Of a stretch of DNA of 64,000 bases, positions 1-64,000 are shown piece by piece. The notes below the pieces were generated by a model. That model was not told where the DNA came from. It did not search any database and was given only the letters and a program-made list of their open reading frames with translations. The DNA is taken from positions 32,001 to 96,000 of the forward strand of contig JANOEP010000016.1 in NCBI GenBank assembly GCA_031441465.1, given 5' to 3'. Origin of the DNA: a bacterium (GTDB taxonomy: Bacteria; Krumholzibacteriota; Krumholzibacteriia; LZORAL124-64-63). Positions within the stretch are counted from its first letter, which is position 1; the number at the start of each line of letters is the position of its first letter. The position numbers and the translations under genes are program-made.

Positions 1-1515
1 GTCGCCTTCCTGGCGACCAGCCTCTGGTACATGCTCCACGACGGCTTCGCCAGCGATGTCGAGGCGATGGTGACCTCGGTGTCGTGGTGGGTGCAGACCG
101 GCGGTCCGCTGTACCACGCCCCGGACGCCGACCCGCAGTACAGCGCCCTCTACGGCCCGGTCGTCTACCTCGCGACGGGTTTCTGGCTCGATCTTTTAGG
201 GCCGTCGATCCTCGCCGCCAAGGTGGGCTCCCTGCTGGCGCTCTATTGTTCGGTGCTGCTGCTGTACCTCACGATCCGCCGCCTGGTTTCCAACACGCTG
301 GCCTTCGGCATGACCGCCGTCGCGCTGCTGCTCTACTGGACCTGCGGGACCTCGTCGATGCTCGTGCGCCCGGATCCCTACATCCTGGCCGCGGTCTGCC
401 TGGGGATGTACAGCGCCGGTTCGAGCCGGCGCGTGCTGGCCGTCGCCGGCACGGCCCTCGCGGTCGGGCTGGCGGTGAACCTGAAGCTCCACGCCGTGCT
501 GTACCTGCTGCCGGTGCTGACCCTGCTGGATGAGCGGCACGGGTCCCGCGCCACGCTGGCGACCCTGGGGCTCGGTGTCGCCGTCGTGCTGGCGCCGTTC
601 GCCCTGCACGACGGCATCTCGCTCTACAACTACCTGTCCTGGATCTTCATCAGCACCCATCACGGGCTGCAGCTGGGCGACTTGCCGCACCTGTTCACCC
701 GGGCCCTCTTCTTCGCCGTCCCGGTGCTCGTGCCGTTGTCGGCGGGAATCGCGCCGGCCGATCGGCCCTGGATGCGGCGCGAACTCGTCGTCGCGTGGGC
801 GGTGGGGAACCTGGTGGTGATTCTGCTGGCCACGAAACCCGGGGCCGGTCAGGTCCATCTGCTGCCGCTGATCCCCATCAACATGGTCTTCGCCGCGCGG
901 CTGTGGCCCGCTGAGGGCATGCGCGGCCTGCTCTTCCCGAACCGGCGCGCCTCCTGGCGGCTGGGCGCCGTCACGGCCTTCATGATCGCCGCGGTCGTCG
1001 CAGGTTCCGTGTCGGGCTACCGCAGCGCCCGGCTGGCCAGTTCGCGCATGATGCACTCCACGGAAATCACCGCCGACATCCGTCGCATCCTCGCCGACCA
1101 CCCCGACCGGGCCATCGGCATGGGGTACAGCGGCGGGAAGAACTACTTCCACCTGGCCAACCTCAGACCCCTGCTCACGTTCGCCGGACATCCCCTGCTG
1201 CTGGACGCCGTGTCGATCATGGACTTCCGCCGCGCCCACCGTGAGTTCCCGGAAGCCACCCTCCACGCCCTCGACACCGGCGTCATCGACCTCTGGCTCG
1301 TGCCGCGCGGACGGCCGCCGTTCCGGCTCGCGAGCTGGTACCCGCCCCACGACGACATCTTCTCCGACGAGATCCGCGCCCGTTTCGCCGCCCATTACCG
1401 GCTGGAGGGCAGCTCGGAGTTCTTCGACCTGTGGGGATGGGACCGGTCCGCGGCCCTGGACGGGGTGCTCGTGCAGGGGGGCGCCGTGGCGCCGGAGATC
1501 ACCGGCACCGAGTGA
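1..1515 (+). CDS. Polytopic membrane protein, probable GT-C (ArnT/PMT-like) glycosyltransferase; 5' end outside window
   Basis: Frame open from base 1; many hydrophobic helices; loop LYHAPD..YSALYGPVVY, VRPD and NLKLH motifs typical of GT-C enzymes. Confidence 0.55.
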   Translation, partial: VAFLATSLWYMLHDGFASDVEAMVTSVSWWVQTGGPLYHAPDADPQYSALYGPVVYLATGFWLDLLGPSILAAKVGSLLALYCSVLLLYLTIRRLVSNTLAFGMTAVALLLYWTCGTSSMLVRPDPYILAAVCLGMYSAGSSRRVLAVAGTALAVGLAVNLKLHAVLYLLPVLTLLDERHGSRATLATLGLGVAVVLAPFALHDGISLYNYLSWIFISTHHGLQLGDLPHLFTRALFFAVPVLVPLSAGIAPADRPWMRRELVVAWAVGNLVVILLATKPGAGQVHLLPLIPINMVFAARLWPAEGMRGLLFPNRRASWRLGAVTAFMIAAVVAGSVSGYRSARLASSRMMHSTEITADIRRILADHPDRAIGMGYSGGKNYFHLANLRPLLTFAGHPLLLDAVSIMDFRRAHREFPEATLHALDTGVIDLWLVPRGRPPFRLASWYPPHDDIFSDEIRARFAAHYRLEGSSEFFDLWGWDRSAALDGVLVQGGAVAPEITGTE

Positions 1516-1534
1516 CCGTCGAGAACAGCCGCCC

Positions 1535-2503
1535 TCACGGCGCCCGGGAGCCGGCCTTGGCGTCGTTCCTGGCGATGAAGCGCGTCATCACGATCCAGGT
1601 GATCCAGCCGATGAGTATCATGCCCACCGTGAACAGCCCGTAGGAGAGCCGCCAGTCGAACCTGCCGGTCATCATGCTCCACTCCGACATGCCGCCGATG
1701 CTGGCGATCAGGTTGAGCGGCAGGAACACGATGTTGATCAGGGTGAGGTTCTTGAGCAGAACGTTCATGTTGTTGTTGACGATCGTGCCGCGGGCGTCCA
1801 TGAGCCCGCTGAGGACCGAGCTGTAGATGTGAGCCTGCCGCGACGCCTGCTTGTTTTCAAGGACGATGTCGTCCAGCAGTTCGATGTGCGACTCGGACAT
1901 GCCCAGCCGGATGGCCGCGTTGCGGAGCTTGGTGAGGACGGCGCCATTGCCCTCGATGGCGTCGCTGTAGTAGACGAGGCTCTCTCCCAGGGCGAACATC
2001 TGGAGAAGATAACGATTCTCCATCGATACGGTGATCTTGCGCTCCAGGTCGCTGCTGATCTGCTTGATGACCCGTAGATGCTCGACGTAGTGGTGGATGG
2101 TGCGCAGCAGCGCTCCCAGCAGGACGTCGGCGGGGGTGTGGGCATTGCGGAACTCCCTGGCGGCGAACTGCATCATGCCGTCGCTCATCACGAACGCCAC
2201 CCGGTTCCCCGTCAGGATGATACCGACCGAGTACACGCCCAGCTGGCTGGGGTCCTGGCCCTGGGCGTTTTTAGGCGCCTTCCACACGATGAAGGTGTTG
2301 TTGCCGTCGATCTCGAGGCGCGCAACCTCCTCGGTGTCGAGCGCCGAGTCCAGGTCGTAGGGGTCCAGGTCGTATTCCTGAAGAATCTGCGCCTTTTCGC
2401 GCTCGTCCGGCGCCGTGAAGACGTGGAGGTTGGCGTCGTCCCCGGAGGACTCGAGGATCCCCCGCGCTTGATCGATGACATAGCGAGTGTGCATCTTCTC
2501 CAT
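1535..2503 (-). CDS. corA: CorA-family Mg2+/divalent cation transporter
   Basis: Soluble N-domain; NNNMNVLLKNLT..IVFLPLNLIASIGGMSE (GMN-like signature) and two C-terminal TM helices; GGAGG RBS. Confidence 0.85.
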   Translation of the reverse strand: MEKMHTRYVIDQARGILESSGDDANLHVFTAPDEREKAQILQEYDLDPYDLDSALDTEEVARLEIDGNNTFIVWKAPKNAQGQDPSQLGVYSVGIILTGNRVAFVMSDGMMQFAAREFRNAHTPADVLLGALLRTIHHYVEHLRVIKQISSDLERKITVSMENRYLLQMFALGESLVYYSDAIEGNGAVLTKLRNAAIRLGMSESHIELLDDIVLENKQASRQAHIYSSVLSGLMDARGTIVNNNMNVLLKNLTLINIVFLPLNLIASIGGMSEWSMMTGRFDWRLSYGLFTVGMILIGWITWIVMTRFIARNDAKAGSRAP

Positions 2504-2677
2504 CCTCCCGGTGGCGGGTGGTCCGGACGACCGACGGCCGGCGACGGCGCGGACTTCAGGGCGGAAGGATAGGCCCGCCGGCGGGGAATCACAACGACGG
2601 AGGCGTCCCGGCCGTCGCGGCGCGGATGGTGGACTCCACGCCTTCGACCGGGCCGCGGCGAACGGACACCCGGCGGC

Positions 2678-2977
2678 CTAAGGCTTCTCCATCTCGCGGC
2701 GGTAGGCGTCCCTGGCTTCGGAGACCGCTCCGCGGGCCGCATCGACCCGCCGGCGGACCGCGCCGTTCACGTCCTGCCCCTTCTCCCGAACATCGTCCTC
2801 CAGCGAGGCCGCGGCCTGATTCACCGCGTCCCGTCCCCGCCGGAGTCCGCTGCTGCCGCCCTCGCGCAGCCGCCGCCGCGTGTTCTCTCCCTTGTCCGGC
2901 GCCAGCAGCAACGCGGTGATGCCGCCCACCGCGGCGCCCAGCACGAACGCCAGCAGCGTATTGGTATTGCGTGACAT
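2678..2977 (-). CDS. YtxH domain-containing protein
   Basis: FVLGAAVGGITALLLAPDKGENTRRRL signature. Confidence 0.85.
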   Translation of the reverse strand: MSRNTNTLLAFVLGAAVGGITALLLAPDKGENTRRRLREGGSSGLRRGRDAVNQAAASLEDDVREKGQDVNGAVRRRVDAARGAVSEARDAYRREMEKP

Positions 2978-2978
2978 G

Positions 2979-3416
2979 TCAGCCTCGACTTTCTTCGTCG
3001 TACTCGATTTCGGACCGTGACTCTACGTCCGGCTCGCGCCCGCGATCGCGCCAGGCGAGCAGGCCGGTCTTGACCGCGACCGCGACCGCCCGCGCCTGGC
3101 TGACCAGTCGGGTGAGGTCGGACACCTCGGTGATGATGGGCTGGACGGCGACCCGCAGCCCCGTGGTCACGCTCTCGGCGTGGCCGGCGATGCGGTTCAT
3201 CTTCTCGCTGATGCCGCGCAATTCGACGAGTTCCGTTTCCAGGCCGTCCAGGATGCGGTCGATCTTCGGGCGGCTCGTCTCCAGGAACTGCGCGGTGCCG
3301 TCCAGCCGCTCGATGAGCGGACGCAGGCGGATCAGGGTGCGGATCAGGAACACCGCGGACGTCACCACGGCGGCGACGACGACGGTTGTCATGAAATACA
3401 GGAACGTGTGGTTCAT
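2979..3416 (-). CDS. DUF948/YtxG-like membrane-anchored coiled-coil protein
   Basis: N-terminal TM helix then amphipathic helices; directly upstream of ytxH-like gene; GGAGG RBS. Confidence 0.6.
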   Translation of the reverse strand: MNHTFLYFMTTVVVAAVVTSAVFLIRTLIRLRPLIERLDGTAQFLETSRPKIDRILDGLETELVELRGISEKMNRIAGHAESVTTGLRVAVQPIITEVSDLTRLVSQARAVAVAVKTGLLAWRDRGREPDVESRSEIEYDEESRG

Positions 3417-3468
3417 CTGCGCCTCCCCGGCCGAATGTCCGGCTCCGGTCCACCATCACCGTACGCGT

Positions 3469-3972
3469 CTACTTGCTGCCGCGCACCACCATCAGGTCGA
3501 GATCCTCCCGCAGGCTCTGCAGGTCCTCCTCGTGCTCGATCTCCTGCTCGAGGATCGCCAGCGCCAGGTTGTACGTCACCATGTCCTTGTCCTTGGTGGC
3601 GTCCATCAGGGCCTTGTACGTGGTGATCGCGCACTGCTCGCCCGCGATGTTCTGGTCGAGCAGGACGGCCACGTAGGGGTCCTCCGGCGCGTCGTACTTG
3701 CAGGGGCTCAGCTTGGCCCAGCCCTCGGGCGTGAGCACCGGCGTGCCGCCGAGCTGGATGATGCGGCCGGACAGCATGATGGCGTGGTTCAGCTCCTCGG
3801 TGGCGTGCAGGTTGAGTTCCGCCGCCACGGCGTCCTTCATCGGCCCCTTGATGAGCTTCGCGCCGAGCCAGTACTGGTAGTAGGCCAGCCACTCGCTCGC
3901 GTAGGCCCGGTTCAGCAGGTCCAGGAGATGATCGACGTCCATGCCGATGATCTCGCGTCCGCGTGTTCCCAT
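3469..3972 (-). CDS. Ferritin-like DPS-like (DPSL)/bacterioferritin-related protein
   Basis: LNRAYASEWLAYYQYW, EELNH, GEQCAI..Y, EIEHEEDL di-iron motifs; GGAGG RBS before ATG 3972. Confidence 0.85.
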   Translation of the reverse strand: MGTRGREIIGMDVDHLLDLLNRAYASEWLAYYQYWLGAKLIKGPMKDAVAAELNLHATEELNHAIMLSGRIIQLGGTPVLTPEGWAKLSPCKYDAPEDPYVAVLLDQNIAGEQCAITTYKALMDATKDKDMVTYNLALAILEQEIEHEEDLQSLREDLDLMVVRGSK

Positions 3973-4025
3973 GTTCGCCTCCCTGGTCGGCGGTCGTCCG
4001 CCGTTCGTGTTGCCCGAAGCCGGGG

Positions 4026-5489
4026 TCACCCGTTATCCGGTACCTCGTTCATCGGAATGCCCAGCGCCGCGGCCACGCCCTCGCCGTAGGCCGGGTCGGC
4101 CCGCCGGCAGTTGCCGACGTGGCGGAGCTTGATCTCCCGCGGCGCGTCGCCCATGGCCCGGGCGGTGTTCTCGAAGAGCACCCGCTGCTGCGCGGCGCTC
4201 ATCAGCCGGAAGAGCAGACCCGGTTGCGAGTAGTAGTCGTCGTCCTCGCGGTGGTTCCAGTGGTCGGCGGCTCCATCGAGGCTAAGCGGCGGCTCGGCGA
4301 AGTCCGGCTGCTGCTGCCACTCGCCGTAGCTGTTGGGCTCGTAGCCGAGCGTGCCGCCGTGGTTGCCGTCGACCCGCATGGCGCCGTCGCGGTGGTAGCT
4401 GTGGAAGGGGCAGCGCGACGCGTTCACCGGGATCAGGTGGTGGTTGACGCCGAGGCGGTAGCGCTGGGCGTCGCCGTAGGAGAACAACCGTCCCTGCAGC
4501 ATCTTGTCCGGCGAGAAGCCGATGCCGGGCACGATGTTGGCGGGGTTGAAGGCCGCCTGCTCCACCTCGGCGAAGTAGTTCTCGGGGTTGCGGTTCAGCT
4601 CCAGGACGCCCACCTCGTGCAGCGGGTAGTCCTTCTTGAACCACACCTTCGTCAGGTCGAACGGGTTGTAGGGGCACGTTGCGGCGCCCTGCTCGGGCAT
4701 CAGCTGGACGAACAGCTTCCAGCGGGGGAAGTCGCCCTTCTCGATGCTCTCGTACAGGTCGCGCTGGTTGCTCTCGCGGCACATGCCGACGATCGCCTCG
4801 GCCTCGGCGTCGGTCAGGTTCTTGACGCCCTGCTGGCTCACCAGGTGGAACTTGACCCAGGTCCGCTCGTTCGCCGTGTTGAGGAAGCTGAAGGTGTGGC
4901 TGCCGAAGCCGTGCATGTGGCGGTAGGAGTAGGGGATGCCGCGGTCGCTCATGGTGATGGTGACCTGGTGCAGCGCCTCGGGCAGCGAGGTCCAGAAGTC
5001 CCAGTTGTTGCGGGCGCTGCGCAGGTTGGTGCGCGGGTCGCGCTTCACCGCGTGGTTGAGGTCCGGGAACTTCATGGGGTCGCGCAGGAAGAACACCGGC
5101 GTGTTGTTGCCGACGAGGTCCCAGTTGCCCTCCTCGGTGTAGAACTTGATCGCGAAACCGCGGATGTCGCGCTCGGCGTCGGCCGCACCGCGTTCGCCGG
5201 CCACCGTCGAGAAGCGCACGAAGAGGTCGGTCTTCTTGCCGACGGCCGAGAAGAGCTTCGCCTTGGTGTGTTGGCTGATGTCGTGGGTGACCGTGAAGGC
5301 GCCGAAGGCCCCCGAACCCTTGGCGTGCATGCGGCGCTCGGGGATCACTTCGCGGTCGAAGTGGGCGAGCTTCTCCAGGTACCACACGTCCTGCAGCAGC
5401 GCCGGTCCGTGCGGCCCCGCGGTCATGATGTTCTGGTTGTCGACGACGGGAGCGCCGGCGTTGGTGGTCAATTTGTTCTTCTTCGTCAT
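4026..5489 (-). CDS. katA: Monofunctional small-subunit heme catalase
   Basis: [15 protein letters not shown] active site, VGNNTP, RLFSYGD heme-ligand motif; start MTKKNKL overlaps upstream stop. Confidence 0.97.
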
Positions 5490-5989
5490 GTCTCTCTCCT
5501 TGCTTCCTGTCCCGGCGGGGGGGTGACGGCGGGCTGCGCCGCGGCGGTGCTCGCGGCGCAATGTTCGCAGACGCCGCGCACCTCGACGCGCGCGGCGACG
5601 ATGCTGCCGAAGGCCGCCACGGGATCGGGGATGCGCAGCGCATCCAGTTCGGCGCTCGTGAAGTCCCGCGCCAAGCCGCAGCGCAGGCAAACGTAATGGT
5701 GGTGGCGATCGAGGTTGGCGTCGAAGCGAACGCTTTCGCGGCGCGGCCCGAGCGTGGTGACCAACCCGAGGTCGTTGAGCAGCCACAGCGTCCGGTACAC
5801 GGTGTCGAGCGACACCGTCGGCATCCGGGACTGGACGGCGCGGAACACGGTCTCGGCGTCCGGGTGCTCCTCGCTCGCGGCGACCTCCCGGAAGATCTCC
5901 AGGCGCTGGTGCGTCAGCTTGACGCCCGCCGCCCTGGCGAGCGTCTGGAATCTTTCCAGCCGGCGTGTGATTTCGGCGTCATCGATCAT
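5486..5989 (-). CDS. perR: Fur-family peroxide regulator (PerR-like)
   Basis: [29 protein letters not shown] and CEHC motifs; translationally coupled to catalase. Confidence 0.8.
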
Positions 5990-5991
5990 GT

Positions 5992-6037
5992 CAGATAATT
6001 CCTATCTGCAAATAAACATCAAGTAGGAATATATCTG
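5992..6037. promoter_or_regulatory. Putative PerR/Fur operator pair
   Basis: Palindrome CAGATA-ATTCC-TATCTG (5992-6008) and a related copy AAGTAGGAATATATCTG (6021-6037) in the AT-rich perR/VIT1 divergent gap. Confidence 0.5.
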
Positions 6038-6158
6038 CATATATGATAGACGTCAAGCACCGGATGATTGGGCGCCTCCACCTTGACCCGACCGGCCTCG
6101 GTTGTGATTATATTGAGAAGCGGTTGTCAGCCATGCCGTATCCCGACGAGAGGCAGCC

Positions 6159-6845
6159 ATGCACGGCGAAAAGCACCGCACCGACCGGATCGGCTGGTTG
6201 CGCGCCGCCGTCCTGGGCGCCAACGACGGCCTCATTTCCACGAGCAGTCTGGTGGTGGGGGTGGCCGCGGCCGCACCGGAACGAGCGGCCATCCTGGTCG
6301 CGGCCGTCGCGGGCCTCGCCGCCGGCACCCTCTCGATGGCGGCCGGCGAGTACGTCTCGGTCAGTTCCCAGGCGGACACCGAACGGGCGGATCTCGCCCG
6401 TGAGCACGGTGAACTCGTCGATTCGCCGGAGGCCGAGCGGGAAGAGCTGGCCGGGATCTATGTCGGCCGCGGCCTCAGCCCGGATCTCGCGCTGCAGGTC
6501 GCGGACCAGCTTACGGCCCACGACGCGCTCGGCGCCCACGCCCGGGACGAACTCGGCATCCACGAGGCGACCAGGGCGCGGCCGTTCCAGGCGGCCGTCG
6601 CCTCCGCCGCCGCCTTCGCGGCGGGGGCGGCTCCCCCGGCGCTGCTGGCCGCGGTCGTCCCGGTCGAATTCCTCACGCCGGGCGTGGTGGCCGTGACCCT
6701 GGCCCTCTTGCTCGTGCTCGGGGCCGTGGCGGCTCGCCTCGGCGGCGCCGCGATCGTCCGCGGGGCCCTGCGGGTCGCATTCTGGGGTGCGGTGGCCATG
6801 GCGTGCACGGCCGCGGTCGGGAGGCTGTTCGGTGCGGTCGTTTAG
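6159..6845 (+). CDS. VIT1/CCC1 family iron/manganese transporter
   Basis: WLRAAVLGANDGLIS, SMAAGEYVSVSSQAD, AHARDELG motifs. Confidence 0.93.
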   Translation: MHGEKHRTDRIGWLRAAVLGANDGLISTSSLVVGVAAAAPERAAILVAAVAGLAAGTLSMAAGEYVSVSSQADTERADLAREHGELVDSPEAEREELAGIYVGRGLSPDLALQVADQLTAHDALGAHARDELGIHEATRARPFQAAVASAAAFAAGAAPPALLAAVVPVEFLTPGVVAVTLALLLVLGAVAARLGGAAIVRGALRVAFWGAVAMACTAAVGRLFGAVV

Positions 6846-6874
6846 CTGAATCTATCGAACAGGGGGGGGATTCC

Positions 6875-7255
6875 ATGGCTACCAAGATCAAAATCGTCAC
6901 GACTGGAGATTTTCTGGAGATCACCCCGGAGGGGGTCATCGACATGACCACGAGCCGGCAGCTGCTCGTGGACATCGCCAAGGCGGACCGCCACCCGGTG
7001 GACTTCGATCTGCTGATCGATTTCCGGGACACGCAGTGGCGCATGTCGATGTTCGACCTGTACCAGCTCGCGTCGGAGCTGTTCAAGCACGGCGACACCT
7101 TCCGCCGGAAGGTAGCGCTGCTCGTGCACGAGGGCGAAACGTTCGATTCCGCGGCGTTTCTCGAGACGTGCTCGCACAACCGCGGCTTTTCCGTCGACGC
7201 GTTCACGGATTTCGAAAGCGCCATGCGATGGTTCCTGATTCCGGAAGACATCTAG
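6875..7255 (+). CDS. Hypothetical protein (STAS/SpoIIAA-like alpha/beta fold)
   Basis: LLIDFRD, KVALLV, C-terminal AFTDFESAMRWF pattern; G-rich RBS. Confidence 0.5.
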   Translation: MATKIKIVTTGDFLEITPEGVIDMTTSRQLLVDIAKADRHPVDFDLLIDFRDTQWRMSMFDLYQLASELFKHGDTFRRKVALLVHEGETFDSAAFLETCSHNRGFSVDAFTDFESAMRWFLIPEDI

Positions 7256-7343
7256 GACGCCGTCGGCCCGCCGTGGCTCTTTCCGACGTTCATGAATATC
7301 GTTGGTGGTCTGGTCGTCGCGCAAATCGATTCGAGGATGGAAC

Positions 7344-7883
7344 ATGGCGCGGAACATCGAAATCAAAGCCCGCCTCGAGAGCGTCTCGGCGCTGCTGCCG
7401 CGCGTCGCCGCGATGGCGACCGGCGGCCCGGTGGACATCGACCAGGACGACACGTTCTTCGACTGCGGCAACGGCCGGCTGAAGCTGCGCGCGTTCTCGG
7501 CCGACAGCGGCGAACTCATCTTCTACCGGCGTGTGGATCAGCAGGGTCCGAAGGAATCGTTCTACCTGATCTCGCCGACGTCCGCGCCGGGCGATCTGCG
7601 GCGATTGTTGGCGCTGGCGTACGGCGAGGCCGGCAGGGTCCGGAAGAGCCGCACGGTTTTCCTGGTCGGCCGCACGCGCGTGCACCTGGACCGCGTCAGG
7701 GGTCTCGGGGACTTCCTGGAGCTGGAAGTCGTCCTGCGCGACGACGAGGACGCCGCGGCCGGGATCAACGAGGCGCGCGCGCTGATGGACCTCCTGGGCG
7801 TCCATCCGGCGCAGCTGGTCGAGGGCGCCTACGTCGATCTCATCGCCGAGCGGCACGCCTGCGAGTTCGACGGAGGAGGATGA
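7344..7883 (+). CDS. CYTH domain protein (class IV adenylate cyclase-like)
   Basis: NIEIKAR, QDDTFF, LKLR, VRKSR, HLDRV.GLGDFLELEV. Confidence 0.9.
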   Translation: MARNIEIKARLESVSALLPRVAAMATGGPVDIDQDDTFFDCGNGRLKLRAFSADSGELIFYRRVDQQGPKESFYLISPTSAPGDLRRLLALAYGEAGRVRKSRTVFLVGRTRVHLDRVRGLGDFLELEVVLRDDEDAAAGINEARALMDLLGVHPAQLVEGAYVDLIAERHACEFDGGG

Positions 7884-7884
7884 C

Positions 7885-8583
7885 GTGATCGAGATCATCA
7901 CCGCCGACCGGCGCCATTTCTCCGACGCCGGCTGGCTGAAATCCTACTGGCTCTTCTCGTTCTCCGACTACCACGACCCGCGGAACGTGCGCTTCGGGAC
8001 GCTGCGCGTGTTCAACGACGACGTCATCGAGCCCGGCACGGGATTCCCGATGCACCCCCACCGGAACATGGAGATCGTGACGGTGGTGCTCGCGGGCGAG
8101 ATGACCCACCAGGACAGCCTGGGGAACCGGACCGTGATCCGGGCGGGCGACGTGCAGCGCATGTCCGCTGGGGCGGGGCTGACCCACTCCGAATTCAACC
8201 TGTCCGCGGAACCCGTCCACATCCATCAGATCTGGATCTTCCCGGAGCGCAAGGGCCTGACGCCGTCGTACGATCAGAAGACCCCCGCGGCCGCGGACCG
8301 GCTGAACCGCCTGCAACCCGTCGCCGCGGGCCGGGACACCCCGGGAGCCGTCACCCTGCACACCGACGCCACCATCTTCCTGTGCACCCTGGAGACCGGC
8401 AGGACGGTCGCGCACGAGGCCGCCGCGACGCGGCTGACCTTCATCTATGTGACGGCGGGCCGTCTCGCTGTCGACGGCCGGGAACTGGCGACGGGGGACC
8501 AGGCCCGCCTCGATCTTGCGGGAACGCTGCGGTGCGAAGCCCGGGAGCGCTGCGAGTTCGTGCTGATCGACGTGCCCTCGTGA
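7885..8583 (+). CDS. Pirin family protein (YhhW-like)
   Basis: LRVFNDD, GFPMHPHRNMEIVT, HQDSLGN, MSAGAGLTHSE. Confidence 0.93.
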   Translation: MIEIITADRRHFSDAGWLKSYWLFSFSDYHDPRNVRFGTLRVFNDDVIEPGTGFPMHPHRNMEIVTVVLAGEMTHQDSLGNRTVIRAGDVQRMSAGAGLTHSEFNLSAEPVHIHQIWIFPERKGLTPSYDQKTPAAADRLNRLQPVAAGRDTPGAVTLHTDATIFLCTLETGRTVAHEAAATRLTFIYVTAGRLAVDGRELATGDQARLDLAGTLRCEARERCEFVLIDVPS

Positions 8584-8597
8584 TGGAAGTGGGGCGC

Positions 8598-10088
8598 ATG
8601 ACGAGTCCGGCCGCGACCGACGACATGACGGCCCCTCGGGAGCCCCTCATCCTGCTGACCGGCGCCAGCGGCTATGTCGGCGGGCGGCTGTTGAAGCTGC
8701 TGGAGGACCAGGGGCGCCGCGTCCGCTGCCTGGCCAGGCGGCCGGAGATCCTCGCGCCGAAGGTCGGGCCCGGGACCGAAATCGTCGCCGGCGACGTCCT
8801 GGAACAGGCGAGTCTCGACGCGGCCATGCGCGGGGTCCGTGCGGCCTACTACCTGGTGCATTCGATGGGGTCGACGGGTTCGTTCGAGATCGAGGACCGC
8901 GCGGCGGCGCTGAATTTCGGGCAGGCGGCGCTGGCGGCTGGCGTGGAGCGCATCGTCTACCTGGGCGGGCTGGGCAGCGACGAGGAGGAACTCTCGCCGC
9001 ACCTGCGCAGCCGGCAGGAGGTCGGGCGGATCCTGCAGCAGTCGGGGGTGCCGGTGCTGGAGTTCCGCGCGTCGATCGTCATCGGCTCCGGCAGCCTCTC
9101 CTTCGAGATGATCCGCTCGCTGGTGGAGCGGTTGCCGGTCATGATCACGCCGAAGTGGGTCAAGGTGCCCGCGCAGCCCATCGCGATCGACGACCTGCTG
9201 GAGTATCTGGCGGCGGCGCTCGAGCTGCCCGTCTCCGCCTGCCGGGTGTACGAGATCGGCGGCGCCGACCGGGTGTCCTACGCGGACATCATGCGCGTCT
9301 ACGCCCGACAGCGGGGGCTGCGGCGGCCGATGATTCCGGTGCCGGTGCTGACCCCGTACCTGTCCAGCCTGTGGCTGGGGCTGATCACGCCGCTGTACGC
9401 GCGCATCGGCCGCAAACTCATCGAGAGCATCGTCCACCCCACGGTGGTGCGGGACGACGCCGCGCGCACCGTCTTCGCCGTGCGGCCGGTGGGCGTCGAG
9501 GAGGCCGTGCGCCGGGCTTTCGCCAGCGAGGAACGCCACTACGCGGCAACGCGCTGGTCCGACGCCCTGTCTTCGTCGGGGGCGCAGCCGACGTGGGGCG
9601 GCGTGCAGTTCGGCTCGCGGCTGGTCGATTCGCGGACCCTGAACGTGCCCGTCCCGTCCGCGGCCGCCTTCCGGCCCATCGAGAGGATCGGCGGCGTGAC
9701 GGGCTGGTACGCGTGGAACTGGCTGTGGCGGTGGCGTGGCTTCCTCGACCTGCTCGTCGGGGGCGTGGGACTGCGGCGGGGACGGCCGTCGCCGCCGACC
9801 CTGCGCGTGGGCGACACGGTCGACTGGTGGCGCGTCGAAGCGCTCGAACCGGGCCGCCGCCTGCGTCTCGCCGCCGAGATGAAACTGCCGGGACGGGCGT
9901 GGCTGGAGTTCGAGGTCACGCCCGACGGTCCGGGCGCGACGATCCGGCAGACCGCGATCTTTGATCCCGTGGGTTTGTTCGGCAGGGCCTACTGGTACGC
10001 GCTCTATCCCGTGCACCAGCTGGTGTTCGGGGGTATGCTCAGAGGGATCGCGCGGGCGGCCCTGCGTCACGAAACGAATGACGGATGA
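8598..10088 (+). CDS. SDR-like NAD(P)-binding oxidoreductase with DUF2867 (YbjT-like)
   Basis: TGASGYVG Rossmann motif, YYLVHSM, HLRSR, C-terminal AEMKLPGRAWLEF; alternative start 8583. Confidence 0.88.
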   Translation: MTSPAATDDMTAPREPLILLTGASGYVGGRLLKLLEDQGRRVRCLARRPEILAPKVGPGTEIVAGDVLEQASLDAAMRGVRAAYYLVHSMGSTGSFEIEDRAAALNFGQAALAAGVERIVYLGGLGSDEEELSPHLRSRQEVGRILQQSGVPVLEFRASIVIGSGSLSFEMIRSLVERLPVMITPKWVKVPAQPIAIDDLLEYLAAALELPVSACRVYEIGGADRVSYADIMRVYARQRGLRRPMIPVPVLTPYLSSLWLGLITPLYARIGRKLIESIVHPTVVRDDAARTVFAVRPVGVEEAVRRAFASEERHYAATRWSDALSSSGAQPTWGGVQFGSRLVDSRTLNVPVPSAAAFRPIERIGGVTGWYAWNWLWRWRGFLDLLVGGVGLRRGRPSPPTLRVGDTVDWWRVEALEPGRRLRLAAEMKLPGRAWLEFEVTPDGPGATIRQTAIFDPVGLFGRAYWYALYPVHQLVFGGMLRGIARAALRHETNDG

Positions 10089-10095
10089 GGTGCCC

Positions 10096-10716
10096 ATGAT
10101 TCCCGCACTCGAAGCCCTCGCACGCCTGCGCGAGGGCAACCAACGCTTCGTGACCGAAGTCCGCAACTGCGACCCGCGCGTGCGGCAGGCCCGCCGCCTC
10201 GAACTGACGGCCGGCCAGGAGCCGCACGCCATCATCCTCGGCTGCTCCGATTCCCGGGTGCCGGCGGAACTCGTCTTCGACCAGGGCCTCGGCGACCTGT
10301 TCGTCATCCGGGTCGCCGGCAACATCGTCGCGCCGTCGCAGGTCGGCAGCGTCGAGTTCGCCGCCGAGCAGTACGGCACGCGGCTCGTCGTGGTGCTCGG
10401 CCACTCCGAGTGCGGCGCCATCCTGGCCACGCTCGACGTCCTCGGGCGTCCGTTCGACGACCACTCGCGCAACCTGCGCTCGATCGTCGACCGCATCCGG
10501 CCCTCGGTGGAGCCGTTGCTGACGTCGGAACTCAGGCACCGTCCGGCGGAGCTGGTGCAGGCGGCCGTGCGGGCCAACATCCGGGTTTCGGTGGACCACC
10601 TGCGGCACGGGTCGGCGATCCTCGAGAAGAGGATCCGCGAGGACGGGCTCCTGGTCGTCGGCGCGGATTATTCGCTGGAAACCGGGATCGTGGACTTCTT
10701 CGACGGGGCGTCGTGA
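10096..10716 (+). CDS. Beta-class carbonic anhydrase
   Basis: GCSDSRV, RVAGN, GHSECGA zinc-ligand motifs. Confidence 0.95.
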   Translation: MIPALEALARLREGNQRFVTEVRNCDPRVRQARRLELTAGQEPHAIILGCSDSRVPAELVFDQGLGDLFVIRVAGNIVAPSQVGSVEFAAEQYGTRLVVVLGHSECGAILATLDVLGRPFDDHSRNLRSIVDRIRPSVEPLLTSELRHRPAELVQAAVRANIRVSVDHLRHGSAILEKRIREDGLLVVGADYSLETGIVDFFDGAS

Positions 10717-10829
10717 TCCGGCCATCCGCCCGCCGGCAATGATGTGGCCGGGTATCCGAATTTTTGATATCCTGGATGCACGCACCACCCGCCTCCCAAG
10801 GCATTCGTCCTTCCCAAAGAGGTTCCGAC

Positions 10830-13800
10830 ATGCGCTTCTCGCGAATCCCCTCCTTGCTGGCCGCTACGGGCGTGCTCGCGATCTGTGCCCTGGCCTTTCA
10901 CGCCGGCACGGGCGTCCGGGATCCGCAGGACCCGTTCGCGCGCGAGATCGCCAGGCTGGAACTGCGCCGCGCCCACGCCGCGCCGGGTTCGGCCGACCGC
11001 TTCAAGGCCGGGTACAAGATCGACCGCATCGAACGCAAGCTGGCCGGAATGCCGGCCTTCGAGGCGCCCGAGGAGTTCGCGCGGCTCATGAACGAGATGC
11101 GCATCCCCGCCGACCGCAAGGAATCCGAGTACGAGGCGGGCTACCTCGTCCGCGAGCTGGGCAAGGCGCGCGCGGCGAAGCGTTCGCCCGCGACGACGCT
11201 GACCTGGGCGAACCGCGGTCCCGGCAACGTCGCCGGCCGGGCGCGCGCGATCGTGGTCGATCCCGACGACCCGACCGCCCAGACCTGGTTCATCGGCACC
11301 GCGGGCGGCGGCGTCTGGAAGACCGCCGACGGCGGGACCACCTGGGCCGACCTGACTCCGGACTTCCCGGTGCTGTCCGTCCAGGCGCTCGCCATGGCCG
11401 CGAGCAACCACAACGTCCTGTACGCCGGCACCGGCGAGAGCTTCTTCAACGTCGACACCATCAACGGCAACGGCATCCTCAAGTCGACGGACCGCGGCCT
11501 GACCTGGTCGCACCTGCCGGCGACCGTCGACGATCCGTCCTTCAACAACGTGGCCCGGATCGTGGTCGACCCCGCGAACGCGAACGTCGTGCTGGCCGTG
11601 ACCACGGTCGGGCGCTACAAGGACTCGGTGCTGCAGCGCTCGAGCATCTTCAAGTCGAGCGACGGCGGGGCGAACTGGACCGAGGTGCATGCGATCACCG
11701 ACATCGGCACCTTCGGCCGGGTCAAGAAGATCCAGCAGATCGTGGCCACGCCCGGCAACTTCAACGTGCTGTACGCGACCGTCGACGAGGGCGGCATCCT
11801 CAAGTCGACCAACGCCGGCAACACCTGGGCCTACGCCAACACCGGCATCGCCGACCTGAGCGGCCGCTTCGAGCTGGCCGTCTCGCCCGTCAGCGCGAGC
11901 CGCCTCTACGCCGCGGCCGAAGGCGTCAGCCACACCGAACTGTGGATCTCGACCAACGCCGGCGCGAGCTGGTCCGAGACCTTCGAGAGCGGGTCGGAGC
12001 CCAACTGGCTCGGCGCGCAGGGCTGGTACGACAACACCATCGTCTGCCACCCGACCGATGTGAACATCCTGTATGTCGGCGGCGTCCGGCTCTGGCAGAT
12101 CACGCTGTCAGGCACCAGCCGCACCACGTCCCAGCTGAGCGCCGGGCCCGTCCACGTGGACCACCACGGCCTCGTGGTGGTGCCGACCGGAGGCGGCGCC
12201 TGGCACCTGCTGAACACCAACGATGGCGGCGTCGGCGTGTCGGCCAGCCAGGCCGCCAACTGGAGCGCGCCCATCGACGGCATGACCACCACGCAATTCT
12301 ACGGCGTCGACAAGCGCCCCGGCGCCAGCGCCTACTTCGGCGGCATGCAGGACAACGGCACCTGGTTCTCGGCGCCCGATCCGGACCGGCTCGCCCCCTG
12401 GACCTTCGCGATCGGCGGCGACGGCTACGAAACCTCGTGGCACTTCGACGACCCGCTGAAGATGATCGGCGGCTACCAGTACAACGGGCTGCTGCGCTCG
12501 CTCGACGGCGGCCAGAGCTGGAACGGCGCCACCAACGGGTTGAGCGACACCGGCGCCGGCTTCGCCCCCTTCATCACCAAGATCGCCAAGACCAACCAGG
12601 CGCCCGACCTGCTGTTCGCCGTGGGCGGCAGCGGCGTGTGGCGTTCGACGGACTTCGGCGGCAACTGGACGCTCACGCCGGTGTCGGCGGCGACCTGGGG
12701 GACGATCGGCAGCTTCCACGGCGTGAAGATCTCGCGGGCCGATCCCGACATCGTCTGGGCGGGAGCGCGCATGGACGGCAGCGGGCGGATCCACGTCTCG
12801 ACCAATGGCGGGCTCAGCTTCAGCGCGGTGCCGAACTACACGACCGCGACCATGGGCGGCATCTCGGGTCTGGCCACCCACCCGACCAACCCTGCGGCGG
12901 CCTACGTCCTGTTCAGCTTCGCGGGGCGGCCCAAGATCCTCAGGACGAACGACCTGGGCCAGACCTGGACCGACCTCACCGGCTTCGCTGCCGGCGGCCC
13001 CAGCACCAACGGTTTCCCCGACGTCGCGGTCTACGATCTGCAGGTCTTCTCCGACGATCCCGACCACCTCTGGGCCGGCACGGAGATCGGCCTGGTCGAG
13101 TCGCTGGACGGCGGCGCCAGCTGGGCGCTCGCCGACAACGGCCTGCCCGCCGTGGCGATCTGGTCGATGACCGAGGTCGAGGACGAGGTCGTGATCGGCA
13201 GCCACGGCCGCGGCATCTGGAGTGTGAAGTTCCCCTCGCTGACGTCAGGCAAGACCTACAAGCCGCTGATCGACGCGCTCTACCAGGGTCCAGACGGGCT
13301 GCTGAGCGTCGACCTGAACCTGCGGTCCGCGTACGACTCGACCCAGGTCTTCGTCGACGGCGCCCGGCGGGCCACCCTGCCGGCCAGCGGGTTCCAGCAG
13401 GACGCTCTGGTCCAGCTGCCGGTGTTGAGCGCCGGCCAGCGCCTCGTCTTCGCCCGCGCCTTCCGCGGCGGGGTCGCCTATGACTCGGTGACCCGCGACC
13501 TCGAGGTGTACCTGTACGCCGCGCCGGTCTCCGCCTACACGAACAATTTCAACGCGTCGGGCGACTTCGTCGGCAGCGGTTTCACGATCGGCGGCTACGC
13601 CGGCTTCAGCAACGGCGCCCTGCATTTCCCGCACAATTATCCCGACAACGCCGCGTACACGGCTATGCTCGCCGTGCCGATCATCGTCGCCCAGGAAAAC
13701 GCCTACGTCTCCTTCGACGAGGTCGTGCTGGTCGAGCCGGGCGAACCGGGCAGCGTCTTCGGCGACAGCGACTTCTGGGACTACGTGATCCTGGAGGGCA

Positions 13801-14354
13801 GCAAGGACGGGTCTAACTGGGTGCCGATCGCCGACGGCTACGATTGTCGTCGCGACGCCGCCTGGGTCACCGCCTGGGACAACGGCACGCCGGGCAGTTC
13901 CTCACTGCTGCGGCCGCACGTGATCGACCTGCACGACACCTTCGTCGTGCGCGACACGATCCTGCTGCGCTTCCGTCTCTACGCCGACAGCGCCGTCAAC
14001 GGCTGGGGTTGGGTCGTCGACAACCTGTCGATCCAGGTCGGCAGCCCGACCGGCGCGGGGGACGGCACGCCGGCGCGCGGCGCGACGCTGGCGCAGAACG
14101 CGCCCAACCCGTTCAACCCGTCCACCGTCATTCGCTACTCGCTGCCGCAGGCCGGACCGGTGAGCCTGCGCATCTACGACGTGCGCGGGCGGCAGGTGCG
14201 GAGCCTCGTCGAGGGGGGGCAGTCCGCCGGCGAACACGTGGTCGTCTGGGACGGACGCGACGACCGGGGGGGCCACGCCGCCAGCGGCGCCTACGTCTAC
14301 CGCCTGCAGGCGGACGGGAAGTCGCAGCAGCGCAACATGATGCTCGTCAGGTGA
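10830..14354 (+). CDS. Secreted BNR/VPS10-type beta-propeller protein with C-terminal FlgD-Ig (PNPFNP) tail
   Basis: Signal peptide; repeated S/T-x-D/N-G-G-x-T/S-W Asp-boxes; HVDHH; ends NAPNPFNP..IYDVRGR..WDGRD..SGAYVYRL. Confidence 0.8.
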   Translation: MRFSRIPSLLAATGVLAICALAFHAGTGVRDPQDPFAREIARLELRRAHAAPGSADRFKAGYKIDRIERKLAGMPAFEAPEEFARLMNEMRIPADRKESEYEAGYLVRELGKARAAKRSPATTLTWANRGPGNVAGRARAIVVDPDDPTAQTWFIGTAGGGVWKTADGGTTWADLTPDFPVLSVQALAMAASNHNVLYAGTGESFFNVDTINGNGILKSTDRGLTWSHLPATVDDPSFNNVARIVVDPANANVVLAVTTVGRYKDSVLQRSSIFKSSDGGANWTEVHAITDIGTFGRVKKIQQIVATPGNFNVLYATVDEGGILKSTNAGNTWAYANTGIADLSGRFELAVSPVSASRLYAAAEGVSHTELWISTNAGASWSETFESGSEPNWLGAQGWYDNTIVCHPTDVNILYVGGVRLWQITLSGTSRTTSQLSAGPVHVDHHGLVVVPTGGGAWHLLNTNDGGVGVSASQAANWSAPIDGMTTTQFYGVDKRPGASAYFGGMQDNGTWFSAPDPDRLAPWTFAIGGDGYETSWHFDDPLKMIGGYQYNGLLRSLDGGQSWNGATNGLSDTGAGFAPFITKIAKTNQAPDLLFAVGGSGVWRSTDFGGNWTLTPVSAATWGTIGSFHGVKISRADPDIVWAGARMDGSGRIHVSTNGGLSFSAVPNYTTATMGGISGLATHPTNPAAAYVLFSFAGRPKILRTNDLGQTWTDLTGFAAGGPSTNGFPDVAVYDLQVFSDDPDHLWAGTEIGLVESLDGGASWALADNGLPAVAIWSMTEVEDEVVIGSHGRGIWSVKFPSLTSGKTYKPLIDALYQGPDGLLSVDLNLRSAYDSTQVFVDGARRATLPASGFQQDALVQLPVLSAGQRLVFARAFRGGVAYDSVTRDLEVYLYAAPVSAYTNNFNASGDFVGSGFTIGGYAGFSNGALHFPHNYPDNAAYTAMLAVPIIVAQENAYVSFDEVVLVEPGEPGSVFGDSDFWDYVILEGSKDGSNWVPIADGYDCRRDAAWVTAWDNGTPGSSSLLRPHVIDLHDTFVVRDTILLRFRLYADSAVNGWGWVVDNLSIQVGSPTGAGDGTPARGATLAQNAPNPFNPSTVIRYSLPQAGPVSLRIYDVRGRQVRSLVEGGQSAGEHVVVWDGRDDRGGHAASGAYVYRLQADGKSQQRNMMLVR

Positions 14355-14408
14355 GACGCCCGCCGGCGCATCGCCGCCGGCGTCTTTTGGAATCCGGATT
14401 TGCCGGGG

Positions 14409-14440
14409 GACGGGGCCGCGTGATCACGCGCGGCCCCGTC
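14409..14440 (+). terminator. GC-rich hairpin after the propeller gene
   Basis: GACGGGGCCGCG-TGATCACG-CGCGGCCCCGTC, 12-bp perfect stem. Confidence 0.45.
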
Positions 14441-14539
14441 TTCCGTTTCCGGTGTGGTGGGCGTAGAATGGAAGCAGCGCATCCCGTCCGGATATCCGTG
14501 GGACGGCAGCGTGCGATCGAACTTGTCATGGGGGGGGCC

Positions 14540-16054
14540 ATGTCGAACCACAATGCGAAGCCATCGTTCGGTATCCTGATGCCGACCCTGCTCGCCTGCC
14601 TGGCCTGCGCCGTCACGACGGCGGCGACGCCGAACGAAACCAAGATCCAGGCCGCCGACGCGGCGTTCGGCGACCGTTTCGGCTGCAGCCTCGCCGTGTC
14701 GGGCGGCCTCGCCCTGATCGGAGCGCAGGCCAACGACGACGACGGCGGCGATTCCGGCTGCGCCTACGTCCTGGATCTGGACGGGTACACCGAGATCCGC
14801 AAGTTGAGGTCCGCAGACGCCGCCGGCGGCGACTACTTCGGCTGCGCGGTAGGGCTTTGCGGGCAGCGTGCCGTGATCGGCGCGCTGCGGGACGACAACA
14901 CCGCGACCGACGCCGGAGCGGCCTACGTCTTCGACGCGCCCGAAGGGATCGAACGCCGGAAACTCGTGGCCGCCGACGCCGCGGCCAACGATCAGTTCGG
15001 CTGCGCCGTGGCCGTCTCGGACTCGTTCGTCCTGGCGGGCGCCCGCTACTGCGACTCCAGCGTCGCGATCTATGACAGCGGCGCGGCGTACCTGTTCGAA
15101 CCGGACACCGGCGTGGAGAAGTTCAAGCTGATCGCATCGGACTACGGCCGTCAGGACATGTTCGGGTATGCCGTGGCGGTCTCGGACTCGTTCGCGGTGA
15201 TCGGCGCTCCCATGTGGGACGACATCGGCAGGACGGACTGCGGCGCGGTCTACGTCTTCGATCCGCGGACCGGCGTCGAGATCCGGCGGTTGACCGCCAG
15301 CGACCGGGGCGCCTACGACCGTTTCGGCAACGCGGTGGCGCTCTGCGGCCGCACCCTGCTGGTCGGCGCCTACTGGGGCGGCGGGGACGACGACGCCGGC
15401 GCGGCCTACGTCTTCGACATCGCCACAGGTGTCGAACTGCGCAAGCTGACCCCCGCGGACGCGGACTACGGCGACTGGTTCGGCAGCTCCGTCGCGCTCG
15501 CAGGCGGACTGGCCGTGATCGGCGCCTCCCAGCAGGGCTACGGCACGCCGCGGGCGGGGTCGTCCTACGTCTTCAACGTCGCGACGGGTGCCGAGCTGCT
15601 GCGGCTGGCCGCTTCCGACGGCGCCCAGAACGAGGATTTCGGTATCGCGGTCGGCATCTCCGGCGATCTGGTCCTGGTCGGCGCCGACAAGGACGGCAAC
15701 ATCGCTATCAACGCCGGCGCGGTCTACGCCTTCGCACCCGTCATCGACACCACGGATGCCGGACCGGCGCCGGCGGCGCGTCTCGTCGTGCGCAACCATC
15801 CCAATCCGTTCAATCCCGCGACGGAGATCAGTATTACCCTGGCGCATGACGCGGTCGTCTCGGTCAGCATCTACGGCGCGAACGGGGAACTCCGGTGCAC
15901 GCTGTTGGCCGGATCGCTCCGGCCCGCCGGCGAGGTCCGCCTCGCCTGGGACGGCTGCGGCGACGACGGGCGGGATTTGCCGAGCGGCGTCTACTTCTGC
16001 GAAGTCAGGACGCAAACGGAGCGGTCGGCGCACAAGATGATCCTGCAGAGATGA
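14540..16054 (+). CDS. Secreted FG-GAP repeat beta-propeller protein with FlgD-Ig tail
   Basis: Seven D-x-FG-x-(S/A)-(V/L)-A..IGA..G-x-(A/V)-YVF repeats; NHPNPFNP..WDG..SGVYF tail. Confidence 0.85.
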   Translation: MSNHNAKPSFGILMPTLLACLACAVTTAATPNETKIQAADAAFGDRFGCSLAVSGGLALIGAQANDDDGGDSGCAYVLDLDGYTEIRKLRSADAAGGDYFGCAVGLCGQRAVIGALRDDNTATDAGAAYVFDAPEGIERRKLVAADAAANDQFGCAVAVSDSFVLAGARYCDSSVAIYDSGAAYLFEPDTGVEKFKLIASDYGRQDMFGYAVAVSDSFAVIGAPMWDDIGRTDCGAVYVFDPRTGVEIRRLTASDRGAYDRFGNAVALCGRTLLVGAYWGGGDDDAGAAYVFDIATGVELRKLTPADADYGDWFGSSVALAGGLAVIGASQQGYGTPRAGSSYVFNVATGAELLRLAASDGAQNEDFGIAVGISGDLVLVGADKDGNIAINAGAVYAFAPVIDTTDAGPAPAARLVVRNHPNPFNPATEISITLAHDAVVSVSIYGANGELRCTLLAGSLRPAGEVRLAWDGCGDDGRDLPSGVYFCEVRTQTERSAHKMILQR

Positions 16055-16090
16055 TCAGTCGCGGCGCCCCGGAGCCGCCTGGGACACGTC

Positions 16091-16999
16091 CTAGATGTCG
16101 TCTCCCTGCGTCACGCACAGTTCCAGCAGCCAGTCACGGAACACCGCGACGCGGTGGAGGTCCGCCTTGCGCTCGGGGTGGACGAGGTAGTAGGCGTGCT
16201 CGCTCCTCACCGGCCGGTCGATCGCGACGACGAGCCGACCGCTCGCTATCTCGTCCTGGATCAGAAACCGCGGCAGGACCGCGAGTCCGAGTCCGGCGAT
16301 GGCGGCTTGGATGACCATGTGGAACTGTTCGAATCTCGGCCCCATGCGGCCGTCGATGTCCTCCACGCCACAGGCGCGGAGCCATGCGTGCCAGGCCTGC
16401 GGCCGGGTCGTGTGCTGCAGGAGCGTGTAGCGGCCCACGTCCTGGGGACGAGCCAGTCTGGCGTCTCCGAGCAGCGACGGCGCCCCCACCGGCACGACGA
16501 CCTCGCCCATCAGCTGGCGGCAGATCGCACCCGGCCAGATCTCGCTGCCGAAGTGGATGGCCACGTCGATCTCGCTGCCCGCGAAGTCGAACGGCCTCAC
16601 CTGCGTCACCAGGTTGAGCTGGATGTCGGGATGCCGCGAGGTGAAGTCGCCGAGACGGGGGATGAGCCACCGCGATCCGAAGGTCGGCAGCAGGGCGACG
16701 GTCAGCACGCCGCCGCCGCTGCCGTAGGCCATCAGCTGCAGAGTCGCCGCCTCGGCGCGGTCGAGCAGGTCGCGCACGGCGGCGGCGTAGGTTTCGCCGG
16801 GTTCGGTCAGGACCAGCCGCTGCTTGAGACGGCGGAACAGCGGCCTCCCTACGTACTCCTCGAGTTGCCGGATCTGGCGGCTCACCGCGCTCTGCGTGAC
16901 GTTCAGCTCGCGCGCCGCCCGGGTAAAGCTCATGTGGCGCACGGAGGCCTCGAAGTACTGGAGCGCGGTGAGCGAGGGCAGGATTCGCTTCGAAGTCAT
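16091..16999 (-). CDS. LysR-family regulator, GcvA/GcdR-like subgroup
   Basis: PSLTALQYFEASVRHMSFTRAARELNVTQSAVSRQI HTH; PTFGSRWLIPRL; divergent from the downstream operon. Confidence 0.92.
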   Translation of the reverse strand: MTSKRILPSLTALQYFEASVRHMSFTRAARELNVTQSAVSRQIRQLEEYVGRPLFRRLKQRLVLTEPGETYAAAVRDLLDRAEAATLQLMAYGSGGGVLTVALLPTFGSRWLIPRLGDFTSRHPDIQLNLVTQVRPFDFAGSEIDVAIHFGSEIWPGAICRQLMGEVVVPVGAPSLLGDARLARPQDVGRYTLLQHTTRPQAWHAWLRACGVEDIDGRMGPRFEQFHMVIQAAIAGLGLAVLPRFLIQDEIASGRLVVAIDRPVRSEHAYYLVHPERKADLHRVAVFRDWLLELCVTQGDDI

Positions 17000-17190
17000 G
17001 ACTTTTTAGAACAGGCTCCTGATAAATCATCGTTTGGGTCTGGGGCGAAGATGGAACATAATTCCCATCACAGCAACGAGAAACATGCATCTTCGACAAG
17101 TAGATTCGTTTGCGGGAGTATCTGCGATCATTCCAATACCGCATGGATAGGCTGAGCAAGTCAGCCGATCCCGGGCCCCAAGGAGGTACC

Positions 17191-18309
17191 ATGAGCAAGT
17201 ACAAGATCGCCTGGTTGCCCGGCGACGGCGTCGGCATCGAGGTCATGGAGTCGACCAGGATCTGCCTCGACGCCCTCAAGTTCGACGCCGCCTATGTGCA
17301 CGGCGACATCGGGTGGGAGTTCTGGTGCAAGGAGGGTGACGCTTTTCCCCGGCGCACCGTCGATCTCCTGGGGAACTGCGACGCGGCCCTGTTCGGCGCC
17401 ATCACCTCCAAGCCCGTGAAGGACGCGGAGCGCGAGCTCGTTCCCGAGCTGCAGGGCAAGGGCTTGGTCTACCGCAGCCCCATCGTCCGCATGCGGCAGT
17501 CGTTCGACCTCTACACCTGCCTGCGGCCCTGCAAGGCCTACCCGGGCAACCCCCTCAACTACGCGGAAGGCATCGATCTGGTGGTCTTCCGGGAGAACAC
17601 GGAAGATCTCTATGCCGGCGTCGAGTTCAGCCCGGTCCCCGACGAACTCGTCGATGTCCTGAGCCGGCTCAGCAAGCCGTTCTCCCATTTCGCCGCGCTG
17701 CCGGGCAGCGACTACGCCATCACCTGCAAGATCAACTCGAAGAAGGGCTGCGAACGGATCATCCGCGCCGCCTTCGAATACGCCAAGAAGTTCGGCTACC
17801 CCAAAGTCACCGTGATCCACAAGGCGAACGTGGTGCGTGCGACCGAAGGCATGTTCCTGGAGATCGGGAAGCGCGTCGCCAAGGACTACCCGGGGATCCA
17901 GATGGACGACGCCAACATCGACGCCATCTGCATGTGGCTCCTCAAGAACCCCAAGAGCTACGGTGTGCTCGTCGCCACCAACATGTTCGGCGACATCGTC
18001 AGCGACCTCGCCGCGCAGATGGTGGGCGGCCTCGGCTTCGGCTGCTCCGGCAACATCGGCGAGAAGCTCGCCGTGTTCGAGCCGAGCCACGGCAGCGCGC
18101 CCAAGTACGCCGGCCAGAACAAGGTGAACCCCATCGCCACCATCCTCGCCGGTAAGATGATGCTGGACTGGCTGGGCGAGACCGACAAGGGCGCCCGGCT
18201 CGAGAAGGCGGTCGCCCGGATCATCGCCGAAGGCGACGTGCGCACCTACGACATGGGCGGCAGCGCCACGACCCTGGAGATGGGCGAGGCGATCGCCAGG
18301 AAGGTGTAG
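17191..18309 (+). CDS. Isocitrate/isopropylmalate-family beta-decarboxylating dehydrogenase (homoisocitrate dehydrogenase-like)
   Basis: PGDGVGIEV, YRSPIVRMRQ, FRENTE, HKANV, NMFGDIVSD, EPSHGSAPKYAG; AGGAGG RBS. Confidence 0.88.
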   Translation: MSKYKIAWLPGDGVGIEVMESTRICLDALKFDAAYVHGDIGWEFWCKEGDAFPRRTVDLLGNCDAALFGAITSKPVKDAERELVPELQGKGLVYRSPIVRMRQSFDLYTCLRPCKAYPGNPLNYAEGIDLVVFRENTEDLYAGVEFSPVPDELVDVLSRLSKPFSHFAALPGSDYAITCKINSKKGCERIIRAAFEYAKKFGYPKVTVIHKANVVRATEGMFLEIGKRVAKDYPGIQMDDANIDAICMWLLKNPKSYGVLVATNMFGDIVSDLAAQMVGGLGFGCSGNIGEKLAVFEPSHGSAPKYAGQNKVNPIATILAGKMMLDWLGETDKGARLEKAVARIIAEGDVRTYDMGGSATTLEMGEAIARKV

Positions 18310-18313
18310 CGCG

Positions 18314-19213
18314 ATGGCCGAGATCATCATCCACGAGGTCGGCCCCCGTGACGGCCTGCAGGTCGAGAAGCAGGTGGTCCCGACCGACAAGAAGCTCGCG
18401 TGGATCCGGTCGCTCGTCGCCGCGGGCCTGGACATCGTCCAGGTGGGCTCGTTCGTGCACCCGGAGAAGGTGCCGCAGATGGCCGACACGGACGCGCTCT
18501 TCCGCGCGCTCGGCGCCGAGCCGAGAGGCGAGACGATCCTCTCGGGCCTCGTGCTCAACGAGAAGGGCCTCGAGCGCGGGCTCGCGTGCGGCGTCGACAT
18601 GTTCTGCCTCGGGGTCTCGGCCTCCGAGACTCACAGCATGAAGAACACCGGCATGGGCTCCGGGGAGGCGCAGCGCCGCATCATCGCCACGGCGGGGGAA
18701 GCGGTAGCGGCCGGCAAGAAAGTCCAGGTTTCGGTGCAGAGCGCCTTCGGTTGCGGCTTCGAGGGTCCGATCCCGGAGGTGCGGGTCCTCGGCATCGTGC
18801 GCGCCTACCTCGAGGCCGGACTCACGAACATCAGTCTCGCCGACACCGCCGGCCACGCGCACCCGGAGCAGGTGCGGCGGTTGTTCGGCGGGATCCTGCG
18901 CCTCGCGCCGGAGATCCGCTGCACGTGCCACTTCCACGACACCTACGGTCTCGGCATGGCCAACATCTACGCCGCCTCGGAGTCGGGGGTCACCAGCTTC
19001 GAGACCTCGTTCGCCGGCCTGGGCGGCTGTCCGTTCACCAAGGTCGCGGCCGGCAACGTGGCCACCGAGGATCTGGTCCACGCCCTCCGGCGCGGCGGCC
19101 TGCGTCCGGAGATCGATCTCGACGGGATCGTCGCCGTGGCCCGCGAGGTCGCGGCGCATTTCGGGCGTGACATGCCGGGCCGGGTCCACAAGACCGGCCC
19201 GCTCCCCTACTAG
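18314..19213 (+). CDS. HMG-CoA lyase family (DRE-TIM) acyl-CoA lyase
   Basis: HEVGPRDGLQ, LADTAG, HFHDTYG, GLGGCPF, GNVATED; 299 aa, no LeuA regulatory domain. Confidence 0.9.
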   Translation: MAEIIIHEVGPRDGLQVEKQVVPTDKKLAWIRSLVAAGLDIVQVGSFVHPEKVPQMADTDALFRALGAEPRGETILSGLVLNEKGLERGLACGVDMFCLGVSASETHSMKNTGMGSGEAQRRIIATAGEAVAAGKKVQVSVQSAFGCGFEGPIPEVRVLGIVRAYLEAGLTNISLADTAGHAHPEQVRRLFGGILRLAPEIRCTCHFHDTYGLGMANIYAASESGVTSFETSFAGLGGCPFTKVAAGNVATEDLVHALRRGGLRPEIDLDGIVAVAREVAAHFGRDMPGRVHKTGPLPY

Positions 19214-19225
19214 GCAGGTGATCCG

Positions 19226-20431
19226 ATGACCGACCAGAAACGCGTGCTCGACGGCATCAAGGTGCTCGACCTCACGAACGTGCTCTCCGGCCCGTTCGCC
19301 TCGCTCCACCTGGCGCTCCTGGGCGCCGAGGTCATCAAGATCGAGAACCCCAAGGACGGCGATCTGGCGCGCAAGCTGGGAATCGTCCCCGAGTACAACA
19401 AGCAACTGATGGGGACGAGCTTCCTGGCGCAGAACTGCAACAAGAAGTCGGTGACCCTCAACACCAAGTCGCCGGACGGCAAGGAGATCTTCAAGCGGCT
19501 CGTCGAAGACGTCGACGTGGTGATCGAGAACTTCCGCCCCGGCGTCATGGACCGTCTCGGGCTCGGCTACGACGTCCTGCGCGGGATCAACCCGACGCTG
19601 GTCTACTGCGCGATCTCCGGCTTCGGGCAGACCGGCCCGGACGCCGACAAACCGGCCTACGATCAGATCATCCAGGGGCTCTCCGGCGAGATGGCGATCA
19701 ACGGCGACGAGCGGCTGACGCCGCTGCGCGCCGGCTTCCCCGTCTGCGACACCGTGGGCGGCTTGAACGCGGCGTTCGCGGTGATGGCCGCCCTCTTCCA
19801 TCGCCAGCGGACCGGCGAGGGCCGGTTCATCGACGTCGCGCTCCTCGACTCGATCATGCCGCTCATGGGCTGGGTGGCCGCGAACCTCCTGATCGGCGGC
19901 CAGGAGCCGCCGGTCATGGGCAACGACAACTTCACGGCCGCGCCCAGCGGCACCTTCCGGACGCTCGACGGCCACATCAACATCGCCGCCAACAAGCAGG
20001 AACAGTGGGAGGCGGTCTGCGACGTCCTCGAACTCACGGAACTGAAAGCCGATCCGCGCTTCCAGGAGCGCGACACCCGCAAGAAGAACCGCCGGGCCCT
20101 GACGCCGCTCCTCGAGGCGCGCCTCGTCGAGGGGACGACGCAGCACTGGGTCGAGTCCCTGAACGCGCGCGACGTGCCGAGCGGCGACATCCTGAGCCTG
20201 AGGCAGGCCCTGCGCCAGCCCCAGATCGCGCACCGCGGGGTCTTGCAGAAGGTGAACGTGCCGGGCCTGGGCGACATCGAGGTCTTCGGCCTCACCGCCC
20301 TGTTCAACGGCGAGTCGGGCCCGGTCACCACGCCGCCGCCGACGCTCGGGCAGCACAACGCCGAGGTTCTCGGCCGCTTGGGCTTCACCGCGGATCAGCT
20401 CGTCGAACTCAAGCAGAAGGCAGTCATCTGA
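19226..20431 (+). CDS. Family III CoA-transferase (CaiB/BaiF)
   Basis: LDGIKVLDL, GAEVIKIE, ENFRPG, ISGFGQTGP, PAYD catalytic Asp, PTLGQHN. Confidence 0.95.
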   Translation: MTDQKRVLDGIKVLDLTNVLSGPFASLHLALLGAEVIKIENPKDGDLARKLGIVPEYNKQLMGTSFLAQNCNKKSVTLNTKSPDGKEIFKRLVEDVDVVIENFRPGVMDRLGLGYDVLRGINPTLVYCAISGFGQTGPDADKPAYDQIIQGLSGEMAINGDERLTPLRAGFPVCDTVGGLNAAFAVMAALFHRQRTGEGRFIDVALLDSIMPLMGWVAANLLIGGQEPPVMGNDNFTAAPSGTFRTLDGHINIAANKQEQWEAVCDVLELTELKADPRFQERDTRKKNRRALTPLLEARLVEGTTQHWVESLNARDVPSGDILSLRQALRQPQIAHRGVLQKVNVPGLGDIEVFGLTALFNGESGPVTTPPPTLGQHNAEVLGRLGFTADQLVELKQKAVI

Positions 20432-20457
20432 AAACCCGGACGTCACGAGGAGTCACG

Positions 20458-21750
20458 ATGGGAATGACAGTCGTCGAGAAGATCCTGGCCAGGGCGGCGG
20501 GCGCCAAAGCCGTCAGAGCCCTGGATATCGTGGAGCCGCGCGTCGATCTCGCCATGTCGCACGAGAACGCGGCCCTGGTCATCAACCAGTTCAACGAGAT
20601 CTATCTGGGCACGGATCGCGAGCCCAGGCCCTGGGATCCCACCCGCATCGCCATCATCTTCGATCACCGGGTGCCGGCCGAGGGGCCCAAGACCGCCACC
20701 AACCAGAAACTCATCCGCGGCTTCGTGGCGCGGCACGGCATCGCCAAGTTCCACGACATCCGCGGCGACCTCGGCGGCATCTGCCACCAGATCCTGCCGG
20801 AGCACGGCTACGTCCGGCCCGGCTTCGTGGTCGTCGGCACCGACAGCCACACGACCAGCCACGGAGCCCTGGGCTCCTTCGCCTTCGGCATCGGCGCCAC
20901 CGAGATGGCCTCGGTCTGGACGCTCGGCGTCGCGCTCAACATCGAGGTGCCGCCGACCATCAGGGTCGTCGTCACCGGCACATTCCAGGAGCACGTTGGG
21001 CCGAAGGATCTGATCCTGCACCTGATCGGCAGGCTCACGGCCCAGGGCGCCAATTTCCGCGTGCTCGAGTTCCACGGCGACGCGATCGCGGCGATGTCGA
21101 CGAGCGGACGTCTCACCATCTGCAACATGAGCGTCGAGGCCGGCGCCACGAGCGGCATCGTGCCCGCCGACGAAGAAACCGAGCGCTACCTGCGCCAGGA
21201 GGCCGGCGTCACCGGACCCGTCGAGCGGATCTTGCCGGACGCCGACGCCGTCTACGAGAAGGTCCTCGAGGTCGACGTATCCCGGCTCGAACCGCAGATC
21301 GCCTGCCCACACACGGTCGACAACGTGAAGCCGGTCGGCGAGGTCACCGGCAAGGCCGTCCAGCAGATCGTGATCGGCAGCTGCACGAACGGCCGCCTAG
21401 ACGACCTCGAGATCGCCGCCGGGATCCTCAAAGGCAAGCAGGTCGCTCAGGGCACGCGCATGCTGGTCTTCCCCGCCTCCGGGCGGATCTACTCCCAGGC
21501 TCTCGAGGCCGGCTACCTGCAGGAATTCATGAGGGCCGGCGCCGTGGTGATGAACTCGGGCTGCGGGCCGTGCCTGGGCATTCACCAGGGGGCGCTCGGG
21601 GACGAGGAAGTGGCGCTCGCCACCACCAACCGCAACTTCAAGGGCCGCATGGGAAACCCGAAATCCGAGGTCTACCTGTGCAGTGCGGCCGTCGCCGCGG
21701 CCAGCGCCATCACCGGCGTCATCACCGATCCGCGCACAGGAGGTCGCTGA
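20458..21750 (+). CDS. Homoaconitase/3-isopropylmalate dehydratase-family large subunit
   Basis: DH, GICHQ, GTDSHT, GSCTN, GCGPCLG (three 4Fe-4S Cys), TTNRNFKGRMG. Confidence 0.92.
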   Translation: MGMTVVEKILARAAGAKAVRALDIVEPRVDLAMSHENAALVINQFNEIYLGTDREPRPWDPTRIAIIFDHRVPAEGPKTATNQKLIRGFVARHGIAKFHDIRGDLGGICHQILPEHGYVRPGFVVVGTDSHTTSHGALGSFAFGIGATEMASVWTLGVALNIEVPPTIRVVVTGTFQEHVGPKDLILHLIGRLTAQGANFRVLEFHGDAIAAMSTSGRLTICNMSVEAGATSGIVPADEETERYLRQEAGVTGPVERILPDADAVYEKVLEVDVSRLEPQIACPHTVDNVKPVGEVTGKAVQQIVIGSCTNGRLDDLEIAAGILKGKQVAQGTRMLVFPASGRIYSQALEAGYLQEFMRAGAVVMNSGCGPCLGIHQGALGDEEVALATTNRNFKGRMGNPKSEVYLCSAAVAAASAITGVITDPRTGGR

Positions 21751-21751
21751 C

Positions 21752-22249
21752 ATGGGCAAGGTCGTACTGAAGCTCGGGAAGGACATCAGCACCGACGACA
21801 TCTACCCCGGACGGTTCATGGCCACGGTCCTCCCGACCGAAACGCCGCAGTTCTGTTTCCACGATCGCACGGAGTTCAACGCGCAGCTCAAGGCCAAGGC
21901 GATCCCGGCCGGCAGCGTCATCGTCGCCGACGAGAACTTTGGCTGCGGCTCGAGCCGCGAACAGGCGGTGAGCACGATCCGGGGCCACGAACTCGTCATC
22001 GTCGCGCGGAGCATCGCGCGCATCTTCCTGCAGAACGCCATCAACCTCGGCCTGAACCTGGTCATCTGCCCGACCATCGAGGCGCAGGAGGGGGACGAGC
22101 TCGAACTCGTTTCCGGCGGGGTGCTGAACAAGACCAGCGGCAAGGAATTCGCCACCGAGCCGCTGCCGCCTGCGCGCCAGGCGATCATCGACGCGGGAGG
22201 GCTGATCCCCTACACCCGCAAGAAACTGCTCGAACTGCCGGCTCGGTGA
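21752..22249 (+). CDS. Homoaconitase/3-isopropylmalate dehydratase-family small subunit
   Basis: ISTDDIYPG, NFGCGSSREQA, SIARIFLQNAINLG; GGAGG RBS. Confidence 0.92.
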   Translation: MGKVVLKLGKDISTDDIYPGRFMATVLPTETPQFCFHDRTEFNAQLKAKAIPAGSVIVADENFGCGSSREQAVSTIRGHELVIVARSIARIFLQNAINLGLNLVICPTIEAQEGDELELVSGGVLNKTSGKEFATEPLPPARQAIIDAGGLIPYTRKKLLELPAR

Positions 22250-22258
22250 TGTCAGTCG

Positions 22259-22459
22259 TCAGTCGCGGCGGCCTCGCCCGGAGGTCAGCAGCCACCCGAT
22301 CGCCGCGCCCCAGAGGACCGCGACGACCGGGTTGGCGCTGATCCGTCAGGTCGCGCCGCTGCAGTGCTGCCAGTAGTGCCAGAGATAGCCGAGCGCGCCG
22401 CCGAGGGCCGGGCCCCAGAGGCGGCGCGCCGCCGTGAGGAATTGCGGGCGCGTCGTCAC
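22259..22459 (-). CDS. DUF6132-like small membrane protein with in-frame TGA (22346-22348); candidate selenoprotein
   Basis: GTG start overlaps peptidase stop; MTTRPQFLTAARRLWGPALGGALGYLWHYWQHCSGAT[TGA]RISANPVVAVLWGAAIGWLLTSGRGRRD; both halves fit the recalled DUF6132 pattern GY.YY..GC.SG.C.I...P....YGA..G. Confidence 0.7.
22285..22341 (-). promoter_or_regulatory. Candidate bacterial SECIS hairpin 3' of the in-frame UGA
   Basis: UCAGC-GCCA-A-CCCGGUCGUCGCG-[GUCCUCUGGGG]-CGCGGCGAUCGGG-UGGC-U-GCUGA; 13-bp upper stem with two G-U pairs; loop starts with G at nt 28 after UGA. Confidence 0.5.
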
Positions 22460-23547
22460 GGCTGCACGTAGCCCGCGGCGTGGAGCTGCTCCACGTCGGC
22501 GAAGGTGCGCGGCGGCTGCAGGTGCTTTGCCAGGAAGCGGTAGACCCGCAGCCGGATCTCCTGGGCGCCCTTCGTGTCGAGACGGTCGAAGCTGTGGCCG
22601 CCGGGCGCAGCCTCGTAGATCTCGTATTCGAACTGCTTGTCTTCGGCCTTCAGCGCCTGGATCAGGTGCTCGACCTCCAGCACGTTCACGTCCTCGTCCG
22701 TGGTGTTGGACAGCACCAGCAGGGGAGTCTTCAACTTCTGGACGTTCCACACGGGCGAGCGGCGCTTGTACTCGGCGATGTTCTCGCCGACGGTCTGGCC
22801 GATGTGGTAGTCGGCCGAGAAGTCGTCCCGGTACTCCTGGTCCAGGTAGCCCAGGCGCGCGACGATATCGCTGACCGGCACGCCGGCGTAGGCGCAGGCG
22901 TAGTCGTCGGGATGCTCGAAGACGCTCATCAGGCTGATCAGGCCGCCGTGGCTCCAGCCGATCGAGCCCACGCGGCCCGGATCGACGAAGTCGTAGTTCT
23001 CCAGGACGTAGGCGCGGCAGGCGTGGGCGTCCTCGACCTCCAGGCCGCCGTAGTCGATGCTCTCGTACATGCCGCGGCCGTAACCCGTGCTGCCGCGGTA
23101 CTCCGGCGCCACCACCACGTAACCCTGGGCCACCAGCTCGCGCACGATGTGCGTGTGGTAGGTCGTGAAGTCGGCGTGGACGCCGCCGTGCGACAGCACC
23201 AGCAGCGGCGCCTTGCGGCCGGGATCGAGGTCGCGGGGGATGAAGACGTAGGCCCAGAACTTCAGCGGGTTGCCGGCGCCGATGCCCGTGGGGTTCGTCT
23301 CCTTCCACTTCGGCGGTCCGTACAGGCGCACCTTGTCGATGTGCGCGACGTCGCCCACGCGGTCGAACCAGAGGCCGTCGTCGACCTGCTTCTGCAGTTC
23401 GTCGAGGCGGTGCCCGAGATTCTCGATCGCACCGAGCACCTCGTCGAGCTTGGCGCCGACGTCGGCGACGGGGGAGGAGGTGTCCTGGGCGAAAGCGGTC
23501 AGCGGGACCGCGGCGGCGACGAAGCAGGCCAGCAGCAGGCGACGCAT
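22456..23547 (-). CDS. Secreted S9 prolyl oligopeptidase-family serine peptidase
   Basis: Signal peptide; HGG, YRGSTGYG, GWSHGG nucleophile, DEDV, GGHSF. Confidence 0.9.
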   Translation of the reverse strand: MRRLLLACFVAAAVPLTAFAQDTSSPVADVGAKLDEVLGAIENLGHRLDELQKQVDDGLWFDRVGDVAHIDKVRLYGPPKWKETNPTGIGAGNPLKFWAYVFIPRDLDPGRKAPLLVLSHGGVHADFTTYHTHIVRELVAQGYVVVAPEYRGSTGYGRGMYESIDYGGLEVEDAHACRAYVLENYDFVDPGRVGSIGWSHGGLISLMSVFEHPDDYACAYAGVPVSDIVARLGYLDQEYRDDFSADYHIGQTVGENIAEYKRRSPVWNVQKLKTPLLVLSNTTDEDVNVLEVEHLIQALKAEDKQFEYEIYEAAPGGHSFDRLDTKGAQEIRLRVYRFLAKHLQPPRTFADVEQLHAAGYVQP

Positions 23548-23627
23548 GGCTTCTCCTTCCGGATGACGTGCCCGGTGAGCATGGACCAAGGATACCGGCC
23601 GGTCAACCGGCCCGCAGCGGCGAAGGC

Positions 23628-24989
23628 TCAAGGCGCCTCCGCGATCGCCCACAGCAGCGCGGCGACCGCCGCCACGTTCCGCTGCAGGTCCGCGGGATCG
23701 ACCTTGTCCACGGTGTCGGCCGGGCTGTGGTGGACGTCGAAGTAGTGCTCGCCGTGGACGCGGTGCCCGATCAGGGGCACGCCGGCGTCCGCCAGGAACG
23801 AAATGTCCACGCCGCCGCCGCCGGGGGTCACCGCGTCCGCGCCCAACGATGCCAGCGGCGCGGCCAGCGCGGCGAACCGCGCGACCGTGGCGGAGTCGGC
23901 CTGGACCGTGAAGCCGGCCGGGGCGAAGCCGCCCGAGTCGCACTCCAGCGCCGCCTTGTGGCGCGGCAGCTCGTCGGCGTGAGCGCGGGCGTAGCCGCGC
24001 CCCCCCTGCTGGGTCATTTCCTCGTCGGCGTAGAGCACCACCCGCAGGGTGCGGCGCGGCGCGAGGTCCAGGCGTTTCAGCAGGAAGACCGCCTCCATGA
24101 CGATGGCGCAGCCGGCGCCGTTGTCGTGGGCGCCGCTGCCGACGTCCCACGAGTCGAGGTGGGCGCCGGCCAGGACGATCTCGTCCGGCGATTCACGGCC
24201 GGTCAGCTCGGCCACCACGTTGGCGCTGTCCGCGTCGGGCAGCTGCGATGCTCCCATCTCCAGGCGCACGCGCACCGGCGCGTCGCGGCGGGACAGGCGC
24301 GTCAGCAGGGCGGCGTCCTCCACGCTCAACGCGGCGGCGGGGATCCGCGGGATGGTGTCGCCCTTGTCGTAGCGCATGATGCCGGTGTGGGGGGTGCTGA
24401 GGCTGCGGTCGGTGACCGAGCGGATCAGGCAGCCGACCGCGCCGTGGCGGGCGGCGGCGACGGCGCCGCGGCCGCGGTATTGCACGGTCTTGCCGTACCC
24501 CTCCCAGGGCGGGTCGAACAGCACGAGGCGTCCGGCGGCCTCGGCGGCGCGCGCTTCCAACTCTTCGAAATCGCGCACGGCCAGGACCTCGGCCGTGATC
24601 CCGCCGGGCGGCGTGCCCACGCTGCCGCCGAGCCCCAGCATCGTCAGCGGCTTCTCGTAGGGTTCCAGCAGCGTGCAGGTCTCGCGGCCGCGCACCCAGT
24701 GCGGCACCGTCACCGGCTCGGCGCGCACGCCGACCAGACCGCCCGCACGCAGCCGGCGCAGGGCCCACGCGACGGCGCGGCGCTGGCCGTCCGACCCGTT
24801 CAGGCGCGGGCCCGCGGTGTCGCACAGGTCGGTCAGCAGCGCGAAGGCGGAGCTGTCGGCCAGCGCGGCGGCGACGATGCGCGCCATGGTGTCCGGTGCC
24901 GCTCGTGCGGGTGTGGAGTCGCCGAGCATGAAACCTCCCAGCGCGATGCAGATCGCGGCGATGCGGGACGGTGCGGGCGGGTGCGGCAT
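23628..24989 (-). CDS. Secreted M28 metallopeptidase (carboxypeptidase Q-like)
   Basis: GPRLNGS, GAHLDSWD, AHDNGAG, ADEE, ECDSG, YFDVHHSPADT. Confidence 0.9.
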   Translation of the reverse strand: MPHPPAPSRIAAICIALGGFMLGDSTPARAAPDTMARIVAAALADSSAFALLTDLCDTAGPRLNGSDGQRRAVAWALRRLRAGGLVGVRAEPVTVPHWVRGRETCTLLEPYEKPLTMLGLGGSVGTPPGGITAEVLAVRDFEELEARAAEAAGRLVLFDPPWEGYGKTVQYRGRGAVAAARHGAVGCLIRSVTDRSLSTPHTGIMRYDKGDTIPRIPAAALSVEDAALLTRLSRRDAPVRVRLEMGASQLPDADSANVVAELTGRESPDEIVLAGAHLDSWDVGSGAHDNGAGCAIVMEAVFLLKRLDLAPRRTLRVVLYADEEMTQQGGRGYARAHADELPRHKAALECDSGGFAPAGFTVQADSATVARFAALAAPLASLGADAVTPGGGGVDISFLADAGVPLIGHRVHGEHYFDVHHSPADTVDKVDPADLQRNVAAVAALLWAIAEAP

Positions 24990-25009
24990 GGATCCTCCGG
25001 ATCGTTCCG

Positions 25010-25885
25010 TCAGCTCATGGTGACCATCAGGATGCCGGCGATCGCCAGCGCCGAGGCCGCGAGCTTGCGCCGGGTGAACGGTTCGTGCAGGAAGAACGAG
25101 GCCAGGATCAGCACGTAGATCGTGCTGGTCTGGTTCAGGATCGCGGCGGCGCCGGCCTGGGTGTACTTCATGCCGGCGAGCCAGAACATCAGCGCCAGGT
25201 ACGAGCCCAGGATCGTGGCCGGCAGGCTGAAGCGCCAGGAGGCGTCGGGCCGGAACACGCCCAGGTAACGCCGGCGCTGCGGCGAAATCACGGCCATCGG
25301 CACCATCACGGCCAGGGCGCCGAGCTGCCGCACGGCCGTGGACCACAGCACGGGCTGACGTTCCAGCACCGGCTTGGCGATGACGACGCCCAGGGCGACG
25401 GCCGCCATGGCGGTCATGCCCATCAGCGAGCCCTTGAGCAGCGCCCGCGGCGGCAAGCCCGGCGGGGTGGGGTGGCCCGAGGCGACCAGCACCGCGGCGA
25501 TGACCGTCACCATGCCCGCCAGCTGCCACCCGTTCAGGCGCTCGCCGATCAGCAGGAACGCGAACAGCACCACCAGCGGCGAGTAGAGGCAGTCGACGAT
25601 GGCGGTGACGCCCGCCCCGACGATGTTCAGGCAGCGGTGGAAGAGGGTGTCGGCCACTGCGATGGCGATGACGCCGCTGGCCATCAGGATCAGCACGTCC
25701 CGCACCGGCGCCTCGCGCACCAGTCCCTGGCCCGACGCCAGCACCGTGACCACCAGCAGCACGCTGCTGATCCCCACCCGGAACAGGTTCAGCGCGAACG
25801 GCGAGACGGTCTCGCCCGAACGCTTCAGCAGGATGACCGCGACCGCCCAGATCACGGCGCAGAGCAGGGCGTAGAACTCTCCCAA
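25010..25885 (-). CDS. EamA/DMT family transporter
   Basis: About ten TM helices in two repeats (LIGERL, FLHEPF); TTG start. Confidence 0.85.
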   Translation of the reverse strand: MGEFYALLCAVIWAVAVILLKRSGETVSPFALNLFRVGISSVLLVVTVLASGQGLVREAPVRDVLILMASGVIAIAVADTLFHRCLNIVGAGVTAIVDCLYSPLVVLFAFLLIGERLNGWQLAGMVTVIAAVLVASGHPTPPGLPPRALLKGSLMGMTAMAAVALGVVIAKPVLERQPVLWSTAVRQLGALAVMVPMAVISPQRRRYLGVFRPDASWRFSLPATILGSYLALMFWLAGMKYTQAGAAAILNQTSTIYVLILASFFLHEPFTRRKLAASALAIAGILMVTMS

Positions 25886-25989
25886 GGCGATCTCCCGATC
25901 TGCGGCGCGGTGAATGGAGGTTGATCGGCGGTGCCGGACGTGGAATCATCGCACTGCTGCCGTCCCTTCCGCAAGCAGGGGGTTGGATC

Positions 25990-26955
25990 ATGTATGTCGG
26001 TTATGCGGCGCCGCTGCGCCGGGCCTGGGCCCGCGCCCGCGCCCTGCTCCTCACGGGCTCGAGCCCCGAGACGTGGTTCGTGCTGGGATTCACGGCCTGG
26101 CTGGCCCGCCTGTGGGACAACGCCGGCCTGGGCGGCTCTTGGGATCGCGACTTCGTCAATTTCAAGGACCGCGACTGGCGCGTGTCGAGCCTGGACGACC
26201 TCCGCCACCTCGACCTCTTCGGCCACGAGCTCGGCGGGCTCGGGGTGGGGATCCTGGCCGGGCTCGGCGTGTTCGCGCTGCTGCTGGCGGTGCTGCTGAC
26301 CTGGCTCAGCTCCCGCGGCGAGTTCTGCTTCCTGGACAACGTCGTCCACCGGCGCGCCCGCGTGAGCGAGCCGTGGCGGCGGTACGCCCGCCAGGGCGAT
26401 TCGCTCTTCCTGTGGCGACTGGCCTTCCAGATCGTGGCCGGCGCCTGCGCGCTGGCCCTGATCCTGCCGGGCCTGCTGCTGGTGATCGGCGCGATCGCCA
26501 CCGAGAGCCTGCGCGGCCTCGGCGTCGCGGGCGCGGTCGTGCTGGGGATGCTGGGCGTCGTGCTGGCGATCGCGGCCTCCCTGGTCTCGTTCTGGACCGA
26601 CCAGTTCGTCGTGCCCGTGATGTACCGCGACGGCTCCGGCGTGCTGGCGGCCTGGCGCCGCACCCTGCCCCTGGTGCGCGAGCACATCGACCAGGCCGTC
26701 CTGTTCGCCCTGTTCTGGCTGCTGTTGGCCATGGTTGTCGGCGCCGCGATCGCCGCGCTGGGTCTGGTGACCTGCTGCGTCGGGTGGCTCGTGCTGGCGA
26801 TCCCGTACCTCGGCACCGTGATCCTGCTGCCGGTCTACGTCACGGCCCGCGCGCTGGGCCCCGAGTTCCTGGCCCAGTACGGCGAGGAGTGGCGCTTGTG
26901 GCCGTCCGACGGACCGCCGCCGCCCGCCGGCGAAGACCCGACTTCCACCGCATAA
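25990..26955 (+). CDS. Multi-pass membrane protein of unknown function
   Basis: Several TM helices; W.VLGF.AWLA, SSRGEF.FLD, TCC..IPYLGTVILLP. Confidence 0.6.
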   Translation: MYVGYAAPLRRAWARARALLLTGSSPETWFVLGFTAWLARLWDNAGLGGSWDRDFVNFKDRDWRVSSLDDLRHLDLFGHELGGLGVGILAGLGVFALLLAVLLTWLSSRGEFCFLDNVVHRRARVSEPWRRYARQGDSLFLWRLAFQIVAGACALALILPGLLLVIGAIATESLRGLGVAGAVVLGMLGVVLAIAASLVSFWTDQFVVPVMYRDGSGVLAAWRRTLPLVREHIDQAVLFALFWLLLAMVVGAAIAALGLVTCCVGWLVLAIPYLGTVILLPVYVTARALGPEFLAQYGEEWRLWPSDGPPPPAGEDPTSTA

Positions 26956-26964
26956 GGAGCCTCG

Positions 26965-28389
26965 ATGCGCCGCACGAAGATCATCGCCACGCTGGGCCCG
27001 GCCACCCGCGAACCGGCGGTGCTGCTCGAACTGATCCACGCCGGCCTGGACGTGGTGCGCCTGAACTTCAGCCACGGCTCGCTGGAGGCGAAGCGGCAGA
27101 CCATCCGCGACGTGCGCGCCGCGGCCGACGACGCCGACCGGCAAGTGGCCATCCTGCAGGACCTGGCGGGCCCGAAGATCCGCATCGGCGGCTTCGCCGA
27201 CGGACCGGTGAGGCTGCGCACCGGCGATCTGTTCACCCTGACCGCGCGCGACGTGCCCGGCGACGAGCGCGAGGTGTCGGTCGGCTACAAGGAACTGGCG
27301 GGCGATGTCAGCCGGGGAGACACGCTGTTGCTGGCCGATGGCGCCCTCTGCCTGAAGGTGGAGAAGGTCAGCGGATCGGACGTTGTCTGCCGCGTCGAGG
27401 CCGGCGGCGAACTGAGCTCCAACAAGGGCATCAACCTGCCGAGCGGTACGATCAGCGCTCCCATCCTCGACGAGAAGGACCTGGCGGACCTGGAGTTCGG
27501 CCTGGACGAGGACGTCGATTTCGTCGCCCTGTCGTTCGTGCGCAACGCGGCCGACGTGCTGGCGTGCCGCGCGGCCATGGACGCCTTCGGGGTCCGCCGG
27601 CCCATCGTCGCCAAGATCGAACAGCGAGAGGCCGTCGCGAACATCGACGAGATCCTGCGGGTGGTCGACGGGTTGATGGTGGCCCGCGGCGACCTGGGCG
27701 TCGAGATCCCGCTGGAGCACGTGCCGGGCGTGCAGAAATCCCTGATCTACAAGGCCAACGCCGCCGGCGTGCCCGTGATCACGGCCACGCAGATGCTGCG
27801 CTCGATGGTCGAGAATCCGCGCCCCACGCGCGCCGAAGTCTCGGACGTGGCCAATGCCATCCTCGACGGCAGCGACGCGGTGATGCTCTCGGAGGAGACC
27901 GCCGTCGGGCTGCACCCGGTGGAGGCCGTGCGGACCATGGCGCGCATCGCCGAAAGCGCGGAGACGTCTTTCCCGTACGAGGGCTGGAACGCGCGCTTTC
28001 CCCTGTGCGCGGGTCTGCACAGCGACGAGGCGGTGGCCCGCGCCGCCTGCCGCATGGCCGCCGAGATCGGCGCCGCCGCCATCATCACCATGACCACCAG
28101 CGGCAGCACGACGCGCCTGGTCGCCAAGTCGCGCCCGCCGCAACCGCTGCTGGCGATGACCGACAATCCCGATACCTGCCGCCGCCTGGCCCTGGTCTGG
28201 GGCGCCATCCCCTTCTTCACGCCGGACGGGGACACCCTCGAAGAGCTGGAGCGCGACGCCCTGCGCATCGCGCTGGACGCCGGACACATCGCGCCGGGCG
28301 ATGCCGTGGTGGTGACGGCGGGGTTGCCCCTGCACGTGTCGGGCCGCACCAACCTCATCAAGATCGTGACCGCGCCCCAGCGCTCTTGA
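26965..28389 (+). CDS. pyk: Pyruvate kinase
   Basis: RTKIIATLGPA, RLNFSHG, AKIE, MVARGDLGVE, ATQML, DAVMLSEET. Confidence 0.97.
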   Translation: MRRTKIIATLGPATREPAVLLELIHAGLDVVRLNFSHGSLEAKRQTIRDVRAAADDADRQVAILQDLAGPKIRIGGFADGPVRLRTGDLFTLTARDVPGDEREVSVGYKELAGDVSRGDTLLLADGALCLKVEKVSGSDVVCRVEAGGELSSNKGINLPSGTISAPILDEKDLADLEFGLDEDVDFVALSFVRNAADVLACRAAMDAFGVRRPIVAKIEQREAVANIDEILRVVDGLMVARGDLGVEIPLEHVPGVQKSLIYKANAAGVPVITATQMLRSMVENPRPTRAEVSDVANAILDGSDAVMLSEETAVGLHPVEAVRTMARIAESAETSFPYEGWNARFPLCAGLHSDEAVARAACRMAAEIGAAAIITMTTSGSTTRLVAKSRPPQPLLAMTDNPDTCRRLALVWGAIPFFTPDGDTLEELERDALRIALDAGHIAPGDAVVVTAGLPLHVSGRTNLIKIVTAPQRS

Positions 28390-28411
28390 CCGCCGCTGGT
28401 TCCCGTGCGCT

Positions 28412-29131
28412 TCAGTCCAGCAGACGGAATTGTTCGCCGGCACCGGCCGGCTTCAGCGGTTCGCTGAGTTCCGGGCCGTCGTGGCGTGGATTGTTGACGA
28501 GCGCGGCGACGGGCCAGGCGGTCATGAGGTCGGCAGGGAAGGGACGCAACAGGTCGTGCAGGCCGGGAGCGGCGTCGGGTGGGGCGGCCAGCCAATTCCG
28601 GTAATCGGCGCGGTGCAGGATCACCGGCATCCGGTCGTGGACGGGGCGCATGAGATCGTTGGCGGCGGTGGTCAGCAGCGCGCAGGTGTGCAGGGGAGTT
28701 CCCTCCGGCGACGTCCAGGTTTCCCAGATCCCGGCCATCGCGAAGCCCGGTTCGTCCTTCAGGCGGAAGAACCAGGGCTGTTTTTTCCCACCTTGGCGCT
28801 GCCACTCGTAGAAACCGTCGGCGGGCATCAGGCAGCGGCGCCGGCGGAAGGCGTCGCGGAACGTCGGTTTGTCGGCGACCGTCTCGCAGCGGGCATTGAT
28901 CGGACGGATCCCACCGGCGGGGCCGTGCGACCAGCGCGGCACCAGCCCCCAGTTCAGGTTGCGCAGGGTGCGCGGCGCATCGGAGGTCTCCTGGACGGCG
29001 GTCGTGAGGTCCTGGCCGGGAGCGATGTTCCAGCGCGGACGCAGCCCGAGTTCGGCGTTCAGGGCGACGTCCAAGGCCAACAACTGCGAGGTTTCCTCGG
29101 GAGTCAGGGTCAGCGTGAAGCGTCCACACAT
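28412..29131 (-). CDS. SOS response-associated peptidase (SRAP, YedK/HMCES family)
   Basis: N-terminal MCGRF, WGLVP, INARCET, GFYEW, HDRMPVIL. Confidence 0.95.
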   Translation of the reverse strand: MCGRFTLTLTPEETSQLLALDVALNAELGLRPRWNIAPGQDLTTAVQETSDAPRTLRNLNWGLVPRWSHGPAGGIRPINARCETVADKPTFRDAFRRRRCLMPADGFYEWQRQGGKKQPWFFRLKDEPGFAMAGIWETWTSPEGTPLHTCALLTTAANDLMRPVHDRMPVILHRADYRNWLAAPPDAAPGLHDLLRPFPADLMTAWPVAALVNNPRHDGPELSEPLKPAGAGEQFRLLD

Positions 29132-29200
29132 GCGGTTGTCTCCCGGAACTGACGGCTCAGCAAGAGGATACAGGAAAATTCCGATTGTCACCATGGGGAC

Positions 29201-29238
29201 TTGACAGATCTAGATTGTATATGTATTGTACTGTACAA
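29201..29238 (+). promoter_or_regulatory. Sigma70-like promoter with overlapping palindrome upstream of DUF378 gene
   Basis: TTGACA (29201-06), 17-nt spacer, TATTGT (29224-29); TTGTAC-T-GTACAA (29226-38). Confidence 0.55.
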
Positions 29239-29293
29239 ATAAGATACACAGTGGCCATGATGGCTGCCAAACGACGAGCAAGGGAGAGTTACC

Positions 29294-29527
29294 ATGAAAT
29301 CCGTGGACATCATCGTCGCAGTTCTTCTGATCGTGGGGGGGCTGAACTGGGGGCTCTGGGGTCTGTTCGGTTTCGATCTGGTGGCGGCGCTGCTCGGCGG
29401 CAACACGGCCATCGTGGCCCGTGTCGTCTACACCTTGGTCGGCTTGGCCGCCGTCTGGCAGGCCATGAGCGTGCGGCGCATCCAGGCCCGCTGGGCGCTC
29501 GCACCTGCGGGCATCCGCAAGGTCTAG
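29294..29527 (+). CDS. DUF378 family small membrane protein
   Basis: LLIVGGLNWGLWGLFGFDLVA..ARVVYTLVGLAA signature. Confidence 0.9.
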   Translation: MKSVDIIVAVLLIVGGLNWGLWGLFGFDLVAALLGGNTAIVARVVYTLVGLAAVWQAMSVRRIQARWALAPAGIRKV

Positions 29528-29648
29528 CCGCTCCGAGTCCCGGGACGTCGCGGGGTCAGCCCCGCAACAACCGCGCACCGCACCGACGGTGGCCCCGCGG
29601 CGATCCCGGACTTCATTCCAACTGGTTGCAGCCGATACTCAATCGGCC

Positions 29649-31205
29649 ATGAGCACTCACCATCTCCATCTGCCCACGCCGGACAAGGCGCGTCTTGCGG
29701 CCGGACTAGCCCGGCTGGGTCGCCGCCGTAGCCGGCCCGTGGTGGGGCTCACCCTCGGCGTGTTCGACTTCTGCCACGAAGGCCACATCAGCCTGCTGAA
29801 ACGCGCGGCCGGGATGTGCGACCGCCTGGTGGTCGGCGTGCACACCGACGACGAGGTGCGCCGGTACAAGGGCGTCCAACCCGCCAACTCGGAACTCGAG
29901 CGGGCGGCCGCGGTCCGCGCCCTGGGGATCGCGCACACGGTGGTCGTCGGCAGCGACCGGGCCCGGATGTGCCGCGACTTCGGGGTGAAGCTCGTGTTCC
30001 ACGGCGACGACTGGGATCCCGCCGCCTACCGACGGCGCTGGGGCGAGGACCTCATCGCGCGGTTCGGCCTGGAACTCGTGCTGCTGCCGCACACTCCCGG
30101 GATCAACAGCACGCAGCTGCGGTCCGCGGTGCCCGACGTCGGCTGGTGGCTGTACAGCAGCCGGTCGGACTGGAGCCGGACCCACATCTTCGATCACCTG
30201 CGGGATCTCTACGCGCAGATCGGCGGGGTCTGGTTCGTGGGGGAGGAGGGGCGCGAACTGGTGCGGCGGCATTTTCCGGACGCGCCCTGCGCCCTGCTGC
30301 GCGAGGAACAGGAGGCGGCCGTCGCCGCGGCGTCGATCGCGCGCTACGAACTGGAGGTGATCGTCACCGCCCACTTCAACTTCGACGCCATGGTGCCGGT
30401 GCTGCGCGGTTCACCGCGGCCGATCGCGCTGGTCGCGTTGTCGCACGGGCGCAGCGGCAAGCCGGGCACGAGCGCCGACGCGGCTCGCCACCGCGCGGCG
30501 GCGATGGCGCCCCGTGGGACCGGGGTGGTCGCGGTCGGCAACCTAACCGTCCACGACTGGTCGTTCGCACCCGACGCCTACCTGCACTGCGACGGTTTCC
30601 TGCAGGGCGGCGGGTCGTTCACGAATCCGCCGCCGGCCGGTCGCCCGCGGATCCTGCTGTTGCCGACCTGGGGTCCCCGCGCCGAGAAGCGTGGCTTGCT
30701 GATGTCGCGGCGTTGGCAGGAGCCGCTGCGACAGCTGTCACGCGTCGCGGACTTGGTGCTCGCGCCCCACCCGCTGTCCTCGCCGCAGGACGTGCGGCGG
30801 TACGCGCAGGGGATCGGTGCTTCGGCGTTGCCGGCAGACGGCCGGTCCTTCGTCCACGTGGCCGAGGCGCACGCGGTGATCGGCGACCTTTCGGGCGTGT
30901 TCTGGGAAGCCCTGCTCTTCGACACCCCCGCGGTGCTGGTCCGCGGCGCCGCGGACGCGGCTTGGCCGCCGGAGCTGCCGCCGTCGCGGGACGAGACCCT
31001 GGCGATCGTGCCCGGAGCCGACCCGCGGGATCTGGCCGACACGGTGCTAGCTCTGCTCGGTGAACGCCGGCCGCGGCAACGCGCGCTGGCCGAAGCCCGG
31101 CTGGGCGTCATCGACGGAGCCGCCACCAGGCGCATCGCGCAGAGGATCCGGGACATGCAGAACCCGCCCGCCGGGGAGGGGAACCGGCCGCCGGATCCTG
31201 CGTAG
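29649..31205 (+). CDS. Fusion of TagD-like cytidylyltransferase and TagB/TagF-like CDP-glycerol glycerophosphotransferase
   Basis: N-term GVFDFCHEGH, VGVHTD, HGDDW, TPGINST; C-term ILLLPTW, APHP, IGDLSGVFWEALLFDTP. Confidence 0.7.
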   Translation: MSTHHLHLPTPDKARLAAGLARLGRRRSRPVVGLTLGVFDFCHEGHISLLKRAAGMCDRLVVGVHTDDEVRRYKGVQPANSELERAAAVRALGIAHTVVVGSDRARMCRDFGVKLVFHGDDWDPAAYRRRWGEDLIARFGLELVLLPHTPGINSTQLRSAVPDVGWWLYSSRSDWSRTHIFDHLRDLYAQIGGVWFVGEEGRELVRRHFPDAPCALLREEQEAAVAAASIARYELEVIVTAHFNFDAMVPVLRGSPRPIALVALSHGRSGKPGTSADAARHRAAAMAPRGTGVVAVGNLTVHDWSFAPDAYLHCDGFLQGGGSFTNPPPAGRPRILLLPTWGPRAEKRGLLMSRRWQEPLRQLSRVADLVLAPHPLSSPQDVRRYAQGIGASALPADGRSFVHVAEAHAVIGDLSGVFWEALLFDTPAVLVRGAADAAWPPELPPSRDETLAIVPGADPRDLADTVLALLGERRPRQRALAEARLGVIDGAATRRIAQRIRDMQNPPAGEGNRPPDPA

Positions 31206-31295
31206 AACGGGACGAAGGTGTTGCGGCTGCGTCACTTTATTTACCGCAGGTAAAATTCCTGGCGCCCAACCCGAACCGGCTTAGCTTGAGGCCCC

Positions 31296-32294
31296 ATGCG
31301 CGACACCTTCAGAAAAGCGGACCTTCACGTCCATTCGTCCTTCTCGTTCGACGTGCCCGACCTCGGGGCGCTCCACCCGCGTGCGCTCTTCGAGGCGGCG
31401 CTGGGCCATCCCGATCCGGAGCGGCGGTTGGACTGGTTCACGCTGACCGACCACGACACGATGGCCGGCTGGGAAGCGCTGGTGCGCGAACTTCCCGAGG
31501 CCGACCGCGCCCTGGTGATCCCCGCCGTCGAGCACACGCTGCGCGACCCGACCCTCGGCTTCACGATCCACACCAACCTCTACGGTCTGGATCCCGACGC
31601 CTACGCGCGGTTGCGCGCCAAGGTGCGCACGCTGGATGAGCTGTGCGCGTACTGCGACGAGCGCGGCATCCACTACCAGTACAACCACCCGACTTGGTGG
31701 GAACGCGCCGAGCTGCGGCGCGGGCAGGTGGACTTCGCGCGCGTGCCGGAGATCGCCGCGCGCTTCCCGGTGCTCGAGCTGAACGCCGCGCGCACGCCGG
31801 CCCAGAACCTGATCACCGCCGGTCTGGCCGCCGAACACGGGCTGCCCCTGACCGCCTCGTCGGACACCCACACCGGCGCCGTCGGGCGCGGCTGGACCGC
31901 GGCCTCCGGGGGCACCGCGGCCGAGTTCCTCGGCGCGGTCTGGCGCGGCGAAGGGACGACGCACCTCGACCACCTGTCGCACGCGGCGCTGGTGGACGAG
32001 GCGCACGGGCTCATCGACGAGTTCATGGACCGCGGCCGCATCCACGGCCCGGCCGGGCGCGAGCCGTCCAGTCCGGCCCAGGCCTGGCTGGAGCACATGG
32101 CGCTGCTGCTGGTGCGCTCGCGCTGGGTGCAGCAGACCCCGGCGGCGCGCGAATCGCTGCGCACGCTGCTGAAACACGCGTCGGTCCCGATCCTCAAGTT
32201 GGTCATGGATCACGAGCACCGGCTGGATCGCCGGCTCGCCGATTCGGAACTGCGGACCTACCTGACGCAGGTGCAGATCGCCCACGCCGCCTAG
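31296..32294 (+). CDS. PHP domain metallophosphoesterase-like protein
   Basis: DLHVHS, TLTDHD, NHP, SSDTH metal-binding motifs. Confidence 0.85.
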   Translation: MRDTFRKADLHVHSSFSFDVPDLGALHPRALFEAALGHPDPERRLDWFTLTDHDTMAGWEALVRELPEADRALVIPAVEHTLRDPTLGFTIHTNLYGLDPDAYARLRAKVRTLDELCAYCDERGIHYQYNHPTWWERAELRRGQVDFARVPEIAARFPVLELNAARTPAQNLITAGLAAEHGLPLTASSDTHTGAVGRGWTAASGGTAAEFLGAVWRGEGTTHLDHLSHAALVDEAHGLIDEFMDRGRIHGPAGREPSSPAQAWLEHMALLLVRSRWVQQTPAARESLRTLLKHASVPILKLVMDHEHRLDRRLADSELRTYLTQVQIAHAA

Positions 32295-32339
32295 GCGACG
32301 GCCGGCGGCGGACCTCACCGAGAATCTCCGGAAACTTCA

Positions 32340-32372
32340 AGAGGCGGGACCCCCTGAACGGGTCCCGCCTCT
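32340..32372. terminator. Hairpin between convergent genes
   Basis: AGAGGCGGGACCC-CCTGAAC-GGGTCCCGCCTCT, 13-bp stem. Confidence 0.7.
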
Positions 32373-32404
32373 GCTTCGAGGCTCTCAAACCTGCCGGTCG
32401 CGGC

Positions 32405-34942
32405 TCAGCGCACCAACAGGCCCTTCTGGGTGCGCACGTCGCCGCCCGCCTCCAACCGGAAGACGTAGCCGCCGCTGCTCATGGCGCGGCCCTGGGCATC
32501 GGTGCCGTCCCACACGGCGGCGTGCTCGCCCGCGGGCAGCTCGCCGTCGCTCAGGATCTTCACCAGATGGCCGCGCATGTCGTGGACCGACAGCCGGGCC
32601 TGGCCGGCCGACGGCAGGTCGAAGCGGACCTCGGTGCGCGGGTTGAACGGGTTGGGCGCCACGGCGCGCAGGTTGGCCTGGCCGGCCTGCGGCAGGTCGC
32701 CGGCATCGGTTCCCAGGGAACGCTGGAGACCCCAGATCTCGACTTCGTCGAGGTTCCAGCCCGAGTACAACCAACTGGAGTCGGTGGTCCCCATGGTCCA
32801 GCGGACGTAGACCGTGGCGTGGCCGTCGGCCACCGCCGAGATGTCGTACTCGACGAGCGACCACGCGGCGTCGATGACCTCGGAGGTGTTCTGCCAGACC
32901 GTGGTCCAACTGACGCCGTCGTTGCTGACGCGCAGCAGGGCGTGGTCGTACGCGGGCTGCTCGACGTTCAGCCAGCGCCGGAACTTCAGGGTGACCGCCG
33001 CCAGACCGCTGCAATCCAGGGCCTGGGTGGTGAGGTGGCGCTCGGGCAGGTTGTTGGCGTAATCGCCCGCGAGGTTGTAGCCGTAGACCGCGCCGCCGTT
33101 CCAGCCGCCGGTGGGGTCGTTCTCGCCGTGCTCGCCGCCGAGGCCGGTCGGCACGCCCCAGGCCCACTGGCCCTCGACGCTCCAGCCGGGGTTGGTGCTC
33201 ATGTCGAACCCGAAGACCAGCTCGGGGTGGCCGACCTGCAGGGACAGGGGCGCCGTCGCGTCGCCTTCGTGGTCGGTGGTGTTGGTGAACGACAGCGTGC
33301 CGGTGTGGATGCCGGTCGCCAGCGTGTTCGCCGCGGCGTTGAGCGAGACGGTGACGATGACGTCGCCGCCCGCGGGGATCGTGCCGCCGGCGTTGGCGAC
33401 GCTCACCCAGGCGGCGTCGGCCGCGACCAGGTAATTGACGGCGGTGTCGCCGGCGTTGGACAGCGTGTAGTCCTTGCTCGCGGGCGTGAACGGGCCGCCG
33501 ACCTCGCCCTGCGCGGACAGGCCGCTCGACGGTGCGACGCGCAGGCCGGACGCGTAAGGGGCCAGCAGGTCGAGCGTCTGCGCGCCGGTGCCCGAGGGGT
33601 CGAGCCAGTTGCTCAGGCGCGTGGCCGGGGTGCCGCCGCCGGTCCAGGAAACGGAGAGGCGACCGTACCAGTCGGCGAGATTGTTGCCGCAGGCGGCGTA
33701 GCCGCCGTGCAGCTGGCCCACGACGTGGTGGTTCTGGTCGAACAGCGGCGAGCCCGAGGAGCCGCCCTCGGTGGTGCCCACGTCCCAGTCCGCGACGCGC
33801 AGGTGGGTGCCGTTGCCGGGGGCGACGTCCTGCAGGTAGGTGGTCGTGGTCAGGGGGTCGTTCTCGAAGCTGATGCTCTTCTCGTCGGTGCTCGGGTGGT
33901 GGATGCCCGTAGCCGAGGTCGGGTTCTGGGTGCCGCGGTCCCAGCCCGCGTAGGCGACGTTCCAGGAGGCGTCGGGCACGGAGTTCAGCTCGACCAGCGT
34001 GAAGTCCGACGTGCTGGACTCGGCGCGGAAGGTGCTGCCGGTCAGGAACTGGGACAGCGAGCCGCCGCCGTGCTGGCCGCAGGCCGGGCTGTTGAAGTTC
34101 CAGTAGGTGACGAGTGTCGGCGCCTGCAAGGTGTGGATCCCGCAGTGGTAGGCCGTCATGAAGAAGGAGCGCTCGTCCTGGGCGGTGTTGTTGATCATGA
34201 AGCCGGAGCAGAACGTGCTGCCGCCGGTCGAGATCACGGCCACCGACTGGATGTCGTCGCGCCAGCCGTCGCCGTCGGGGCAGACGACGTCGATGTTGCA
34301 GGTGCCGGACTTGTCGACGAGGGTCTCGCCGAAGGTCTTGTAGCCCACGTTCACCGAGGTCAGCTCGAGTTCCAGGTCGGCCGCGGCCTTGGCCGCGATC
34401 TGCACCTCGACGACCATCTCGGCGCCGGGGACGATGGGCGTCCAGAGCTGGCCGTGGTCGCGGTTGTCGGCGGCGGTGAAGGCGATCGCCGGTTGCGACA
34501 GGTCGGCCGGGTAGATCAGCAGGCGGCCGTTCTCGGGCATGACGAAGCGCGTGAACCCGAGATTCAGCGACACGGCGCCGGGGCTGGAGATCCGCAGGCG
34601 CCACAGCCGGGTGCTCTCGCTCAGGACTTCCCAGGTGCCGTGGGTGTCGGGCGCGATGAAAGTCCGCTGGGGGATGGCGAAGCGGGGCGGTTCGCCGTCG
34701 CGTGCGCGGACGGCGTCCTCGGCCAGGGCCTGGTCGCGATCGACGGTGTCGGCCGCGAAGACCTCGACGCTCGCCAGGGGGCGCAGGCCGGTTGCCGCCG
34801 CGGGGCTGGCCGTGCGGTCGGCGGCCTCGGCGCTCAGGCTCAGGGCCGTCAGCAGGGCGAGCGCCAGCAACAGCGCCGGGACGGCGACGCGCAGCGCGTT
34901 GCGACTGCGCGCCACGACTTCGATTCCGACTTTGGTCATCAT
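32405..34942 (-). CDS. Secreted lysyl endopeptidase-like S1 serine protease with BACON-like, beta-sandwich and FlgD-Ig domains
   Basis: CNIDVVC, CSGFMIN, TAYHCG, DFTLVEL, GIHHP..DEK, TEGGSSGSP; VAPNPFNP tail; exact start uncertain. Confidence 0.88.
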   Translation of the reverse strand: MMTKVGIEVVARSRNALRVAVPALLLALALLTALSLSAEAADRTASPAAATGLRPLASVEVFAADTVDRDQALAEDAVRARDGEPPRFAIPQRTFIAPDTHGTWEVLSESTRLWRLRISSPGAVSLNLGFTRFVMPENGRLLIYPADLSQPAIAFTAADNRDHGQLWTPIVPGAEMVVEVQIAAKAAADLELELTSVNVGYKTFGETLVDKSGTCNIDVVCPDGDGWRDDIQSVAVISTGGSTFCSGFMINNTAQDERSFFMTAYHCGIHTLQAPTLVTYWNFNSPACGQHGGGSLSQFLTGSTFRAESSTSDFTLVELNSVPDASWNVAYAGWDRGTQNPTSATGIHHPSTDEKSISFENDPLTTTTYLQDVAPGNGTHLRVADWDVGTTEGGSSGSPLFDQNHHVVGQLHGGYAACGNNLADWYGRLSVSWTGGGTPATRLSNWLDPSGTGAQTLDLLAPYASGLRVAPSSGLSAQGEVGGPFTPASKDYTLSNAGDTAVNYLVAADAAWVSVANAGGTIPAGGDVIVTVSLNAAANTLATGIHTGTLSFTNTTDHEGDATAPLSLQVGHPELVFGFDMSTNPGWSVEGQWAWGVPTGLGGEHGENDPTGGWNGGAVYGYNLAGDYANNLPERHLTTQALDCSGLAAVTLKFRRWLNVEQPAYDHALLRVSNDGVSWTTVWQNTSEVIDAAWSLVEYDISAVADGHATVYVRWTMGTTDSSWLYSGWNLDEVEIWGLQRSLGTDAGDLPQAGQANLRAVAPNPFNPRTEVRFDLPSAGQARLSVHDMRGHLVKILSDGELPAGEHAAVWDGTDAQGRAMSSGGYVFRLEAGGDVRTQKGLLVR

Positions 34943-35111
34943 TCCCATCCTCGCGGATCGGGTGTTTGGAGGCATGGGAACCAGTCCCATGGTCGATCTA
35001 CCGGAGGGAGGGGCGAGGACCCCAACGTCCACATCGTACAATGATAGCTTAAAAAGCCGGATCAGTGCAAAAAAGAAGGCAGAATTAGTCGGAGATAAGG
35101 GTGGAGGCGCG

Positions 35112-35888
35112 TCAGCGCGCGCCTGCGCCCGTCAGGACCACGCGGACCGTGGACAGCAGGATGCGCAGATCCAGCGTCCAACCGGCCCTCGTGATGTAGA
35201 AAGTGTCCAGGCGCAGCTTGCGTTGGACCGAGCGCAGGTCATCGTCGTAGCCGTTGTTGACCTGGGCCAAGCCCGTGATGCCCGGCAGGGCGTCCAGGCG
35301 AGCCAGGTAGCCGGGGACCGTGGCCTCGTACTGGCGCACGAAGCACAGCCGCTCGGGCCGGGGGCCGATCAGGGTCATCTCGCCCTTCAGGACGTTCCAG
35401 AACTGGGGCACCTCGTCCAGACGCGTCTGGCGCAGGAAACGTCCGACCCGGGTGATGCGGGCGTCGCTGGCCTGAGCCAACTGGGGGCCGTTGCGCTCGG
35501 CGTCGGTCCGCATGGAACGCAGCTTCCAGATGCGGAACGGGCGGCCCGGGTAGATCACCTTGCGGCGTTCGCAACTCGTGTGGCCGGCGTTGCGGCGGCG
35601 CAGATTGCGGCCGATGCGGGTCTGGGAGTAGAAGACGGGGCCGCGCGAATCCACGAAGATCGCCAAGGCGATGATCGGCAGCAACACCGTGAACAGGGAC
35701 AGCGCGATCACCGATGCGGCGATATCGCCGGTGCGGCGCAGTCCGAGGTACAGCGGCGAGTGCCGGGGTTCGGCGCGGGGCGCCGTCCTCTCCAGGTCGT
35801 GAAAAAGGCGTGCTGTTTCATGACCGACGTTGTCGAGCGCCGTCGGCTGCAGCAGCGTGGCTTGAGCGTTGTCACTGAAATTGACCAT
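35112..35888 (-). CDS. Sugar transferase (polyprenyl glycosylphosphotransferase catalytic domain)
   Basis: One TM helix; DSRGPVFYSQ, KLRSM, DARITRVGRFLR, LDEVPQFWNVLKGEM, GPRPE, PGITGLAQV. Confidence 0.92.
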   Translation of the reverse strand: MVNFSDNAQATLLQPTALDNVGHETARLFHDLERTAPRAEPRHSPLYLGLRRTGDIAASVIALSLFTVLLPIIALAIFVDSRGPVFYSQTRIGRNLRRRNAGHTSCERRKVIYPGRPFRIWKLRSMRTDAERNGPQLAQASDARITRVGRFLRQTRLDEVPQFWNVLKGEMTLIGPRPERLCFVRQYEATVPGYLARLDALPGITGLAQVNNGYDDDLRSVQRKLRLDTFYITRAGWTLDLRILLSTVRVVLTGAGAR

Positions 35889-36360
35889 GATGTTCGACTG
35901 AGTCCCTCTGATGTTCGATCCCACGTGGTGCTCTCGCACCATCTTCGTCAGGCTGATCGCTGCTTGATCATCCGTGAGAGTGCTCCATTATAAAGGAGAC
36001 TTCTCAGGTAGTCTATAGCGACATCGATAAAAATCGATGTCGAAAGCATGCGAATTCACAAATGGTAAGCTCATTCCCGGCCCCCCAGCCGAGAACAGGA
36101 TCACAATACCACGAACCGACCAAAGGTCAAGGCAATTTCCTGTTGAAAATACAACATCACGAAACATACCTGACCGGTTCCGGATTCTGTCATCAGTGGG
36201 CAAGTTCCTCCAGGAAGGCGGCGTCGACCCACCAAATGGCCGACCGGCCGTTGCCGGGGGCGTCTTCCAGTGGGCGACCAGGACGGCGCCGAGGATGCGC
36301 TTGACCCCGATCCTGCGACCTGTTCCCATGCGGGCATCCTATTGTCCGGGAGGTCGGAAC

Positions 36361-36828
36361 ATGTTCGAACGAAGGATCTCCACGTGCGGCGCCGCGGCCC
36401 TGTTGGCCGTGTTGCTGCTGTCCGGCTGCGCCGGCACGTCCCCCGATCTGCGCGGCTCCTGGGTCCTGGTGAGCGCCGGCGATCAGAAGTTCCCAGCGGT
36501 CGAGGCGCCCGGCCCAGAGGACATCGTCAAGATCCTGAACGACGACGCCTTCGCCACCACGGGTCGGGCCGCCGGCAAGTTCGACGGCGGCGCGGGCACC
36601 TGGTCCTACCGCGACGGCGTCTACACCGAGTGTGTCCGCGTCCACTCGAACGAGGCGATGATGGGTGAGAAGATCAGCTTCACCTGCCGCGTCGAGGGGG
36701 ACTTCTGGCACCACGCGGCGGACTTTGTGGCCAAGGGCCGTCGCTACGTCATCGACGAAGTGTGGCGCCGGCTCGCGCCCGAAACGTGCCAAGCCGTCCC
36801 GACCGAACCCGAGGGCGTGCCGGAGTGA
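36361..36828 (+). CDS. Lipoprotein, lipocalin-like beta-barrel
   Basis: Lipobox LLSGC; LRGSWVLVS, GAGTW..YTE, EVWRR; GGAGG RBS. Confidence 0.65.
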   Translation: MFERRISTCGAAALLAVLLLSGCAGTSPDLRGSWVLVSAGDQKFPAVEAPGPEDIVKILNDDAFATTGRAAGKFDGGAGTWSYRDGVYTECVRVHSNEAMMGEKISFTCRVEGDFWHHAADFVAKGRRYVIDEVWRRLAPETCQAVPTEPEGVPE

Positions 36829-36832
36829 CATC

Positions 36833-38068
36833 ATGACCACCTCCCGCCTCACCTGCACCGTCGTCGTGAAACCGGGCCGCGAGGACGCGGTGCCCGGGCG
36901 GCATCCCTGGATCTTCAAGGGTTCGATCGCCCGCGTGATGGGTTACCACGCGCCGGGCGATCCGTGCGCGTTCGTGACCGAGGACGGCGGCGCGCTGGGC
37001 TGGGGCTACGTCAACACGCGGTCGCTGCTGGCGGGGCGGATCGTGAGCCTCGAAGGGCCGGTGACGCACCGCCTGCTGCACGAGCGGCTGGGCGAGGCCG
37101 TCGCCGCGCGCGCGGCCCTGGGCCTGGGTGACGGCGGGCCCCTGGGAAACGGCGGCACCCCGAGCCGCCGGGGCGAGGAACAGACCGACTGCTATCGGTT
37201 GGTGAACTCCGAAGGGGACAGCCTGCCCGGACTGGTCATCGACCGCTACGGGACGGGCCTGGTCCTGCAGTTCCTGACCGCGGGCGCCGAGCGCTGGCGG
37301 CAGGAAGTGATCGCCGCGCTGACCGAGCACCTCGCCCCGACGTTCATCTACGAGCGCAGCGACTCGCGGACCCGCACCGACGAAGGGCTCGAGGCGGCGC
37401 GGGGGCTGCTGTCGGGCGCGTTGACCGATCCGGTGCTGGTGCGTGAGAACGGGCTGATCTACGAGACCTCGCCCGAGGCGGGTCACAAGACCGGCCTGTA
37501 CCTCGACCAGCGCGAGAACCGTGCGCTCGTCGGCGCCCTGGCGCGCGATCGCCGCGTGCTGAACTGCTTTGCCTACACCGGCGGCTTCTCGATGTCGGCG
37601 GCCGCCGGCGGCGCCGAGAACGTGGTGTCGGTGGACGCCTCGAAGTCGGCCTGCGCGGCGGCGGAGCGCAACCTGCGGCGCAACGGTTTCCCCGAAGCGG
37701 CCGGGTTGGTGCAACGCGAGGATGTGTTCCGTTTCCTGCGCCCGGGCCGTGATCGATACGACCTGGTGATCCTCGACCCGCCGAAGTTCGCCCGTTCGCA
37801 GCGCGAACTCGACGGGGCGGAGCGCGGCTACCGCGAGATCAACCGCCTGGGCGTCGACAAGCTGGCGCCGGGCGGGCTGCTGCTCACCTTCTCCTGCAGC
37901 CAGGCGATGAACCTGCTGCGCTTCCAGCAAGTGGCGCAGGAAGCCGTGCTCGCCGCAGGCCGCCGCGCCCGCGTGCTGCGCCGCCTATCAGGTGGCCCGG
38001 ATCACCCATGGATGCTGGGTCACCGCGAAGGTGAGTATCTCAAGGGCTTGCTGCTGCTCGTGAGCTGA
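36833..38068 (+). CDS. rlmI: RlmI-family SAM-dependent rRNA methyltransferase
   Basis: HPWIF, SEGDSLPGL, GHKTGLYLDQRENR, VLNCFAYTGGF, ILDPPKF, FSCS, YLKG. Confidence 0.88.
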   Translation: MTTSRLTCTVVVKPGREDAVPGRHPWIFKGSIARVMGYHAPGDPCAFVTEDGGALGWGYVNTRSLLAGRIVSLEGPVTHRLLHERLGEAVAARAALGLGDGGPLGNGGTPSRRGEEQTDCYRLVNSEGDSLPGLVIDRYGTGLVLQFLTAGAERWRQEVIAALTEHLAPTFIYERSDSRTRTDEGLEAARGLLSGALTDPVLVRENGLIYETSPEAGHKTGLYLDQRENRALVGALARDRRVLNCFAYTGGFSMSAAAGGAENVVSVDASKSACAAAERNLRRNGFPEAAGLVQREDVFRFLRPGRDRYDLVILDPPKFARSQRELDGAERGYREINRLGVDKLAPGGLLLTFSCSQAMNLLRFQQVAQEAVLAAGRRARVLRRLSGGPDHPWMLGHREGEYLKGLLLLVS

Positions 38069-38098
38069 AGTTCCGCTGTTCCCTGCCCACATCCATCT

Positions 38099-38246
38099 CG
38101 TCCCGGGTACACACACGCGTCCCGTCGGGGGTGTCTGCCGGGTTCCGGCGCCAGGTGGGCGCCGGAGGCCGACAGCCAAGCGATGCCGGGCACAGGATGT
38201 GCCCGGCGAGCGCCCCCCGACGGGACGCGTGTGTGTACCCGGGACG
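38099..38246. repeat. 148-bp element bounded by perfect 33-bp inverted repeats with two internal hairpins (MITE/REPIN-like)
   Basis: CGTCCCGGGTACACACACGCGTCCCGTCGGGGG (38099-38131) and its exact reverse complement (38214-38246). Confidence 0.8.
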
Positions 38247-38331
38247 TAGGCCGCACTTGGTCAGGCACCTTGCGGATGCTACACTTCAAATCTGCAAGAG
38301 CATGTCCAGGGCGACCGGAAGGGATGGGTTC

Positions 38332-39108
38332 ATGGCGGTAAAGGCATATCTGCGACCGAAGTCGGCCGCCGAGGCGCTGGCCTTGGTAGAGGGGGACGAG
38401 CGCGCTGCGCTGATCGGGGGCGGGGCCTATCTGCGGCTGGCAGCGCGTGGATACGAGACGGCAGTCGATCTGTGCGATGCTGGGCTCGACCGTGTGCGCG
38501 TCGAGGGCGGGATGCTGTGGATCGGGGCCATGGTGACCTACCGGCGGCTGGAGACCGATTCCGTGGTGAGGGACTGGTGCGGCGGGCTGCTGGGGCGCTG
38601 CGTGGAGAACATCGTCGGGGTGCAGGTGCGCAACATCGTGACCGTGGGCGGCACGGTGGCGGGACGCTATGCGTTCGCCAATTTGACCACGGCGTTGTTG
38701 GCGCTGGGGGCCGAGGTGGTGCTGGAGCGCGGCGGTCGCAAGCCGCTGGAACAGTTCCTGGCCGACAAGGCGCTGGTGCGCGACGTGCTGGTCGAGGTGG
38801 TGGTGCCGGCGAAGCCGCAGCGGGGCGCCTGGCGGGACCTGACGCGGGTGCGGACGGATTTCGCGGTGCTGAACGCGGCGGCGGTGAGGCGCGGCGCCGA
38901 ATGGCGCGTCGCGGTCGGCGCGCGTCCCGGGGTCGCAAGGCTGTCGTACGGGGCCGCGAAAGCGGCGGCGGCCGGCGACGCGCTCGGCGCCGGCGCGGCG
39001 GCGGCCGCGGAGTTGGACTTCGGCGACGACCTGCGCGCATCGGCCGCTTATCGCCGACGGGTCTGCAGCACGCTGGTCGCGCGCGCGGTCGAGGAGGTCC
39101 TGTCATGA
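38332..39108 (+). CDS. Molybdenum hydroxylase FAD-binding subunit (YgfM-like)
   Basis: YLRPKS..EA, GGGAYL, IGAMVT, QVRNIVTVGG, DDLRASAAYRR. Confidence 0.85.
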   Translation: MAVKAYLRPKSAAEALALVEGDERAALIGGGAYLRLAARGYETAVDLCDAGLDRVRVEGGMLWIGAMVTYRRLETDSVVRDWCGGLLGRCVENIVGVQVRNIVTVGGTVAGRYAFANLTTALLALGAEVVLERGGRKPLEQFLADKALVRDVLVEVVVPAKPQRGAWRDLTRVRTDFAVLNAAAVRRGAEWRVAVGARPGVARLSYGAAKAAAAGDALGAGAAAAAELDFGDDLRASAAYRRRVCSTLVARAVEEVLS

Positions 39109-39557
39109 ACATCTCCCTGGAACTGAACGGGCGGCACGCGGACTGGGACGTCGAGCCCGGCGAAGCGCTGCTGGAAGCGCTGCGGCGCCACGGCGTGCTG
39201 AGCGTGAAGCGAGGCTGCGACACGGCCTCTTGCGGAACCTGCACCGTGCTGCTGGACGGGGCGCCGGTGCCGTCGTGCGCCGTGCCGGCGCCGCGCGCCG
39301 ACGGTCGTTCCGTGACCACGGTCGAGGGGCTGCCCGAGGAGACGGCGCGGCTGGGCGCCTGCCTGGCGGCCGAGGGGGCCGACCAGTGCGGCTTCTGCGC
39401 GCCCGGCCTGGTGGTCGCGGTGGTAGCGATGAGCCGCGAACTGGCCACTCCCGACGATGACGCGATCAACCACTACCTGGCCGGCAACCTCTGCCGTTGC
39501 GGCGGCTACGTCAGCCAGACCCGCGCGATCCGCCGCTACCTGGAGGAGGCGCGATGA
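39105..39557 (+). CDS. Molybdenum hydroxylase 2Fe-2S subunit
   Basis: GCDTASCGTC..SC and QCGFC..NLCRC; ATGA-coupled. Confidence 0.92.
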   Translation: MNISLELNGRHADWDVEPGEALLEALRRHGVLSVKRGCDTASCGTCTVLLDGAPVPSCAVPAPRADGRSVTTVEGLPEETARLGACLAAEGADQCGFCAPGLVVAVVAMSRELATPDDDAINHYLAGNLCRCGGYVSQTRAIRRYLEEAR

Positions 39558-41851
39558 ACGAAGTCGGCAAATCCCTGCCCAAGATCGACGCCCTGGGCCT
39601 GGTGCGCGGCACGCCCGCCTTCACCGACGACTTGGCGCCGCGCACATCGCTGTGCGTGGTGGCGGTGCGCAGCCCGCACGCCCACGCGCGCATCCTCTCG
39701 ATCGACGCGTCCGCGGCGCTGGCGCTGCCCGGAGTGCTGGCCGCGTTCACCTGGCAGGACGTGCCGCGCGTCGCGGTGACGCGCGCCGGCCAGGGCCACC
39801 CCGAGCCCTCGCCCCGCGACCGCTTCATCCTGGACGAGTACGTGCGCCACGTGGGCGACGAGGTCGCCATCGTCGCGGCCGAGACCGAGGAGCAGGCCCG
39901 CGAGGCGGCGCGCGCGGTGCGCGTGGAGTACGAGGTGCTCACGCCGGTGCTCGACTTCGAGACCGCCCTGGACAACCCCGTCGTGCTGCACCCCGAGCCC
40001 GAGATCCACGAGAACTTCCCGATCGGCTTCGAGCCCAAGCGCAACGTGGCCAGCGCCTACAGTATGCACGTCGGTGACGTGGACGCGGTCGTCGCGCGGT
40101 CGGAGGTCGTGCTGCGCCGGCGCTATTTCACGCAGGCCCAGCAGCACGTGGCGCTCGAACCGCACTGCGCCTGCACCTGGCTGGACGTGCACGGGCGGCT
40201 GAACGTGATGAGTTCGACGCAGACCCCGTGGCACGTGCGGCGCATCATGGCGCGCGCCCTGGAGCGCGAGGTGAAGGAGATCCGCGTCGTGAAGCCGCGC
40301 ATCGGCGGCGGCTTCGGCGGCAAGCAGATGCTCCACGGCGAGCTGTTCTGCGCGCTGGCGACCCTGCGCACGGGACGGCCCGCGAAGATGGTCTACACGC
40401 GGCGCGAGGTCTTCGAGGCCACCAACACGCGCCACCCGATGCGGTTGGACGTGACCCTGGGCTCGGATCGCGACGGCACGCTGCGCGCGATCGACCTGGA
40501 AGTGCTGTCCGACACCGGCGCCTACGGCGAGCACGCCCTGACGGTGTTCATGGTCGCGGGCGCCAAGACGCTGCCGCTGTACAACAAGGTCGAGGCGGTG
40601 CGCTTCGGCGGCCGCACGGTCTACACCAACCGCGTGCCCGGCGGCGCCTTCCGCGGCTACGGGGCGATCCAGGGCAACTTCGCCCTGGAGTCGGCCCTGG
40701 ACGAGCTGGCGGGCGAACTGGGGTTGGACCCGGTCGTCCTGCGCGAGAAGAACATGATCGCCGAGGGGGAGACCTCGCCCATCTTCGCCATCATGGGCGA
40801 GGGTACCGAGGGCGTGGAGATGATCGTCGAGAGCTGCAAGCTGCCCGAGTGCCTCCGCCGCGGCAAGGAACTGATCGGATGGGACGCCAAGGGCGCGCGC
40901 CGCGAGGTCGCGCCAGGCGTGTTCCGCGGCCTGGGCATGGCCCTGGCGATGCAGGGCTCGGGCATCCCGACCATCGACATGGCGGCCGCGACGCTCAAGC
41001 TCAACGACTTCGGCTCGTTCAACCTGCTGATCGGGGCGACGGACCTCGGCACCGGCAGCGACACGATCTTGGCGCAGATCGCGGCCGAGACGCTCGGCGT
41101 GCCGACCGGCGACATCATCGTCTACGCCTCGGACACCGACCGCACGCCCTTCGACACCGGCGCCTACGCCTCGAGCACGACCTACGTCACGGGGCACGCC
41201 GTGCGGACCGCGGCGCTGAAGATGCGCGAGGAGATCCTGGTCGAGGGGGCGCGGTCGCTGGGCTGCGCGCCGGCGTCGGCGACGTTCGACGGGCGCGAGG
41301 TGCGCGGGCCCGAAGGTGCGATCACGCTGCGGGACCTGTCGACGAAGCTGCTCTACAACGAGCACCAGAAGCAGTTGATGACCACCGGCAGCCACCTCTG
41401 CGAGAAGTCGCCACCGCCTTACATGGCGGCCTTCGCCGAGGTCGAGGTGGACACGGGCACCGGCGAGGTCAGGTTGATCGACTACGTGGCGGTGGTGGAC
41501 TGCGGCCAGGCCATCAACCCGAACCTGGCGCTGGTGCAGGTCGAGGGCGGGCTGGCGCAGGGGATCGGGATGGCGTTGTGGGAGGAGGTCGTGTACGGGC
41601 CGCAGGGCCACCTGCGGACGCGCGACCTGATGAGCTACAAGATCCCGGGGCGCGAGGACATCCCGTCGATCCGCGCCGAGCTGGTGGCGAGCCACGAGCC
41701 GAGCGGGCCCTACGGGGCCAAGAGCGTCGGGGAGATCGGGATCGACACGCCGCCGGCGGCGATCGCGAATGCGGTGGCGGCGGCGGTGGGCGCGCGGGTG
41801 CGGGATCTGCCGGTCACGCCGGAGAAGGTGCTCAACGCGCTCCCGGGCTAA
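39554..41851 (+). CDS. Molybdenum hydroxylase molybdopterin subunit (xanthine dehydrogenase family, XdhD-like)
   Basis: RSPHAHA, STQTP, IGGGFGGKQ, AFRGYG, GTGSDT, ASST, GAKSVGE. Confidence 0.9.
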   Translation: MNEVGKSLPKIDALGLVRGTPAFTDDLAPRTSLCVVAVRSPHAHARILSIDASAALALPGVLAAFTWQDVPRVAVTRAGQGHPEPSPRDRFILDEYVRHVGDEVAIVAAETEEQAREAARAVRVEYEVLTPVLDFETALDNPVVLHPEPEIHENFPIGFEPKRNVASAYSMHVGDVDAVVARSEVVLRRRYFTQAQQHVALEPHCACTWLDVHGRLNVMSSTQTPWHVRRIMARALEREVKEIRVVKPRIGGGFGGKQMLHGELFCALATLRTGRPAKMVYTRREVFEATNTRHPMRLDVTLGSDRDGTLRAIDLEVLSDTGAYGEHALTVFMVAGAKTLPLYNKVEAVRFGGRTVYTNRVPGGAFRGYGAIQGNFALESALDELAGELGLDPVVLREKNMIAEGETSPIFAIMGEGTEGVEMIVESCKLPECLRRGKELIGWDAKGARREVAPGVFRGLGMALAMQGSGIPTIDMAAATLKLNDFGSFNLLIGATDLGTGSDTILAQIAAETLGVPTGDIIVYASDTDRTPFDTGAYASSTTYVTGHAVRTAALKMREEILVEGARSLGCAPASATFDGREVRGPEGAITLRDLSTKLLYNEHQKQLMTTGSHLCEKSPPPYMAAFAEVEVDTGTGEVRLIDYVAVVDCGQAINPNLALVQVEGGLAQGIGMALWEEVVYGPQGHLRTRDLMSYKIPGREDIPSIRAELVASHEPSGPYGAKSVGEIGIDTPPAAIANAVAAAVGARVRDLPVTPEKVLNALPG

Positions 41852-41889
41852 CCCGCGGGCGCGGCGGCGCGGCGTCCCGCCGTCGGCCG

Positions 41890-42924
41890 TCAGTCGGCGG
41901 CCAGCGCCGGCTTGGGGGCGCGGTCGGCGCCGAACAGCCCCCAGTGCTTCTCGACCTCGTGTGGGTCGTCGCTGCCCTTCCAGTTCTCGTCGAAGGCCTC
42001 GAACCAGAACGAAGCCAGGCGCGCGACCGCGACCCAGGCGCGGTAGCGCCGGAAGAACTCGGTCTGGCTCGCCTCGTCGGTACGGCCCGTGATCAGCCGC
42101 CCCTGGTTCCCCTCGGTCCTGCGGTCGGTCGCCCAGCCGACCTCGCCCAGCGCCAGCGTCGCGCCCGGGTGCGCGGCGCGCACCTCGGCCAGGCGGGCGT
42201 CGAGCCACGGCAGCGCCTCGTCCAGAGAGCGGCCGTTCCACAGCGGATGCGCGTGCAGGGTGACGAAGTCGAGCTCGCGGGCCACCTCGCGGCTGGCGGG
42301 CTCACGCCAGTAGGCGAAATCGTCGGCGGTGCTGACCGGGACCGTCACGGCCGCGCGCACTTGGCGGATCCTGGCGATCAGCGTCGCCGGGGAGCAACGG
42401 TTCCCCGACCAGGACACCTGGGTCTCGTTGCCCACGCACACGGCGAGGACCACGTCGGGGTAGGCGTTGGCCAGTCGGATCGCGGCCGCGCATTCCCGCT
42501 CGTTGGCGTCGGTCTTCTCGGCGTCCGGCGCGCCTTGGTCGCCGTCTCCCCGTTCGGGTTCGATCCACGCGCCCAGCATGACCTTCATGCCCAGGGAATC
42601 GGCGCGGATCGTCGCGAGGACCGTCTCGGCGGTCTCCGCCGCGCCGTAGGTCCGCAGCAAGCGCCACCGCGGCCGCATCAGACGCAGGTCCTCGAGGATC
42701 TGGTCGGCCGCGGGGCCGGGCCCGCCCGGTCTCTGGCCGTCGCGGTGCGGTCCGTAACAGATCGCCTCGCCGATCCAGGCGTCGTCTTCGCAGGGCTGGA
42801 AGGGGCGGATGTCCACGGCAGCCTCCCGTTGCGGGGTGGTGTCGAACGGCGCAGCCATCCCGCCGGCCGCCGGTCCGACAAGGACGAGCGCCGCAGTGGC
42901 CGCGGGGATCACCAGCAACCACAT
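41890..42924 (-). CDS. Secreted GH17 beta-1,3-glucanase/transglucosylase
   Basis: Signal peptide; ICYGP, LRTYG, VGNE acid/base, GEVGWAT nucleophile, FEAFDENWK, EKHWGLF. Confidence 0.88.
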   Translation of the reverse strand: MWLLVIPAATAALVLVGPAAGGMAAPFDTTPQREAAVDIRPFQPCEDDAWIGEAICYGPHRDGQRPGGPGPAADQILEDLRLMRPRWRLLRTYGAAETAETVLATIRADSLGMKVMLGAWIEPERGDGDQGAPDAEKTDANERECAAAIRLANAYPDVVLAVCVGNETQVSWSGNRCSPATLIARIRQVRAAVTVPVSTADDFAYWREPASREVARELDFVTLHAHPLWNGRSLDEALPWLDARLAEVRAAHPGATLALGEVGWATDRRTEGNQGRLITGRTDEASQTEFFRRYRAWVAVARLASFWFEAFDENWKGSDDPHEVEKHWGLFGADRAPKPALAAD

Positions 42925-43098
42925 GATAGCACCTCCGCGGGGAGCGCGATGGCGACGAGGCCGACGACGGGATGGGCGTCCAACGGGCGCGTGCGTTCGA
43001 TGTCGTCCGGAGTCGGCAAAGCGCCGGGTAGGCCCATCATCGCCGGATTCAAACCCAGGCCGACCTTCGCGGGCTGGGACCGATGATGTCCAGCACGC

Positions 43099-43119
43099 TT
43101 TGTACGAGACCCGAACAAA
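43099..43119. promoter_or_regulatory. Putative ROK-repressor operator A
   Basis: TTTGTACGA-GAC-CCGAACAAA. Confidence 0.7.
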
Positions 43120-43255
43120 GTACCTGAATCCGAAATGCTGGCCAACAAGTTCCAGGATTTGGAATCTTTTAATGATTTAACTATTCATCTCATTATTTAT
43201 GATACCTGCTAAAAATTAACAATTACTCATTTTTTTTAATCTCGCGAAAATCTAC

Positions 43256-43285
43256 TTGATTCGGTCACCGAACATAGTTTATAAT
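43256..43285 (+). promoter_or_regulatory. Operator B overlapping a sigma70-like promoter
   Basis: TTGATTCGG-TCA-CCGAACATA (43256-76); -35 TTGATT, 18-nt spacer, -10 TATAAT (43280-85). Confidence 0.7.
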
Positions 43286-43411
43286 CTCCCCAGTGGAGGA
43301 ACCTTGATACTGTGATGGCAAGATCGTTGACAACCGCACAGGGCGGCGTCCAGGTATCCGGGTATTCCGCGACAACCCCAGGGACAGCACACCTCAAATC
43401 AAGGAGTCGTC

Positions 43412-44104
43412 ATGATGAGGACAAAAGGTAACGTCGCTCTTCGCACACTGTTGGTCCTGCTCGCGCTCGTCTCGTTCGGCACGGCCGTCGCCCAGGCCCA
43501 GACCGACGTCACGGTCGATCCGGCGGCGATCACCTTCGGGTACATGAACGTGTTCGATCTGGGCGGCGCCTTCCTGTGGGGCAGCGGCTGGGGAATCGGC
43601 GATCTGACGGCCGTCTACAGCGGCTCCATCCTGACCCTGGGGCCGAACACGATCGGCGATCCGAACGAGTACTGGTACCAGTGCGTCGGCGGGGTCTCGC
43701 CGCCGAACTGCGGCGGTCCGGGCGCGCCGGGCAACAAGATCATGGAAGCCAACCTCTACGCCCAGGTCGATGGTTCCCTCGCGGGCCAGACCGTGACGTT
43801 CTCCGGCGAGATCCTGTCCAACACCTTGACCAGCGCCCACACGGTCCTGGCCTTCATCAAGGACTTCGCCCCCGACTTCTCGTCGTTCGTGCAGACCACG
43901 GTGGTCCTGTCCGCGCCCGGGCCGTTCAGCGTGACGCAGACCGCCATCAACGATCCGGGCCGCCACGTGCAGTGGGGATTCCAGACCACCGGCGTCAACG
44001 TCTGGGTCACCGACCTGGCTCCCTTCGGAACGATGGTCGTCGGTCCGGAAGGGACGGTCGGCTCGGAGACCATGAGCTGGGGCACGATCAAGGCGCTCTA
44101 CTAG
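43412..44104 (+). CDS. Secreted protein of unknown function with C-terminal SWGTIKALY motif
   Basis: AAGGAG RBS; signal peptide (AQAQ); core resembles the 49461-50432 protein. Confidence 0.75.
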   Translation: MMRTKGNVALRTLLVLLALVSFGTAVAQAQTDVTVDPAAITFGYMNVFDLGGAFLWGSGWGIGDLTAVYSGSILTLGPNTIGDPNEYWYQCVGGVSPPNCGGPGAPGNKIMEANLYAQVDGSLAGQTVTFSGEILSNTLTSAHTVLAFIKDFAPDFSSFVQTTVVLSAPGPFSVTQTAINDPGRHVQWGFQTTGVNVWVTDLAPFGTMVVGPEGTVGSETMSWGTIKALY

Positions 44105-44144
44105 ACATCTCGCCCGCGTCGTGTCGCGCCGCTGCGCGCAATGA

Positions 44145-44175
44145 AGAGGGGGTCCGGCGGCGCCGGACCCCCTCT
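44145..44175. terminator. Hairpin between convergent genes
   Basis: AGAGGGGGTCCGGC-GGC-GCCGGACCCCCTCT, 14-bp stem. Confidence 0.7.
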
Positions 44176-44196
44176 CTCGTCCCAGCCGGGGCGCGT

Positions 44197-45819
44197 TCAC
44201 CTGACCAGGGACAGGCCACCGGTTTCGATGAAGTCGTCACCCCGCAGCCGAACCAGGTAGACTCCCGATGGCAGCGCCGATCCCTCGCCGTCGCATCCGT
44301 CCCACTCGACGGCATGCGCCCCGGCCGGGAATCCGCTGCGGACCAGCGTCCGCACGCGCCGGCCCGCCAGGTCGAAGATCTCGAGTTCGACCCGGCCCGC
44401 GCGGTCGAGTTCGAAGCGCAGCGTCGTGGAGGGGTTGAACGGGTTCGGTGAGGCGGGCAGCAGGCGGCCTGCCGCGGTCATGGGCGTGCCGGGGCGGCGG
44501 TCGTCAGGGAGGTCGGTCGCGCCTTCCGGCACGAAGCGGAAGTCGCTGATCACGACCTCCTGGTTCGTCGCCGGCGTGCCCGAGAGCTTCCAGAGGTTCA
44601 GGTGTGTCCGCGGCTGCTCGGGACGCGGGATGTGTGGGCCGGTGTAGGTCCAGGCGTGGATCAGGTTCCCGGCCGACTCGTCCTGCGGCCCGCCGCGCCA
44701 GACGCGGAATTCGACGCGGTCGGGCAGCCAGCGCATCGCGTGGCTGGTGACCTCGCCGACGGCGAACGTGGCGTCGAAGCGGGTCAGGTTGCCGCTCCAG
44801 TCCCAGGGCTGGGCCACGAATTGCCCGATACCCTGCGAGGGGACGCCCCAGCGGCCGTACTCGATGTCGATCTCGTTGAACGCGTTCCACCAGAGGTAGC
44901 CCTCGTCCCAGCAGGGGCCGTACTCCCACAGGAACAGACCGAGCACGACCTGGGGATCGAGCAGGTCGAGCCGGCCGACCGTCGTCACCACGTAGTCGCC
45001 GTAGCCGAGCGCCGCCTCGGCGGCGACCTCGGTGCAGTACCAGTTGCTGCCGACCCTCTGCGCCGTCAGGTGCAGGGCCCCGGCCGCATCGACCCAGACG
45101 CTCGCCTGGGAGTCGCTGAAGAGGTTGCCGCCGGGGCCGTAGTAGCCCGGGCCCTTGACGCGCCAGAGGCGGCCGGCGAAATCCAGGGTCCTGCCTCCGG
45201 GGAAGTCGTTCCACTGCACGTCGTCGATCGTCGGCGCGGCGGTGGAATAGAACGTGACCTGGTCGTAGTAGACGTCGGGCGAGGGATCGGAAGGGCTCTG
45301 CAGCACACCGAGCAGCAGGCGGGCCGTGGCGGAGCCCGCCGGCGCCGGCCCAGCCGTCAGCGCGAAGGGGAGGTACGCGTCGGTCGCACTGCTCGCGGTG
45401 GCGACGGTGTTGGAGTCGTAGTCGATCAGGCTACCGGCGCTGTCGCGCCATTCCACGTTGACCAGGGCGAGGCACGCTCCGGTCAGGGGCCTTTGCGACG
45501 GGACCAGCACGTTGCCGGCCACTTCGAACGACTCGCCCGCGGTGCAGGTTTGCGCCTGCCAGTAGCCGGATACGTCCCAGCCGCCGGCGTTGGGTCCCCG
45601 CACGCGCGCGGCCTTGTGGCCGTGGCTGGCGATCGTCGAGAGCCCGACCGAACCGAACTGGTTCCAGCCGCCGAAGACGACGCCGGCCGAGCCGGCGACC
45701 TCGAAGCTGGGGTTGGCCAGGATGCACTGGGCAGGCGCGGCGCCGGCGAGCGCCGCCACCATGACCAGGGCGAGGAGCGGGGCGCGGGCGGGCGCCGGCA
45801 GCGATGGCTTGGGATGCAC
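44197..45819 (-). CDS. Secreted GH16-like protein with N-terminal CBM-like domain and FlgD-Ig tail
   Basis: GTG start after AGGAG; LANPSFE..YYDQV CBM-like domain; NEIDIEY catalytic motif; ASPNPFNP tail. Confidence 0.75.
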   Translation of the reverse strand: MHPKPSLPAPARAPLLALVMVAALAGAAPAQCILANPSFEVAGSAGVVFGGWNQFGSVGLSTIASHGHKAARVRGPNAGGWDVSGYWQAQTCTAGESFEVAGNVLVPSQRPLTGACLALVNVEWRDSAGSLIDYDSNTVATASSATDAYLPFALTAGPAPAGSATARLLLGVLQSPSDPSPDVYYDQVTFYSTAAPTIDDVQWNDFPGGRTLDFAGRLWRVKGPGYYGPGGNLFSDSQASVWVDAAGALHLTAQRVGSNWYCTEVAAEAALGYGDYVVTTVGRLDLLDPQVVLGLFLWEYGPCWDEGYLWWNAFNEIDIEYGRWGVPSQGIGQFVAQPWDWSGNLTRFDATFAVGEVTSHAMRWLPDRVEFRVWRGGPQDESAGNLIHAWTYTGPHIPRPEQPRTHLNLWKLSGTPATNQEVVISDFRFVPEGATDLPDDRRPGTPMTAAGRLLPASPNPFNPSTTLRFELDRAGRVELEIFDLAGRRVRTLVRSGFPAGAHAVEWDGCDGEGSALPSGVYLVRLRGDDFIETGGLSLVR

Positions 45820-45875
45820 GGTCGGCTCCTGGTGCGGGTCCGGTCGCGACGGACCGCCGGCTGATGCCGCAGGCA

Positions 45876-48800
45876 TCAAGCCGGGCGCGGCACGGCGACA
45901 TCGACCTCGATGAGTGCGACCCGGCCGCTGCGGGCGAACAGCTCGGCGCTCGTGGCCGGGGACAGCCCGTCGCCGTCTTGCCGGGACGACGAGCCGTCGG
46001 CGAACGCGATGCGCAGATGCGGCGGCCCGTCGTTCCGGGTATACACGACCGGCACCTGGCAGTAGGTGAACGCCAACTGGCCGGCCGACAGGGAGATGGT
46101 CTGCTCGCGCCCTTCCACATCGTAATACCGGAAGGCAGAAGGCTGCGCGAGGAACTCGTCACTCCGCAGCAGGCGTGGACGGAAGCGCACGGCGCCCGCG
46201 GACACGCGCACGCCCAACTCGCCGAACCTGGCCAGGATCTCCTCCTTCACCTGACCGGTCATTCCCGGCTGCTTGGCGCCGCCGTGGGCCGGGGTGTGCG
46301 AATAGGGGTCGGTCGGGAAGGCGCCGAACTCCGCGACGCTCTTCTCGGGGCCGAGGCCGGCGCGGATGCGGAAGTAGGCCGCGGCCAGGCCGTCGCGGAT
46401 CGCGGCCGGCGCGTTGTCGCGCTCGGCTGTCAGGGCAGCCGCCTGGGTCGCCAGCAGGAGCTTCGCGACCATGTGCCAGTAGATGCAGCCCAACCCCTCG
46501 TAACCGTACATCACGCCGGAGCGCCCGGTGTAGGAGCGGTGGCTGAACACGCGTTCGTAAAGCTCGCGCACGGCCTCGCGATCGCGGGCGACGGCCCCGG
46601 CCCGGCCCGGGCGCTCGGCCAGCGCGTCGAGCGCCGCTTCGAGGTCGTGTTCGTTGCGCAGGCCGGCGGCGAAGCGGATGGCGCCGTCGGCGTCGCGGGC
46701 GACCAGCGCGCCGTCGCCGGCGGCGAGCGACTCCCGCAGCAGGGGCACCGCCTCCGCTAGGTCGCCCGGCACGAGGTTGCGCGCCAGGAATCCCGGCAGC
46801 TCGCGTTCCGGGTACAGCAGGAAGCTGCGGCGATCCGGGCGGTAGAGGTCGCTGGCGAACAGCTGCTCGATCACCGCGAGCGAGGCGGCCGGGTCCAGCG
46901 CGCCCGAATCGAGCGCGGCGACCTGCCCCTCGAGCATCACCGGCAGGCGACCCACCTCGACCCGGGAACCGTCGGGGGAGAAGTGCAGCAGGTTGTAGCC
47001 GTGGAACAGGCCGTCGTCGCGTCGGTTGGCCGCGATGCTGCGTTCCGTCCAGGCCAGGGCGGTACGGCACAGGCGGGCGGCGCGCGCCGGCGCGAGGCCG
47101 ATGTCGCCGTTCAGCCCGCCCGCGTATGCCGCCCGGCGGTAGTCGTCGAAGGCGCCGCCGAGACGGTCCAGCAGCCGCTTGCGGTCGCGCGGGTCGAGCG
47201 GGCCCGCGCCGGATGGGAGCGCTTCCTCCTCGAAGACCTGCGCGAGGCCGTCGAACCAGGCGGCGATCTCGGCCGCGACGGGCAGTTCGGTCTCGCCGGC
47301 CGCCGCGAAGCGTTCGGCGAGGAAAGCCAGGTAGCGTCTCAGGTGGCAGAGCGTGACCACCGAGACGCCGCCGCCGGCCAGCGCGTTGTTGGCGTCGTTC
47401 CACTCCGGTCGCTGCGTGTTCATCCAGATGCCGGCGTCGGGAACCAGGTTCGACAGCTTGGACAGCGCGGGCACCAGCAGCTTCTCGAACAGGTTCGCGC
47501 GGCGGACCGCGCCGTCCCCGCTGCGCAGCAGCTTGCCGTCGGTGCCGATCGCGGCGACGCGCGCCCCGATCCGCGCCGCGAGCTCCGTGTCGAACTCGAT
47601 CGTGTCGCACGGGTTCTTCAGGATCTCGGCGTAGGGCCTGATGCGGTACGGCACCTCGACGTAGGTGTAGATCCGGTCGCCGAGCGCCGCGCCGAACGCC
47701 GCGGGCTCGTGGCGGTGCCAGAGTTCGAGCAGGCGCAGCAGGTAGACCACCTGGTGATCGCCCCAGTAGCCGATGTTGCTCCAGGAATCCGACGGCGTGA
47801 CGGTCTCCCAGTCCACGCCGTCGCGGGAGATGCGGAACGGGTTGAAGCCGTCGACCGTCGATGCGTTGACGAACTTGGCGACGACGTTCGGCAGGAAGCC
47901 GGGATAGGAGACGCAGAGTGCCTCCCAGTTCTGGAAGATGTCCCGCCAGTTGCCCTCGTAGCCCAGCGATCGGGCCCCGCCGTGGCCCCGCGCGCGGATC
48001 GAGAACGTGTTCCAGGGCCGGCTCGGGTCGCCGTGGCGGCGCCCGAAGTGCAGGGGCAGGTACTCCAGGGCGTACCGCGCGAGGTCGGGGTCGCCGGAGG
48101 CGACGGCCGCCGCGCGCAGCTCGCGGATCGACGGCGTCTCGGGCAGGGCGTCGAGCAACCCGCGCCGGCGCGCGGCGACCCTGCGGTCGCGGGCGAGCAC
48201 GAAGGTGGCGAAATCGTCGGTGGGAGCCGTCTCGTTCCGCCAGAAGACGCCGCCGCGCATGTTGTTGAACAGGACGTTCGCGAAGTGGTGGGCCCAGGCC
48301 TCGGGACGACCGGTGGCCTGCAGGCCGTCGGCGGCGGCGACGATCCGCCGCAGACCATCGCCGGCCCGGTCCAGCGCCGCGGCGACGCGGGCGTCCAGGT
48401 CCGATTCCTCGCGCAGCAGGCCCCGCAGGGCCGCGACCGCGACGTGGTCGCGGCCGGTGTCGCAGACCAGGCGCCAGCGCACCGCGGCGCCCGGACCCAG
48501 CTTCAGGCTCGCGCCGACCAGGTAGTTGCCGCGGACGCCGTTGAGCGTCGTGTCGGCGGCGGCGGCGCGGCCGCGGCGGAAGTCATCGAGCGCCCGGCGC
48601 GACAGGTGGCGGCGGCTTCCCGCGAGCCCGCAGCACCAGACGACGTTGGCTCTCAGCGATTCGAGAGCTTCGGCCCGGTCGGTGATGCCGGCGGTCAGCG
48701 AGAACACTCCCAGGCCCGTGGCGGGATCGATCTCGGACTTCTTGTAGGCGTCGATCAGGTTCGGCGTCTGCTGGTACAGGCTCAGCGGCGCCCCGTGAGG

Positions 48801-49358
48801 CAGCACGTTGAGCAAGCCGTCCAGCAGGTCCAGGCGCCGGGTCGCGCCGCTCCGGTTCTCCAGCGTGGCGGTGCGCACCCACCCGAACTCGTCGCAGCCG
48901 GCCCACTCGTGGCGGAACGCCAGGCCGAGCGCGTGATCGATCTCCTCGAAGACGAGGCGCGTGCCGGCGGCGTTCTTGTAGAGGTTCCTCTCGACCTGCG
49001 CCTCGCCGGCGCGGTCGGTGAACGGTTCCCACAGGGTCGTCGCCGCTTCGGCGGACGCCAGCCGGATCAGCGTGCGGGGACCGGTGTGGTGGTGGGCGTC
49101 GTGCAGCTCGTCGGCCGTCACGTAGGGGAACAACGCTCCGTCCGGGTCGATCCGGCCCGCGGTCAGACCACCGCGCGAAGAGACGAACAGCCACAGGTCG
49201 GCGTCGTTGGCCAGGGTCATCAGGAAGGGTTCGAGGCGGTCGTAGGCCGCGATGCGATAGAACTGCTCCCCGTCGAGCGTGACGAAGCCGCCCGTGGGCG
49301 CCGACGACGGGAGCGCCGGCGGGGTCAGGGGATGTGCGGGCGCCGGCTTACCCTCCAT
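45876..49358 (-). CDS. GH149-like beta-1,3-glucan phosphorylase
   Basis: 1160 aa, no signal peptide; YEGNWRDIFQNWEAL, WMNTQRPEWNDANNAL, YEGLGCIYWHM, FPTDPYSHTP..QPGMTGQVKE, as recalled for GH149; beta-glucanase context. Confidence 0.8.
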   Translation of the reverse strand: MEGKPAPAHPLTPPALPSSAPTGGFVTLDGEQFYRIAAYDRLEPFLMTLANDADLWLFVSSRGGLTAGRIDPDGALFPYVTADELHDAHHHTGPRTLIRLASAEAATTLWEPFTDRAGEAQVERNLYKNAAGTRLVFEEIDHALGLAFRHEWAGCDEFGWVRTATLENRSGATRRLDLLDGLLNVLPHGAPLSLYQQTPNLIDAYKKSEIDPATGLGVFSLTAGITDRAEALESLRANVVWCCGLAGSRRHLSRRALDDFRRGRAAAADTTLNGVRGNYLVGASLKLGPGAAVRWRLVCDTGRDHVAVAALRGLLREESDLDARVAAALDRAGDGLRRIVAAADGLQATGRPEAWAHHFANVLFNNMRGGVFWRNETAPTDDFATFVLARDRRVAARRRGLLDALPETPSIRELRAAAVASGDPDLARYALEYLPLHFGRRHGDPSRPWNTFSIRARGHGGARSLGYEGNWRDIFQNWEALCVSYPGFLPNVVAKFVNASTVDGFNPFRISRDGVDWETVTPSDSWSNIGYWGDHQVVYLLRLLELWHRHEPAAFGAALGDRIYTYVEVPYRIRPYAEILKNPCDTIEFDTELAARIGARVAAIGTDGKLLRSGDGAVRRANLFEKLLVPALSKLSNLVPDAGIWMNTQRPEWNDANNALAGGGVSVVTLCHLRRYLAFLAERFAAAGETELPVAAEIAAWFDGLAQVFEEEALPSGAGPLDPRDRKRLLDRLGGAFDDYRRAAYAGGLNGDIGLAPARAARLCRTALAWTERSIAANRRDDGLFHGYNLLHFSPDGSRVEVGRLPVMLEGQVAALDSGALDPAASLAVIEQLFASDLYRPDRRSFLLYPERELPGFLARNLVPGDLAEAVPLLRESLAAGDGALVARDADGAIRFAAGLRNEHDLEAALDALAERPGRAGAVARDREAVRELYERVFSHRSYTGRSGVMYGYEGLGCIYWHMVAKLLLATQAAALTAERDNAPAAIRDGLAAAYFRIRAGLGPEKSVAEFGAFPTDPYSHTPAHGGAKQPGMTGQVKEEILARFGELGVRVSAGAVRFRPRLLRSDEFLAQPSAFRYYDVEGREQTISLSAGQLAFTYCQVPVVYTRNDGPPHLRIAFADGSSSRQDGDGLSPATSAELFARSGRVALIEVDVAVPRPA

Positions 49359-49460
49359 GCTTCGCCTGCCTGACGTTGTGTTGCGTGTTCACGGAGGCTC
49401 CGATTCGCTTGAGGGTGGGAGGGGGACGGCGGCGTCCGCCCCCCTCCGCGACCGCGCAGG

Positions 49461-50432
49461 CTATTTCACCAGGGTCATGCTGCGGGACACGTCGCCGGCC
49501 ACCGTCTTCAGGACGCAGCGGTACTGCCCGGCCGGGGCGGCCCGGCCGTTGCCGTCGCGTCCGTCCCAGACCGCGCTGTGCCCGCCGGCGGCGAACATGC
49601 CGTCCGCCAGCACGGCGATGCGGCGGCCGCCGAGGTCGTACACCGCGATCTCGACCGGGCCGGCGGCGTCCAGTGCGAACTCGATCCGCGTGGACGGGTT
49701 GAACGGATTGGGATGGTTCTGCGCGAGCCTGACGCCGGGCAGCGTCGCGGCGGGCGCGGCGGTGGAGTTGTCCAGGTGGAAGTCCACGTTGTCGTAGAAG
49801 ATGCCCGAGGGCTCGAACAGCGTCACGAGGTTCATGAAACCGAACTGAAACAGCTGGCCGACCAGCCCGGCGTCGATCGTGAGCGAGACCTGGTAGCCGC
49901 CCCAGGTCGCGGGGATCGCGGTCATGTCGGCGGTCACGAAGTTGGTCATCGCGTAGCCGTTGGCGGGGTCGATGGTCTTGATGAACGCCAGAGCCGTCGA
50001 GCCGCCGCCGAGGTTGCCCATCTTGGCCTGGAACGCGAAGACCCAGGTGTCGCCGACGTCGCCGGCGACGATCGTCTGTTCCTTGAAGATGTTCGCCTGG
50101 ATCCAGTTGCCGCCGCCCTGGGCCTGGTTCTGGTAGTCGCCGTAGACCGACAGCTGCCTGCTGCCCTGATCGACGCCGCCCTCGCCGGTCGCGATCGCGC
50201 AGAACGCGGCGCCGTCGTTGGGAGCGGGGTAGGGGCCGTAACCGTACATCCAGACCATCGACGGATTGAAGGCGTTGCCGTAGACCAGCCAGCCGTCGCC
50301 GATCAGTCGCCCGACCGCCGGCAGGGGCATGCCCTCGAATGTCTGGGTGTAGGGAGTGAGCGCTTGGCTGACCCCGGAGAGCAGGCAGAGCAGAGCCGCT
50401 GCCGCAACGATCGTGGTGACTTTGGTTTTCAT
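49461..50432 (-). CDS. Secreted CBM-like protein with FlgD-Ig tail
   Basis: Signal peptide MKTKVTT..SQA; jelly-roll-like core (YTQTFE..IFYDNV); NHPNPFNP tail. Confidence 0.7.
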   Translation of the reverse strand: MKTKVTTIVAAAALLCLLSGVSQALTPYTQTFEGMPLPAVGRLIGDGWLVYGNAFNPSMVWMYGYGPYPAPNDGAAFCAIATGEGGVDQGSRQLSVYGDYQNQAQGGGNWIQANIFKEQTIVAGDVGDTWVFAFQAKMGNLGGGSTALAFIKTIDPANGYAMTNFVTADMTAIPATWGGYQVSLTIDAGLVGQLFQFGFMNLVTLFEPSGIFYDNVDFHLDNSTAAPAATLPGVRLAQNHPNPFNPSTRIEFALDAAGPVEIAVYDLGGRRIAVLADGMFAAGGHSAVWDGRDGNGRAAPAGQYRCVLKTVAGDVSRSMTLVK

Positions 50433-50535
50433 CTCGACAACCTCTCGTTGAAGACGGCTCCCGCACCTGCGGACCGCGTCAGGTCGACCGCGGCGGGCGA
50501 TGGCGGCGATGCGCCCGCCTGCGCGGATTCCTGCC

Positions 50536-50582
50536 TTGACAGGGCCTCCAGTATCATACACTATGTTCGGAGTCCGAACAAA
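50536..50582 (+). promoter_or_regulatory. TTGACA promoter element and operator C
   Basis: TTGACA 50536-41; TATGTTCGG-AGT-CCGAACAAA (50562-82), core TGTTCGGA-G-TCCGAACA perfectly palindromic. Confidence 0.75.
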
Positions 50583-50673
50583 GATTTTTTTCTGGGTTGT
50601 CCGGGGGCTTGCCTGATGACCGGGCGCGGTCGGAAACTCCGGTGGACCACGGCGTGAGGGGAGTCGAAGGACC

Positions 50674-52050
50674 ATGACCCTCCATCGTTTTCCTGAGGGA
50701 TTCCTCTGGGGTGTCGCCACCTCCGCCCAGCAGATCGAGGGCGCGCGTCGCGACGACGGTCGCGGCGACTCCATCTGGGACCGCTTCGCCGACACGCCCG
50801 GAAAGATCGCCGACGGCGCCGACCCCGGCGTGGCCTGCGACCACTACCACCGTTGGCGCGAGGACATCGATCTCATGCAGCGGATGGGCCTGAACGCCTA
50901 CCGCTTCTCGATCGCCTGGCCGCGGATCCTGCCCGAGGGCCGCGGGACCGTCAACGCTGCCGGCCTCGGCTTCTACGATGCGCTGATCGACGCGCTGCTG
51001 GAGGCCGGGCTCGAACCTCTGCCGACGCTCTACCACTGGGATCTGCCCCAGGCCCTGCAGGACCGCGGCGGCTGGTCGTCTCGCGACACGGTCGATGACT
51101 TCGCCGACTATGCGTCGGCGGTCGCGCGGCGCCTCGGCGACCGGGTCCGCTGGTGGACCACCCACAACGAACCCTGGTGCGTGGCGACGCTCGGCCACGA
51201 GGAGGGGCATCACGCGCCCGGCCACGCCGATCCGGCCGAGGCCCTGCGCGTCGCGCACCACCTGCTGCTCTCGCACGCACGCGCGTCGGCGATGATCCGC
51301 CGCGATGCGCCCGGCGCCGAGGTCGGGCTGGTGACGAACTACTGCCCCGCCCACCCGGCCACCGACAGCGAGGCCGATGGCGACGCCGCCCGCTGGTTCG
51401 ACGGCTTCTTCAACCGCTGGTACCTGGATCCCCTGTTCTGCGGGGAGTATCCGGCGGACGCCGTCGCCGACCGCATCGCCGCCGGCCACCTCGCCGGTCC
51501 GGAGTTGCCGTTCGTGCGGGACGGCGACCTCGCCGCCATCTCGCAGCCGCTCTCGTTCCTCGGTATCAACTACTACAGCCGCGTCGTGATGCGCGCGGGA
51601 GCGGACGGCCGCCGCGAGGCGGTGCCGCCGGCGCCGCCGGCGGCGGTCACGGACATGGGCTGGGAGGTACGGCCCGAATGTCTGCACGAGAGCCTGCTGC
51701 GCCTCACGCGCGACTACGCGCCGCGCCGGCTCCTGATCACCGAGAACGGTGCGGCCTACGACGATCCGCCGGGCCCGGACGGCCGCATCGCCGACGCCCG
51801 CCGGATCGATTACCTGCGCGGCCACCTGCTGGCCGCCCAGCGGGCGATCGCGGATGGCGTGCCCCTGCAGGGGTACTTCGCCTGGTCGCTGCTGGACAAC
51901 TTCGAGTGGAGCTTCGGCTACCGCATGAAGTTCGGGCTCCACGCGGTCGATCCGCGGACCCTGGCGCGTCTGCCCAAGGACAGCGCCGTCTGGTACGCGG
52001 ATACCGTCTCAGCCAACGCCGTCGAAGACAACCTCCCGTCCACCGGATAA
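50674..52050 (+). CDS. GH1 beta-glucosidase
   Basis: FLWGVATSAQQIEG, YRFSIAWPR, TLYHWDLP, HNEP, ITENG, WSLLDNFEW; no signal peptide. Confidence 0.95.
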   Translation: MTLHRFPEGFLWGVATSAQQIEGARRDDGRGDSIWDRFADTPGKIADGADPGVACDHYHRWREDIDLMQRMGLNAYRFSIAWPRILPEGRGTVNAAGLGFYDALIDALLEAGLEPLPTLYHWDLPQALQDRGGWSSRDTVDDFADYASAVARRLGDRVRWWTTHNEPWCVATLGHEEGHHAPGHADPAEALRVAHHLLLSHARASAMIRRDAPGAEVGLVTNYCPAHPATDSEADGDAARWFDGFFNRWYLDPLFCGEYPADAVADRIAAGHLAGPELPFVRDGDLAAISQPLSFLGINYYSRVVMRAGADGRREAVPPAPPAAVTDMGWEVRPECLHESLLRLTRDYAPRRLLITENGAAYDDPPGPDGRIADARRIDYLRGHLLAAQRAIADGVPLQGYFAWSLLDNFEWSFGYRMKFGLHAVDPRTLARLPKDSAVWYADTVSANAVEDNLPSTG

Positions 52051-52061
52051 AGGAGACTCCC

Positions 52062-55000
52062 GTGCACTCGAATCCAGCCGGACGCTTCCGCCGCCCTCCC
52101 ACCGCGGTCCTGCTCGCGTGCCTGCCGCTGCTGCTGGCCGCGTCGTCGGGCATCCTCCCGGCCCGGGCCGCGCCGCCGCCGCGCGTCGTGGTGGTGACCG
52201 ACGACAGTGGTTCGCGCCTGCAGGTCGGCGGCCGCGACTTCCCGGTCTTCGGGATGAACTGGGACTACATGCCGATCGGCCACAACTACACCTACAACCT
52301 GTGGGCGCAGCCGGACGAGGTGATCGTCGCGGCGCTGGAAAGGGAGATGTCCCTGCTGCAGAACATGGGCGTCAACGCGATCCGCCAGAGCGTCGGCGTG
52401 CCGCCGCGGTGGGTGGCGTACATCCACGAGAAATACGGCATCTTCACGGTGCTCAACCACGTGGTCGGCCGCTACGGCCTGACCCTGGGCGGCGTGTGGA
52501 CCCCGGCCACCGACTACGGCGATCCGGCGACGCGCGCCCAGTTGCGGGGCGAGGTGTCGGCGATGGTCGAGCAGTACCGCGGCACTCCGGGCGTGCTGAT
52601 GTGGCTGCTGGGCAACGAGAACAACTACGGACTCTCCTGGAAGTCCTTCGAGATCGAGGCGCTGCCCGAGGGCGAGCGCGACGTCGCGCGGGCGCGCCGC
52701 CTGTACTCCCTGTTCGGGGAGATCGTCCGCGACGTCCACCGCCTCGACCCGGACCGCCCTGTCGCGATCGCCAACGGCGACGTGCAGTACATCGACCTGA
52801 TCGCCGAGGAGTGCCCCGACCTGGACGTGTTCGGCACCAACGTGTACCGCGGCGGCTCGGCGCGCGACCTCTTCCAGGTGGTCCGCGACAAGCTGGGGAC
52901 GCCGGTGATGTTCACCGAGTTCGGAGCCGACGCCTTCAACGCGGTCACGATGCGGGAGGACCAAACCATGCAGGCCCGGTACCTGCTGGCCCAGTGGCGC
53001 GAGATCTACGCGCAGGCCGCCGGTCAAGGCCGGGTGGGCAACGCGATCGGCGGCCTGGTCTTCCAGTGGAGCGACGGCTGGTGGAAGTACCTGCAGGACA
53101 GCCGGCTCGACGTCCACGACACGAACGCCTCGTGGCCCAACGGCGGCTACGTCGAGGACTTCCGCGAAGGCGACAACAACATGAACGAGGAGTGGTGGGG
53201 CATCGCCGCCAAGGGTCCGCCCGACGCGCACGGCCTCTACGAGGTCTATCCCCGCGCCGCCTACTACGCGCTGCGCGACGCGTTCAGCCTGGACCCCTAC
53301 GCGCCGGGGACGGATCCCGCCGCCATCGCGGCACACTTCGACCGCATCACCGCGACGGGCGCGGCGCTCGAGGCGCGCGGCGCCTCCGCCAGCCTGGAGA
53401 CCGACGCGCTGGGCAAGGTTCGCGTGGCGGGCCTGCGTCTGGAGTACGAGACCTACAGCACCGGCGGCGAGAACGTCAGCACGCCGCCGTCGTCGGCGCC
53501 GCAGGAGGCGTTCCCCTCCTACCGCGGCTTCGACAACGGCCAGTCGTTCTACGTCGATCTCGAGGCCAAGCCCAGCGGCGCGGTCACCGGCCGCCTCTCG
53601 CTGAACGTGCTGGGCCACGTGGCCCGCAACCGGATCGACGAGGTGTTCTACGAGAACCGCGGCCGACCCCAGGCGGTGCGCGCCGCCGACGGCGGCGTCC
53701 TGCAGCTCGACGCCAACGAGCGGGTCAAGGTCTACCGGTCGTCGCTGTCGTGGAACGACAAGCGCTTCGACCTCGAGGCGTTCTACCGCACCGGCCATCT
53801 GCACTGGCAGTACGAGGGTGATTTCTTCGGACTGTACCGCGATGCCTATTACGGCGAAAACGTCGACATCTACAACGGCGAGGCGCCGATCGGCTTCGAG
53901 ATCGCGGGCAAACGGGGGCTCGCCGGGCTCAAGGCGGCCTTCGGGCCGCAGCTCTGGTGGGGCGCGAACCCGGCGATGTTCGTCAAGTACCAGCGGCGCG
54001 CGGCGGGTGCGGACTGGACAGCCTTGTTCCAGGACGACTTCACGCAGCAGACGCAGCTGAGCAGCTCGGTCGCGATTCCCGTGCGCAAGACCCGCAAGGC
54101 GTCGCTGCAGCTGAAGGCGCCGGTCGGCCGGTTCTTGTTCGAGGGGGGCGTGCTCTGGTCGGGGCGGCCGCGCGTCGGCGAGACGTTCCAGCTCGTGGAC
54201 GAGGACTTGCTGGCGTCGGGCGCGTCGCTCTCGCCCGCCGACGTCAGGCAGGACGCGATCGTCGACGGCGACACGTTCGGCTGCAAAGGCAAGCTCACCT
54301 GGCAGCGCGGCCGCTGGAACTGGTACGCCCAGGGCGCCTACATGGGCCTGGTCGCCGAGGCCGGCCCCACGGCCATCCCCACCTTCACCGGCTGGGAGCT
54401 GCGGGACAGCGGCTCGGGCAACCAGGTCAACGCGCTGTCCGGCGTCGCGGTGACGCTGGGCGACTGGCAGGTCGGGCCGAACCTGCTGTGGCAGAAGCCC
54501 ATTGTCGGGCCCATGCCGGGCGCGGAGCAGCTCGCCTACACCCAGGGACGCCCGCGCAACATCCTCGACGACCCGTTCGCGGTGCGCGGCAACCGCGAGA
54601 CCAAAGCCGCCGAGCTGATGGTCGTCTACGATCCCACGCCCGCCACCTGGATGTGGACCTGGGACAGCGACGCGCGCGAGGATGCCGACCTGGCCGCCAG
54701 CCTCGGCCTGGTGTTCCGCCGCCACGAGACCACGGCCGACGCGGGCCTGTTCATCTCGGCCGAGAATCTGATCTACCCCTTCCCGGGCGGCACGCCCCCG
54801 CGCGACCTGTGGGAGCTGCACGCCCGCGTCGCCAACCGCGTGGGCGCGGGAGCGCGCATGGTCGGCCACCTGTACTGGGGCACGTCCGAACCGAACGGCG
54901 CCGACCGCCGCCTGATCCACCGCTTCGGCACCGACGCGCGCATCGGCTGGCGGTCGGCGGCGCTGGCGGGCCATCTGAAGCTCAACGACTTCGGCCCCTA

Positions 55001-55259
55001 CGATTACCAACGCGACTTCAACCTGACCTACCCGCTGCAGGCGATGGCGGACGCGTCGTTCACGCTCGGCTCGCCGGTCTGGTTCAGCCTGCCCCAGACG
55101 AAGCTCGGCGTGCGTCTGACCTACCGCACGCTCGACCGCCACTCGAACCGGTATGCGCCTGAGGGGTACGCAGCGCCGGTTGTGGGGGAGCTGTATCCTG
55201 AGGGTCTGCCGGGCGGACGGGAGTGGGAGATCCGTACCTACCTGCACCTGAGTCTCTAA
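52062..55259 (+). CDS. Secreted clan GH-A (GH2-like) TIM-barrel hydrolase fused to a probable outer-membrane beta-barrel
   Basis: AAGGAG RBS and GTG; signal peptide; LGNENNY and MFTEFGAD catalytic Glu; C-terminal ~600 aa of amphipathic strands ending WEIRTYLHLSL. Confidence 0.7.
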   Translation: MHSNPAGRFRRPPTAVLLACLPLLLAASSGILPARAAPPPRVVVVTDDSGSRLQVGGRDFPVFGMNWDYMPIGHNYTYNLWAQPDEVIVAALEREMSLLQNMGVNAIRQSVGVPPRWVAYIHEKYGIFTVLNHVVGRYGLTLGGVWTPATDYGDPATRAQLRGEVSAMVEQYRGTPGVLMWLLGNENNYGLSWKSFEIEALPEGERDVARARRLYSLFGEIVRDVHRLDPDRPVAIANGDVQYIDLIAEECPDLDVFGTNVYRGGSARDLFQVVRDKLGTPVMFTEFGADAFNAVTMREDQTMQARYLLAQWREIYAQAAGQGRVGNAIGGLVFQWSDGWWKYLQDSRLDVHDTNASWPNGGYVEDFREGDNNMNEEWWGIAAKGPPDAHGLYEVYPRAAYYALRDAFSLDPYAPGTDPAAIAAHFDRITATGAALEARGASASLETDALGKVRVAGLRLEYETYSTGGENVSTPPSSAPQEAFPSYRGFDNGQSFYVDLEAKPSGAVTGRLSLNVLGHVARNRIDEVFYENRGRPQAVRAADGGVLQLDANERVKVYRSSLSWNDKRFDLEAFYRTGHLHWQYEGDFFGLYRDAYYGENVDIYNGEAPIGFEIAGKRGLAGLKAAFGPQLWWGANPAMFVKYQRRAAGADWTALFQDDFTQQTQLSSSVAIPVRKTRKASLQLKAPVGRFLFEGGVLWSGRPRVGETFQLVDEDLLASGASLSPADVRQDAIVDGDTFGCKGKLTWQRGRWNWYAQGAYMGLVAEAGPTAIPTFTGWELRDSGSGNQVNALSGVAVTLGDWQVGPNLLWQKPIVGPMPGAEQLAYTQGRPRNILDDPFAVRGNRETKAAELMVVYDPTPATWMWTWDSDAREDADLAASLGLVFRRHETTADAGLFISAENLIYPFPGGTPPRDLWELHARVANRVGAGARMVGHLYWGTSEPNGADRRLIHRFGTDARIGWRSAALAGHLKLNDFGPYDYQRDFNLTYPLQAMADASFTLGSPVWFSLPQTKLGVRLTYRTLDRHSNRYAPEGYAAPVVGELYPEGLPGGREWEIRTYLHLSL

Positions 55260-55283
55260 GCGGTCCCGCGCAGGACGACGAGG

Positions 55284-55310
55284 GGCCCGGCCGTTTCGGC
55301 CGGGCCTTTC
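55284..55310. terminator. Intrinsic terminator between convergent genes
   Basis: GGCCCGGCCG-TTT-CGGCCGGGCC followed by TTTC. Confidence 0.7.
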
Positions 55311-55359
55311 CGTGTCGGCGGCGGGACGGGGAGGCCGTCGTCCCGGGGAGTCGCGGTGC

Positions 55360-56169
55360 CTACCGTAAATCGCCGTAGACGCGGACCCAATCGACGAGCA
55401 TCGCCTGCGGGAAGACGGTCGAATCGTCGGGCGGGCCGACCCAGTTGCCGCCCACCGCGACGTTCAGCAGGATGAAGAAGGGGCGGTCGAAGACCCAGGA
55501 CGCGCCGGCGGGCAGAGCGGAGCGGTCGACCGCCAGGTAGGCGTAGCCGTCGATGAACCAGGTGATCGACCTGTCGTTCCAATCGATCGCGTAGATGTGG
55601 AAACCGAAGTCGTAGCCGCCCTGGGAGATCGAGTGGGCGGCGGTGAGCGCCGCGCCGCCGGCGTAGCCGGGGCCGTGCAGGCTGCCGTGGATCGTGCGCG
55701 GCTCCTGGCCCCGGTACTCCATGACATCGATCTCACCGCACGCCGGCCACCCGACCTCGCGCACGTCGGCGCCGAGCAGCCAGAAGGCGGGCCACAGGCC
55801 GCGGCCGGAGGGCAGCTTGAGGCGCGCCTCGAAGCGGCCGTGCGCCTGCGCGAACAGTCCCTCGGTCTTGAGGCGGGCCGAGGTGTAGGCGCGGTCTTCC
55901 CACTCCTGCGCGCGGGCCGTGATCGCGAGGCGGCCCTCGCCGTCGAGACACGCGTTCTCGGCGCGGTCGGTGTCGTACTCGAGCTGGGCGTTGCCCCAAC
56001 CGGTGCCGATGTCGAAGCACCACTTGGCGGGATCGGGCTGCTGGCCGGCGGGGCCTTCGAAGTCATCCTCGAAGGTCAGGCCGTAGGGCGCCGGCGCCTC
56101 CTCATCGGTGCAGCCGCCGGCAGCGCCGAGGGCGAGCAGCGCCGCGAGCAGCGCCGCGGCGGTCTTCAC
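55360..56169 (-). CDS. GH16 laminarinase-type lipoprotein
   Basis: Lipobox AGGC; GWGNAQLEY, YTSARL, LWPAFW, WPACGEIDVME, LNVAVGG, MLVDWVRVY. Confidence 0.92.
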   Translation of the reverse strand: MKTAAALLAALLALGAAGGCTDEEAPAPYGLTFEDDFEGPAGQQPDPAKWCFDIGTGWGNAQLEYDTDRAENACLDGEGRLAITARAQEWEDRAYTSARLKTEGLFAQAHGRFEARLKLPSGRGLWPAFWLLGADVREVGWPACGEIDVMEYRGQEPRTIHGSLHGPGYAGGAALTAAHSISQGGYDFGFHIYAIDWNDRSITWFIDGYAYLAVDRSALPAGASWVFDRPFFILLNVAVGGNWVGPPDDSTVFPQAMLVDWVRVYGDLR

Positions 56170-57431
56170 GCCAGGGCGTCGCCGGCGCGCGCCGGGACAG
56201 CGACCGTTGGGAACAGGTGGGAATCCTCGAGCGCCGTTTTCAGGACCAGCGTCGCCGCCCCGATCGCCACCGACAGCGGACCCAGCTCGCTGGTGCGGAT
56301 CTCAGCCGCGGCCAGCGAGCTGACCAGCGTGCGGTTGCGGATGTGTTCGCGCAGCGGTCCGAGCAGCAGGTCGCCGAGACGGGCGAGGTCGCCGCCGACG
56401 ATCACCAGAGACGGGTTCATCAGGTTCATCATGCCGGCCACGGCGCGGCCGAGATGTTCGGTCGCCTCGGTCGCCACGCGCAGCGCCAGCGGATCGCCGG
56501 CCAAGGCGGCGTTCTCGATGTCGTGGACCGAGATCGCGAGGCCGGTCAGCGAGCTGCCCGGGTAATCGGCGCCCAGTTCCAGCGCGCGTTCGACCAGCGC
56601 CTGGCTGCCTGCCAGGGTGACCAGGCATCCCTGCAGTCCGCAGATGCAGCGCTTGCCCTTGGGGTCGATCGAGATGTGTCCGATCTCGCCCGCGGTGCCG
56701 GTGGCCCCGCGGTAGATCTCGCCGCCGATCACGTGCCCGGAGCCGATGCCGGTGGCGACCTTGATGTAGGCGAGGTCGTCGACGCCGCGGCCCACGCCCC
56801 ACCAGTGCTCGGCCAGGGCGCCCAGGTTGGCGTCGTTGTCGACCATCAGCGGCGCGGCGAGCCGGCGCGACAGGTCCTCCAGCCCGAGACGGCCGCCCCA
56901 GGCGGGAATGACGATCTCGGAGAGGCGGCCGGGGTGAGAGGGGTCGAGCGGGCAGGGCACCGCGACGCCGACGCCCACCAGTGGCCGCTCTGCGGCCGCC
57001 GGCGAGGCGAGGCATTCGTGGCACAGCGTCTCGATCAGCCGGCGCGTGCCGTGCGGATCGTTGCGCACGGGGTGTTCGCGTGCGGCGTGGGCCAGCACGC
57101 GGCCGCGCAGGTCGGTCAGCGCGACGGTGACGTGGGCCGCGCCCATCTCGACGCCCAGGATCGTGCAGGCGTCGTCGCGGAATTCGAGCACGATGGGGCG
57201 GCGGCCGCCCTGCGACGGGCCCTCGCCGCACTCGATGACGATCCCCATGGGCAGGATCTCGTTGACGATCTCAGAGACGGTGGAGCGCGACAGGCCGGCG
57301 AGCCGCGCGATGTCGGCGCGCGAAACGCGGCGGTGCTGCCAGATCAGCCGCAGCACGGCGTCGGCGAGGGGTCGCGGTCGGTCCGGACCCGACCGACGCA
57401 GCCCCTTCCAGTGCAGGTTACCGTTGTTCAT
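56166..57431 (-). CDS. ROK-family transcriptional repressor
   Basis: N-terminal HTH (SRADIARLAGLSRSTVSEIV); NDANLGALAE, GIGSG, GEIGH, CICG..GC. Confidence 0.93.
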   Translation of the reverse strand: MNNGNLHWKGLRRSGPDRPRPLADAVLRLIWQHRRVSRADIARLAGLSRSTVSEIVNEILPMGIVIECGEGPSQGGRRPIVLEFRDDACTILGVEMGAAHVTVALTDLRGRVLAHAAREHPVRNDPHGTRRLIETLCHECLASPAAAERPLVGVGVAVPCPLDPSHPGRLSEIVIPAWGGRLGLEDLSRRLAAPLMVDNDANLGALAEHWWGVGRGVDDLAYIKVATGIGSGHVIGGEIYRGATGTAGEIGHISIDPKGKRCICGLQGCLVTLAGSQALVERALELGADYPGSSLTGLAISVHDIENAALAGDPLALRVATEATEHLGRAVAGMMNLMNPSLVIVGGDLARLGDLLLGPLREHIRNRTLVSSLAAAEIRTSELGPLSVAIGAATLVLKTALEDSHLFPTVAVPARAGDALA

Positions 57432-57473
57432 GCGGCCGATTCCTCCGGTGCGTCCCGTGGCGATCGAGGCATC

Positions 57474-58856
57474 CTACCTGTGGAAGTAGACGTTGTCCAC
57501 CAGCACGACACTCGCGTCGGGGGTACTCAGCACGATCTGGCCCAGATGGTCCAGCGGCACGGTGAACCCGAAGTCAGCCAGGGGGATCTCCAGCGACGAC
57601 CAGCCGCCGGCGACGAAGGCGGGCGTCGTCGACGCGTCGAAGGCCAGCTCAGAACTGCCGGTGCCCCAGCCGTTGTCGCCGCTGAACGGGACCAACTTCA
57701 CCAGGAAGCGGGTCCCGGCCGGCGCGAACACGTCGAGGTGCAGGTGTGTCATCGCCGTCACGTCGATCGTGTGCAGGTGGAAGTCGAAGCCCACGAAGTT
57801 CAGGAAGGTGTAGAAGCGCGACAAGTCGCCGTCGATCGTGAAGAGACCGTCCTCGGTCGTCGAATACTGCCAGCGGGGGTTCCAGTTGACGACGGTCGCG
57901 TCCGGGTAGACGCCGCTGAACAGCGAGATCACGTCGGCGCCCGGCAGCGTCGGCGGCGTTGCGGGCACCGGCGGCGGCTGGTAGCCGCTGACGGTCACGG
58001 CGCCCTCGACCGGCATCCCGGCGAGGGTGGCCGTGATGACGGCCTCGCCGAGACCGACCATTCGGATCTCGTTGCGGATGACCGTCGCCACCGACGGGTC
58101 CGACGAGCTGAAATCGAAGTAGCCGGGCATGTGGTCGACCCGCACCGGGGCCCCGTCCACGGCGAAGACGGTGTGGACGCTGTCCAGCCTGGCGGTCGTG
58201 CCGATGAAGTACTGCTTGTTCAGGGGCTTCAGGGTGGGCTGGGGGTCGGTGACGTTGTCGAGCCGCGCGAAGCGGATGTCGTCGATCCAGATCCGGTGGC
58301 CCTCGGGATAGCCGACCTCGCGGCCCTCGGCGAAGGTGAACATGCCGCGCTCGGACACCAGCTTCGCGGGCGCGGGGATCGGCACGACCACGAACGACCA
58401 GGCAGTCGTCAGGGGAATGCCCGAGCGGCCGGCGGTCAGGTGCGAGGTGCCGGTGTTGTCGTTGCCGTAGCCGAACACGTCCATCGCACAGGGGATGCTG
58501 GCGCGGGCATAAAAGGTCAGCGCGTTGAAGTCGGCCAGGTCGCGGCCGGCGACGGCGGTCAGCACGCCGCCCGCCCACGCTCCCAGGTTCGAGCCCTCGG
58601 GCGGCACGGTGATCGTCAGCGAGCGGTCGCCGGACTGCACGAACACCGAATCGGCGCCCACCGCGTACGGATCGGTGTCCATGAAGGCCTGGAAGTAGAC
58701 GTCGGGGGCGTAGGCGTCGTCGAAGACCAGGGGGTCGATCGGCGCGCGCGCCTGGTCCAGGTCGGCGGGGTTGCGGTTGCCGCAGCCGGCGCCGGTCAGG
58801 GCCAGGGCGCACAGCAGGGCCAACGCGAGGGACGACGAGGGACGGATCGGCATCAC
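57474..58856 (-). CDS. Lipoprotein with CBM-like and Ig-like (Big_2) domains; probable surface glycan-binding protein
   Basis: Lipobox GAGC; FNALTFYA..IWIDDIRF; FSSSDPSVATV; PTLPGADVISLFS..MTHLHLDVF..LVDNVYFH. Confidence 0.65.
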   Translation of the reverse strand: MMPIRPSSSLALALLCALALTGAGCGNRNPADLDQARAPIDPLVFDDAYAPDVYFQAFMDTDPYAVGADSVFVQSGDRSLTITVPPEGSNLGAWAGGVLTAVAGRDLADFNALTFYARASIPCAMDVFGYGNDNTGTSHLTAGRSGIPLTTAWSFVVVPIPAPAKLVSERGMFTFAEGREVGYPEGHRIWIDDIRFARLDNVTDPQPTLKPLNKQYFIGTTARLDSVHTVFAVDGAPVRVDHMPGYFDFSSSDPSVATVIRNEIRMVGLGEAVITATLAGMPVEGAVTVSGYQPPPVPATPPTLPGADVISLFSGVYPDATVVNWNPRWQYSTTEDGLFTIDGDLSRFYTFLNFVGFDFHLHTIDVTAMTHLHLDVFAPAGTRFLVKLVPFSGDNGWGTGSSELAFDASTTPAFVAGGWSSLEIPLADFGFTVPLDHLGQIVLSTPDASVVLVDNVYFHR

Positions 58857-58916
58857 GATCGCCTCCGTGGGGATGCGCCGCCGGGTTCGGACCCGGAATC
58901 CGGCTGTCGAGCGGCC

Positions 58917-58965
58917 TTTGTGCGGTTACCGATCAAAGTATGGATGAGGGGATCATCGATGTCAA
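58917..58965 (-). promoter_or_regulatory. Operator D and sigma70-like promoter of the lipoprotein-ROK-GH16 operon
   Basis: TTTGTGCGG-TTA-CCGATCAAA (58917-37); minus-strand TTGACA (58965-60), 17-nt spacer, CATACT (58942-37). Confidence 0.7.
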
Positions 58966-59021
58966 GCGCGGGGGACGCAAGCAGGCCAACATGCGCCATC
59001 ATCCCCGCCCGCGGTGGCGGA

Positions 59022-59807
59022 TCATCCGTCACGACCGGCGTCGCCCCGTCCCTGCATCTCCCGCAGGAACGCGTACTTCAGGAACGTGTAGACCCCCGCC
59101 ATCACGGCGATGCACAGGCCGCGGAAGCCGTCCAGATAGGCGCGCTGCAGCACCAGCCGACGGAACAGCGCGATCTTGGGGCGCACCAGCAGGTCGGTCC
59201 AGCGGGCGCGGCGGCCGTCTTCGTGCATGGCGGCGGCGGCGGCGCGGGCCGAGGCGACGTTCTTGCGCAGGTGCTCGGCGAGGTCGGCGTAGGTGTAGTG
59301 GAGCAGGTCGCCGTCGAGGCGGGCGCGGACGCGGCCGCGGAACTCCACACCGGGGTGAGGTTCGCGGCCGGACCAGACGGCGCAGCCCTTGCGGTACAGG
59401 AAGGTGCGCCATTCGGGATACCAGCCCGAGTGGTTGATGAGGCGGCCGGCGTAGACGCCGTGGCGGTTCAGCTCAAAGGCGTCGGCGGCAGGGTCGCCGC
59501 CGCGGAAGGCGGCCTCGATCGAGGCGCGCAGAGCGGGGGTGACGACCTCGTCGGCGTCCAGGCAGAGGACCCAGGGTCGGGCGGCCTGCTCGACGCCGAA
59601 GTTCTTCTGGTCGCGGTAACCGGTCCAGGCGCGGTTCAGCACGCGGGCGCCGCGCTCGCGGGCGATCCCGACGGTGCGGTCGGCGGAGCCGGAGTCGACG
59701 ACCAGCAGTTCGTCGCAGAAGTCGGCGGCGTCGAGGCAGCGCCCGAGGTTGCGCTCCTCGTCGCAGGCGACCACGACCAGGGTGATGGGCAGCTTGGGTG
59801 CGGTCAC
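59022..59807 (-). CDS. GT2 glycosyltransferase (KdtX/WaaE-like)
   Basis: DEERNL..CL, VVDSGSADRT, QKNFG, LDADE, GWYP, LLHYTY, YLDG..G. Confidence 0.92.
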   Translation of the reverse strand: MTAPKLPITLVVVACDEERNLGRCLDAADFCDELLVVDSGSADRTVGIARERGARVLNRAWTGYRDQKNFGVEQAARPWVLCLDADEVVTPALRASIEAAFRGGDPAADAFELNRHGVYAGRLINHSGWYPEWRTFLYRKGCAVWSGREPHPGVEFRGRVRARLDGDLLHYTYADLAEHLRKNVASARAAAAAMHEDGRRARWTDLLVRPKIALFRRLVLQRAYLDGFRGLCIAVMAGVYTFLKYAFLREMQGRGDAGRDG

Positions 59808-60106
59808 GACGGGTCTCCCGCGCCGGGTCGGACCCGGACGCCGAACCAGCGGTTCAGGGTGCGCGCGGTGCGCTCCCTGACGCCCGGCGGGAGGCGGCGG
59901 GACACGTAGACGATCGCCGCCGCGACCACGCCGAGGTCGTCCAGGAGGCCGACCAGCGGTGTGGGGTCGGCCACCGCGTCCAGCGGGAACAGCAAATACG
60001 CCAGCGCGCCGAAGATCGCCAGCTTCGCCCAGGCGGGCGTGGCCGGATCGCGGGCGGCATGGTACAGCCACAGCAACCGTTCGACGACGCCGCGGACGGG
60101 TTTCAT
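59804..60106 (-). CDS. YkvA/DUF1232 family membrane protein
   Basis: DPATPAWAK..ALAYLLFPLDAVAD..VGLLDD. Confidence 0.9.
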   Translation of the reverse strand: MKPVRGVVERLLWLYHAARDPATPAWAKLAIFGALAYLLFPLDAVADPTPLVGLLDDLGVVAAAIVYVSRRLPPGVRERTARTLNRWFGVRVRPGAGDPS

Positions 60107-60219
60107 TCCGGCTTCTTCGACTGTTTCTCCTTCTTCAGCGCCTTCTTCTCCTTCGCGGTATGCTGCGGCTTCTTGCGGGTCTCGCGGTTGCCCTTGTCCT
60201 TGCTGCCCTTCTCTGCCAT
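60103..60219 (-). CDS. 38-aa Lys-rich small protein
   Basis: GGAGG RBS; MAEKGSKDKGNRETRKKPQHTAKEKKALKKEKQSKKPE; stop overlaps YkvA start. Confidence 0.65.
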   Translation of the reverse strand: MAEKGSKDKGNRETRKKPQHTAKEKKALKKEKQSKKPE

Positions 60220-60389
60220 GACGTTGCCTCCGTGTGCGTCGGTTCGTCGGCGGACCGCGGGCGGTCCGTTCTCACCCCGACAGAGTAGCAGATCCGGCGG
60301 CGGGCACAAACGTCCGATCCGGGGGCTTTTGGACGTGATAAGATCGGCGCGGGTCCGGCCCGGGGGGGTGCTTCCAGGAGGTGGGGTCG

Positions 60390-61883
60390 ATGAGGACGCG
60401 TTGCTTGGCGGCATGGTGCGCGCTGGTCTGTGCGGCCGGTACGGCCGGAGCCGGCTGGATCGTGGAGGAGATCGGCGGCAACGAGACCGACGCCGACCGG
60501 CCGACGCTGGCGATCTCGCCCGGCGGCGCGGCGGTGGTCGCCTGGGAAGAGGAGGCGGGCGGCGTCTGGACGCTCTTCGTCGACGCCTACGCCGGCGATG
60601 GGATCATCGAGTACCCGACCGAGTGCCAGGGGAGCGGTCACGACCCCGTCGCGGCCTGGACCTGGCGCGGGTTCCTGCTGGTCTGGATCGACGGCCAGAA
60701 CATCCAGTACCGCTACGGCGACAACTTCGGCTGGGGCGACTCGCCGCAGACGATCCCCACAGGGCTCGACCTCACCCACGTGAAGCTCGACCTGCAGGGC
60801 TGCGCAGAGCCGGGCTGGGACGTTGGCTGGTTGGCCTACACCGTGCAGGTGGGCATCGTCGGGCAGGAAGGCTCCTACGGGCAGGACTGGTTCGTGCGCG
60901 TGCACAAGGGCGGCCACGACGCGCCGGAGACGGTGGCGACCTGCGAGAACGAGTGGGGACCCGCTCAGATCGCGTCGTACCCCTCGCAGGATCCGCACGC
61001 GCTGCAGCCTTTGCCGCGGTACTACTACATCCCCGAGTTCGCCCGGATCGCCCAGCTCACCGGCCAGCAGGAGGGCGGCTGGGAACCGGCCGCACTTCTG
61101 CCGCACCAGTGGTACGGCACGATCTTCGACGTGCGCGGCCGCGACAACGGCAGCCAGTGCCTGCTCGCATTGGAGCCGCAGCCCTGGTGTCCCTGCAACC
61201 AGGTTCAGTTCAACGAGCAGGACGCGCAGGGCGTCTGGTCGGACGCGACCGTCATCATGCCGTCGCACGACTTCAACGACTGGCCGCATTCGCCGCGGGT
61301 CGCCTGGGGCGCCGGCGACGAGGTCCACGCCTTCTGGGTCCAGACGACCAGCAACCACGAGATGGTGCCCGGCCGGACCCACCTCGAGTACCACCGGCGC
61401 GTCGGCGGCGTGTGGCAGGACGAGAGCGAGGTTTTCGAAGCCTACGAGCGCCGCAGCCTGGGCCTGCACGTCGCGATGGACGTGACGGCGTCGGGCGACC
61501 CGCTGTTCGCCTGGACGCGCCTGGACACGCTGATCTCGGGACCGCAGCCGCGGCGGGTGTGGCTGGCGCGGCCGCAGTCGACGGTGGCCGCCCCGGCGCT
61601 CGACGGGGGTGGACTGGCGCTGACCGCGTGGCCCAACCCCGGTCGATCGCGCATCGCGTTCGCGGGAACGGCGCCGGCCGGCAGCGACGCCGTGCTCGCG
61701 GTCTACGACCTCGCGGGACGGCGGGTGGCGTCGCCCCCGCTGTCGGCCGACGGTCCCGGCCGATTCGCCGCGATGTGGGACGGGCGCGACGCCGCCGGGC
61801 GGGAGGTGCCGGCAGGGATGTACCTGATGCGCTTGACGGCGACGGGCGGGACGGTCGCGCGGCGGGTGGTGCTGGCGCGATGA
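60390..61883 (+). CDS. Secreted protein of unknown function with FlgD-Ig tail
   Basis: Signal peptide; propeller-like repeats; AWPNP..VYDLAGRRV..WDGRD..AGMYLMRL. Confidence 0.7.
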   Translation: MRTRCLAAWCALVCAAGTAGAGWIVEEIGGNETDADRPTLAISPGGAAVVAWEEEAGGVWTLFVDAYAGDGIIEYPTECQGSGHDPVAAWTWRGFLLVWIDGQNIQYRYGDNFGWGDSPQTIPTGLDLTHVKLDLQGCAEPGWDVGWLAYTVQVGIVGQEGSYGQDWFVRVHKGGHDAPETVATCENEWGPAQIASYPSQDPHALQPLPRYYYIPEFARIAQLTGQQEGGWEPAALLPHQWYGTIFDVRGRDNGSQCLLALEPQPWCPCNQVQFNEQDAQGVWSDATVIMPSHDFNDWPHSPRVAWGAGDEVHAFWVQTTSNHEMVPGRTHLEYHRRVGGVWQDESEVFEAYERRSLGLHVAMDVTASGDPLFAWTRLDTLISGPQPRRVWLARPQSTVAAPALDGGGLALTAWPNPGRSRIAFAGTAPAGSDAVLAVYDLAGRRVASPPLSADGPGRFAAMWDGRDAAGREVPAGMYLMRLTATGGTVARRVVLAR

Positions 61884-62827
61884 GCCCGGCCCTGCCGCGG
61901 TGCCTGCTCGCGGCGCTGGCTCTGGCTGCCGGCGTCGCGGGTTGTTCGTCCGGCGACAAGGTGGATGCCGACTTCGACACGCGCGTGGCGCGGCCCGCGT
62001 ACGAAGTCGACGGCCCCCTGACGCTGTTCGACGAGGCCCATCACAACTGGCACCGCGCTCGCAAGAGCTACCGCCCGTTCGTCGAACTCATCGAGGCCGA
62101 CGGCTATCGCGTCGAGCGGAACACCCGAAAGATCACCGCCGATGCGCTCGCCCCGGCGGCGGTGCTGGTCGTGGTCAATGCGGTCGGCGCGAACGACCGC
62201 AACGACGATCCCGCCTTCGCTGACGAGGAATGCGACGCCATCCAGTCCTGGGTCCGCGCCGGCGGGGCCCTGCTGCTGGTGACCGACCACTACCCGACCG
62301 GTCACGCCGCCGAGCGCTTGGCGGGCCGCTTCGGCGTGCAGCTCAGCAAGGGACAGGTCGGGGACCCGATCCACTTCGATCCTGCGTACGAACCGACCCA
62401 TCTGGTCTTCTCGCAGGAGAACGCCGGGCTCGCCGCGCACCCGATCGTCGAGGGCAGGGACGCCGCGGAAAGGATCGGCCGCGTCCTGACCTTCACCGGC
62501 GAGGCGGTCCACGCCGACCCGCCCGCGGTCGGGTTCCTGCGCCTGTCGCCCGACGCGGTGGCCCGCCCGCCGCAGGCGACCGTGGAGAAGCGGGGCGGCG
62601 ACGTGATCGTCAGCGTCACGTACGGGGACCCCGCCGCGGTCCCGGGGTGGTCGCAGGGACTGGCGCTCGCCTACGGGAACGGCCGCGTCGTCGTGCTCGG
62701 GGAGGCCGCCATGCTCTCGGCGCAGTTCAGCGGCTACGACGGCCGGCCGATCGGCATGAACGTCCCGGGTTACGACAACCGTCAGCTCGCGCTGAACATC
62801 ATGCACTGGCTGACGAAGATGATTTGA
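61880..62827 (+). CDS. Lipoprotein with class-I glutamine amidotransferase-like (DUF4350-type) domain
   Basis: Lipobox VAGC; FDEAHHNWH, WVRAGGALLLVTDH, GRVVVLGEAAM, NRQLALNIMHWL. Confidence 0.7.
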   Translation: MSPALPRCLLAALALAAGVAGCSSGDKVDADFDTRVARPAYEVDGPLTLFDEAHHNWHRARKSYRPFVELIEADGYRVERNTRKITADALAPAAVLVVVNAVGANDRNDDPAFADEECDAIQSWVRAGGALLLVTDHYPTGHAAERLAGRFGVQLSKGQVGDPIHFDPAYEPTHLVFSQENAGLAAHPIVEGRDAAERIGRVLTFTGEAVHADPPAVGFLRLSPDAVARPPQATVEKRGGDVIVSVTYGDPAAVPGWSQGLALAYGNGRVVVLGEAAMLSAQFSGYDGRPIGMNVPGYDNRQLALNIMHWLTKMI

Positions 62828-62944
62828 TGGCCTCCCGCACCATGGCCGGCCGTCGTCGCGGCGCCGAGCAATAATCGGACTAATATGGTATACTATCCCC
62901 TCGCATCTTCACCCATGCTTTCCACCTGCACCAGGGGGTCATCC

Positions 62945-63685
62945 ATGTCAGTTCGCTCAAAGATCCGGGGGACGGGGCTCCTCGTCGCGCTCGGGCTCTT
63001 GGCCTTTTCCGCGGCGGCCCACGCCGAGTGCTGCATCGTCGCGGACAACGGGTTCGGCACGGCGACGCTGCCGCCGATCACCACCGGGGCGACCTGCGTC
63101 TACCTGGGCACGTCGGAGATCACGTCGGGGCTGCCCGCAGGGACGACCATCCAGATCGTGACGACCATCGGCTTCTTCATCAACCAGATCGAGTACGCCG
63201 GCGGCGGGCTCGGCGGCACGGTCAGCGAGTGGGACGGACTCTGCGAGATGCAGATGACCGGCACCGGCACGCTGGCGAGTTTCAGCCACACCGTCCAGAT
63301 CCCGCTGAGCGGCACCCAGAACAACATGATGGAGTGGGGCCCGCGGACCGCCTACGCGCCGGTCCAGTCGGCGCCGGCTGACGTCTACCGCCTCTTCGGC
63401 GTGACGTTCAGTCACCCGCAGTTCGACCTGCTGCGCGTCGTCGGCGGCAACGACTTCGGCTTGCCGTCGCCGGGGCAGATCCAGCTCGTGCAGTCGGGGG
63501 GCGGCTGGGCGGTGGCCGGCTACTTTGACCTGGCCCACCGCATCGACTTCGTCGGCTCGCCCTCCGGCTCGCTGTCGGGCTACTCGGGCAGCACGACCAT
63601 CCAGCGGCGGTTCGAGATCTGCCCGCAGACCGTGGCGGACGAGGACATGTCGTGGTCGGGCGTGAAGGCGATGTACGGCAACTGA
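62945..63685 (+). CDS. Secreted protein of unknown function with C-terminal SWSGVKAMY motif
   Basis: Signal peptide (AHA); beta-rich body; ends DEDMSWSGVKAMYGN. Confidence 0.7.
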   Translation: MSVRSKIRGTGLLVALGLLAFSAAAHAECCIVADNGFGTATLPPITTGATCVYLGTSEITSGLPAGTTIQIVTTIGFFINQIEYAGGGLGGTVSEWDGLCEMQMTGTGTLASFSHTVQIPLSGTQNNMMEWGPRTAYAPVQSAPADVYRLFGVTFSHPQFDLLRVVGGNDFGLPSPGQIQLVQSGGGWAVAGYFDLAHRIDFVGSPSGSLSGYSGSTTIQRRFEICPQTVADEDMSWSGVKAMYGN

Positions 63686-63749
63686 ATCTGCAGATCGGCA
63701 AAGGGCGCGGCATACGGCATCGTCCAGTGACAACGAAGAAGGAGTTTCC

Positions 63750-64000
63750 ATGACCGACAATCTCGCCCTGATCCGCAGCGGCTACGAGGCCTTCTCCCGT
63801 GGGGACGTGCCGGCGGTGCTCGGCCTGCTGGCGTCCGACGTGAGCTGGACCGAAGCCGAAGGCTTCCCCTACGGAGGCACCTACGTGGGCCCGGAGGCTG
63901 TGCTCCAGGGAGTGTTCATGAAGCTAGGCACCGAGTGGGTCGGCTACGCGGCGGTACCGAGCGAGTTCGTGGCCGACGGCGACACCGTCGTCGCGCTGGG
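63750..64000 (+). CDS. SnoaL/NTF2-like protein, truncated by window end
   Basis: AAGGAG RBS; MTDNLALIRSGYEAFSRGDV..DVSWTEAEGFPYGGTYVG. Confidence 0.85.
   Translation, partial: MTDNLALIRSGYEAFSRGDVPAVLGLLASDVSWTEAEGFPYGGTYVGPEAVLQGVFMKLGTEWVGYAAVPSEFVADGDTVVAL

Follow-up and report, generated by a model that had tools for sequence, protein, structure and literature searches.

An in-frame UGA at the second cysteine position of a DUF6132-like gene predicts a 66-residue membrane selenoprotein in an uncultivated bacterial lineage

The window, by which is meant the whole 64,000-nucleotide stretch of DNA that was analysed, carries on its minus strand a small candidate gene (22262..22459) with an in-frame TGA. 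The host lineage is uncultivated and is known from assembled genomes alone. The GTG start codon of the small gene (22457..22459, minus strand) overlaps, in the form GTGA, the TGA stop (22456-22458) of an upstream S9-family peptidase gene on the same strand (22456..23547; Pfam Peptidase_S9, E 4e-33). The peptidase probably starts at 23547 (an internal Met) and has a signal-peptide-like N-terminus. From the downstream side an aconitase small-subunit-like gene converges on the locus and ends at 22249. As had been stated when the locus was first described, 37 codons (the GTG counted) precede the TGA at 22348-22346, 28 sense codons follow it, and the frame closes at a second TGA, the true stop codon (22259..22261, minus strand); this arrangement, together with the overlap of the GTG and the peptidase stop, can be read directly in the sequence. 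The homologous start codon is ATG in two genomes of the same genus, which supports GTG as the true start. Because its start overlaps the peptidase stop, the small gene is probably co-transcribed and translationally coupled with the peptidase. The G+C content of the candidate gene is 75.8%, as compared with 69.5% for the window.

When the in-frame TGA is translated as U, the product is the same 66-residue protein that was given in the preliminary description, with the motif C33-S-G-A-T-U38 set amid two hydrophobic, glycine-rich stretches. The Cys33 codon (TGC, 22361..22363, minus strand) provides the first position of this C-x4-U motif, and the TGA (22346..22348, minus strand) is codon 38, the candidate Sec38. 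An AlphaFold2 model built with 51 sequences places helices at residues 6-30, 38-41 and 44-60; its mean pLDDT of 70.5 and pTM of 0.41 make confidence in the fold moderate. Cys33 lies in a loop of the model, the short helix 38-41 starts at Sec38, and helices 6-30 and 44-60 flank the pair, in agreement with the two transmembrane helices that had been proposed around the motif. The first predicted transmembrane segment covers approximately residues 14-30 (22370..22420, minus strand), within helix 6-30, and has a hydrophobic Gly/Ala/Leu/Trp composition, and the second covers approximately residues 44-60 (22280..22330, minus strand), in which G51 and G55 are invariant. The product is thus predicted to be a helical hairpin of two short transmembrane helices, with Cys33-x4-Sec38 held in a connecting loop of 12-14 residues. 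According to the positive-inside rule, the basic ends of membrane proteins are cytoplasmic. Basic residues are found at both ends of the candidate (R4, R12 and R13 at one; R62, R64 and R65 at the other), and on this pattern both termini would be cytoplasmic and the Cys/Sec loop would lie at the outer face.

The distribution of the gene among related genomes is revealing as to the nature of the TGA. A six-frame protein search of 61 related genomes returned 26 strong places (E <= 3.4e-6), distributed over 25 genomes from 19 genera, and every place contains exactly one in-frame TGA; three additional weak rows of the same search (E 6e-4 to 8e-3) are fragments without stops. A profile built from 23 Sec-form sequences was next applied to 208 genomes of the phylum, which is the one phylum that the six-frame search for Sec forms covered, and detected 59 places, with one TGA in each, in 58 genomes. 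The 58 carriers all belong to a single family, comprising the genome of the window and 57 of the 90 other genomes of that family, while none of the 117 genomes in the other eight families yielded a place. Carriers span 20 genera at 35-90% protein identity. The TGA column is identical (C-x4-U) in every translated Sec-form sequence, all 26 places of the six-frame search included. More specifically, the Sec forms share the pattern C-x-G-x-[TG] before the TGA and x-[ILV]-[TS]-x-x-P after it, followed by the second hydrophobic helix, and of 23 aligned Sec forms, 22 have Cys and one has Ser in the first column of the motif. In 25 of the 26 places the distance from the start codon to the TGA is 31-37 codons, the 26th being cut by the end of its contig. 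The number of sense codons past the TGA is 26-42 in 25 places and 94 in a frameshifted second copy (G001:C7), which occurs in one genome of the same genus. The gene is absent from 33 of the 90 other family genomes, though nearly all of these retain selA. The preliminary description had also predicted that such a gene would escape open reading frame callers, and its trace in the databases bears this out: among 5.8 billion protein clusters, the search, over the length range that it covered, finds a single relative, a 37-residue N-terminal piece.

Sequence variation on either side of the TGA is that of a continuous coding region. Besides the TGA itself, no stop occurs between codons -21 and +23 in any of 33 distinct sequences. 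By the Nei-Gojobori method, dN/dS falls from 0.67 over the 21 codons that precede the TGA to 0.46 over the 23 codons that follow it, and pairwise differences after the TGA amount to 0.363, 0.214 and 0.443 at codon positions 1, 2 and 3, respectively, the second position varying least. These dN/dS values and this codon-position pattern indicate that the stretch after the TGA is at least as constrained at the protein level as the stretch before it.

Stop-free homologues of the candidate are numerous. A profile search of 1.84 billion representative proteins returned 953 of them at E<=1e-3, including 22 at <= 1e-10, and Cys occupies the U column in all 39 of the best homologues examined, 38 of which read C-x4-C and one C-x5-C. 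The Cys forms carry the motif G-C-x-[ST]-G-x-C-[PA]-I-T-S-N-P, and the U/Cys column is invariant in a joint alignment of 51 sequences (17 Sec forms and 34 Cys forms). Alignment of 23 Sec forms with 34 Cys-form DUF6132 sequences by hhalign gives a probability of 99.7% (E 6.8e-26) over 64 columns. The proposal that the TGA occupies the second Cys position of DUF6132, with homology running on beyond it, had been based on a family motif; the joint alignment and hhalign both uphold it, and the motif itself agrees with the consensus of the 34 Cys homologues, GYLYYxFVGCxSGTCPITSNPxxSTLYGAxxG. The corresponding consensus of the Sec forms is CxGxTCxITxNP, in which the second C is written for U. Against the Pfam model of DUF6132 (PF19628) the window protein scores 16.8 bits (E 0.0052), which is below the gathering score of 23.2; at E<=1 the model matches 20 of the 23 Sec forms, the best with an E of 6.1e-5. 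NCBIfam models gave no match to the window protein. One cluster of Cys homologues has a member named 'DUF6132 family protein', and for another Cys homologue the nearest protein-atlas clusters carry PF19628 in 74-97% of their members, with no function attached.

The candidate accordingly has the features of DUF6132 (PF19628), namely a length of approximately 60-90 residues and two Gly-rich hydrophobic helices around G-C-x2-G-x-C-x-I-T-S-N-P, and differs from the Cys forms in that all the members found in this bacterial family have TGA in place of the second Cys. Judged from sequence, it is a divergent and putatively Sec-containing branch of DUF6132, in which Sec would replace the second Cys of G-C-x2-G-x-C-x-I-T-x-N-P.

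The genome of the window (96.8% complete) contains the machinery that such a replacement calls for. All four of the genes that the preliminary description had listed for checking are present: selA (437 bits), selB (359 bits), selD (343 bits) and the tRNA-Sec gene selC (67.8 bits; reported by ARAGORN as tRNA-SeC with anticodon tca), every one over its curated cut-off. The selD gene has one in-frame TGA of its own. Within the family, 88 of 91 genomes have selA, and the completeness of the remaining three is 72-88%. These genomes yielded no selenocysteine formate dehydrogenase.

Immediately 3' of the UGA, and within the coding sequence, lies a hairpin whose core helix occupies RNA positions 9-63, corresponding to 22340-22286 of the window (22286..22340, minus strand); when more flanking sequence is included, pairing starts directly after the UGA. 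The 91 nt at 22360-22270 fold with -61.1 kcal/mol (z -4.72), and none of 200 shuffles folds as well. The 63 nt from the UGA of the window reach -43.2 kcal/mol (z -5.34 by dinucleotide shuffles), as compared with a family mean of -27.2. The fold consists of a 13-bp upper stem with a weak 3-bp UCC/GGG cap and a lower stem, and its minimum-energy apical loop, UCU (22312-22314), lies 31 nt past the UGA. The stem-loop of the preliminary description is therefore borne out by both z values, but its G-initiated loop only in part, as the 11-nt loop GUCCUCUGGGG forms only when the 3-bp mini-stem is open.

A hairpin follows the UGA in 29 of 29 distinct Sec-form sequences. Its apical loop begins 24-34 nt past the UGA, the distance being 32 nt in 15 of the 29. 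For the 63 nt from the UGA the mean z of these sequences is -1.73, with 11 of 29 below -2, whereas the 63 nt upstream of the UGA, taken as a control, have a mean z of -0.08 and a single sequence of the 29 below -2 (Wilcoxon p 5e-7). In the homologous stretch of the Cys forms (69 genes from metagenome contigs) the mean z is -0.45 and 7 of 69 fall below -2 (Mann-Whitney p 3e-5 versus the Sec forms); since the sequences are kin, both p-values are overstated. A two-helix common structure, taken from one subgroup of the same 29-sequence set on which it was tested, pairs 73.2% of cells in the alignment versus 67.6+-1.2 for shuffles, of which none out of 500 gets as high, and 37-58% when slid. Nine of its 18 pairs change on both sides, including pairs that join two third-codon positions. 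RNAalifold found no consensus structure in an ungapped 19-sequence alignment, because the pairing register differs among genera, and an Rfam scan of 22150-22500 gave only chance-level miRNA and sRNA matches (E 0.46-9.8) and no family.

The bSECIS consensus of Zhang and Gladyshev (via PMC13188914) places the loop 16-37 nt after the UGA and requires a loop of 3-9 nt with a G among its first two positions, an upper stem of 4-16 bp and an MFE of <= -7.5 kcal/mol; some bacterial selenoprotein genes fail this model (PMC13188914). The Sec forms resemble the consensus in having an in-frame stem-loop immediately 3' of the UGA, with the loop at 24-34 nt, an upper stem of 4-16 bp and an energy far below -7.5 kcal/mol, and in position, stem and energy 29 of 29 fall within its bounds. 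They depart from it in the loop: 19 of the 29 have a G as their first or second loop base, which is approximately the expectation from base composition, and the UCU loop of the window is without it. Strict criteria with an ungapped stem are passed by 8 of the 29 Sec forms, the window not among them, by 255 of 1450 shuffles (17.6%) and by 1 of the 69 Cys forms. A canonical SECIS as defined by the strict criteria is therefore not enriched among the Sec forms relative to shuffles. The hairpin is SECIS-like in its place, its stability and the conservation of its fold, and atypical by the G-in-loop rule.

From these comparisons it is predicted that the minus-strand gene 22459..22262 encodes a 66-residue membrane selenoprotein with selenocysteine at UGA codon 38, and we place the probability of this reading at about 0.86. 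The preliminary description had named a missing Sec machinery, a TGA confined to this assembly and a hairpin that is merely the terminator of the convergent operon as findings that would speak against selenocysteine, and on all three the outcome favours it. A DUF6132 pseudogene in decay, with the TGA as a nonsense mutation or assembly error, is scarcely credible, even though one genome of the same genus does hold the frameshifted second copy, because a single in-frame TGA is conserved in 59 places, 58 genomes and 20 genera, and in the same column wherever translated. An independent DNA run covers the TGA codon with no difference listed there, and the same is true of RNA-library contigs from relatives of approximately 92-94% identity. 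The contigs that span the whole gene, X15 record 1 (1099 nt) and X16 record 8 (341 nt), are approximately 92% identical to it and derive from two RNA libraries of one study; they are not counted as evidence of transcription, since DNA carry-over is possible and one contig spans two convergent genes. Only slightly less improbable is a TGA that acts as a true stop, leaving a 37-residue peptide and a downstream sequence whose conservation serves a hairpin in RNA or DNA, for instance the terminator of the convergent operon. Such a stop would fit the databases, which have only the 37-residue piece, as well as the hairpin itself, which is found 36 nt past the convergent stop and whose strength in this genus is unusual (-43.2 kcal/mol as against the mean of -27.2). 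It does not fit the in-frame amino-acid conservation over at least 23 codons in 33 sequences without a stop, the dN/dS of 0.46, or the residue-by-residue alignment of the post-TGA stretch with I-T-S-N-P and the second helix of the Cys forms. Nor is the hairpin just a terminator, because it follows the UGA in all 29 Sec forms whatever their neighbours and has no T-run; a terminator search found no terminator-like site there on either strand.

Reading of the UGA as Trp, Cys or Gly, whether by a near-cognate or suppressor tRNA or through a reassigned code, would account for translation past the codon as well as for the canonical bSECIS features that the hairpin of the window lacks. It is nevertheless very unlikely. 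The genetic code is not reassigned, because TGA ends both the candidate gene itself and the peptidase gene; the Sec machinery is complete here and selA is retained in 88 of 91 family genomes; and the UGA replaces a Cys that is invariant among homologues, the classical Sec/Cys signature. The structured element 24-34 nt past the UGA in 29 of 29 sequences, within the 16-37 nt range of the model (PMC13188914), likewise argues against a standard amino acid. A further possibility leaves selenocysteine in place and gives the hairpin of this genus a dual role, in which it would direct Sec insertion in the minus-strand mRNA and at the same time serve the convergent aconitase-like operon on the plus strand as a terminator without a U-tract or as a 3'-end stabiliser. 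This second role has a low but appreciable likelihood. The stem much exceeds those elsewhere in the family in length and strength (z -5.34 versus a mean of -1.73), its pairing register is different in this genus, it stands 36 nt after the convergent stop, and seven genomes of the genus share 72 nt of the hairpin stretch without a difference, though their N-terminal codons vary. It is this strength and this identity in seven genomes that make a role at the 3' end of the convergent operon possible, and the missing T-run and terminator-like match that count against it.

If codon 38 is indeed translated as selenocysteine, as the comparative evidence suggests, SelB with Sec-tRNA(Sec) would read the UGA, and would be recruited by the stem-loop that starts just 3' of this codon and presents its apical loop 31 nt downstream. 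The Sec/Cys exchange also marks the C-x4-C pair as the probable reactive site of DUF6132. In the literature searched, the one paper that mentions DUF6132 is unrelated, and clues to its function are therefore sought in gene neighbourhoods. Around the Cys forms, the 149 same-strand ORFs within 500 nt at 64 metagenome loci, which are not independent of one another, include an ArsR-type regulator at 24 loci, a thioredoxin-domain protein at 19 and a rhodanese at 9 (as tallied from the listed matches), along with a protein with a heavy-metal-associated domain (HMA) at 4 and a peroxiredoxin at 3. These neighbours indicate thiol, sulfur or metal(loid) stress chemistry. Among the Cys-form loci, one thioredoxin is fused to a DsbD membrane domain and two rhodaneses are fused to a metallo-beta-lactamase fold, and DUF1858, YgaP-like, OsmC and glutaredoxin genes are also seen beside Cys forms. 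A tblastn search with a Cys homologue against 72,556 plasmids gave no match, and thus no plasmid or resistance-island context is apparent.

The Sec forms differ from the Cys forms in their surroundings. None of the thioredoxin, ArsR and rhodanese genes common beside Cys forms was found at the 16 Sec-form loci and small ORFs checked, so that the function indicated for the Cys forms carries over only weakly to the Sec forms. The 48 small same-strand ORFs near Sec forms had no match in Pfam, and no gene partner is conserved across the 16 loci, where neighbours differ by genus. Three genera, that of the window and two others (L030 and L041), have an S9 peptidase upstream on the same strand; in four genera a multihaem cytochrome is encoded on the same strand, approximately 600 nt downstream; and an aminotransferase is near the Sec form in three loci, two of them with YchJ.

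Because the Cys forms neighbour ArsR-type regulators, thioredoxins, rhodaneses and heavy-metal-associated proteins, the most likely chemistry of the Cys/Sec pair, at roughly even odds, would be either a reversible selenylsulfide or the binding of a soft metal(loid) or sulfane sulfur as a soft-ligand site at the membrane surface. A broader and distinctly speculative proposal, which we regard as doubtful, is that DUF6132 is a minimal membrane dithiol relay (here selenol/thiol) that works with thioredoxin- or rhodanese-type partners under ArsR-type control and moves reducing equivalents, sulfane sulfur or soft metal(loid)s. In this lineage the relay would have been upgraded to Cys/Sec, freed from its operon and become one of the few selenoproteins that keep the Sec machinery, and its hairpin may, in this genus, serve as a terminator as well.

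Deng et al. 2026 (Cell Rep) reportedly present unvalidated selenoprotein candidates from groundwater genomes. Table 1 of a May 2026 review, which lists 119 prokaryotic selenoprotein families with their domain identifiers and Sec motifs, many of them under NCBIfam identifiers, contains no DUF6132, PF19628 or C-x4-U (PMC13188914). The passages concerned in the Haft & Gwadz preprint and in the accounts of deep-Sep and BSepDB do not describe the family. It is very probably a real selenoprotein family that is unlisted in the 119-family catalogue, and one that the lists of Haft & Tolstoy 2025 and Deng et al. 2026 could contain. The candidate resembles the known membrane selenoproteins of the 119-family table in that Sec would stand in for a Cys within a motif that handles metal or sulfur, and in having been found by Sec/Cys pairing together with a post-UGA hairpin. 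It differs from them in having no Pfam or NCBIfam match to them and in being much smaller, with 66 residues and two helices. In eukaryotes, SELENOK and SELENOS are very small membrane-anchored selenoproteins with one Sec. As tiny membrane proteins with a single Sec they resemble the candidate by analogy only, since they are unrelated in sequence and have one helix, a disordered cytosolic tail that bears the Sec close to the C-terminus, and a SECIS in the 3'-UTR.

If the selenocysteine reading is true, the gene represents a new selenoprotein family of the usual Sec/Cys-pair type that is invisible to standard gene calling, and its product would rank with the smallest bacterial selenoproteins as well as with the very few that are found in the membrane. 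The hairpins would add examples of an atypical bacterial SECIS, as many members, that of the window included, are without the loop G, which bears on how predictors come to miss such genes. For DUF6132 itself, the Sec/Cys pair together with the neighbours of the Cys forms would provide a first testable functional hypothesis.

In the small gene (22459..22262, minus strand), the 72 nt beginning with the TGA at the candidate selenocysteine codon (window 22277-22348; loci L023-L028) show no difference among the 7 genomes of the genus whose copy is intact, whereas residues 2-10 of the protein vary among them. This pattern of conservation indicates that the region of the SECIS-like hairpin (22286..22340) is under unusually strong nucleotide-level constraint in the window's genus. 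The sole terminator-like match within 22100-22600 is located at 22134-22158 on the minus strand, approximately 100 nt past the stop of the small gene and within the aconitase small-subunit-like gene; it could end the transcript of the S9 peptidase gene and the small gene.

In one genome of the genus (G001), the peptidase and the small gene are also present as a second copy (contig C7, ~9001-9199; L048/L050), in which the small gene has a frameshift after residue 52 and a tail that matches in another frame. The completeness of this genome is 83% and its contamination 2%, so the second copy could reflect either variation between strains or an error of assembly.

The selD gene of the window's genome (G000:C25:35277-36200) itself contains an in-frame TGA, and its product is therefore a SelD of the selenocysteine type. 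A search of the whole genome revealed no formate dehydrogenase alpha subunit reaching the family cut-off. Across the bacterial family, the selenocysteine machinery is kept in 88 of 91 genomes. Public records of same-genus genomes (L080-L084) carry the conflicting labels Gemmatimonas sp., Candidatus Latescibacterota, Fibrobacter sp. and plain 'bacterium'; this lineage is evidently mislabelled in places in public records.

Cysteine-containing DUF6132 genes, as sampled at metagenome loci L086-L165, are commonly found in small same-strand clusters, where they are accompanied either by genes for an ArsR-type regulator and a 150-210-residue thioredoxin-domain protein or by rhodanese or HMA genes. 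DUF6132 is catalogued without a function, and no description of this operon pattern was found in the literature searched. Among the selenocysteine forms, a subgroup with the motif C-x-[GS]-G-G-U (L036, L037, L039 and L042, from four genera) possesses, on the same strand and about 600 nt further downstream, a multihaem cytochrome c gene identified by Cytochrome_C7 / MtrC-like matches; no Pfam-matching ORF was found between the two genes. The C-x4-U motif itself is altered in one genus (L041; G015:C145:36984-37133), where serine replaces the first cysteine and a cysteine lies four residues past the selenocysteine, giving S-x4-U-x3-C. This arrangement suggests that the partner thiol of selenocysteine may have moved to a new position.
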